Source: a virus
Lineage: Duplodnaviria > Caudoviricetes
Reading direction: 5' to 3' (one strand)
IMG/VR virus record: IMGVR_UViG_3300037634_002601
Span: 1-39,403 of that record
Length of the DNA: 39,403 nucleotides
The notes below the pieces were generated by a model. It made no database searches and had not been told where the DNA came from. It was given only the letters and a program-made list of their open reading frames with translations. This document shows, piece after piece, positions 1-39,403 of this stretch. The stretch's first letter is position 1. Every line of letters begins with the position of its first letter. A program made the translations under genes and the position numbers.

Positions 1-1
1 C

Positions 2-1846
2 CAGATTTTATCAGAAATTACAATTCATATGAAATATGCAAAATATTTACCACATGAAAATAGGAGAGAAACATGGCAAGAGTTGGTCACCAGAAACAAA
101 GAAATGCACAAAAAAAAATACCCAAAACTAAAAGATGAAATTGAAGAAAAATATAAATTTGTCTATGAGAAAAAAATATTACCATCCATGAGGAGTTTGC
201 AATTTGGTGGCAAATCTATTGAAATCTCACCAAATAGAATTTATAATTGCGCCTATCTACCAATTGATAGCATTGATTGTTTTAACGAAATAATGTTTTT
301 ATTATTAGGTGGGACAGGTGTTGGATATTCTGTACAAAAACATCATGTTGTTAAATTGCCCGTAATTCAAAAACCATACCCTAAACGAAAACGAAGGTTT
401 TTAATTGGTGATTCAATAGAGGGGTGGGCCGACTCTATTAAGGTTTTAATGAAATCATATATGAACGGAGGTGGTAGTAAAATTGAGTTTGATTTTTCTG
501 ATATTAGACCAAAGGGGGCCATGTTGGTTACATCTGGTGGTAAAGCACCTGGACCACAACCACTAAAAGAATGTATATTAAAAATAAAGGGTATTTTAGA
601 ATCAAAAGAAAATGGTGACCACTTAACAACATTAGAGGCTCATGATATTGTATGTTATATTGCTGATGCTGTTCTAGCTGGTGGTATTAGGAGAGCGGCA
701 CTTATAAGTTTATTTAGTGCTGATGACGAAGAAATGATTTCTTGTAAAAGTGGTAATTGGTGGGAATTAAACCCACAAAGAGGTAGGGCTAATAATTCAG
801 TGTGTTTAATGAGGCATAAGATTACAAAAGAGTTTTTTATGGGTTTATGGAAACGTGTTGAATTGTCTGGCGCAGGGGAACCTGGTATTTATTTAAACAA
901 TGATAAGGATTGGGGAACTAACCCGTGTTGTGAAATAGCACTACGACCTTATCAATTCTGTAATTTATGTGAAGTAAATGTTTCTAATATTGAATCACAA
1001 GAGGATTTAAATGAACGAGTTAAGGCAGCGGCATTTATTGGGACACTTCAAGCTGGTTATACAAATTTTCATTACTTGAGAGACATCTGGAGAGAGACAA
1101 CAGAAAAAGAGGCATTAATTGGTATATCAATGACTGGTATCGCATCTGGTGTGGTTTTAAATTATGACATGAAACAAGCAGCGGATAGAGTAAAAAGAGA
1201 AAACACACGCATTTCAAAACTCATTGGAATCAATAAATCAGCTAGAACAACCACCGTTAAACCAGCAGGTACAACTAGTTTAGTATTGGGTACCAGTTCT
1301 GGTATTCATGCTTGGCATAATAGTTATTATATTAGACGAATAAGGGTTGGTAAAAATGAAGCAATATATCATTATTTAATTAACAATCATCCAATGTTGG
1401 TAGATGATGAGTATTTTAGACCGCATGATACGGCTGTGATTCAAGTACCCCAAAAAGCACCAAATGGTTCTATAATTAGAACTGAATCAGCCTTAACTTT
1501 GTTAAATAGAATTAAAAAATTAGCAACAGAGTGGGTTAAATCTGGCCACAGAAAAGGTTCAAACAGTCATAATGTTTCAGCAACCGTTTCATTAAGAGAA
1601 GAAGATTGGGATTTAGTAGGTGAATGGATGTGGGTAAATAGGAAATTTTATAATGGGTTATCTGTATTACCATATGATGGTGGTACATATACGCAAGCCC
1701 CATTTGAAGACATAACAGAAGACAGATACAATGAAATGATGAAATCATTAACAGAAATAGACTTATCTTTAATTGTTGAGGGTGAAGATAACACAAACTT
1801 ATCTGGAGAATTAGCTTGCGCTGGTGGGTCTTGTGAAATAACTTAA
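2..1846 (+). CDS. nrdJ: Class II (adenosylcobalamin-dependent) ribonucleotide reductase, probably 5'-truncated by window edge
   Basis: Motifs YNCAY, GGTGVGYSV, GTNPCCEI (N-x-C-x-E), FCNLCEV, TTVKPAGTTS, C-terminal CAGGSCEI redox Cys pair; no adjacent nrdB. Frame is open upstream of ATG29 (QILSEITIH-MKYAKY) to the window start. Confidence 0.9.
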   Translation, partial: QILSEITIHMKYAKYLPHENRRETWQELVTRNKEMHKKKYPKLKDEIEEKYKFVYEKKILPSMRSLQFGGKSIEISPNRIYNCAYLPIDSIDCFNEIMFLLLGGTGVGYSVQKHHVVKLPVIQKPYPKRKRRFLIGDSIEGWADSIKVLMKSYMNGGGSKIEFDFSDIRPKGAMLVTSGGKAPGPQPLKECILKIKGILESKENGDHLTTLEAHDIVCYIADAVLAGGIRRAALISLFSADDEEMISCKSGNWWELNPQRGRANNSVCLMRHKITKEFFMGLWKRVELSGAGEPGIYLNNDKDWGTNPCCEIALRPYQFCNLCEVNVSNIESQEDLNERVKAAAFIGTLQAGYTNFHYLRDIWRETTEKEALIGISMTGIASGVVLNYDMKQAADRVKRENTRISKLIGINKSARTTTVKPAGTTSLVLGTSSGIHAWHNSYYIRRIRVGKNEAIYHYLINNHPMLVDDEYFRPHDTAVIQVPQKAPNGSIIRTESALTLLNRIKKLATEWVKSGHRKGSNSHNVSATVSLREEDWDLVGEWMWVNRKFYNGLSVLPYDGGTYTQAPFEDITEDRYNEMMKSLTEIDLSLIVEGEDNTNLSGELACAGGSCEIT

Positions 1847-1869
1847 TTTGTGTGAATCATATAACAAAC

Positions 1870-1903
1870 GGAGATTCCAAAAAAGGTTTCTCCATTTTTT
1901 TTT
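1870..1903 (+). terminator. Probable intrinsic terminator after nrdJ
   Basis: GGAGA-tt-CC-aaaaaa-GG-tt-TCTCC imperfect stem followed by A and a T9 tract. Confidence 0.6.
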
Positions 1904-1922
1904 CCATAAAATTAAATTTTGC

Positions 1923-1930
1923 TAAATTTG
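1923..1930 (+). promoter_or_regulatory. Bacteroidota-type -7 promoter element
   Basis: TAAATTTG matches TAnnTTTG, 30 nt upstream of ATG1961. Confidence 0.5.
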
Positions 1931-1960
1931 CACATATTTAATATAAACAAATTATATTTT

Positions 1961-2368
1961 ATGAAAATTTTAAATTTATTAATTTTATTGTGTTTAGCAC
2001 AAATTATGTTTTGTCAAACACACAAAACATTTATCAAAAATTTTAACACTTATGATAATAATAATATTATATGTGATTTACCAGGTGATTTAAATGTGGA
2101 AAAATGGGATAAACCTTATTGTCAACTGGTTTCTGGTGTTAAAATTATTAATTTTGGTGATAATATATTATCTATGTTGGCGAATAACAGAAGATATGAG
2201 ATAAATATAAATAACGGTTCAAACCACACAAAAATAACATTACCAAATATGAAGAATTTTATTATTGTTAATGGTGTTGACCTAAAAGAGGATTTTATTT
2301 TTATACTTAAAGTGCCTAAACATTTTAATGTTATTAAAGTTGAGATATTTGACGAAATACTTCAATAA
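1961..2368 (+). CDS. Hypothetical secreted protein (135 aa) with Sec signal peptide
   Basis: ATG1961 gives MKILNLLILLCLAQIMFC-Q, a signal peptide followed by Gln as is typical of Bacteroidota; preferred over the TTG1919 start in the track, which overlaps the promoter element. Confidence 0.7.
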   Translation: MKILNLLILLCLAQIMFCQTHKTFIKNFNTYDNNNIICDLPGDLNVEKWDKPYCQLVSGVKIINFGDNILSMLANNRRYEININNGSNHTKITLPNMKNFIIVNGVDLKEDFIFILKVPKHFNVIKVEIFDEILQ

Positions 2369-2370
2369 CC

Positions 2371-2379
2371 ATATTTATA
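2371..2379 (+). promoter_or_regulatory. Putative phage late promoter ATATTTATA
   Basis: Motif recurs in intergenic gaps before structural/lysis genes; 13 nt upstream of ATG2393. Confidence 0.6.
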
Positions 2380-2392
2380 TATAAATATAATT

Positions 2393-2782
2393 ATGGCAGA
2401 CAATGGAAAATTTATAAATATTGCGTTTCCTTTTAAAGAAAGTAGGCGAGGTGATTTTGTTAAATTAAACAATACAGACAAACAAGCAATTAAAGCTGAT
2501 TTAATGCACCTCATATTGACTAGAAGAGGTGAAAGACTTTACCTTCCAGACTTTGGTACTGATTTACTTAAATATATTTTTGATATGAACGATGATTCGG
2601 TGCATGTTGAAATAAAGAAACACTTAAATGGTGTTATTAAGAGATACCTACCAAATTTACAAGTAAATGAGGTGATTGTTGAGCAAAGTGAACAAAGTGA
2701 ATATGCTGTAACAATTAGAATCGATTACAGTATAACCGATGATGTTTTTGTGGATACTGATTTTGTTATTATACAAATATAA
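2393..2782 (+). CDS. Baseplate wedge protein, T4 gp25 / P2 gpW family
   Basis: 129 aa with LILTRRGERLYLPDFGTDL signature of GPW/gp25 family; next to gp6-like gene. Confidence 0.9.
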   Translation: MADNGKFINIAFPFKESRRGDFVKLNNTDKQAIKADLMHLILTRRGERLYLPDFGTDLLKYIFDMNDDSVHVEIKKHLNGVIKRYLPNLQVNEVIVEQSEQSEYAVTIRIDYSITDDVFVDTDFVIIQI

Positions 2783-2784
2783 TT

Positions 2785-3744
2785 TTAATTTATCGACATT
2801 GCTTGATTTTGTAGTGAATTTAATATAACAAATTCTTTATATTCTGAATAATTTTTAATATTAAGACAAAACGGTAATGGGTTTATTTTTTTACCGTTAT
2901 AAATAACCTCATAATGCAAATGAGGGCCAGTCGAATCACCAGTATTACCTACAAACCCTAGAACCTCACCCCTTTTAATCCTTTGGTTTAATTTAACCAC
3001 CATTTTAGACATGTGTGCATATAATGTCTTATAACCATATCCATGGTCTACGGTAACATTTTTACCATAGCCATTTATTTTATGTTCTATTTTAATTACT
3101 TTCCCATTCCCAGTAGAATATATTGGTACACCAACATTTGTTGGGAAATCAATACCAGTGTGCATTTTAATGACCTTAAAAATTGGGTGTTTTCTATATC
3201 CAAATCCAGAGATTTTTTTATTCTTTAAATCAAAGTTTTTTATTGGTAATATTGATGGTATTGACGATAACATAAATTCCTTAGTATTAAGTTCGTTGAT
3301 TATCAAATCTTGTGATTCAGCAACAACATTAATATTATGTTTTATTTTTAATAATTTTTTCTTTATTAATGTTAAAATTTTGGGGTTTGATTTTCCACTT
3401 AAGACTTCGTTTAATTGATTGTTCGGACCAAACCATAAATAATTTTTTTTAGGTTCAATACCTAACATAGTAGTATAAATGGTATTGTCCCTTTCAATTA
3501 GATTATCAATAACAGAGTTAACTAAGGTCATCTTATTATTGATATTTTGGTAGTTTTTCCTAAGTATTATTAAATCCTTAACATCATTAGTGTTTTTAAC
3601 TCTAAGGGTTATTATAGATACAATAGAAGTATATCCAATAATAAAGGCTAGAGTTATAAAAACACTAAGTGGGGTAAATTTAATTAAATACCCCACTTCA
3701 TCATATTTTAGAGTATCTTCATTAAAGATGTATGCTTTATCCAT
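2785..3744 (-). CDS. M23 (LytM) family metallopeptidase with N-terminal TM helix and coiled coil
   Basis: HTGIDF (HxxxD) and GPHLHYEV (HxH) Zn motifs, GYG..V.VDHG.GY.TLYAHM; N-terminal hydrophobic helix; architecture like Bacteroidota cellular M23 peptidases. Confidence 0.92.
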   Translation of the reverse strand: MDKAYIFNEDTLKYDEVGYLIKFTPLSVFITLAFIIGYTSIVSIITLRVKNTNDVKDLIILRKNYQNINNKMTLVNSVIDNLIERDNTIYTTMLGIEPKKNYLWFGPNNQLNEVLSGKSNPKILTLIKKKLLKIKHNINVVAESQDLIINELNTKEFMLSSIPSILPIKNFDLKNKKISGFGYRKHPIFKVIKMHTGIDFPTNVGVPIYSTGNGKVIKIEHKINGYGKNVTVDHGYGYKTLYAHMSKMVVKLNQRIKRGEVLGFVGNTGDSTGPHLHYEVIYNGKKINPLPFCLNIKNYSEYKEFVILNSLQNQAMSIN

Positions 3745-3779
3745 AGTTTAATCTTTATTAAAATTATCATTGATAACTA

Positions 3780-3811
3780 GAAATATACCAATGATTGTAT
3801 AAAAAGTCAAA
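3780..3811 (-). promoter_or_regulatory. Bacteroidota-type -33/-7 promoter for the M23 gene
   Basis: Minus strand reads TTTG-20 nt-TATATTTC (one mismatch from TAnnTTTG), 35 nt upstream of M23 ATG. Confidence 0.5.
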
Positions 3812-3845
3812 TAAACATGTATTTTTTTTAATTTTTTATTATTAT

Positions 3846-3855
3846 GATATTTATA
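3846..3855 (+). promoter_or_regulatory. Putative phage late promoter GATATTTATA
   Basis: Recurrent motif, 16 nt upstream of ATG3872. Confidence 0.6.
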
Positions 3856-3871
3856 ATAAAACAATTATGTT

Positions 3872-5689
3872 ATGCCTAAAAAAATAAATTACTATAGTAG
3901 AAACTTTGCTGATGTAAGACAAGAATTGATAAATTTTGTTAAACAATATTATCCGAACATATTAAATGATTTCAACGATGCGAGCGTTGGGATGATGCTT
4001 TTAGAGTTAAATGCTGCGGTGGGTGATATGTTATCATTTCAGACTGATAGGATGTTTCAAGAGACACAATTAGATTTTGCACAAGAAAGGGGTTCTATAT
4101 TAGCCATGGCTAGAACCTTTGGACTAAAGGTGCCAGGTAAGAGGCCATCAGTTACTATTGTCGATTTTTCTGTTACTGTGCCAGTTCTAGGTGATACATT
4201 TGATATTAGCTATGCACCAGTAATAAGAAGGGGTGCACAGATAAGTGGTGGTGGAAAAATATTTGAAGCACCAGACGATATAGATTTTTCTTCTCCATTT
4301 ACAACTGGTGGTATACCAAATAGACTTATAATACCAAATTTAGATAATAATAATAATATAATAAACTATGTGTTAACAAAAAGAGAGATGGTAACAAATG
4401 GTGTCACTAAGGTTTTAAAAAGAACAATAAGTGAAAACGATGTTAAACCCTTTTTCGAAGTAATATTGCCAGAAGATAATGTTTTATCAATTAATTCAAT
4501 AATAACCTTAGAAGGTACAAACCTAACAAGTAATCCAACATTATCTCAATTATACAATGAAGATTATAGATGGTATGAAGTCAACGCATTAGTTGATGAC
4601 ATAGTGTTTATACCAGACAACACAAGACTTAGTGATAGTTCAACGGTAAAACCAGGTGTTTTTAAGAAAGTTAATCAAAGATTTATAAGAGAATATACAG
4701 ATAATGGGTATACAAAATTAATTTTTGGTGGTGGGTCTGAAGACATAAGTTCATTGTGTGATTTTGGGGTTAACAAATCACTTATTAATAGGATTGGTGA
4801 TTTTATAAATAATTCAGCATTTGGGTTAACACCAAAAGCGAATCAAACAATGTTTGTTTCTTATAGAGTAGGTGGCGGTGCATCAACTAATATTGGGCCA
4901 AATACGCTTTCAACTGTTGTTAATATAACAACAATTGTTAATGGTTCAAACGATAAAATAAACCAACAAGTTAGAAACTCAGTAACAGTTAACAATCCAT
5001 TGCCAGCATTAGGTGGTAGAGATGAACCAAGTGTTGAAGAATTAAGAAACTTAGTTAGATATAATTTCTCATCTCAAGAAAGATGTGTGACAATAGAAGA
5101 TTATAAAACAAGAATCGCATTAATGCCTGGGGAGTTTGGTATCCCATTTAGAAATAATGTTATGGAGGTCCAAAACAAAGTTAAGGTTTTTATTCTAACA
5201 CTTAACGAAAATGGGAACCTAAGTACTAATTCTACTAGTGTACTAAAAGATAACATATCAACATATTTGTCAGATTATAGAATGCTTAACGACTATGTTG
5301 AGGTCGATAGCGGTAATGTATATAATATAGGGTTTGAAGTTGACATATTTGTTGATAAACAATTTCCACAATCAGACGTTATTTCTCAATCAATAACCAC
5401 TATTTCAGATTATTTTAATATAGACAAATGGGGTATGGGTGATAATATATATTTTACTCAATTGATTGAGCAAATAAATAACGTTCCAGGTGTTTTAAAT
5501 GTTATTGATTTAAGGGTTTATAATAAGGTTGGTGAGGGTAAATATTCATCAAATGAAATACCACAACCATATATTGATGATGAGACAAGACAGATTGATT
5601 TATTGGGTGAGTACACTCTTTTTGGTGACCCAGTGGGTATGTTTGAAATTAAATATCCAGAAACTGATGTCGTTTGTAGAGTAAAGTAA
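3872..5689 (+). CDS. Baseplate wedge protein, T4 gp6 / baseplate J-like
   Basis: N-terminal RNFADVRQELINF..DFNDASVG..LLEL.A.VGD.LSF..D....E..L..A, LIFGGG, SYRVGGG..TN, GGRDEPS.EELR, QERCVTIEDY: gp6-family motifs. Confidence 0.88.
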   Translation: MPKKINYYSRNFADVRQELINFVKQYYPNILNDFNDASVGMMLLELNAAVGDMLSFQTDRMFQETQLDFAQERGSILAMARTFGLKVPGKRPSVTIVDFSVTVPVLGDTFDISYAPVIRRGAQISGGGKIFEAPDDIDFSSPFTTGGIPNRLIIPNLDNNNNIINYVLTKREMVTNGVTKVLKRTISENDVKPFFEVILPEDNVLSINSIITLEGTNLTSNPTLSQLYNEDYRWYEVNALVDDIVFIPDNTRLSDSSTVKPGVFKKVNQRFIREYTDNGYTKLIFGGGSEDISSLCDFGVNKSLINRIGDFINNSAFGLTPKANQTMFVSYRVGGGASTNIGPNTLSTVVNITTIVNGSNDKINQQVRNSVTVNNPLPALGGRDEPSVEELRNLVRYNFSSQERCVTIEDYKTRIALMPGEFGIPFRNNVMEVQNKVKVFILTLNENGNLSTNSTSVLKDNISTYLSDYRMLNDYVEVDSGNVYNIGFEVDIFVDKQFPQSDVISQSITTISDYFNIDKWGMGDNIYFTQLIEQINNVPGVLNVIDLRVYNKVGEGKYSSNEIPQPYIDDETRQIDLLGEYTLFGDPVGMFEIKYPETDVVCRVK

Positions 5690-5708
5690 ATTATTTAAGT
5701 CATAATTA

Positions 5709-5739
5709 TTGACTTTATTCATTTTAATTGCTATATAAT
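5709..5739 (+). promoter_or_regulatory. Possible sigma70-like promoter
   Basis: TTGACT-17 nt-TATATA(AT) in intergenic gap; weak given AT-richness. Confidence 0.3.
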
Positions 5740-5740
5740 A

Positions 5741-5764
5741 CATAATAACATAATAACATAATCA
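5741..5764 (+). repeat. 8-bp tandem repeat x3 (CATAATAA, CATAATAA, CATAATCA)
   Basis: Read directly; a related CATAATTA is at 5701. Confidence 0.7.
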
Positions 5765-5778
5765 CAAAAAATTTTCAT

Positions 5779-6081
5779 ATGGGCTGCAATTGTAAGAATA
5801 AAAATAACAATGACTTGACAAATGATTCTGAAAATGATAAAACATTTGGTGATAAAACAATGGTATTTTTATTTAAGGTATTATTATTTATATTTGTTTC
5901 AGTATTAATTAGTGTGGTAATTATTCCATTTTCTATATATGTGATACATAAGGCAATCTTTAGAGATGGCACCTTGAATGTGGAAAATTTCATAACTAAC
6001 AGTAAAAAATATTTTAATAAGAATAATGATATCAATAATCACACACCCAAACCCAATGTTGTTGATAGTCAAAATAATTAA
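5779..6081 (+). CDS. Small membrane protein with N-terminal MGCNCK motif
   Basis: 100 aa, single long hydrophobic segment (MVFLFKVLLFIFVSVLISVVIIPFSIYVI); co-oriented with structural operon. Confidence 0.7.
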   Translation: MGCNCKNKNNNDLTNDSENDKTFGDKTMVFLFKVLLFIFVSVLISVVIIPFSIYVIHKAIFRDGTLNVENFITNSKKYFNKNNDINNHTPKPNVVDSQNN

Positions 6082-6097
6082 AAAATAAAAATAATTA

Positions 6098-9000
6098 ATG
6101 TCTGACAACATAAGAATAAAAACTACTCCAGGGGGTGAAAATAAATTCCTAAAGGTAAAAATAAACCAAAAATTTGATTTTATTGAAATCCTATCATTAA
6201 GGATATCTCAAAATCAAGCGTATAAGCGTTTTTGTTCTGACTATGGTGTTGTTGTTGGTAGAGTAATTATTAATAATGGGGTGGGTGTTCCAAATACTAA
6301 GGTTTCTATATTTATACCAATAGATAGTAATGATGCACTAGACCCAGAAATAATTGGTCTTTATCCATTTGAGATATTTACGGATAAAGATTCTGATGGT
6401 ATACCATATAACCTATTACCTAAAAATTCAAGAGGTAAAGGCGATTGCCACACAATAATCGGTACATTCCCAAGTAAGCGAGAAATACAAGATAACGCAC
6501 AATTAAGTGATATATATTGTAAATATTATAAATACACCACAACTACAAATGATTCTGGTGATTTTATGATATTTGGTGTTCCAGTAGGTTCACATTTTTT
6601 ACATGTTGAAGCCGATATTTCAGATATTGGTATTTTTTCGCAAAAACCCTACGAACTTGCTAATGATGCTGGTGGGTCTGTTAATTCACAATCTCCAACA
6701 AAATATAAGGATAGGATACAAACATCAAGCTTAAGTCAATTAAAAAGATTTTCACCGATTAGTGTCAGTGTTATACCATTTTGGGGGGACACTGAACAAT
6801 GTGAGGTTGGTATAAGTAGAATTGACGTTGATTTAAGAGTAAATATAACACCAAGTGCGCTTTTTGTTGGTTCAATATTTAGTGACAGTGGTAAGAATAG
6901 TCTTGGTAAGTTTTGTATCCCTAGAGAAGATATGGGAAATCATGCACAATTATCTACTGGTTCTGGTTCTATAGAAATGATTAGAAAAACCAGAAGTGGT
7001 GGTACCGAAAGGTTTGATGTTAATGGTGGACAAGTTATTGACGATAATGGTACATGGGCTTATTTAATTCCAATGAACCTTAATTATGTTGTTACATCAG
7101 AAGAAGGTGATTTAATACCCTCAAACGACCCAACAAAAGGTATACCCACAACCACAAATGTTAGGTTTAGAATAGGTATGAATGTCAATGGTTCTGAAGG
7201 GCAGTCAACTACCAGAGCCAAATACCTAGTACCAAATAACCCAAGTGGTCATACTATTGATTATAATTTTGATAGTAGTACGACTGATGTAAGTTTCACA
7301 GAATTAATATGGAATGAAATATATACCGTAAAAAATTATATTGCTAGAACACAAATATCATTAATAAACCCAGAAGAAAGAAATTTCTTAGGTATAAAGG
7401 ATGTTGATGAAGGGCCATTTTCACCATTCCCATTTAATAAATTAGATATTGATGTAAACCCATTATTTGGTCTTATATGTTTATTTTTACACATATTCGT
7501 TACAATACTTTGTGCTTTTAACACAAGTATAATACCACTAATTAATACCGTAATATATCTTATTAATATTATATTAATGACAATTTGTTTTGCCGTTGCT
7601 ACAATATCTATAATTGTATGTGGGTTAGATAACATGTTTGACGCTTCGGCTCGTGCGGAATGTAGATGTGCCAGCTGTATGAATACTGATGCTTGTGACC
7701 CAACTGATGAGTCCGTGGATAATTGTTTAAAAGTGTGTGATGACCCAATTTTAAATTATATACCATATATAACATTAGAATGTGGTGCCAACCCAAGTGG
7801 TATGAAATATGCGCCATGTGGTTTTGAGTTTGGTATTGATTTTGGCCTTGCTTGGGAAGCTACAAATGATGCCGCATTAAGTCAAGGTTTTCATTATCCA
7901 GGTGATGACGATGGGCACGAAGTGTATCATTTAGATGCTGGTTGGATTGAATGCAATGCACTTGGTATAGCAAAAGCGTTGAATGTATTTAAGTTTGATT
8001 TTTATAATGATTGGGTAAATGGTACACTATACTCTTATTTATTTAGTGTTAAGATAAATGGTGATAAATCAAAATTTTGTGATACAGATTGTGGGGGTGA
8101 TGTATCAGATACTAACCGTTGTAGGAATAATTACGTATATGACACATGTACAGAGGCAGCACCAGACTCAGACCACATGAATATTATTGACAGTAGTGGT
8201 ATTGGAGGCGCAACATATAACGCACTATACTCAAATATATATGAAGGGTTAATAAAAAGGCATAATGGTGAATTTTATTATGTTCCAAAATCTGATAATA
8301 CTAATAAATTATATGCAACAGACATTGTTAGATTAGGTTCAATGGTTGATTGTCATTGGAAAGGCACCCCAAATATGCATAAATATTTTGTTGAAACAAC
8401 GTATAATATGCCACCATTGATTGCTGAATCAGATGATAATGGTGTAGTTATAACAGGATTTGATACCAACTTAAATAATGATGGTACAACACTTATTGGT
8501 AATATAGTTTGTTTACCAGGTCTTGGTGGTATATTAACAGATAATGATAATTGTGTGAATATAAGACGATTATCGGAACTTGGTGTTGGTTTAGATGAAG
8601 ATAGACAAGATATTGGTGGCATCTCTGTTGATAATAAAATAGATAATAGAGATGTTGAGGCAACATACGTTAGGGGTATGTTTGCATACCTAAATGGTTT
8701 AATACTACCAAGTGCAGCACAAGGTGGGGCGGTATTTAATGAGATAAAATTTGATAAAACGGATAATAACTTTGGGTATGATGATGAGGTCCCATATTAT
8801 GACTTTAGAAAGTTAAATCTAGTTAACAAGATAAAAGAACATGATAATTCATTTTATTTTTATTTTGGACTCATAAATGGTAATGGTGCCATAACAAAAA
8901 TGAATAAAAACTTTTTTACTGAGTGTGTACCAGAAGACGATAGTGATTTTATTGTTATTGGTAATGTAATTAGTGGTGACGATGGTACAAGTAATCCACC

Positions 9001-10354
9001 AACCACCACACCAACAGGTGAAATAGAGATAAATATATTAAATGGTGTTGCTAATTATCAGATTGAATGGGTTGGCCCAACGGTTAGTGGTGTTCCATAT
9101 GCCTCGTTTTTCGCTTCCCACCAAACAGATGACCAAACATTAACAGATTTATATTCTGGGACATATAATGTTAAGGTGATTGATGATTTAAATAGAGTTG
9201 CTGAAGGGTCTTTTTATGTTCCAGGCCCAGACCCAGTTTTATGTAATGTACAAGGTACAAATTTGTCAACAAATAATGGTACAGATGGTAAGATAACTGT
9301 TGACATTCAAAATGGTATCCCACCATATAGTGTAGAACTATTAATAGGTGGTGCTAATGTATCAACACAAACATTATCATTATCACCCTCATCAACTATC
9401 TTTCAATCTTTAGGTGCTGGTACTTATGATGTTATTGTTACCGATAGTGCCACCCCACAAAGTATATGTAGTAGAACAGTAATAATCACTGCGCCATCTA
9501 TTTTAAATGTTAGTGTAACAGGAAATTCAGCAAGCTGTTTTGGTGAAGATGATGGTAATGCGTATGTTATAGTAAATGGTGGCGTACCACCGTATGTTAC
9601 TACTTGGGTTAATTCTACAGGTAATTCTTTACCATCTGGGACTACTATAACAAACTTAAGTGTAGACACATATACGGCAACAACAACAGACAGTGTTGGT
9701 CAAATAGGTGGAGGTTCATATCCTGTTACTGAACCACTAGATATAACATTTAAGAGTCCAATAGTATATACTAATGTTAGTTGTAAGCTTGTTGGTGATG
9801 GTCAAATAAAACTAGAAAATATTTGTTCTGAAAATGATGTGGAAGTTACCTTAAAAAAGGGTGTATCAAGCACTAATATTATATATACTTCTACAATAAG
9901 TTCGGGGGACAATGATACGATTAGTAGTTTAGACCCAGGTACATACCTTATAACACTGACAGATGTTATAAATGGTTGTAGCAAAACTTCATCTGTAATA
10001 ATAGACGAACCAGCTAATCTATTTTCGGTAAACCTAACTCGCAGTTCAATTTTTTTTACAACGAACTCGTTTGGTGGATGGGGTGCTGAAAATAATTCAA
10101 ACGCTGCCAATATATATATTTATAAGTGGCAATATAAACTATCTAGTATTGGTGGTGTGTGGACAACAGTTGGACAATCATATAGCCCAACAAATACTTA
10201 TTCAAGCGGGGGTGGTACTTCTATAATAAATTTGGGATTTATAGGCCAAATGGCCCAATCCCAAGGTGTCACCGCACAGGTTAGATGTATTGTTGATGCT
10301 CAAAATCATACAGGTTCTTTCTGTCAACAAGTCACAAATGTAATTACAGTATGA
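6098..10354 (+). CDS. Large tail/baseplate-associated protein (1418 aa) with internal hydrophobic segment, Cys-rich region and C-terminal SprB-like repeats
   Basis: Long ORF after gp6-like gene; repeats such as SCFGEDDGNAYVIVNGGVPPYVTTW, TDGKITVDIQNGIPPYSV, NVSCKLVGDGQIKL, LxAGTYxVxVTD match SprB repeat consensus. Confidence 0.75.
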   Translation: MSDNIRIKTTPGGENKFLKVKINQKFDFIEILSLRISQNQAYKRFCSDYGVVVGRVIINNGVGVPNTKVSIFIPIDSNDALDPEIIGLYPFEIFTDKDSDGIPYNLLPKNSRGKGDCHTIIGTFPSKREIQDNAQLSDIYCKYYKYTTTTNDSGDFMIFGVPVGSHFLHVEADISDIGIFSQKPYELANDAGGSVNSQSPTKYKDRIQTSSLSQLKRFSPISVSVIPFWGDTEQCEVGISRIDVDLRVNITPSALFVGSIFSDSGKNSLGKFCIPREDMGNHAQLSTGSGSIEMIRKTRSGGTERFDVNGGQVIDDNGTWAYLIPMNLNYVVTSEEGDLIPSNDPTKGIPTTTNVRFRIGMNVNGSEGQSTTRAKYLVPNNPSGHTIDYNFDSSTTDVSFTELIWNEIYTVKNYIARTQISLINPEERNFLGIKDVDEGPFSPFPFNKLDIDVNPLFGLICLFLHIFVTILCAFNTSIIPLINTVIYLINIILMTICFAVATISIIVCGLDNMFDASARAECRCASCMNTDACDPTDESVDNCLKVCDDPILNYIPYITLECGANPSGMKYAPCGFEFGIDFGLAWEATNDAALSQGFHYPGDDDGHEVYHLDAGWIECNALGIAKALNVFKFDFYNDWVNGTLYSYLFSVKINGDKSKFCDTDCGGDVSDTNRCRNNYVYDTCTEAAPDSDHMNIIDSSGIGGATYNALYSNIYEGLIKRHNGEFYYVPKSDNTNKLYATDIVRLGSMVDCHWKGTPNMHKYFVETTYNMPPLIAESDDNGVVITGFDTNLNNDGTTLIGNIVCLPGLGGILTDNDNCVNIRRLSELGVGLDEDRQDIGGISVDNKIDNRDVEATYVRGMFAYLNGLILPSAAQGGAVFNEIKFDKTDNNFGYDDEVPYYDFRKLNLVNKIKEHDNSFYFYFGLINGNGAITKMNKNFFTECVPEDDSDFIVIGNVISGDDGTSNPPTTTPTGEIEINILNGVANYQIEWVGPTVSGVPYASFFASHQTDDQTLTDLYSGTYNVKVIDDLNRVAEGSFYVPGPDPVLCNVQGTNLSTNNGTDGKITVDIQNGIPPYSVELLIGGANVSTQTLSLSPSSTIFQSLGAGTYDVIVTDSATPQSICSRTVIITAPSILNVSVTGNSASCFGEDDGNAYVIVNGGVPPYVTTWVNSTGNSLPSGTTITNLSVDTYTATTTDSVGQIGGGSYPVTEPLDITFKSPIVYTNVSCKLVGDGQIKLENICSENDVEVTLKKGVSSTNIIYTSTISSGDNDTISSLDPGTYLITLTDVINGCSKTSSVIIDEPANLFSVNLTRSSIFFTTNSFGGWGAENNSNAANIYIYKWQYKLSSIGGVWTTVGQSYSPTNTYSSGGGTSIINLGFIGQMAQSQGVTAQVRCIVDAQNHTGSFCQQVTNVITV

Positions 10355-12051
10355 AAGGTAGAATAAAACATAAATTAAATATATTTAGGTCAAAACTAGA
10401 TGTCAACAAAGATGCGTTTGCTAATGTTAATTTATCTGGGGATTTGAAACCATTACCACCTGGAGAAATAAACTATGTTTTAAATGTTGGTGAAGAATTC
10501 AATAAAGAACGTCAATATTCAACAATATATAGACTTATGGGGACAATAACACCATTATTTAGTAACCCATTAATGAATATGAATACAACTGGTTTGGTCC
10601 CAGATAAATTTGGTACATCTCAGTCAATATCTGAGAATGGTTTAGGTTTAGATGTGTTCGATAAGCACATATTTAAGACAGAACCATTTAGTTTCCAAGC
10701 AACATCAACACTTGATTTTAGTGAAGCATTCAATAAAGGGTTAGTGGAAAATGACGGATGGTTTGGGTTTTTTGACCCAGATATTACAAAAGGTAATCTT
10801 TGTACGTTTTATGACATAGAACCAACCAGAAAGCGATTTGAATTGGGGTCATATGGTAATGAGAATTGGAAAATAACAATTACCTATCCAAAAAGAAAAT
10901 ATACTGGTCACACAACAGTTGCTGGTGGTTTACTAATAACTGGTTCAGAAGAAGTTACTGTTGGTGGTGTGCCCATGGTTGTATTATCAACGGCAACTTA
11001 TCATGGATTAAGTAATGGTGATAAGGTTAGATTAACAGGTATGCCAAACACTGAGTATGAGGATGATTTTACGGTAACAAGATTAGGTTTAGATAATGGT
11101 GATTATCAAAATAATTATTTTGCGATTAATTTATCCCCAAGTACTGTTACATTGGGTCCTATTAGTGGGAGAATGAAACGACTAGTTAATGGTCAAGAAT
11201 CTGAATATTATGTAAGAGTATTTAAGAAGTTATTGGATTATGATGGTAATTATGAAATGTATCCAGTAGGTTTTAGTAATAATGTATTCAATGATAAAAA
11301 TTATCAATTTATTATTAATCAAGATATTGATGTCTATGGTTTAACAGATAATTTAGGTAGACCATTAAGTGAATTATATTTAACAATAATAAAAACAGAT
11401 AGCAATGGAATGTTCCATAATGTTCAATCTGGGTTAGATTTAGAATTTTTACCCAATAATCTAACACCTAAAGAATTATCAAATGTTAGGAAAATAACAT
11501 ATGCTTCTACAACACACACACCATTAGAAAGTAATATAGTTTTATCTAAGAGTGAATTTTTTGGTGATATTGTCGAATATAATAAGTTTGAGTTAATAGA
11601 GAAACCATTAACTGATGTTTTACATAGGTTTAATACGAAAAATAGGGAAATTAATTTTAGTACTTCTTCACCAAGAAGGGAAGGTTATTTATATAAACCA
11701 CACCATTTAATAAAAATAAGGGAATTTTCTTTATTCATTGAGCAAGGTGATGAAAATACAATTGGTATACCAGATTATGCTGAAAATTTGGGTGACGGGA
11801 GATATTTATGGAGAGACTTATTAGATATTGGTGTTTTTGATGGTGGTGAGTTATTAGATTATCCATTTACAAATGGTGCGCATTACATACATCAAAATTA
11901 TTGTTTTATGACAATGAGGCAAGACCCATTTAGTTTGTATGATTTATATTATCAAGGGGATAGATTTGGTAACCCATTCGACCCACCAGACCCAATAGGT
12001 GACATAATAACAGATAAATTTGAACTAAAACAAAGTGATGATGGATGTTAA
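10351..12051 (+). CDS. Putative virion structural protein (566 aa)
   Basis: ATGA overlap with upstream gene; HGLSNGDKVRLTG motif common in myovirus tail/baseplate proteins. Confidence 0.7.
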   Translation: MKGRIKHKLNIFRSKLDVNKDAFANVNLSGDLKPLPPGEINYVLNVGEEFNKERQYSTIYRLMGTITPLFSNPLMNMNTTGLVPDKFGTSQSISENGLGLDVFDKHIFKTEPFSFQATSTLDFSEAFNKGLVENDGWFGFFDPDITKGNLCTFYDIEPTRKRFELGSYGNENWKITITYPKRKYTGHTTVAGGLLITGSEEVTVGGVPMVVLSTATYHGLSNGDKVRLTGMPNTEYEDDFTVTRLGLDNGDYQNNYFAINLSPSTVTLGPISGRMKRLVNGQESEYYVRVFKKLLDYDGNYEMYPVGFSNNVFNDKNYQFIINQDIDVYGLTDNLGRPLSELYLTIIKTDSNGMFHNVQSGLDLEFLPNNLTPKELSNVRKITYASTTHTPLESNIVLSKSEFFGDIVEYNKFELIEKPLTDVLHRFNTKNREINFSTSSPRREGYLYKPHHLIKIREFSLFIEQGDENTIGIPDYAENLGDGRYLWRDLLDIGVFDGGELLDYPFTNGAHYIHQNYCFMTMRQDPFSLYDLYYQGDRFGNPFDPPDPIGDIITDKFELKQSDDGC

Positions 12052-12859
12052 TAGATATATCATAAGACAACCATTTTTGTCTACAACTACAGCAACAACA
12101 ATTAATCTACCAGTTAGTCAAACACTAGCATTGGCTGGACAACAAGAACTTATCGATACAAAATTTATTGATGTTGAGGTTGAGAAGTCCATTAACACTC
12201 TGTTTGATTATGAAACTGTTAGATTTATTCCACAATACAGTGGTGATACATGTGATACAATAACATATAGTATAAATTTATTAAATACTAATGGTGTTTA
12301 TCCATCTACTACAAACTGGTCTGATGGTGGGTTTGATTTTGATGATTTTAATTTTAGGAAAAATGCATTCACCAAGAGTTTTTTAAGGTTAGATTTTTAT
12401 GATAGTGACATAGCGACAAACCAAAGGCTTTTATTTTTCAAAACCATCTACCCTAACATAGATAGTACTACAGGGCAAATTCCACAACCAATTAATTTAC
12501 CATTAACTTTTGATGTTGGTAATGTATTAAAAGATAGGTCATTAAACGGTGAGGGGTTCTTCCTATATTACTTTAAGGATGAGGTTATACCAACAGTACC
12601 AAAAGAATTATATATGAGGGCAACATTCTTAAATGCTAAGAATGGGAAGGCCACAAGTATGATGTCATCGAATGACCCCAATATCGCAATAGATAATTTA
12701 GCCAAAACAGCTAGTGGGAAACTATATACCAAATATGTATTAACAAGAGGTCTTGATGGGTATTATTATGAAATTGATACAATTTATTCGGATAATATAA
12801 CACCATACAGTAACCCAACATCATATTGGGTTAATTTATATCAAATTAGTGTATCATAA
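12035..12859 (+). CDS. Hypothetical protein in structural operon (start may be ATG12038 or ATG12041)
   Basis: Long ORF overlapping upstream stop; FTKSFLRLDFYDS motif; function unknown. Confidence 0.7.
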   Translation: MMMDVNRYIIRQPFLSTTTATTINLPVSQTLALAGQQELIDTKFIDVEVEKSINTLFDYETVRFIPQYSGDTCDTITYSINLLNTNGVYPSTTNWSDGGFDFDDFNFRKNAFTKSFLRLDFYDSDIATNQRLLFFKTIYPNIDSTTGQIPQPINLPLTFDVGNVLKDRSLNGEGFFLYYFKDEVIPTVPKELYMRATFLNAKNGKATSMMSSNDPNIAIDNLAKTASGKLYTKYVLTRGLDGYYYEIDTIYSDNITPYSNPTSYWVNLYQISVS

Positions 12860-13680
12860 TGGAAATAACAAAAAGAAAAATATTATTAGAAGATTACATC
12901 TACAGAGGTTATGTAGATGTGGACTTAAATGATGGTACAACAATTAAGTATGGTGATTTAACAGCGACAACGTTTAATCTTAATGTATTTATTAAGCAAG
13001 AATTTGACGATATGGGGATAAGTACGGATATGCCATTTAATTTTATGACTGGTGCAACTACCAATATAATTGATGATGGGACTTCACCAAACACTAGATA
13101 CCCTAACAAAACTAAGGAAGATTATTATATTTCTGGTAATATAGTTAGTGGGTTAACTGAAGATAGGCTTGATGTTGTTACATCATATGATAATACTCAA
13201 AAATATAAACCATTATTTAACTTAGAAAGTGGGGTTTTTGATGACTACAAGGGTGTTTCTTTTAGTGCGGCAACAAGGGTTATTAATAATGATAATTTAA
13301 TGCCAATAAATTATATTATTGATGGTGATGCTGATGAGATTATTGATGTAACAAATCCACAACCCAATAGTGGTGTTTTTCTTAAGACATATAGTGGGGT
13401 AACCAGATTAGTAACTGACACAATTTTTCAACCATACAATATACCAGTAACTGAGATACACTATAAATCACAAGGGTTTAACGAAACTAATACTATATAT
13501 TCTGCAATAACAAAAGAAGAATATTTATTTGGGATAACACAAACCCCAGAAGTGCAAAATGATGTAGTAATAGATAGGGGTAAAAATACAATAACTCAAA
13601 GTCACATGCAATTATCAGAAATAACAAACATGGGGGATTTAGTAAATTATGGGAATGGGTATTATAAAATACAAAAATAA
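12859..13680 (+). CDS. Hypothetical protein in structural operon (273 aa)
   Basis: TAATG coupling with upstream gene; function unknown. Confidence 0.7.
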   Translation: MEITKRKILLEDYIYRGYVDVDLNDGTTIKYGDLTATTFNLNVFIKQEFDDMGISTDMPFNFMTGATTNIIDDGTSPNTRYPNKTKEDYYISGNIVSGLTEDRLDVVTSYDNTQKYKPLFNLESGVFDDYKGVSFSAATRVINNDNLMPINYIIDGDADEIIDVTNPQPNSGVFLKTYSGVTRLVTDTIFQPYNIPVTEIHYKSQGFNETNTIYSAITKEEYLFGITQTPEVQNDVVIDRGKNTITQSHMQLSEITNMGDLVNYGNGYYKIQK

Positions 13681-13692
13681 AGACATATTCAC

Positions 13693-13700
13693 TATTTATA
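13693..13700 (+). promoter_or_regulatory. Putative phage late promoter TATTTATA
   Basis: Core motif in gap before ATG13729. Confidence 0.5.
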
Positions 13701-13728
13701 TATGTCACCGTATTAAAAAATAAAAAAA

Positions 13729-14640
13729 ATGTCACAAGGAATTTATGGAACAGTAAGAGGGTCAGATGTATCACCCAATGATGTAGATATAACAGTCTTT
13801 TATTCAGTAGATAGGAGCGCATCCAATACAAATGTCTTTAAGTTAGATTCGTCTAACTTAGTAGCAATAAATAATCCAACCAATACAATTGGGTTTGAAG
13901 CATTTGGTGGACTTTATACACTTAAACTACCTGTAACAGAATTTTCAGCGAAAGGTGTTTATACTATCGTTTTTAAGCCAGCCGAAATAAGAACCAAAAT
14001 TGTTGATTGTGGTGTATTAGCGGCATTTCCAGACATAAAGGGGTTGGTGTTTGACACAGCAGACCCTAATTTAGGTAGTTTTTTAAGTGATTTTGAAAAC
14101 AATAATCTAATTGGGTATAGGATAGAGTATTTAAGTACAAATACTAGTGTAACGGATAAAAAAATACATAATTATTTTAAAATAATCACATCAAACAACA
14201 GGGCTGAACCAGTAAATCAAAATCTAACTAATACAAATCAGAAGGCGATTAGATATAGGTACAATGACAACTCTACGTTAGTTTTTTGCACGGTTTCTCC
14301 ATCTTCACCTTCAAATGTTAAACCAAATGTATTACCATTTATTGGGGGGCCAAATCAAGAAGTTATAATATGTAACACTTTTTTCACACCATTTGTGTTA
14401 GAAGTTGAAATGGTTGAATATGATATTGAATCATTAGCTATTGGACTTTATGGTAATCAAAGTAAAAGTCTTGAAGATGGTATATATAGTATATACAATT
14501 TCAGTGATGAGATTTATAAACAATACAACTTATTTGAAATTAAAGATAGGTTTAGTGGTAAACCATTATTTGAAATTCGTGAAAATAGGTTAAATAATAT
14601 AGACTTTACTAAGGGTTTTGACGACATTTCAAACGTATAA
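13729..14640 (+). CDS. Putative structural (baseplate) protein (303 aa)
   Basis: Long ORF in baseplate cluster with late-promoter motif upstream. Confidence 0.7.
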   Translation: MSQGIYGTVRGSDVSPNDVDITVFYSVDRSASNTNVFKLDSSNLVAINNPTNTIGFEAFGGLYTLKLPVTEFSAKGVYTIVFKPAEIRTKIVDCGVLAAFPDIKGLVFDTADPNLGSFLSDFENNNLIGYRIEYLSTNTSVTDKKIHNYFKIITSNNRAEPVNQNLTNTNQKAIRYRYNDNSTLVFCTVSPSSPSNVKPNVLPFIGGPNQEVIICNTFFTPFVLEVEMVEYDIESLAIGLYGNQSKSLEDGIYSIYNFSDEIYKQYNLFEIKDRFSGKPLFEIRENRLNNIDFTKGFDDISNV

Positions 14641-14643
14641 TAA

Positions 14644-17340
14644 ATGAGTGATAAAATTAAAGTTGTTGGTTATGCTCAGAAAATTTTCTTTGATAATGGA
14701 ATTGAATATAGGAATTTCAGTGATGATTTAGTTGGTAATCAACTAACAGAAAATTCTGATGGTGAAAGTTCTATATTAACATTTGGTAATTTTGTTACAA
14801 CAACTAATTTTAGTGGTAGAGCAAGTAGATTATATAGTAGTAAAAAATTTAGTAAATTTTATTCACTTAGTAATCTAGGTCTTACAAAAGATAGGGCTGA
14901 TAGTATATTAAAGAATAACATAAATGTAACACTTAATTTAGATAAAACAGATTTATGTAATTTTGCTTATTTTGGGTCTTCAACTGAATTTATTAGAGTC
15001 AATCTAGAGAACATAATAACTAATTGGCCAGCATCAATTTTCTTAACCCCAATAAGAGACACAGACACAACATCAGTCTCTGGGAATACAATTGAAAATT
15101 ATACATATGATTTTAATCTTAATACGTCAACATTTAGGGTACCAACAAACTTTATTGTAAATAATTATAATATTAATTATAGGGGTAATGGTGCAACTAT
15201 AGATATATTTGACGAAACAAACAATTTAAGGAATTTAACAGTAAATTATAGTGATTATGTTATTTTTGTTAATGATGTTGAATATAGTGTATTGGGTTTC
15301 ACAGGTTCAACAAATGAATTTAATGATTATTTATATTTTGAAGTAAAGGGTGACCCATTTACACAATTTATAACTGATTTAATTGAATACCACATAAAAC
15401 CAAACAAAGAAATAGCTGAAGAATTTTTTAATTCATTAAGTGATTTTGAAAATAACCTATTAAATAGGTTAACAACCCCCCAATACACATCAAAGTATAA
15501 ATATAAGGTTGAGTCTGATACTGGTAGGATAATCAATTCATTTAAGACATTAACTTGGCCAGTTTCTGATGGGTATAACATCGATTTTAATACCACCGAG
15601 TATGTGAGTTATGTTAATGGTTTATTAGTGGTAACAAGCAATAAAGACGAAACTGAAAGTAATTTAATTGTTAGATTTTTAACATCTGATGCTGTATCTG
15701 ATTTTGATACAATACCAACACCAGATGGTGAGATTGAAGAAACTGAAGGTCAAAAAATAAATAAGACACTTAAGATATATGGTAGAGAATTTGATGAAAT
15801 AAAAAAATATATAAGTGGGATAGCTTACGCTAATAACGTTTCTTATGATAAGAAAAACAACACCCCAGACCAATTAATAAAATATTTAGCAAGACTACTT
15901 GGTTGGGAATTAACCTCGTCACTTGTAGACAATAGTTTATTAAATAATTATTTAAAATTAGGTTCAACAACATACCCAGGACATAGTAGAGGGTTAACAC
16001 CAAATGAATCTGAAATTGAATTATGGAGAAGGTTAATATTAAATTCAGCGTGGATTTGGAAATCAAAAGGAACCAGAAAAGTTGTTGAATTCTTTTTTAA
16101 GTTAATAGGTACGCCAGATGGGTTAATAAACTTTAACGAATATATATATAAAGCCAAAGAACCAATTGATATGGATTTATTCTTTAAGGTTTTAGAAAAT
16201 AATGGGTTAGATGAGGATTTAGAGTTATATAATGTTGATTCAGAAGGCTACCCTAAGTTTTTTAGGGATACCATAGATATGTACTTTCAAAAGGGTGGTA
16301 AGTGGTATAGAGAAACAGCTGGACCTACAGCAACACAATATGTTTTGGAGGGTAACAATCCACATGTTGGACCATATGATGGTGGTAAGGAATATATAAA
16401 CCAATTAGAAAATATAATCCCATCATTTTCTGCGTTCACAATAACATCTACCACTACAACCATAGATAAAGGTAATATATTTACCAATTATAATAGTGGT
16501 GTTATGAACGAATACACTGGACCAATATATGTAGATGTGCAAAATGAGGGTGGTGTTGATTTAAGTGATGTAATATTATTAGAGACAAATGTAATAACAG
16601 ACCCATGTCCAACAACAGAACAAACAGCTTGTGGTTGTGACATACCAGAAGATGACGAGTCACTAATTATCGATGTTAAAAAATGTGTAAACAACCCAAT
16701 TAGTATTAATGATAAATGTCAATCAAAATTTAATGCGACATATGCACACGCAGATTTTCATTACATGTGGAGTTATAAAATGTATGACATAAACGGTAAC
16801 TTAACAACCCCATCAAAACTTAGTGAATTTGTTTCCAAAGAATGTTGCCGAGAATTAGCTAATGGTATTTCACATTATTATGAAAAATATGACGAAACGG
16901 TTACAATAGATAATGCTGGTGTTGAGGTATCTACATTTACTTTAAATAATGCTGGGTATTTATGTTGTGTTAAACAACACATAAGCAATAAATCCAAAAA
17001 CGGGTGTGGGTGTAAGATATCTTGCCAATGGAGAGTTGCACCAGATTTAGAGAAATATTTTTTAGGTAATGAGCAATATATTGTTTTTATTGACCCAATT
17101 AGCAATAAAAGGGTTGTCAATGAAGCAGATTCTTGTTTTTGTCCAGAGATATATACAGTACCAAAATTAATTACCGACCCATTTACTGGTAAACAAGGTT
17201 ATGGTTGTAAGTTAACAAATGCAGGTAGTATGGATTATAATACACTAGGTGTAAATGGGCATTTATATCAATTATACCTAAAAAGAAGTAGGGGTGAGAT
17301 ACCTTGTAATAGTGAAACGTTCCTAAGTGTTGGGGTATAA
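14644..17340 (+). CDS. Baseplate wedge protein with P2 gpI / T4 gp7-like core and Cys-rich C-terminus (898 aa)
   Basis: PDQLIKYLARLLGW...LWRRLILNSAWIWKSKGTRKVVEFFFKLIG resembles the gpI-family P..L..LA..LG.. / R.LI......KGT motif. Confidence 0.65.
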   Translation: MSDKIKVVGYAQKIFFDNGIEYRNFSDDLVGNQLTENSDGESSILTFGNFVTTTNFSGRASRLYSSKKFSKFYSLSNLGLTKDRADSILKNNINVTLNLDKTDLCNFAYFGSSTEFIRVNLENIITNWPASIFLTPIRDTDTTSVSGNTIENYTYDFNLNTSTFRVPTNFIVNNYNINYRGNGATIDIFDETNNLRNLTVNYSDYVIFVNDVEYSVLGFTGSTNEFNDYLYFEVKGDPFTQFITDLIEYHIKPNKEIAEEFFNSLSDFENNLLNRLTTPQYTSKYKYKVESDTGRIINSFKTLTWPVSDGYNIDFNTTEYVSYVNGLLVVTSNKDETESNLIVRFLTSDAVSDFDTIPTPDGEIEETEGQKINKTLKIYGREFDEIKKYISGIAYANNVSYDKKNNTPDQLIKYLARLLGWELTSSLVDNSLLNNYLKLGSTTYPGHSRGLTPNESEIELWRRLILNSAWIWKSKGTRKVVEFFFKLIGTPDGLINFNEYIYKAKEPIDMDLFFKVLENNGLDEDLELYNVDSEGYPKFFRDTIDMYFQKGGKWYRETAGPTATQYVLEGNNPHVGPYDGGKEYINQLENIIPSFSAFTITSTTTTIDKGNIFTNYNSGVMNEYTGPIYVDVQNEGGVDLSDVILLETNVITDPCPTTEQTACGCDIPEDDESLIIDVKKCVNNPISINDKCQSKFNATYAHADFHYMWSYKMYDINGNLTTPSKLSEFVSKECCRELANGISHYYEKYDETVTIDNAGVEVSTFTLNNAGYLCCVKQHISNKSKNGCGCKISCQWRVAPDLEKYFLGNEQYIVFIDPISNKRVVNEADSCFCPEIYTVPKLITDPFTGKQGYGCKLTNAGSMDYNTLGVNGHLYQLYLKRSRGEIPCNSETFLSVGV

Positions 17341-17373
17341 ATATAAAGTATTCACAAATTAAATTATCATATT

Positions 17374-17382
17374 ATATTTATA
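17374..17382 (+). promoter_or_regulatory. Putative phage late promoter ATATTTATA
   Basis: 17 nt upstream of ATG17400. Confidence 0.6.
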
Positions 17383-17399
17383 ATAAATAAAACGCATAA

Positions 17400-20300
17400 A
17401 TGTATAAGTTAGAATTAACAAGTTATAATGAAACATGTTTCGATGCTAATGAAATAATTAGTAATAATTGGCAGTTGGTGGAAAACTATGATGGCACTGT
17501 ATCATTATTTGATGAAGTACTAAGTAATATATCATCAATAATCGAAACTAAACCATGTTGTGAAAAACTTGGATATACATTTGACCTTGAAAATCAAAAA
17601 TGTAGGTGGCAAGAACACAAAACACTTTGTGATGTTTTAGGTGGTGACCCATTTAAAGTGATTTTAAACCCAAACAACAATAATGGTGTTTTATTTAATT
17701 TTAGTGATAACGAAACTTGTTTTTTTGACATATCATTTGATTATTTATTTAAGTTTGAGTGCGAAGATATCTTAAAGGTTGTTGAAGGAATTGAAGGACA
17801 AAAAAATTCAGAGAACACCAAAAATATTAATGAGTTAACATTAGAGATAATTAATGAAGAAAATAATATAATATTTTTAACTGAACAAATTGAAACTGAA
17901 AATGGGTACGACATTCCTTATGTTATTCAATGTGTTAACACAAATACCGCAACTAATGCGGCAAACTATTTTAATAAATCTGGACAAATTAACACCGTTA
18001 CAAATAATCAAAAAGATGCTTATGATTCTGAAAACACAAAATCAGCGTTTATTAAGAAAACTCCACCAGGTGCACTTGGGTTAAATGATGGTGGTATAAC
18101 AAATTATTGTTTAACGGACATTGGGTTAGCAGCATGGAAAGTAATACTTGGAGATAACACATATAATAAATGGTTCAATTCAAATGGTATCGATACCAAC
18201 GTTTATGTTTGTGCAGACGTTGAAGAATTACTCAAGGGTGACACAACAGAAAACACTTTAATAACTACAAAATGTGATTATAGTATTTATGATAAAGATA
18301 TTTCATTAAAAAAAATCGCTGATTTACAACTTCAACTAAATGACGCAAATAATAAAAAAAATGAATTAAGTATAGAGTTAGCTGAGTTAGAGTTAGAAAA
18401 TTTAGAAGAAATACCAAATAACTGTGAATTACTGTCCATATTTGAAGACTTCAGCGTTGATTTTACCTTAGAAACATTAAACACAACAACAAACATACTA
18501 GAAACAGTCTATAGTGAATCCATAATGAATATTGGGGCTGGTAATATATATGATTATATAAAATCAACATCTGGTGATACTGGAATATTAATTAGTGGGT
18601 TTAGTAGTTGTACTGACCAGGAAAATGTAAATACATCTATTAAATGTTTAACACTAAAAGATTTACTATACAATGATGTCTATTTAAATAGATTTTTACC
18701 ATTTAATAAAATTCCAAAAGAGCAAACAGAATTGGTAACGTTATTTAATAATTTAAATTGTTGGTATAGGCAGACATGTTGGTTAAATTACGAAACAAGA
18801 ATAGAGGGTGATATAATAAATCAACTAAATGGTAAGAATATTAATATGTCTATAAGGGTTAACAACTCTTGTGCTGACTTTTCCATTTTATTGGATAGGA
18901 TTAAAATAAATAAAGATTGTACAAAAATTGACAATGTTCAGAAGTTAATATCTGAACCACCTAAGTTTAAAATAGAGAGGGTTGTTGATAATAAAAAATC
19001 ATGGGTTGCTAATGACGTTAAAGATGAAAGAATATTTGAATTAAAATATAGAGGTACAGAGTACGAAACCAATCATCATAAGTTAATCATAAACACTAAA
19101 GAGGTTGATTTAAATTTAAGTCCAGCAAGGGCTGTAGAGCAAGATATTTGGTGTTACATAAACCAAAACAATTGTATATTAGAGGGTTGTGATGATTCGT
19201 TTAGTACGTTTGCTTGTCCAAGCGGCTACACACTAACATCAGATGCAGATGCTTGTATTTTTACCGCAACCACAGGAACAACAAGTGCGATTACACAATA
19301 CAATGTGTCAACACCATATAATTTTACTAGACCCAATCATTATCTAAATAGGGGTACTTTATTTGTTGAAGATGTGTCGGACAAAGAATGGCCAATATTT
19401 TGGACAGGAACACCACAAAACACTTGGGTTGGACCCTACTATAACGTAGACTATTTAACCGCCTCAAACGGTGATTATTTAATGCACAGCGGGTTTGGTA
19501 ATAACTATACAAATAGTGGTTATTTAATCTGGGCATCACCAGATGCATTTTGCGCAGAATTTAGTGAGTTTGGGGCTTCAAGTTCCGATTTATTTAATAG
19601 TAAATTAAACCCAAATATATTATGGGGTGGTACGGCTGCTGACGTTTCAAGCTCAGTCTTTAATAATATAACAGGGACAGATGTGGCTGGTAGATTATAT
19701 AATCGTTCAATTTGGTCTTCTTCTCAATCACCATTAAACGAATGGATAGGATTATCATATACATTTGAATTAGACGAAACAAAGGTATATAGAGTTGGTT
19801 TTGCGGCAGATGAAAAAGTACGGATTAAGGTAAATGGTGAGTACTTAATTAATAGCGACTTAACTACATATTATCCAATTAACCCAAGTGTTAATATATT
19901 TAATTCCGCAAGTAGATTTCAACAAATATATATTGTTGTTGGTTTAACCCTTTTAGCTGGTAAAAACATCATAGAAGCTGAGGGTTGGAATAGTCAAAAT
20001 GCGGCTGGGTTTGTTTGTGAAGTTTATGATGCAACAGAAAGTGAGTTAATGGGTATGAGATATGAAACTGAACTATCTGGTGTTACAGTTTTTAGTACAA
20101 GAAGTGAAATTGGTGGTGTTTTCCAGTTAGGTGAAGATAGTGGTTATTCTTGTCCAACTGGATATAGTTTAGATACATCAATAGCCGCACCATATCAATG
20201 TATTGATATTGATAAGATAAGTAGGTTTGATAGTCAAGAAAATTGTTGTTGTGCTGGATTTCCATTATTAATAAAAGGTGATGATGATATTACGGTTGAG

Positions 20301-21344
20301 TTACCACTTACTGGGGCAACTGGAACAACATTAGATTGTTCATTAATACAAACATTAATTGATGATTTTATTGATAACAATGCGGATGGTTTTGTGAGTT
20401 ATTTAGATACATTAGAAACACTTAAGTGTGGTAATGCATATAGCTTATATAGTGGCACAAGTTCAACTGGGTTTTTATTTTCTGAAGAAAATGATGGGAC
20501 AATTGGTGTATATGAATTTACTACATTAACTGGTGGTACAGATACATATATTAATGTGTCAGATAAAGTTACATCAGAATGTTGTGAAATTATAAACAGT
20601 GGCTTTGAAAGTTACTCAAATATATTTAAACAAGGTGTAAATAACTACCCAACAGTTAGTTGGGACCCAAATAAAGAACGATGTGTTTATACCAAATGCG
20701 GTGACGATGGGTGTACTAATTTTGATACTTTGTTAACAACAGAGTTAACTGAAATAGATACTGTATTAGAATTTGGTAGTGTTTTATCTAATGAACTTAT
20801 TGATGTTAAAAGTAGGCAAACAATTAGTGGTTATCCAACACTTAGAATGCTTTATGATAGATATAATTTACACACCCTTGATTATTGCGATGTAGATAGT
20901 TCCAAGTTCGATTATTTTGATATGGATAACTTCGGCAAGGGGGTTGGTGATTATTGGATAGGTTTAATAGAACAAGTCGTCCCAACCACAACAATTTGGG
21001 GTTCAACATATACATATAGAAATACCATTTTTGACCAGCAGAAACATAAGTATAAACAAAATAACTTATACTTCTGCGCTAATCCAAGTATTAAGTTTCC
21101 GTTTTCAGCAATATCTAAAGATACTAGTGTTTCGGTTGAAACATTTAATATAACATTAACAGAAAATAACACTGGTAATACCATAACAACAGTTAGTAGA
21201 GAATTAACGACAAGGAATTGTGATGGTGTTTGGATTATGCAAAACACTTGTAACCCAGAATTCTTAGGTACCGTTAGTATTATGGGTAGAACAGGCACAA
21301 ATGACCCAAATACAATTAATGAAGCCCCATCAGAAATGGGTTAA
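17400..21344 (+). CDS. Large Cys-rich tail/baseplate protein (1314 aa) with coiled coils and PA14-like module
   Basis: CC-containing motifs, two short coiled-coil stretches, CPxGY-bounded module with FELDETKVYRVGFAADEKVRIKVNG and GKNIIEAEGWN (PA14/GLEYA-like). Confidence 0.7.
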   Translation: MYKLELTSYNETCFDANEIISNNWQLVENYDGTVSLFDEVLSNISSIIETKPCCEKLGYTFDLENQKCRWQEHKTLCDVLGGDPFKVILNPNNNNGVLFNFSDNETCFFDISFDYLFKFECEDILKVVEGIEGQKNSENTKNINELTLEIINEENNIIFLTEQIETENGYDIPYVIQCVNTNTATNAANYFNKSGQINTVTNNQKDAYDSENTKSAFIKKTPPGALGLNDGGITNYCLTDIGLAAWKVILGDNTYNKWFNSNGIDTNVYVCADVEELLKGDTTENTLITTKCDYSIYDKDISLKKIADLQLQLNDANNKKNELSIELAELELENLEEIPNNCELLSIFEDFSVDFTLETLNTTTNILETVYSESIMNIGAGNIYDYIKSTSGDTGILISGFSSCTDQENVNTSIKCLTLKDLLYNDVYLNRFLPFNKIPKEQTELVTLFNNLNCWYRQTCWLNYETRIEGDIINQLNGKNINMSIRVNNSCADFSILLDRIKINKDCTKIDNVQKLISEPPKFKIERVVDNKKSWVANDVKDERIFELKYRGTEYETNHHKLIINTKEVDLNLSPARAVEQDIWCYINQNNCILEGCDDSFSTFACPSGYTLTSDADACIFTATTGTTSAITQYNVSTPYNFTRPNHYLNRGTLFVEDVSDKEWPIFWTGTPQNTWVGPYYNVDYLTASNGDYLMHSGFGNNYTNSGYLIWASPDAFCAEFSEFGASSSDLFNSKLNPNILWGGTAADVSSSVFNNITGTDVAGRLYNRSIWSSSQSPLNEWIGLSYTFELDETKVYRVGFAADEKVRIKVNGEYLINSDLTTYYPINPSVNIFNSASRFQQIYIVVGLTLLAGKNIIEAEGWNSQNAAGFVCEVYDATESELMGMRYETELSGVTVFSTRSEIGGVFQLGEDSGYSCPTGYSLDTSIAAPYQCIDIDKISRFDSQENCCCAGFPLLIKGDDDITVELPLTGATGTTLDCSLIQTLIDDFIDNNADGFVSYLDTLETLKCGNAYSLYSGTSSTGFLFSEENDGTIGVYEFTTLTGGTDTYINVSDKVTSECCEIINSGFESYSNIFKQGVNNYPTVSWDPNKERCVYTKCGDDGCTNFDTLLTTELTEIDTVLEFGSVLSNELIDVKSRQTISGYPTLRMLYDRYNLHTLDYCDVDSSKFDYFDMDNFGKGVGDYWIGLIEQVVPTTTIWGSTYTYRNTIFDQQKHKYKQNNLYFCANPSIKFPFSAISKDTSVSVETFNITLTENNTGNTITTVSRELTTRNCDGVWIMQNTCNPEFLGTVSIMGRTGTNDPNTINEAPSEMG

Positions 21345-21358
21345 CTTTAAACTTTTAA

Positions 21359-21367
21359 ATATTTATT
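21359..21367 (+). promoter_or_regulatory. Late-promoter variant ATATTTATT
   Basis: Immediately upstream of ATG21371. Confidence 0.4.
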
Positions 21368-21370
21368 ATT

Positions 21371-21613
21371 ATGCCATTATTAATACAAAACATAAAGACA
21401 AATCTTATACAATCAATTAATCAAGATATTAATTTAATTGATACACTAGGGGGGGCATTTGGTTATGAGGATTGGTTTAAGATAGGTGGTTTAGAATTTT
21501 TCATACAAAACTATAAAAAATACATAGAGAGTGAAAACTTAAATAAAGATAGAGACTTTGGGCTTAATTTTAATTCTAATAAAACATTTAAAGAATTGAA
21601 AATATCATATTAA
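21371..21613 (+). CDS. Small hypothetical protein (80 aa)
   Basis: Fills gap between two large structural genes, TAATG-coupled to the next gene. Confidence 0.65.
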   Translation: MPLLIQNIKTNLIQSINQDINLIDTLGGAFGYEDWFKIGGLEFFIQNYKKYIESENLNKDRDFGLNFNSNKTFKELKISY

Positions 21614-24357
21614 TGAGATATCAAGATAGAATATATAATTCAAGTGGCAACCTATTAAGGAATAGCACAACCCCATTACCACATACAAGTTCAGATATGT
21701 GTGTATTTGAAATACCATTTTTTACAATGAGTGGTGGTAGCAAAATAGATTGTTCTGAAGTCACTTGTGATATATCTGGTATATCATATAATAATATATT
21801 TACCGCCACAACCGAATGCTTTATTACCAATAACTTAATAACTTCTGGGGTTTGTTTTAATGACATAACTTGGGAAACAAGGATATATGAAGATGATACA
21901 TTATCATATAGTGGCGATTTTTTCACTTCAACAACAACAACAGGTCTAACACCAACCATATTAGATTTTAGTGGTTCAGTTATTACTGCTTTTGATGCGC
22001 TTAATTATAATTATAGTTTTAGTGGAACACAATACACACTTAATCAAAACGGGTTTGATAATATTAAATTACAAATATCGACAACTTTAAACATAACAAA
22101 TGATTGTGTAAATTGTTCATGCCCATCTGGTTATACCGCAACACCAGCATTTGATGAATGCGAATTATTAACATATACATCATCAACAACTGGTGCCACA
22201 TTCTTTAGTGGCGTAACTGGATTCAATCAACCCCCCAATAGTCATCTTGGTGCGGCATTTTTATCAAACGTAAACGACTATACATGGCCACTAACTTTTA
22301 GTGGAAGCCCAAATCAAGTTGGTGCATATAGTGGAACTAACTTTGTTGTTGATGCAACATCAACAGTTGTACCAGCACTGGCTGGTGGGCCAGGGCCACC
22401 ATACTATACAAAACCTACCGTTACGAATAGTTTATGGGGACAATGGTCGGCTATTGATGGCAGAATGAATAATGCTGGCATACAATCAGACCCAGAAATA
22501 CTTAATCAATTTATTGGTTTTGTAACATGTATTGATATTGAAACATCTGGGAAATATTATATTGGTGTAGGTGCAAGGCGAAATTTTAAATTGACATTAA
22601 ACGGAAACTTAATAATGTCTGGTAACACCACAACAACCTTAAGACCACCCTATAACTCACCATCTACGGAGGATTTATCCACTCAACAATTTTGGGTCCT
22701 TGAACTTGAATTGAATTCTGGTAAAAATATTGTTGAAATGGAATTTTGGAATAGTGTTCTAGGGGGGCGGGCAAATTTCACATGTGAAATATATAGCGGA
22801 ACCAGTATACAAGAATTATCTGGGTTTACTAGTGAAGCACAATTAAGTGCAGTAACAATATTTTCAACAGCAAATAAGATTAATGAATTATTTGACCTTA
22901 CTGGTGCCAGCGGATTTACTTGTCCTACTGGTTATGTACTTGATACTTGCTCTGGAACAACTAGTAGTTGCGTAAAGGTAGAAAAAACAGCAATAAGTTG
23001 TTCAGCATTTACTGGTACATGTAGCGGTGTGACAGAAGTTATTTGTGATTTAGATTTTAGTGGCGCAACAAGTGGGGATACAAATATCTACCCATTAACT
23101 GGTCAAACAAACATAGACCTTGATTTTACATTTACAGCAAATACAAGTAACTTAACTGGTAATACTAAATTTTCTTTTGAGATATATAAATATGATAATA
23201 ATTTAGGGTTATTTAAACAACCACCACAATACATATCAGATAATTTTAGTTGGTCTGAATTTAGCGGTACAAGTGCATTTACTACTTCAGCCCCAGTATC
23301 ATCATTAAATGTGGATGGTGATTATTTAGTGAAGGGGTTTTATACTTATGATGTTTGTACTGAGATTGGTAATTTGTTAGGTCAAACAATTACCACATCA
23401 AAATATAAAACGGGCGATGGCTATGGTATTTATCAATCAGACAGAGATTTCTATTTCACTGCATTTATTAAAGCAGAGGAACCAAGTTTACAAGTATCAA
23501 ATGACGGTATAACAATAGTTAATTCTTTATTTGTACATAGTTCTATATTAACAGGGGATGAAGACGTTATAGCTATCAAAAAAACAAGCGGTGCATATAG
23601 TATAGCATTAAATGGTTTAACATTAGCAAAGGACCTTGATTATTCTTTAAGTGCTAATAGTTTGACATCGATAGTAAAATTAAGTGGTGCCACAGTTTCT
23701 GGGGATATTTTTACATATGTATATGTTAGTGCCACCAATGATGATTCATTAAGGGTGGATACTATTGACATAACATCAACAATAGTCAGTGGGGCAACTG
23801 ATGGTCAAGGTTCAAATGATGTATATTATAATACAACAGAAAGTAAGTATGAAATTTATACGTCTATAGTACCAAGTAGTGGCAATGATATTATTGTAAC
23901 ACTAAATGGTGTTACCTTAGCAAATAATATTGATTATTATTTATCAATAAGTAATGATAAGAGAATAATACTGGAGGGTACTGTAATTGTTGGAGATATA
24001 ATTAATATATATTATATTACAAATACAGATTCTCAAGGTGATATATCAACAATTAGTTTACCAATAAGTTGGTCAATACTTACACCACCACAAAAAGTTA
24101 ACGGTGAGTTTACGGTTGAGTTTTCTGATACAACTAGTTTCACAAATATAATAACTAGTGCAAAAACTGATTATGTTGTTGGATTTGCTAATTATTCATT
24201 GGTTATACCATTGGTTGGGGTTGCTGGTGATGTCCAATACTATAGAATTAAGAACGAAAAGAAATATATAGATATTTGCAATAATCCAATAGCAACGGTG
24301 GCATATAGCGAAATAATTGACATAACATTACAAACAAATGCGATTAATTCATACTAA
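21613..24357 (+). CDS. Ser/Thr/Gly-rich tail fibre/baseplate protein (914 aa) with second PA14-like module
   Basis: CPSGY...CPTGY-bounded module homologous to that in 17400..21344; two LNG.TLA...DY repeats typical of myovirus baseplate/fibre proteins; FN3/Ig-like C-terminus. Confidence 0.7.
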   Translation: MRYQDRIYNSSGNLLRNSTTPLPHTSSDMCVFEIPFFTMSGGSKIDCSEVTCDISGISYNNIFTATTECFITNNLITSGVCFNDITWETRIYEDDTLSYSGDFFTSTTTTGLTPTILDFSGSVITAFDALNYNYSFSGTQYTLNQNGFDNIKLQISTTLNITNDCVNCSCPSGYTATPAFDECELLTYTSSTTGATFFSGVTGFNQPPNSHLGAAFLSNVNDYTWPLTFSGSPNQVGAYSGTNFVVDATSTVVPALAGGPGPPYYTKPTVTNSLWGQWSAIDGRMNNAGIQSDPEILNQFIGFVTCIDIETSGKYYIGVGARRNFKLTLNGNLIMSGNTTTTLRPPYNSPSTEDLSTQQFWVLELELNSGKNIVEMEFWNSVLGGRANFTCEIYSGTSIQELSGFTSEAQLSAVTIFSTANKINELFDLTGASGFTCPTGYVLDTCSGTTSSCVKVEKTAISCSAFTGTCSGVTEVICDLDFSGATSGDTNIYPLTGQTNIDLDFTFTANTSNLTGNTKFSFEIYKYDNNLGLFKQPPQYISDNFSWSEFSGTSAFTTSAPVSSLNVDGDYLVKGFYTYDVCTEIGNLLGQTITTSKYKTGDGYGIYQSDRDFYFTAFIKAEEPSLQVSNDGITIVNSLFVHSSILTGDEDVIAIKKTSGAYSIALNGLTLAKDLDYSLSANSLTSIVKLSGATVSGDIFTYVYVSATNDDSLRVDTIDITSTIVSGATDGQGSNDVYYNTTESKYEIYTSIVPSSGNDIIVTLNGVTLANNIDYYLSISNDKRIILEGTVIVGDIINIYYITNTDSQGDISTISLPISWSILTPPQKVNGEFTVEFSDTTSFTNIITSAKTDYVVGFANYSLVIPLVGVAGDVQYYRIKNEKKYIDICNNPIATVAYSEIIDITLQTNAINSY

Positions 24358-24408
24358 ATATTTATTTTAGGTATTTATTAATTAAATTAAGAATAAAAGA
24401 TATTTATA
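24358..24408 (+). promoter_or_regulatory. Cluster of three late-promoter motifs (ATATTTATT, GTATTTATT, GATATTTATA)
   Basis: At 24358, 24371 and 24399 in a 55-nt gap before ATG24413. Confidence 0.55.
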
Positions 24409-24412
24409 AAAT

Positions 24413-26581
24413 ATGAGTTATATAATAAACAATTCGAGTGCTTTTGTTAATATAAAATTAACTGAAACAGGAAGACAAAAATTAGCACAAGGTAAATTAA
24501 ATTTTACTTCTTGGGGTATAGGTGATTCTGAAATAAACTATGCTAGAGAAGATGTGCATGATGATAATCTCACAGATGTGTCATTATCTGGTTCAAGTAA
24601 GATATTAAGACCATTAGACACACAACCAAATATAAAGTATTTTATTACTGCAATTAGTAATAATAATATTACTTTAAACACACTTAATAATTTTCAAATA
24701 AACACAATAAAGGCGATTGTGAATAATAGTGCCAAAGAAAGGGGGTTTTTTAGTGCCGACACAACACATAGTAATTATATAACATATACTGGAGACACTT
24801 ATATCAAAGCACATGGGTCGATTTCTGGGGCAACAATAACTGGTGGCACATCTTTGGTTATTGGAACTGGCCATACCTATCAAATCGGTGATTTTTTATT
24901 GTTAAAGGTTAATAATGACACTGTTGGAACATTAACAGACAATCAAAATACAATTCCTATACCACATTTATGGTATAAAATACAATCACAAACAACAACA
25001 ATAAATTTAAATGATACTGTTGTATTTGACAGGGCATTACCAAATACAAATTCCATAACAGCAACCACACAATGGTTTATATATACAAGTGATGAGGTAT
25101 ATGGTGGGTTTGGTTTTGAAGAGACTACACCATATTGGAATACAAATACATTATCATTTGCTGGTTGTTGCGATATATCTTGTGGTGATGTACCAGTTTG
25201 GAATATGAATAATGTTTGGTGTGAAAACTTAGCTGGTATGACTGGTTCAAGTGTTAATAACACACCATCAACACCAAATGAAAGTTTTGAGAAATTTGGG
25301 TCAAATGATTATTTGGGCCAAAAATACCCATATTTAGAATATGAATGTGTTTCAACAACAACAGAAAGTAGTGAAATTTGTTCAACACCTGGAGAATCAA
25401 CAATAGATACCACAATTAAATCCATATCATTGGTGCATTATACAAATAATACAATATCTAATTATTATGGTGAATTTTTTCATATAGATGGTGATTCAGA
25501 TAAGATACTAAAGCTACACTTACCAGACTTAATGTATCATAGAAGAAATTTTAGCACTGAGAGTGGTACAACAATGGGTATGGATTTTATTGCTAGTGGT
25601 GCAACAAAATTGATAGGTGATAGTGACATAGAATATGTTGATTTAATTGAAGACCCAACGATGGTCAGTGACACCCCTAAAATAGTTGGTAAAGTATTAC
25701 CTCAATTAAAAACAGCGGTATTTAGTGATGACGAAATTGTTAGCGCATTGTCTTATAAATCTAATAGGAATTGGACATTACCAACGTTAACATCTAATTT
25801 AATTTCATCAGCAAATGGTACCTTAAGTGGTGTTTTAGGGGTTGGTAAAACAATGTATATGTCGTATACATTTGAAAATTCAACTTCTACTGGTCTAACA
25901 ACTACTTTACCGTGCCAATATTATACTAAGATAAGTAATAACACTTCAAATAGCAAGGATGTTGAATTTAGACTTAGTGATGTTGATTTATTACCCTACA
26001 TGAGAAAAGAAGAAAAACCTGGATATGATGGTATGGGTTTTTCAGCCAGAGACTTTAAGGTTATATATCAAATAGTTGACGATGTTAACGATAGACCACA
26101 ACCAGATTCTTGGAAAGTTCATGATTTCACAAGTAGCGGTATAACAACTAGTGTTGGTGAAACTATTGACCCATTGTTATTAGAACGTCAAACTCCAACA
26201 TTAAATGGGTTTTTAATAGACAATACAATATACACTGGAGACACAACATTTACCATTATAGATTCATTAAGCATGGCAACAAATGCTGACAGTTCAATTC
26301 TTCAATTTGGTGACGAAAGGTTCTTTTACGGTAATCTTCAAACATATATCGGTGCAACAATATTTAAAACAACATTTAGAATAGATATATCCGCAGATGA
26401 TTTTAAAACAACAAGTAACCCAACAAGACCAAACAGTGTACCGAATCAACCAGACATAAGGGTTAGCGAAGTTGGGGTTTATGATGATACTGGTGCTTTA
26501 GTTTTGATTGGTAAATTAAGTAAAGCAGTTAACTTAGCGGCTGGGAACACTATAACATTTGAGTTAAGTATAGATTTTTAA
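24413..26581 (+). CDS. Tail-collar fibre (DUF3751 / P2 gpH N-terminal-like) protein, 722 aa
   Basis: N-terminal KLTETGRQKLAQG...GIGD and C-terminal RVSEVGVYDDTGALVLIGKL match the two halves of the tail-collar fibre domain. Confidence 0.65.
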   Translation: MSYIINNSSAFVNIKLTETGRQKLAQGKLNFTSWGIGDSEINYAREDVHDDNLTDVSLSGSSKILRPLDTQPNIKYFITAISNNNITLNTLNNFQINTIKAIVNNSAKERGFFSADTTHSNYITYTGDTYIKAHGSISGATITGGTSLVIGTGHTYQIGDFLLLKVNNDTVGTLTDNQNTIPIPHLWYKIQSQTTTINLNDTVVFDRALPNTNSITATTQWFIYTSDEVYGGFGFEETTPYWNTNTLSFAGCCDISCGDVPVWNMNNVWCENLAGMTGSSVNNTPSTPNESFEKFGSNDYLGQKYPYLEYECVSTTTESSEICSTPGESTIDTTIKSISLVHYTNNTISNYYGEFFHIDGDSDKILKLHLPDLMYHRRNFSTESGTTMGMDFIASGATKLIGDSDIEYVDLIEDPTMVSDTPKIVGKVLPQLKTAVFSDDEIVSALSYKSNRNWTLPTLTSNLISSANGTLSGVLGVGKTMYMSYTFENSTSTGLTTTLPCQYYTKISNNTSNSKDVEFRLSDVDLLPYMRKEEKPGYDGMGFSARDFKVIYQIVDDVNDRPQPDSWKVHDFTSSGITTSVGETIDPLLLERQTPTLNGFLIDNTIYTGDTTFTIIDSLSMATNADSSILQFGDERFFYGNLQTYIGATIFKTTFRIDISADDFKTTSNPTRPNSVPNQPDIRVSEVGVYDDTGALVLIGKLSKAVNLAAGNTITFELSIDF

Positions 26582-26582
26582 G

Positions 26583-27779
26583 ATGGGATTTTTAACAGAT
26601 ACAACAACAATAGAATTAACAGCAAAGCTAACCCCACAAGGTAGGGCTAAAATTGTTAGTAACACTAACACCTTAATAACATATTTTAGTCTTGGTGATT
26701 CAGATGCCTATTACAGTTCATACACTGGTTTAACAGGTGGTCAAGTACCACAAATTTCTGGTGATAATGCTGGTTTAGATACAAATAACGGTGGGGTTGA
26801 TTATATACTTAGAAGCACATTAAATTTAAATGCGGCAACAGATAAGAAATCGGTTAACCCAGCATCAATTAGTGTAAACACAAAAACTGTATCATTAGGT
26901 TTTAAAACAATAAATTATAGTGGGGGCACTATAACTCAAAACAAAGTTAGTTTAGCTGATGTCAACACCGATGGGTTAACTAATTTATTTTATTCATTTG
27001 CGCTACCAATAACCCCAAGTGATTTTAATAATTTTACTGGTACAACAGGCACATTTACCCAAACAGCTTTTAGTGGTCTAGCACAAAATAATATATTAGT
27101 TGTTGGTATTAGTGGTACTACATATGCAGAACTAATTGATGGTAAGAGTATTAACTGTAATCTAACCACTACAGCATCAACATATAACATATATAGTACA
27201 TATGAAAATAAATCAACAACACTTATGGATGAAGATGCATCCATTACAGACAAATCAATAAATTTACATTATTTTGGCCCCAATAGAGCGTTATTATTCT
27301 CAGATGAGGTATTAAGACCAAACGGAGGTGACTCATCTAAGAGTTGGTCAACTGGATATGGCACTAACAAACCATTTAGTGTTAACAATAAAGAATTATT
27401 TAATATACAAACCAATTCAAATCTTAATTTCACTGCTGACACTCCAGTTGGTATTGCATACTTAGACAAAGGGTTTTTAGTTATAACAGAACCAACAATT
27501 GTTAATGATTTTGATACAACATTTTCTGCGGCAACAGGCACATCAATTACTTTTGACCATGATAGGGTTACGGTTTCACAATCTATCACATGTTTGGCCG
27601 ATAGAGGTGAGTTTGGTGTTTCAAACAACTATACTTGGAGTCTGGGTGATACACCAAGAATAACAGAGATTGGGTTATTTGATAACACAGGAACATTAAT
27701 TGCGATTGGTAAGTTAAATAAGACCTACTATAAACCAGTGGATGACTTGGTTGCATTTTCAATTACAATCGAATACTAG
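26583..27779 (+). CDS. Tail-collar fibre-like paralog, 398 aa
   Basis: KLTPQGRAKIV...FSLGDSD and RITEIGLFDNTGTLIAIGKL; same end motifs as upstream gene. Confidence 0.65.
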   Translation: MGFLTDTTTIELTAKLTPQGRAKIVSNTNTLITYFSLGDSDAYYSSYTGLTGGQVPQISGDNAGLDTNNGGVDYILRSTLNLNAATDKKSVNPASISVNTKTVSLGFKTINYSGGTITQNKVSLADVNTDGLTNLFYSFALPITPSDFNNFTGTTGTFTQTAFSGLAQNNILVVGISGTTYAELIDGKSINCNLTTTASTYNIYSTYENKSTTLMDEDASITDKSINLHYFGPNRALLFSDEVLRPNGGDSSKSWSTGYGTNKPFSVNNKELFNIQTNSNLNFTADTPVGIAYLDKGFLVITEPTIVNDFDTTFSAATGTSITFDHDRVTVSQSITCLADRGEFGVSNNYTWSLGDTPRITEIGLFDNTGTLIAIGKLNKTYYKPVDDLVAFSITIEY

Positions 27780-27828
27780 CCTTTACATTTTATTAATATT
27801 TATTATTTTTTTAAAAAATACATTAATA

Positions 27829-27888
27829 AGGAAAACCGCTGGTGGTTTTAAATGGAAAATTTTAGAAGAATATGAGAGAGAAAAATAG
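27829..27888 (+). pseudogene. Probable remnant 3' end of a NUMOD1-containing homing endonuclease gene
   Basis: Intergenic frame reads RKTAGGFKWKILEEYEREK* with no nearby ATG; KTAGG[FY]xW is the NUMOD1 C-terminal motif. Confidence 0.5.
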
Positions 27889-28522
27889 TAATGGTCTTGT
27901 TTTAGGACTGGATGTGTCAACAAAAACAATTGGGATTGCTTTATTTGATGACTTGGGTGATACTGGTAGATTAAAATTACTTCACCATGTTACACCAGAA
28001 ATAAAACCATTACCAGAAAATAAAATTCAACAATTATTTGATAAAGCAAGAATCTTCGAAGAAGAATTCTTAAAGTTATATGTTGATGTTGGTATAACTA
28101 AGGTTGTGATAGAAGAACCACTGGTAAGGTCAAATAATGTCAATACGGTTGCAATATTACTTAAATTTAATGGGATAATTTCTAGGTCTATTTACGAAAT
28201 ACTTGGTATAGTGCCAGAATTTATATCGTCTTATGATTCTAGAAAATACGCATTCCCAGAGTTAATGCAAGTTAGAACACACAACAGAAAAGGTGAACCA
28301 TACACCGAGAAAGAAATTGCAAAAAAGAAACCAACACTTTTTGGTGGTTACAATTTTAATATTGATAAAAAGGAAATTATATTAGGTAAGGTTTCTGAGT
28401 TAGAACCTCAAGTAACTTGGATTTATAATAAGAAAAATATATTAACTAAAGAAAGTTATGACTTAGCTGATGCATATACGTGTTGTCTAGGTTTCATGCA
28501 TAAAAATAATTTTTGGGTTTAA
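27872..28522 (+). CDS. ruvC: RuvC-like Holliday junction resolvase
   Basis: RNase H-fold acidic motifs VLGLDVSTKTIG, VVIEEP, DLADAY. Confidence 0.8.
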   Translation: MREKNSNGLVLGLDVSTKTIGIALFDDLGDTGRLKLLHHVTPEIKPLPENKIQQLFDKARIFEEEFLKLYVDVGITKVVIEEPLVRSNNVNTVAILLKFNGIISRSIYEILGIVPEFISSYDSRKYAFPELMQVRTHNRKGEPYTEKEIAKKKPTLFGGYNFNIDKKEIILGKVSELEPQVTWIYNKKNILTKESYDLADAYTCCLGFMHKNNFWV

Positions 28523-28524
28523 CA

Positions 28525-28556
28525 TTTGGTTAGTTATGTTTTTTTTATTACATTTG
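28525..28556 (+). promoter_or_regulatory. Bacteroidota-type -33/-7 promoter for primase
   Basis: TTTG(28525)-20 nt-TACATTTG(28549..28556), exact consensus and spacing; ATG only 4 nt downstream. Confidence 0.7.
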
Positions 28557-28560
28557 TCCT

Positions 28561-29517
28561 ATGTCAAGGATGATATTACAAATATTAAAACGAGTGTTGG
28601 GTGAATGTTACAACCACAGCGAAGAAACTGGTCAAACAGAATGGGGTTGCCCAGCTTGCGCTGAAGACAATGGATTATCTTATGGTAATACAAATGGTAA
28701 ACATAAACTTTCGTTAAATTATAAAAAGAATATTTTTAGATGTTGGGTTTGTTGTTTTGAAAATGACATGCATGGTAAGGTACCTAAATTAATAAAAAGG
28801 TATGGGAACAATAAAATTCTTAAAGAATACTTACTATTACAACCAGATGATTATGATTCTTCTACAGATTCGGTAAAGAGTGAAGTTAAACTACCAGAAG
28901 GTTTTAAAAAGTTATGTCTATCAAATAAACAACATTTTAAGTTTGATTCTGCTTATGATTATATCAAGAAAAGAGGGATAACTGATGAAATGATTGATTA
29001 TTATAATATTGGGTACAGTATTATTGGTAAGTATCATGATAGGATTATATTACCATCTTATGATGAAATTGGTGACCTTAATTATTTTGTTGCGAGAGCG
29101 TGGAATAAATGGATGAAGCCCAAATATCTAAACCCTATTGCTGAAAAACAATCATTAATCTTTAATGAAAACAAAATCAATTGGGATTGTACAATTTATT
29201 TGGTGGAGGGTGTTTTTGACCATATTGTTGTACCCAACTCCATACCATTATTAGGTAAGATTTTACCAGAAAATCTAAGATTAGTTTTATATACAAAAGC
29301 TAAGGGAGATATTATTATACTTTTAGATGGTGAGGCATACGATGATGCATTAAAAATATATCGGGCATTAAATTCACATAGGCTCTATAATAGAATTAAG
29401 ATATGTGTTCCAAATTATAAGGAAGACCCATCTTCTGTTTTTGAAAAATTTGGTTACAAGGGTATTGTTAAACTGCTTAATAAATGTGGTCAAATACCAG
29501 AAAGTAAATTATATTGA
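28561..29517 (+). CDS. dnaG: DnaG-type DNA primase
   Basis: Zn ribbon CPAC...CWVC, YIKKRGI, RIILP, YFVAR, KYLNP, Toprim LVEGVFD and LLDGEA. Confidence 0.9.
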   Translation: MSRMILQILKRVLGECYNHSEETGQTEWGCPACAEDNGLSYGNTNGKHKLSLNYKKNIFRCWVCCFENDMHGKVPKLIKRYGNNKILKEYLLLQPDDYDSSTDSVKSEVKLPEGFKKLCLSNKQHFKFDSAYDYIKKRGITDEMIDYYNIGYSIIGKYHDRIILPSYDEIGDLNYFVARAWNKWMKPKYLNPIAEKQSLIFNENKINWDCTIYLVEGVFDHIVVPNSIPLLGKILPENLRLVLYTKAKGDIIILLDGEAYDDALKIYRALNSHRLYNRIKICVPNYKEDPSSVFEKFGYKGIVKLLNKCGQIPESKLY

Positions 29518-29664
29518 TTCATCATCATCTTCACTTACTTCACCATCATCTTCACTTATCTCATCATCATCTTCAGTTAATTGATATTCATCATTGTTGG
29601 CACTACCAACAACATAGTTATACCCTAAATCCTCCCTCAATAACTTTAGTATGAAATCTTTCAT
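29509..29664 (-). CDS. Small acidic protein (51 aa) not in ORF track
   Basis: Translated by hand: MKDFILKLLREDLGYNYVVGSANNDEYQLTEDDDEISEDDGEVSEDDDESI*; fills the primase-nuclease gap; late-promoter motif 11 nt upstream. Confidence 0.75.
   Translation of the reverse strand: MKDFILKLLREDLGYNYVVGSANNDEYQLTEDDDEISEDDGEVSEDDDESI
29512..29574 (-). repeat. 21-bp coding tandem repeat x3 (EDDDEIS / EDDGEVS / EDDDESI)
   Basis: GAAGATGATGATGAGATAAGT, GAAGATGATGGTGAAGTAAGT, GAAGATGATGATGAATCAATA on minus strand. Confidence 0.85.
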
Positions 29665-29675
29665 AATTTTTTATT

Positions 29676-29685
29676 TATAAATATC
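29676..29685 (-). promoter_or_regulatory. Putative phage late promoter GATATTTATA for the acidic microprotein
   Basis: + strand TATAAATATC; reverse complement matches the motif and points at ATG29664. Confidence 0.6.
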
Positions 29686-29706
29686 TAAAATTTCATTAAA
29701 AAAGTG

Positions 29707-29714
29707 TATATTTG
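29707..29714 (+). promoter_or_regulatory. Bacteroidota-type -7 element
   Basis: TATATTTG 18 nt upstream of ATG29733. Confidence 0.55.
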
Positions 29715-29732
29715 TTAGAATAATATTAATTT

Positions 29733-30677
29733 ATGGATAAGAAAACTATATTATCAGATATTGGTAATGAAATTAGGGGTATAATAGATAAAAAACAAAA
29801 AGAACTAAATCTATCTTTTGTTGAAGATACACACACATATTATATTAAAAATAAAGATGGGGTATTAACATCACACTTTCCAAGTGTATCAACGGTAATA
29901 AAGCAATTCTATAGTGAATTCCCAGAATTAAATAAATCCTATCAAATGGTTCAAGGAAATCTACTTGACCAAGATAGACTCTTAAAAGAGTGGAGAGCAA
30001 CAGCAGATTACGCAAATAATAAGGGGTCAAGGGTTCACTATTTACTTGAAATGGATTTATTAAAACAATATGGTTCATATAAAGAAGTTAGGAAGCCAAT
30101 ATTTAATTGTGATGAAGAACAAGTTAATGATGGGAATAAAATGATTGATGCTGGTCATGATTTTATAAGACTTATGCATAGAAGGGGTGCGGTCTTATTA
30201 GATACCGAAATGGTATTAGGTAGTTCCGAATTAGAATATACTGGTCAACCAGATAAGGTTTGGCTTATGCACGATAAGAACGATAAAATAGGGTTCGTAG
30301 TGTCAGACTGGAAATCGAACAAACCAAAAAACTTTAAGGTACATCACTATACTGAAGAAATGCTACCACCCTTCCAAGAATATATGGATACAGCATTAAC
30401 ACACTACATGATTCAATTACCATTATATGGTAGATTAATACTAGATATGTTAAAGGGTTCAAAATATGAAGATATTGGATTCTTTGGTTGTATTATTGTA
30501 CACTTAAGTAAGGAAGGTAAGTTCACTGAGTATAGGGTACCAAGAAAATTTATGGATATTGTTTTAACAATGCCCCCATTACCTAGAATAACTGAAGTTA
30601 TGGAGTATAAAGAACTTCAAAAAAAACGAGAAGAAAAAAGAAAATTATTATTAAACGAAATGTTAGATAGGAAATGA
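29733..30677 (+). CDS. PD-(D/E)XK family exonuclease
   Basis: FVEDTHTY, PSVSTVI, KGSRVH, TE, GQPDK, SDWKS, YMIQLPLY motifs. Confidence 0.85.
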   Translation: MDKKTILSDIGNEIRGIIDKKQKELNLSFVEDTHTYYIKNKDGVLTSHFPSVSTVIKQFYSEFPELNKSYQMVQGNLLDQDRLLKEWRATADYANNKGSRVHYLLEMDLLKQYGSYKEVRKPIFNCDEEQVNDGNKMIDAGHDFIRLMHRRGAVLLDTEMVLGSSELEYTGQPDKVWLMHDKNDKIGFVVSDWKSNKPKNFKVHHYTEEMLPPFQEYMDTALTHYMIQLPLYGRLILDMLKGSKYEDIGFFGCIIVHLSKEGKFTEYRVPRKFMDIVLTMPPLPRITEVMEYKELQKKREEKRKLLLNEMLDRK

Positions 30678-31492
30678 AAATAAAAAAGGTTATACACATG
30701 GCTGATATTCACCTAAGAACGTATAGGATGCACGAAGAGTATGGTGAAGTATTTAAGAAAACCCTAAAGAAAATCAGAACATTGGTTAAGGGTTATCATA
30801 GAGAAGAGATTAGAATAGTTATTGCTGGTGATTACGTACATCAAAAGATTACAATTTCTAATGAAATGCTTATGCTTGGTACTTGGTTCTTAAGGAAGTT
30901 AGAAAAGATTGCACCAGTAATCATTATTGCTGGTAATCACGATTTATTAGAGAATAATAAAGATAGGGTTGATTCAATTACCCCAATGGTACAATTGCTA
31001 CCAGGTTTAGATATAAGGTACTATAAGGACAGCAAATGTTTTTTAGATTCAAATATAGTTTGGTGTGTTTATTCAATTTTTGAGAATAATTCAAGACCAA
31101 ATATTGAAGAATCGATTGAAGAACATGGTGATGATAAGACTTATATTGGGTTATACCATGCACCATTAGCTGGTTCAACAACAGATACTGGGTTTAAGTT
31201 TGAAAACGCACAATCATTAAGTCATTTTAAGGGTTGTAAAATTGTCATGTGTGGGGATATACATAAACGCCAAGTTTTATATTATAATGATACCCCTATT
31301 GTTATGCCATCATCATTGGTACAACAAAATTTTGGGGAGAAGGTAACGAAACATGGTTTTTTATTATGGGATGTCGAATCAAGGACCTTTGAAGAGTGTG
31401 ATATTGACAGTGACTATGGGTTTTATCAATTTACGATAGGCTCTATTGATGATATAGAAAATGATGGTGAAATTTTAACAAATTATGAATGA
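30674..31492 (+). CDS. sbcD: SbcD/Mre11/T4 gp47-like nuclease (metallophosphoesterase)
   Basis: ADIH, AGD, GNHD, LYH, GDIH motifs; upstream of SbcC-like ATPase. Confidence 0.9.
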   Translation: MKIKKVIHMADIHLRTYRMHEEYGEVFKKTLKKIRTLVKGYHREEIRIVIAGDYVHQKITISNEMLMLGTWFLRKLEKIAPVIIIAGNHDLLENNKDRVDSITPMVQLLPGLDIRYYKDSKCFLDSNIVWCVYSIFENNSRPNIEESIEEHGDDKTYIGLYHAPLAGSTTDTGFKFENAQSLSHFKGCKIVMCGDIHKRQVLYYNDTPIVMPSSLVQQNFGEKVTKHGFLLWDVESRTFEECDIDSDYGFYQFTIGSIDDIENDGEILTNYE

Positions 31493-31958
31493 AATTCCGA
31501 AGCGACTTAAAGATGAAATATGGCAATATTGCCACCTTAATAACATTACAAATGTTGATGAGTTTATAATAACCTTACTACAACAAGGCTTCACAGCTAA
31601 AAAGTATGGGGCAACACCATGGAATAAAGAATCTGAAGTTAAGGAAGTGATAAAAGAAGTTATTAAGGAGGTTATTGTTGAGAAAGTTGTTGAGAAGGAA
31701 GTTTATGTTACGAATGATGAACAAATAAAATCATTAACTGACAAGATAAAGGATTTTGATGAAAAATTATTGGACATTAAATTAAAAAATGAGGGTGTTG
31801 TTAATTCAAAGAATGAAGAGATAACGAAATTAGAAGAAATGGTTTTTAAACTATCAAAGGAGTTTGAAAATACCAAAGAATCTGATGACATATATGGTGA
31901 AAATAAAAAAGGTTTTTTTGGTTCAAATTTAATGGATTTATGGAAAAAGAAAAAATGA
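31485..31958 (+). CDS. Hypothetical coiled-coil protein with EVIKEV/VEKVVE repeats
   Basis: 157 aa; overlaps both neighbours. Confidence 0.75.
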   Translation: MNEIPKRLKDEIWQYCHLNNITNVDEFIITLLQQGFTAKKYGATPWNKESEVKEVIKEVIKEVIVEKVVEKEVYVTNDEQIKSLTDKIKDFDEKLLDIKLKNEGVVNSKNEEITKLEEMVFKLSKEFENTKESDDIYGENKKGFFGSNLMDLWKKKK

Positions 31959-34318
31959 TAAAAGAAATTAATATGGTTGATATACCTACCAAGGCGAAAA
32001 TAAAAGTATATTGGTCAGATAAACCAGAAAATTATTCTAGAGAATCAAGGGATAGTATTAGAAAATACTTCTTTAAGAAATATGGTGTACAGTCTAAAAA
32101 TATTAATGTTATATATCGGCCAGTAAAGATTGGTAGTGATGGTGAAAATATAATTATAGATGGTGCAACAATAGATAATATACTTAATGTTGTATACCAA
32201 AGACAATTATTCAAAGAATGGTTTATTAGAGAGGACAAGGATGTTGATTTTGATAGATTAATGTCTTTAGATAAAAAAGTTAATTTAGAATTGGATATTG
32301 ATTTTGAGGCTAAACAAGATAAAAATTATAGACTTAAATCAATCACAATAAGTAATTTTTTATCGTATGGCGAAGACAATCATTTCCCAGTAGATAAATT
32401 TAGTGGGTTTACTGTTGTGAATTCAACCCCTGCCAACCAAGGGGGTAAAAGCATTTTAACCATAGACACAATTAAGTTTTTATTTTTTGGTAAAACAACA
32501 AAGACTGATAAAAACGAAGAAGTGTTTAATCAATTTTCAGCTTCAAATAAAGTTTATGTTAGAGGTGTGTTATCTGTGGGTTTAGGTGATGATATAACAA
32601 TAGAAAGATTGTTAACAAGGAGACCGAAAAGAAATGGTGGTTGGAATGTTACCAACAAGGTTAACTATTATAAAATTTTACCAAATGGCGATGAAGAACA
32701 GTTAAATGATGAGGATGCAAAAAAAACAACCCAACTAATCAAAGAAATTGTTGGCACTGAAAAAGATTTTGATTTAATGGTGTTAGCCACATCAAGAAAT
32801 CTAGATGATTTAATTGACTCCACTGGGGGGGAAAGTGGTAAGTTATTAACAAAATTTATAGGTTTAGAAATAATAGCCACAAAAGAAAGAATAGCTAGAG
32901 ATATGTATAATAAGTTTTCAAAATCAATGAAATCTAATATTTATAATATCAAAACATTATCAGAAGAAATTGAAACTAACATTAATAATATTGAATCGTT
33001 ATCTAAAACACAAGCAGACTTAACCAATGAGTTAAGTGTTGAAAAAAACCTCAGAAAGTGCCTCACGAATGATAAGTATATTCTATTGTCAGATAAGGAT
33101 AAAATTGATTCTGAGATTACCACACTTAACCCTTCTAAATTAGAGAAAGAAATTGATATTATCATTAGTGAGGGTAATAAACTCAAGGAAAATATAAGAA
33201 CAATAAATAAAGAGATTGGGGTAATTGGTGATGTTAATTTTGATGAAGACAAGGATTTTGAATTAACCAAACTAAAAAACATATACATAGGTGATACCAA
33301 TCTTAATGAGTCTGAAATAACCAGAGTAGAGGGGGTGATTTCAAATCTAATAAGTAGTGGTATATGTGAAGCTTGTAATAGGCCGTTAGATGATGTTGAT
33401 AACACTAAACATATATCTGAACATAAAAAGACAATAAGTGCCTATAAGGCCCAAATAAATGAGAATAACAAACTATTATTAGATGTTAATAAACAATTAG
33501 ATATGTTATCGGAGGCTAAAATTAAAATTAATAGTAAAAACAAGTTAGAATTAGATAGAGATAGGTTAGAGGTTGAGGTATCTAGTTTAAGGTATGAATA
33601 TAAATTGAAGAATTCTGATTTAAAAAAATATAAACTTAATTTAAAATCCATTGAAAAAAATAAGGAAATTGATTGTGACATAAGTGCTATAGATACTAAG
33701 ATAATAATTTGTGAAAAGAATGAAGAAGAATTGAACAATAAGCTTAGGGATATTGTTATTAGTATGGAATTAAACGAAAAAGATATTGAAACTAAAAACA
33801 AATTAATTAGTATAATAAACAAGGAAAAGGAGATAGAGAAAATATTTAAAGTTTATATTGAGATGGTTGGTAAGAAAGGGATAAGTAAACTTTTATTGAG
33901 GTCTGTATTACCAATAATAAATGGTGAATTACAGAGACTGCTTGAGGATACAACAAATTTTGATGTTGAAGTTTATATCGATGATAAAAACGAGGTTAAA
34001 TATTTGTTAGTTAAAGATGGGGTAGAAAAACCACTTAAATCTGGTAGTGGTTTTGAATTGACAGCATCCAGCATAGCACTAAGAAGTGTATTAGGTAGGT
34101 TATCTTCGTTACCAAAACCAAATTTTATTACATTTGATGAGGTCCTCGGTAGGGTGGCACCAGAAAATATATCAAAAATGAAACCATTATTTGATAAGGT
34201 TTCAGAAATGTTTGATATTGTATTTTTTATAACACAAATTAATGAGGTTAAGGATTGGTCTGAGAATATAATAACAATCAATAAAGAAAATAATATTTCT
34301 AAAATAAAAATAAAATAA
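31955..34318 (+). CDS. sbcC: SbcC/Rad50/T4 gp46-like ATPase with ~124-aa N-terminal extension
   Basis: ISNFLSYG, Walker A NQGGKS, long coiled coil with CEAC zinc hook, signature SGSGFE, Walker B ITFDE; start at ATGA overlap 31955 preferred (track: 31940). Confidence 0.9.
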   Translation: MIKEINMVDIPTKAKIKVYWSDKPENYSRESRDSIRKYFFKKYGVQSKNINVIYRPVKIGSDGENIIIDGATIDNILNVVYQRQLFKEWFIREDKDVDFDRLMSLDKKVNLELDIDFEAKQDKNYRLKSITISNFLSYGEDNHFPVDKFSGFTVVNSTPANQGGKSILTIDTIKFLFFGKTTKTDKNEEVFNQFSASNKVYVRGVLSVGLGDDITIERLLTRRPKRNGGWNVTNKVNYYKILPNGDEEQLNDEDAKKTTQLIKEIVGTEKDFDLMVLATSRNLDDLIDSTGGESGKLLTKFIGLEIIATKERIARDMYNKFSKSMKSNIYNIKTLSEEIETNINNIESLSKTQADLTNELSVEKNLRKCLTNDKYILLSDKDKIDSEITTLNPSKLEKEIDIIISEGNKLKENIRTINKEIGVIGDVNFDEDKDFELTKLKNIYIGDTNLNESEITRVEGVISNLISSGICEACNRPLDDVDNTKHISEHKKTISAYKAQINENNKLLLDVNKQLDMLSEAKIKINSKNKLELDRDRLEVEVSSLRYEYKLKNSDLKKYKLNLKSIEKNKEIDCDISAIDTKIIICEKNEEELNNKLRDIVISMELNEKDIETKNKLISIINKEKEIEKIFKVYIEMVGKKGISKLLLRSVLPIINGELQRLLEDTTNFDVEVYIDDKNEVKYLLVKDGVEKPLKSGSGFELTASSIALRSVLGRLSSLPKPNFITFDEVLGRVAPENISKMKPLFDKVSEMFDIVFFITQINEVKDWSENIITINKENNISKIKIK

Positions 34319-34348
34319 ATTTATTTTTATTATTTAAAAAATTTTTTG

Positions 34349-34356
34349 TATATTTG
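34349..34356 (+). promoter_or_regulatory. Bacteroidota-type -7 element
   Basis: TATATTTG 30 nt upstream of ATG34387; probably drives the 171-aa gene and sigma factor. Confidence 0.55.
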
Positions 34357-34386
34357 AATTATATTATTAAACAAAAAAAACTAAAA

Positions 34387-34902
34387 ATGGAGGTAATTTT
34401 TAAAAATTATTGTATGGTGGTCCTTGGGAACACTGATGGTTGTGAGTGTGAGATTAAAAATATATCAGAGACCAACCCTAATATTGTAAATATGAATGGG
34501 GTTGCGCTGTGTACTTTTACAACAATAGCAACCATTAATGAATTAAACGATTATTTTAAATCTTTTGGGAGGAATTTTTTTTTATTTGTTTTAGACCCTT
34601 CACTTTCTTGTTGTAACATCAATAACAGACATATGTACGCTATACTTTTTTCTGAATTTGAAAATTACGATGGGTTACAATTAGAAGAACTTGGCATTAG
34701 ACTTAATGAAGAATTGGGGAAAGATTTTAACGGTACTAAAATAAAAAAAGATTTTGATGACCCCGAAACATTAATTGATTCGTTTAGTGACTTATCCAAG
34801 TCAGACAAAGAGTTAATAATTAATGAGATATTAGATAAAGGTGTTAAAAATATGACCGATGATGATAAAATAATATTGGCGGTCTTTTCAGATGATAAAT
34901 AA
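34387..34902 (+). CDS. Hypothetical protein (171 aa) with C-terminal ILDKG...T..DK..L (DUF6576-like) helix motif
   Basis: ATG34387 after A-rich leader preferred to TTG34354, which overlaps the promoter element. Confidence 0.7.
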   Translation: MEVIFKNYCMVVLGNTDGCECEIKNISETNPNIVNMNGVALCTFTTIATINELNDYFKSFGRNFFLFVLDPSLSCCNINNRHMYAILFSEFENYDGLQLEELGIRLNEELGKDFNGTKIKKDFDDPETLIDSFSDLSKSDKELIINEILDKGVKNMTDDDKIILAVFSDDK

Positions 34903-34923
34903 TAACGTGACTAATGATTATGA

Positions 34924-35745
34924 ATGAGTAAAATTTTTGAACAAGGTTGGCCAAATGATGTTTTGGCATATTTTAAAGATATTGTTAAATATGAATTATT
35001 AACCCCAGAAAGGGAGATTGAGTTAGCAATAAAGGTTAAAAATGGGGATAATGATGCTTTTAATGAGTTAGTAACATCAAATTTAAGGTTTGTTGTGACG
35101 ATAGCTAAGGAATACCAAAACCAGGGGCTATCGCTTATGGATTTAATAAATGAAGGTAATTATGGGTTAACCAAGGCTGTTACAAGGTATGACCACACAA
35201 AGGGATTTCGTTTTATATCATATGGTGTGTGGTGGATTAAGCAATCCATAATTCAGAGCCTTAATGATACATCAAGAACTATAAGGGTGCCTACTAACGT
35301 TATCAAACAATTTTTTAACGACAAAAAAACGTTAGAAGAGTTTTGTAATTTAAATTATGATGGTCAATTAGATGTTGAAACAATTAATAAACATATTGAC
35401 TCACCAATATTAACTAAATGCATTTCATTAAACAAGATAATAAATGAACGGGGCGATGAATTAGAAAATTTATTGGAATATAAAGTAACTGATTACAATG
35501 ATTATTATGATATAGATTCCAATGTTAAAAGAGAGATGAATGTGTTATTGTCTAAATTATCTATTCGTGAGAGAGAAATAATTGAATTATATTTTGGTAT
35601 TGATAAGGAACAAAAAGGGGTTACGTTAGAAATAATTGGCAAAAAATACGGGTTAACAAAGGAAAGAATTAGACAAATCAAAGAAAGTGCGATTAGAAAA
35701 CTTAGGTATGATAATGAAGCGTTATTTAAGGTTTTAAACCATTAA
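34924..35745 (+). CDS. rpoD: Phage-encoded sigma70 factor, RpoD/SigA family
   Basis: Region 1.2 YFKDI..Y.LLT.E.EIELA, region 2 NLRFVVTIAKEYQNQGLSLMDLINEGNYGL..FISYGVWWIKQSI, region 4 TLEIIG..YGLTKERIRQIKESAIRKLR; short form lacking region 1.1 like Bacteroidota primary sigma. Confidence 0.93.
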   Translation: MSKIFEQGWPNDVLAYFKDIVKYELLTPEREIELAIKVKNGDNDAFNELVTSNLRFVVTIAKEYQNQGLSLMDLINEGNYGLTKAVTRYDHTKGFRFISYGVWWIKQSIIQSLNDTSRTIRVPTNVIKQFFNDKKTLEEFCNLNYDGQLDVETINKHIDSPILTKCISLNKIINERGDELENLLEYKVTDYNDYYDIDSNVKREMNVLLSKLSIREREIIELYFGIDKEQKGVTLEIIGKKYGLTKERIRQIKESAIRKLRYDNEALFKVLNH

Positions 35746-35749
35746 TGAT

Positions 35750-35758
35750 ATATTTATA
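35750..35758 (+). promoter_or_regulatory. Putative phage late promoter ATATTTATA heading the lysis-like operon
   Basis: 16 nt upstream of ATG35775. Confidence 0.6.
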
Positions 35759-35774
35759 AGTATAAATATTACTT

Positions 35775-36803
35775 ATGAAAAAAATATTATTATATTTGGT
35801 TTTACTTATTGCGCTTACAATGGCATCGGTTGTTGCTTATGTATCTGTTAATGGTTTATTAAAGGTTTTTTCTGGTGCTGGAATCGTTGGGTTAATCTTT
35901 TTTACAACCATAGAAGCCGCTAAAATAATTGCTACTTCGGCAATCCACACATACGGAAAAAAGATTGGTTGGGTTTACAATAGTTTCCTAACCATAACGG
36001 TATTAATTACTATGGTCATAACATCAATTGGTGTTTATGGCTTTTTATCTTCCACTTATAAGGATAGTTTTGCTAAATTTGAAAATGCGGAATTACAAAT
36101 AGTTTTGTTTGAGAAAAAGAGGTTGGGTTATCAAGAACAATTAGACTTATTAAATATTGAAAAACAATCTATAAGTGAAAATATAAACGAATTAAGCAAT
36201 GGCTTATCTAATAATGTTATACAATATAAAGATAAAGAAACTGGTCAAATAATTACAACAACTTCTTCATCAACCAGAAGAGCATTGGAAAGACAATTAA
36301 ATAATGCAATAGAAAGGCAGACAGTTATAAATGGGAAAACAGAAACACTAAGTAACACCATATTTGATATTGATAATAAAATACTCGAAACCAAACTAAC
36401 CAATGAAAGCGCATCCGAACTTGGTCCATTAAAATATTTATCTGATGTAACAGGTAAACCAATGGATGAGGTGATGAAGTGGTTAATATTCTTATTATTA
36501 ATAATTGGTGACCCCATGGCAGTATTAATGGTTATTATCTTTAATAAGATTGTTAAGGATGATGAAAAGATTCCAACACAATTACCTCTCCCAAAAAAAA
36601 ACCTTGAAAGTGAAATTAATCATGATGTTGATATAGAAGATTCACCCAAAGAAGCCGTAATTAAAAAAACAAATAAAGAACCTCTTGTTAAACCCTCAAT
36701 TATAAAAAAAAGAACCAATGACACAATCGATAGGATAGGTTCAAATAAAGAAATTAGAGATAGTGATTCCAACACTATTTATTTTAAAAGAAGAAAAAAA
36801 TGA
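35775..36803 (+). CDS. Multi-pass membrane protein (3 N-terminal TM, coiled coil, C-terminal TM); DUF4407-like architecture, possible lysis role
   Basis: Hydrophobic segments in first ~92 aa and at WLIFLLLIIGDPMAVLMVII; ELGPLKYLS motif. Confidence 0.7.
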   Translation: MKKILLYLVLLIALTMASVVAYVSVNGLLKVFSGAGIVGLIFFTTIEAAKIIATSAIHTYGKKIGWVYNSFLTITVLITMVITSIGVYGFLSSTYKDSFAKFENAELQIVLFEKKRLGYQEQLDLLNIEKQSISENINELSNGLSNNVIQYKDKETGQIITTTSSSTRRALERQLNNAIERQTVINGKTETLSNTIFDIDNKILETKLTNESASELGPLKYLSDVTGKPMDEVMKWLIFLLLIIGDPMAVLMVIIFNKIVKDDEKIPTQLPLPKKNLESEINHDVDIEDSPKEAVIKKTNKEPLVKPSIIKKRTNDTIDRIGSNKEIRDSDSNTIYFKRRKK

Positions 36804-37414
36804 TTGATGACAAATCATATATGTTGGATGATAGTAAATTTACAAAAAAGATTACACAAAAAACAAGAATTGTTATAGGTAACACATTTTCAACCAAAAT
36901 GAAACATTACATTGGGTGGAATAATAGATATAATGGCAAGCATGATAAATGTGCTATGTTCACCATACGATTAAATGGTGACATATACCAACACTTTTCT
37001 CCGATATATTTTTCAAATTTTATGTGTGATTTAAACATAAATGAAAACACCATAACAGTGGTTTTGGAAAACGAAGGTTGGCTAATGAGAGATTTAAATT
37101 ATAAAAATAAGTTTGTTAACTATGTTTATGATATTTATAATAGAGATGATTTAGTTTTTGAAAAAAAATGGAGGAATTATGAATACTGGGCACCATATAC
37201 TATTAAACAAGAAAAATCATTACAGGTATTAATTAATAAATTATGTAATGATTTTAATATTCCAAAGATAGTCATAGGACACAACACAAATCTTGATGAT
37301 GCAACTAAATTTAATGGTGTATTATATAGGAGTAATTTTGAAAAACATTATACTGATGTTAGTCCAGCATGGAATTTTGGTTTATTTAAAAAAATGGTTG
37401 AACAAAATAATTAA
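36800..37414 (+). CDS. N-acetylmuramoyl-L-alanine amidase (Amidase_2)-like protein with atypical first Zn site
   Basis: FTIRLNGDIYQ, ITVVLENEGW, YTIKQEKSL..LI..LC..FNIP, VIGH, TDVSP; usual IVIHHT reads IVIGNT. Confidence 0.7.
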   Translation: MIDDKSYMLDDSKFTKKITQKTRIVIGNTFSTKMKHYIGWNNRYNGKHDKCAMFTIRLNGDIYQHFSPIYFSNFMCDLNINENTITVVLENEGWLMRDLNYKNKFVNYVYDIYNRDDLVFEKKWRNYEYWAPYTIKQEKSLQVLINKLCNDFNIPKIVIGHNTNLDDATKFNGVLYRSNFEKHYTDVSPAWNFGLFKKMVEQNN

Positions 37415-37432
37415 ATATAAAATAATTTAGAA

Positions 37433-37903
37433 ATGATAAATGAACATGACATAACTAAGAAGATACTTGAAACCATTAGAAATAAGGAACATTTTGGTAA
37501 ATTTTTAATAAAGGAAGATACATTAACACATGCCCAAGCAGTTGGCGCACCTGGTGCTGAGGTACCAGATGAGGCTAAAGTAGGGCCAACTGAACAACCT
37601 AATAAAGTTGAAACAGATTACCCATCAGAATTTGAAAGTGATAAAAAATCATTTAAGGAAATTGTGACCCCTAGAGTTCAGTTTAAATCATTTAATATTT
37701 ATCCAGATACAAATGAGGTTGTGTTTTCTGGTGTGTTAGACAATGGCATTGAATGGGAATTTAAAAAATCAAATAAATGGCCATATATTAATGCACAAAA
37801 TATAGAATTTGATGAGATTAATAAAGACTTAATTAATAAAATAAGTGCGTATTTCCAAAATTGGTTAGACAAATGGTCTAAAGAAGATTTAAATCGATAC
37901 TAG
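37433..37903 (+). CDS. Hypothetical protein (156 aa)
   Basis: Co-oriented ORF with Ala/Pro/Glu linker; function unknown. Confidence 0.7.
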   Translation: MINEHDITKKILETIRNKEHFGKFLIKEDTLTHAQAVGAPGAEVPDEAKVGPTEQPNKVETDYPSEFESDKKSFKEIVTPRVQFKSFNIYPDTNEVVFSGVLDNGIEWEFKKSNKWPYINAQNIEFDEINKDLINKISAYFQNWLDKWSKEDLNRY

Positions 37904-37906
37904 ATA

Positions 37907-38278
37907 ATGAATAATTTAGATATTAAAAATATATTGTTAATTGTATTGGTTATTACTTGTGTTGGATTAACACTTGGTATAATATTTAAATCAAATGACA
38001 CTATCAATTATAATGAAGACGTTATTAGAGCACTTAAGGAAGAAAATGCGAGATTAGTTAGTAAAAATGATAGTATTAAGGTGAATAACAATAATTTATC
38101 ATACGAGATTGATTCTTTGGGACAAATAATAGATGATATGAATGAAGATTTAAATGATACAAAAGAAAAAATTAATAAATTAAAAATTAAGAAAGATGAA
38201 ATATCTAATCATGTTGACACTATTGGTAGTGATGAACTTACAAGGGCATTCACAGAATTTCTCAATAGAAAAGAATAA
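37907..38278 (+). CDS. i-spanin-like protein (N-terminal TM + coiled coil)
   Basis: ILLIVLVITCVGLTLGIIF followed by heptad coiled coil; downstream of amidase-like gene; overlapped by next gene. Confidence 0.55.
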   Translation: MNNLDIKNILLIVLVITCVGLTLGIIFKSNDTINYNEDVIRALKEENARLVSKNDSIKVNNNNLSYEIDSLGQIIDDMNEDLNDTKEKINKLKIKKDEISNHVDTIGSDELTRAFTEFLNRKE

Positions 38279-38660
38279 TGTACAAATATATATTGACAAG
38301 GGTGATACACTTGTTTTTATGAGATATGAAAGTGCTAAGATTCTTTTAAAGGAAGTTTTAAAATGTGAATATACTGATAGTCTTTTACATACATACGAAG
38401 AACGTGATTCAATAAATAATAATATTATTATGTTTCAGAAAGAAACCATTGTTAAGTTATCAAAAAAGGGTGAAAATTATGAAGAAATAATTGCAAACTT
38501 AAATTATGTTTCTACCAATAAGGACCAGGAAATAAGCCTTAAGGATAAGACAATAAAAAAACAAATAAGGAAAATAAAAAGACAAAAAACACTAACCACT
38601 GTTGGATTCACATTGGCTGGGATTGCAACAGTCTTGGCGGCTATATTGGCAATATTATGA
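38196..38660 (+). CDS. Spanin-like partner: signal peptide, coiled coil, C-terminal TM
   Basis: MKYLIMLTLLVVMNLQGHS-Q signal without lipobox Cys; C-terminal TVGFTLAGIATVLAAILAIL; 83-nt out-of-frame overlap with upstream gene. Confidence 0.55.
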   Translation: MKYLIMLTLLVVMNLQGHSQNFSIEKNNVQIYIDKGDTLVFMRYESAKILLKEVLKCEYTDSLLHTYEERDSINNNIIMFQKETIVKLSKKGENYEEIIANLNYVSTNKDQEISLKDKTIKKQIRKIKRQKTLTTVGFTLAGIATVLAAILAIL

Positions 38661-39403
38661 AACACTATATAAAACAAAGGCTTAGAGAATCTCTTTTAAA
38701 TGAAGATGATGATATTAAACAATCAATTATATCTTTATTAAAATCTGGAGATGAAGATAATATTGAATTAGCATATACAGCTGGTGAAGGACAAGGTATT
38801 AATGTTGATGAATTGGTTAAATCAATATATGGTGAGTTATTATTAAATAAAGCCGAAGGCAAAACAATAAAAGATAGGTTAATAAATCTTACAAATTTGA
38901 AGGAGTTGTATTTACGTAATAACAAACTAACCAGCTTACCAAAAGGTATAGAGAATTTAACCAATTTGAATGAGTTGGGTTTATCTGACAACAAACTAAC
39001 CAGCTTAAAAGGTATAGAGAAGTTAACAAATTTGAAGAGGTTGGATTTAAATAATAACGAACTAACCAGCTTAAAAGGTATTGGTAATTTAACCAATTTG
39101 CAGTGGTTGCATTTACAAGCTAACGAACTAACCAGCTTAGAAGGTATAGGTAATTTAACCAATTTGGTGTGGTTGGTTTTATCTTTTAACAAACTAACCA
39201 GCTTAGAAGGCATTGGTAAGTTAACCAATTTGAAGGCGTTGTATTTACGTAATAACGAACTAACCAGCTTAAAAGGTATAGAGAAGTTAACCAATTTGAA
39301 GGCGTTGTATTTACGTAATAACAAACTAACCAGCTTAAAAGGTATAGAGAAGTTAACCAATTTGAAGGAGTTGGATTTATCTGACAACAAACTAACCAGC
39401 TTA
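38657..39403 (+). CDS. Leucine-rich repeat protein (SDS22/internalin-like 22-aa LRR), 3'-truncated; not in ORF track
   Basis: ATG38657 (ATGA overlap), 249 codons open to window end: MKHYIKQRLRESLLNEDDD...INL TNLKELYLRNNKLTSLPKGIENL TNLNELGLSDNKLTSLKGIEKL TNLKRLDLNNNELTSLKGIGNL etc. Confidence 0.92.
   Translation, partial: MKHYIKQRLRESLLNEDDDIKQSIISLLKSGDEDNIELAYTAGEGQGINVDELVKSIYGELLLNKAEGKTIKDRLINLTNLKELYLRNNKLTSLPKGIENLTNLNELGLSDNKLTSLKGIEKLTNLKRLDLNNNELTSLKGIGNLTNLQWLHLQANELTSLEGIGNLTNLVWLVLSFNKLTSLEGIGKLTNLKALYLRNNELTSLKGIEKLTNLKALYLRNNKLTSLKGIEKLTNLKELDLSDNKLTSL
38891..39403 (+). repeat. Coding tandem array of 66-bp units (first 69 bp, last truncated), 8 units
   Basis: Units start at 38891, 38960, 39026, 39092, 39158, 39224, 39290, 39356; invariant AACTAACCAGCTTA in all eight. 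Confidence 0.95.

Follow-up and report, generated by a model that had tools for sequence, protein, structure and literature searches.

Eukaryotic non-self receptors offer known examples of repeat arrays in which a frozen scaffold is combined with a fast-changing binding face. The lamprey VLR is an LRR solenoid with a concave binding face and a library of donor cassettes, and the variable x positions of the LxxLxLxxN motif line the concave face of LRRs in general. In the Podospora nwd / HET-E fungal NLRs, the accessible text of one study describes near-identical repeats that are exchanged within and between family members, polymorphic repeat numbers and diversifying selection on a few binding-face positions (PMC4986451). 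In Ectocarpus LRR-ROCO genes, where each repeat is one exon and a GTPase is present, the available part of the report describes shuffled LRR modules, gene birth and death, and diversifying selection on the LRR domain (PMC3341825). On the viral side, the portions of the T4 literature available to us report that internal proteins are packaged via propeptides of 10-19 residues and then injected (PMC9026906), that Ip1-3 each block a different GmrSD (PMC12373910) and that head proteases cleave after Glu (PMC5694885).

Here we analysed a stretch of 39,403 nt of phage DNA, referred to as the window, which ends inside an LRR array of the same frozen-scaffold, fast-face regime. By analogy, the phage family to which this array belongs works like the fungal NLR and Ectocarpus ROCO repeats and is a member of neither. 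It shares the near-identical repeats, the exchange within and between members and the repeat-number polymorphism of the former, and the module shuffling and gene birth and death of the latter; the diversifying selection described in both is likely here as well. In contrast, the repeats here are LRRs, which the accessible text of PMC4986451 reports as not found in fungal NLRs, and the phage genes carry a leader and have neither a NOD (NACHT/NB-ARC) nor an effector domain. Unlike the Ectocarpus genes, they have no introns and vary on a scale finer than the whole unit. They share a solenoid of 22-23-residue units and a concave binding face with Leptospira LRR proteins, internalins, SHOC2 and SDS22, while lacking a secretion signal and an anchor, and they differ from the lamprey VLR in that no donor-cassette library accompanies them in the sequences scanned.

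The LRR gene of the window (P0001, 249 aa, 38657..39403, + strand; LRR_4, E = 1e-33) is truncated by the window end. It begins with a 16-codon leader, MKxYIKxxLRESLLxE (38657..38704, +), which also occurs on unrelated proteins of the lineage and is a candidate capsid-targeting propeptide, followed by a helical head or N-cap domain (aa 17-77; 38705..38887, +) without a significant Pfam family. Complete relatives end with a short helical C-cap, and complete alleles consist of leader, head, LRR and cap and nothing else. The stretch at 38710..38818 (+) is also present in a paralog with a different upstream gene and is a possible mis-join point. The upstream flank gene (38196..38660, +) overlaps the LRR start by ATGA; it found no family match, its pS across relatives is 0.01-0.08, and we call it spanin-like because of its hydrophobic ends and its place after the amidase (36800..37414, +; Amidase_2, E = 8e-8) of a putative lysis block. 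Overall, the window is part of a myovirus genome and encodes baseplate proteins, ribonucleotide reductase, SbcCD, a sigma factor and the amidase.

The array is real and beyond chance. A prior reading of the sequence alone (the sequence-only reading) had reported eight units with an identical 14-nt core, and we found the core AACTAACCAGCTTA in 8/8 units, all on the + strand and all inside the ORF at 38657-39403, starting at 38925, 38994, 39060, 39126, 39192, 39258, 39324 and 39390; there is no copy outside this ORF in the whole window, and the final 14 bases of the window are the last copy. The units lie at 38888..38956 (unit 1, KE-Y-RN), 38957..39022 (unit 2, NE-G-SD), 39023..39088 (unit 3, KR-D-NN), 39089..39154 (unit 4, QW-H-QA), 39155..39220 (unit 5, VW-V-SF), 39221..39286 (unit 6, KA-Y-RN), 39287..39352 (unit 7, KA-Y-RN) and 39353..39403 (unit 8, partial, KE-D-SD), all on the + strand, and their x residues agree with those listed in the sequence-only reading. 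Unit 1 has 23 aa owing to an extra Pro and the remaining units have 22 aa. Two further details of that reading were also reproduced: units 6 and 7 differ at 1 of 66 nt, and unit 8 is a combination of codons present in units 1, 3 and 2. The Leu codons TTG, TTG, TTA, CTA and TTA are, as it had stated, each invariant in 8/8 units; this is not codon bias because TTG (0.08) and CTA (0.11) are both rare genome-wide. Variation is located in x1-x5 and in a sixth position after the Asn, a K/E toggle, and falls mostly on codon positions 1-2. Even the variable codons of the window have a largely fixed third base, with the modal base shared by 18/21 position-residue types (null 13.0 ± 1.4, P = 0.0006), and in the whole family third bases likewise stay the same where the residues differ (P < 1e-4). 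A 241-aa antisense ORF across the array was taken as a shadow of the repeat.

We modeled the L012 allele (mean pLDDT 91, ~55 for residues 1-20). The tandem LxxLxLxxNxL units are predicted to fold as a curved LRR solenoid of the SDS22/internalin type, and x2-x3 are placed on strands, in agreement with the concave-face placing of the x positions. The best fold matches were Leptospira LRRs, internalins, SHOC2 and SDS22, while all NCBIfam scores were far below the cut-off. The head domain is rare, with 10 of 1.84 billion representatives matching at E <= 0.001. Weak look-alikes of the head without the leader are found on tandem LRR arrays in two marine bacteria, the marine bacterium AO1-C (L058:7372-12013) and a Saprospiraceae MAG (L059:10007-12318). 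A complete 368-kb phage with a T4-type portal, G001 (L046-L055), contains 23 or more LRR genes that are old and diverged; many of them have a helical head resembling this one, and the leader pattern matches none.

Searching with the first 80 residues yielded 6 viral and 22 metagenome loci, with some contigs occurring in both sets; L011 and L033 were excluded as weak matches without an LRR gene. A scan of viral contigs for the exact core gave two loci, a paralog in L005 and a single match in a 2005-aa ORF of L004 that we took as chance. In the lineage, the LRR gene occupies at least seven sites: A follows the spanin-like gene, B a sigma-factor block and D the capsid gene, C precedes the terminase, E and F lie to either side of a nucleotidyltransferase, and G is a further site. 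The copies thus adjoin lysis, terminase and capsid genes. At site A alone, the genes differ among the window (at least 8 units), L012 (7), L015 (7), L021/L022 (6), L023 and L024 (153 aa), L028 (partial) and P0007. No LRR gene is present there in L001-L003, which are syntenic but distant phages. Site G carries a gene in L018 but just a bare leader stub in L015, and site B of L031 has a 40-aa stub; the LRR gene is gained and lost at its sites. PADLOC gave no match, Atlas and cultured-phage matches were to generic LRR clusters and generic LRRs only, and we found no open-access paper on the family, although proteins of this type could be listed in the gene tables of papers on huge phages; the accessible text on Goslar concerns different LRR-bearing proteins.

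The flanks of site A are more conserved than the sequence around them. Among relatives, 300-bp bins next to the site have 97-99% identity against 79-93% further upstream, and both flank genes (window 38196-38660; L012:9824-10093) reach 99-100% identity between lineages whose similarity elsewhere is 80-90%. Such near-identical flanks fit cassette exchange via flanking homology. The downstream flank gene itself bears the leader, whereas its counterpart in L001-L003 does not. L012 and the window are 99.9% identical over 9.1 kb upstream (~10 substitutions) and then 81-85% identical from codon 51.

For the analysis of selection, 20 genes minus two near-duplicates gave 87 units, 85 of them distinct; L023, L024 and a small number of degenerate units were not captured by the unit pattern. 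The sequence-only reading had called for a per-codon comparison among units, and the outcome is divided. At x1-x5, pN/pS is 2.7 in the window and 4.0 in the 85 distinct units, values that are pairwise and non-independent, while the framework is frozen (pN 0.03). Minimum-step tests with pooled synonymous sites gave an omega of 4.0 for the window (P = 0.01; 21 nonsynonymous against 3 synonymous steps over 6.9 silent sites), 2.5 for 70 units (P = 0.003) and 1.5 for all 85 units (P = 0.07). With the synonymous sites of the x codons only, the test was non-significant in the window (omega 1.7, P = 0.30) and in all 85 units (omega 1.08, P = 0.47). The framework pS between the window and seven other LRR genes is 0.00-0.11, whereas five relatives of 80-90% identity have a pS of 0.39-0.45 in sbcC and 0.53-0.58 in sigma; the repeats consequently differ much less at silent sites than the divergence of the genomes would predict. 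As a control, the 23 LRR genes of G001, of which 200 kb around the LRR matches was analysed, have a saturated framework pS of 0.64-1.0. The frozen framework is therefore special to this lineage, and the idea that all phage LRR genes look like this was discarded.

The reading of the array as a repeat-shuffling, diversifying binder held in part; it had not noticed the common N-terminal leader or the spread of the family over several sites. Binding-face codons vary on a homogenised framework, arrays at the same site differ, paralogs are mosaics and the unit number varies; whole-unit shuffling alone, however, is insufficient, because 79/87 nine-codon blocks occur only once and linkage between x codons is almost absent (mutual information among x1-x5, z 0.2-2.9, against 18 for S13-L14). 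Paralogs have exact patches of 40-70 nt in common, such as 52-59 nt between the L005 paralog and both the window and L012, and 70 nt between the window and the site-B gene of L013. From the unique blocks, the unlinked x codons and these patches, exchange appears to act below the unit scale as well as between genes. At the same time, near-identical contigs often keep their array, which counts against very fast change: one of the 14 substitutions between L027 and L025 falls in the LRR gene (in an x2 codon), and L021/L022 and L020/L019 have none there.

All alleles, including those with polymorphic unit number and with exchange between family members, come from short-read assemblies, in which repeats can collapse or mix. 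The order of the units was examined in Logan contigs of one sample (X2/X3), which may be the source of the window; contigs matching 39005-39093, 39064-39216 and 39064-39256 have 0 differences, and the order of units 3-6 therefore does not stem solely from the window assembly. Units 7-8 are bridged by none of the contig pieces found. Runs X1-X3 contain a further contig, of comparable depth, that has 38656-38739 with the upstream sequence of site B; an X3 contig with such an upstream continues through 38818, and the unitigs break at 38739. Also present in X1-X3 are an upstream that by eye is of the site-C type and junctions that lead into other paralogs at the C-terminal end. The 70 nt common to the window and the site-B gene of L013 likewise suggest a site-B origin of the array. 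It is close to an even call, leaning slightly to the negative, whether the window array is a site-B array mis-joined to site A, and the contrast between the window and L012 is weakened accordingly. The end of the contig within the core had been regarded as a sign of population variation; several paralogs and near-identical tandem units explain the break equally well, so the end is not usable as such a sign. Independent hints of polymorphism come from X1, whose contigs differ from L012 at codon 33 though the site-A flanks match, and from X2 and X3, where the first unit of L012 is followed by two different second units in one sample. Units 1-2 of L012 have no contig cover in X1, a hole that proves nothing.

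The runs that contain window sequence are mainly marine metagenomes; those with small shares (X8-X24), sponge metagenomes among them, do not bear on the habitat and do not point to a eukaryotic target. Related loci other than the window (L020, L032) encode a T4-type terminase, portal, S77 prohead protease and gp23 capsid, and one related locus is on a contig of 262,683 bp. The lineage is one of large uncultured marine T4-type phages. The best cultured matches of the capsid are weak (31-38%), to a Microcystis phage and Flavobacterium phages; together with a SprB repeat and the bacterial relatives of the head domain, they suggest Bacteroidota as the host.

The leader pattern has 21 distinct matches in 26 lineage sequences, six of them on non-LRR proteins, and no match in 12 loci of other phages. 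Its peptide sequence is conserved although its DNA varies at synonymous sites, and looser variants occur on a PAP2 gene and others. The capsid protein contains S-L-L-x-E near residue 60, and the leader likewise ends in L-x-E. The resemblance to a T4 capsid-targeting signal makes packaging and injection plausible. As far as the accessible texts describe them, T4 Ip1-3 similarly have a short common N-terminal peptide on unrelated small proteins and a Glu end (PMC9026906, PMC12373910, PMC5694885), in a phage with T4-type portal, capsid and protease and with variable gene content at fixed loci, and gp53/gp54 of SPN3US have a common 15-residue start of similar make-up. Judged from its genes, the family has the sequence features of T4 internal proteins. 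The difference is that the T4 Ips, as described there, are unrelated folds directed at one GmrSD enzyme each, while the phage LRR proteins are one scaffold diversified codon by codon. Tandem runs of unrelated genes with the common leader are present at L014:599-4444, L016:1470-3774 and L017:202-5339, with genes for a PAP2 phosphatase, a kinase-like protein (by eye), a nucleotidyltransferase and LRRs; one run directly follows the capsid gene.

From these data, we give about even weight to a multi-site family of small phage LRR proteins in which the units are homogenised by recombination, the binding face is under selection and the leader directs loading into the head. Its parts differ in strength. 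It is quite probable that conversion or unequal crossing-over, in which the conserved flanks would serve as homology arms, acts between units, between paralogs and between co-infecting relatives, homogenising the scaffold and recombining the x codons, and it is likely that point mutations in x codons would be retained by diversifying selection. A little short of even is our estimate that the leader would direct the protein to the prohead, where the S77 protease would cleave after L-x-E, and that the mature protein would be ejected with the DNA. By analogy with T4 Ip1-3, the targets might be polymorphic host proteins, most likely defence proteins, a suggestion that we regard as tentative and on the unlikely side. 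The entire chain, a head-packed repertoire of recombination-generated LRR binders injected against polymorphic host defences and exchanged as cassettes between lineages, is doubtful as a whole; if true, it would represent an antibody-like counter-immune library in a virus. Arrays on proteins with a T4-like packaging tag suggest that viruses could maintain a repertoire of binders without a retroelement, and the family supplies candidates for injected anti-defence proteins as well as a natural LRR library.

The same diversification could also serve a protein that acts in the cytoplasm once it is expressed. It might be a decoy or inhibitor of LRR proteins or defence proteins of the host, or take part in superinfection exclusion, and its leader would only aid translation or recombination. 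The leaderless relatives with a similar head in AO1-C and the Saprospiraceae MAG and the 23 genes of G001 are consistent with such action, and the stubs that retain the leader at empty sites with a role in recombination; the conservation of the leader as a peptide despite synonymous changes, its capsid-like L-x-E end and the location of LRR copies in late gene blocks speak against it, and we consider it unlikely. Distinctly less probable is that the arrays are young tandem duplications under relaxed constraint, with neutral drift at exposed positions, slippage or conversion elsewhere and no adaptive role. An omega of ~1-2 in the x-only tests and the loss of copies or their reduction to stubs would be expected from this, but drift predicts equal silent change, against the excess of nonsynonymous steps in the window, and it does not account for third bases that are fixed across different residues. 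The view that most allele differences, including the window array at site A, are assembly chimeras of paralogs draws on the shared 38710-38818 stretch and the unitig break; chimeras cannot, however, produce 79 distinct blocks, units 3-6 lie on single contigs, and five independent contigs close site A with the same two flank genes around different LRR genes, which leaves this view very improbable.

The pattern of variation also invites the idea of a targeted mutator, a DGR or some other, that copies an A-rich template into the x codons, since changes fall on codon positions 1-2 with third bases fixed as G or T, and the blocks are mostly unique with hardly linked x codons. Fixed third bases, in fact, mimic adenine mutagenesis. 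Silent adenines stay, however: L6 is TTA in 81/85 units, and CTG, CTC and CTT never occur at L11. Arrays are also stable between near-identical contigs, RVT_1 was found in 0/5 records (the one complete record being a distant phage), the 14 loci scanned showed no RT motif, and 22 sequences contained no template outside the genes. We therefore rejected a DGR on the invariant silent adenines (TTA, CTA), the RT search having covered the scanned records and loci and no complete genome of the lineage, and give a targeted mutator hardly any credence. Silent cassettes, which the sequence-only reading had proposed to look for, did not appear in the incomplete genome: the framework motif is confined to ORFs in 22/22 sequences scanned, and assembly of the lamprey VLR type was discarded for want of silent donors in the same set. 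Recombination combined with diversifying selection on the face is the account that we consider likely.

Several other features were observed in the window and the related loci. In the window, an M23 peptidase gene (2785-3744, -) is on the opposite strand among the baseplate genes, and a 21-nt tandem repeat of 3.1 copies (29517-29582) is located between the primase and exonuclease genes. On a contig of the lineage, a PAS histidine kinase and a response regulator (L005:485-2157) are just upstream of the LRR paralog and a nucleotidyltransferase. The prohead protease at L020:17395-19248 contains an intein (PF14890), and the portal match of G002 is split inside a 1063-aa frame, which is probably due to an intein as well.
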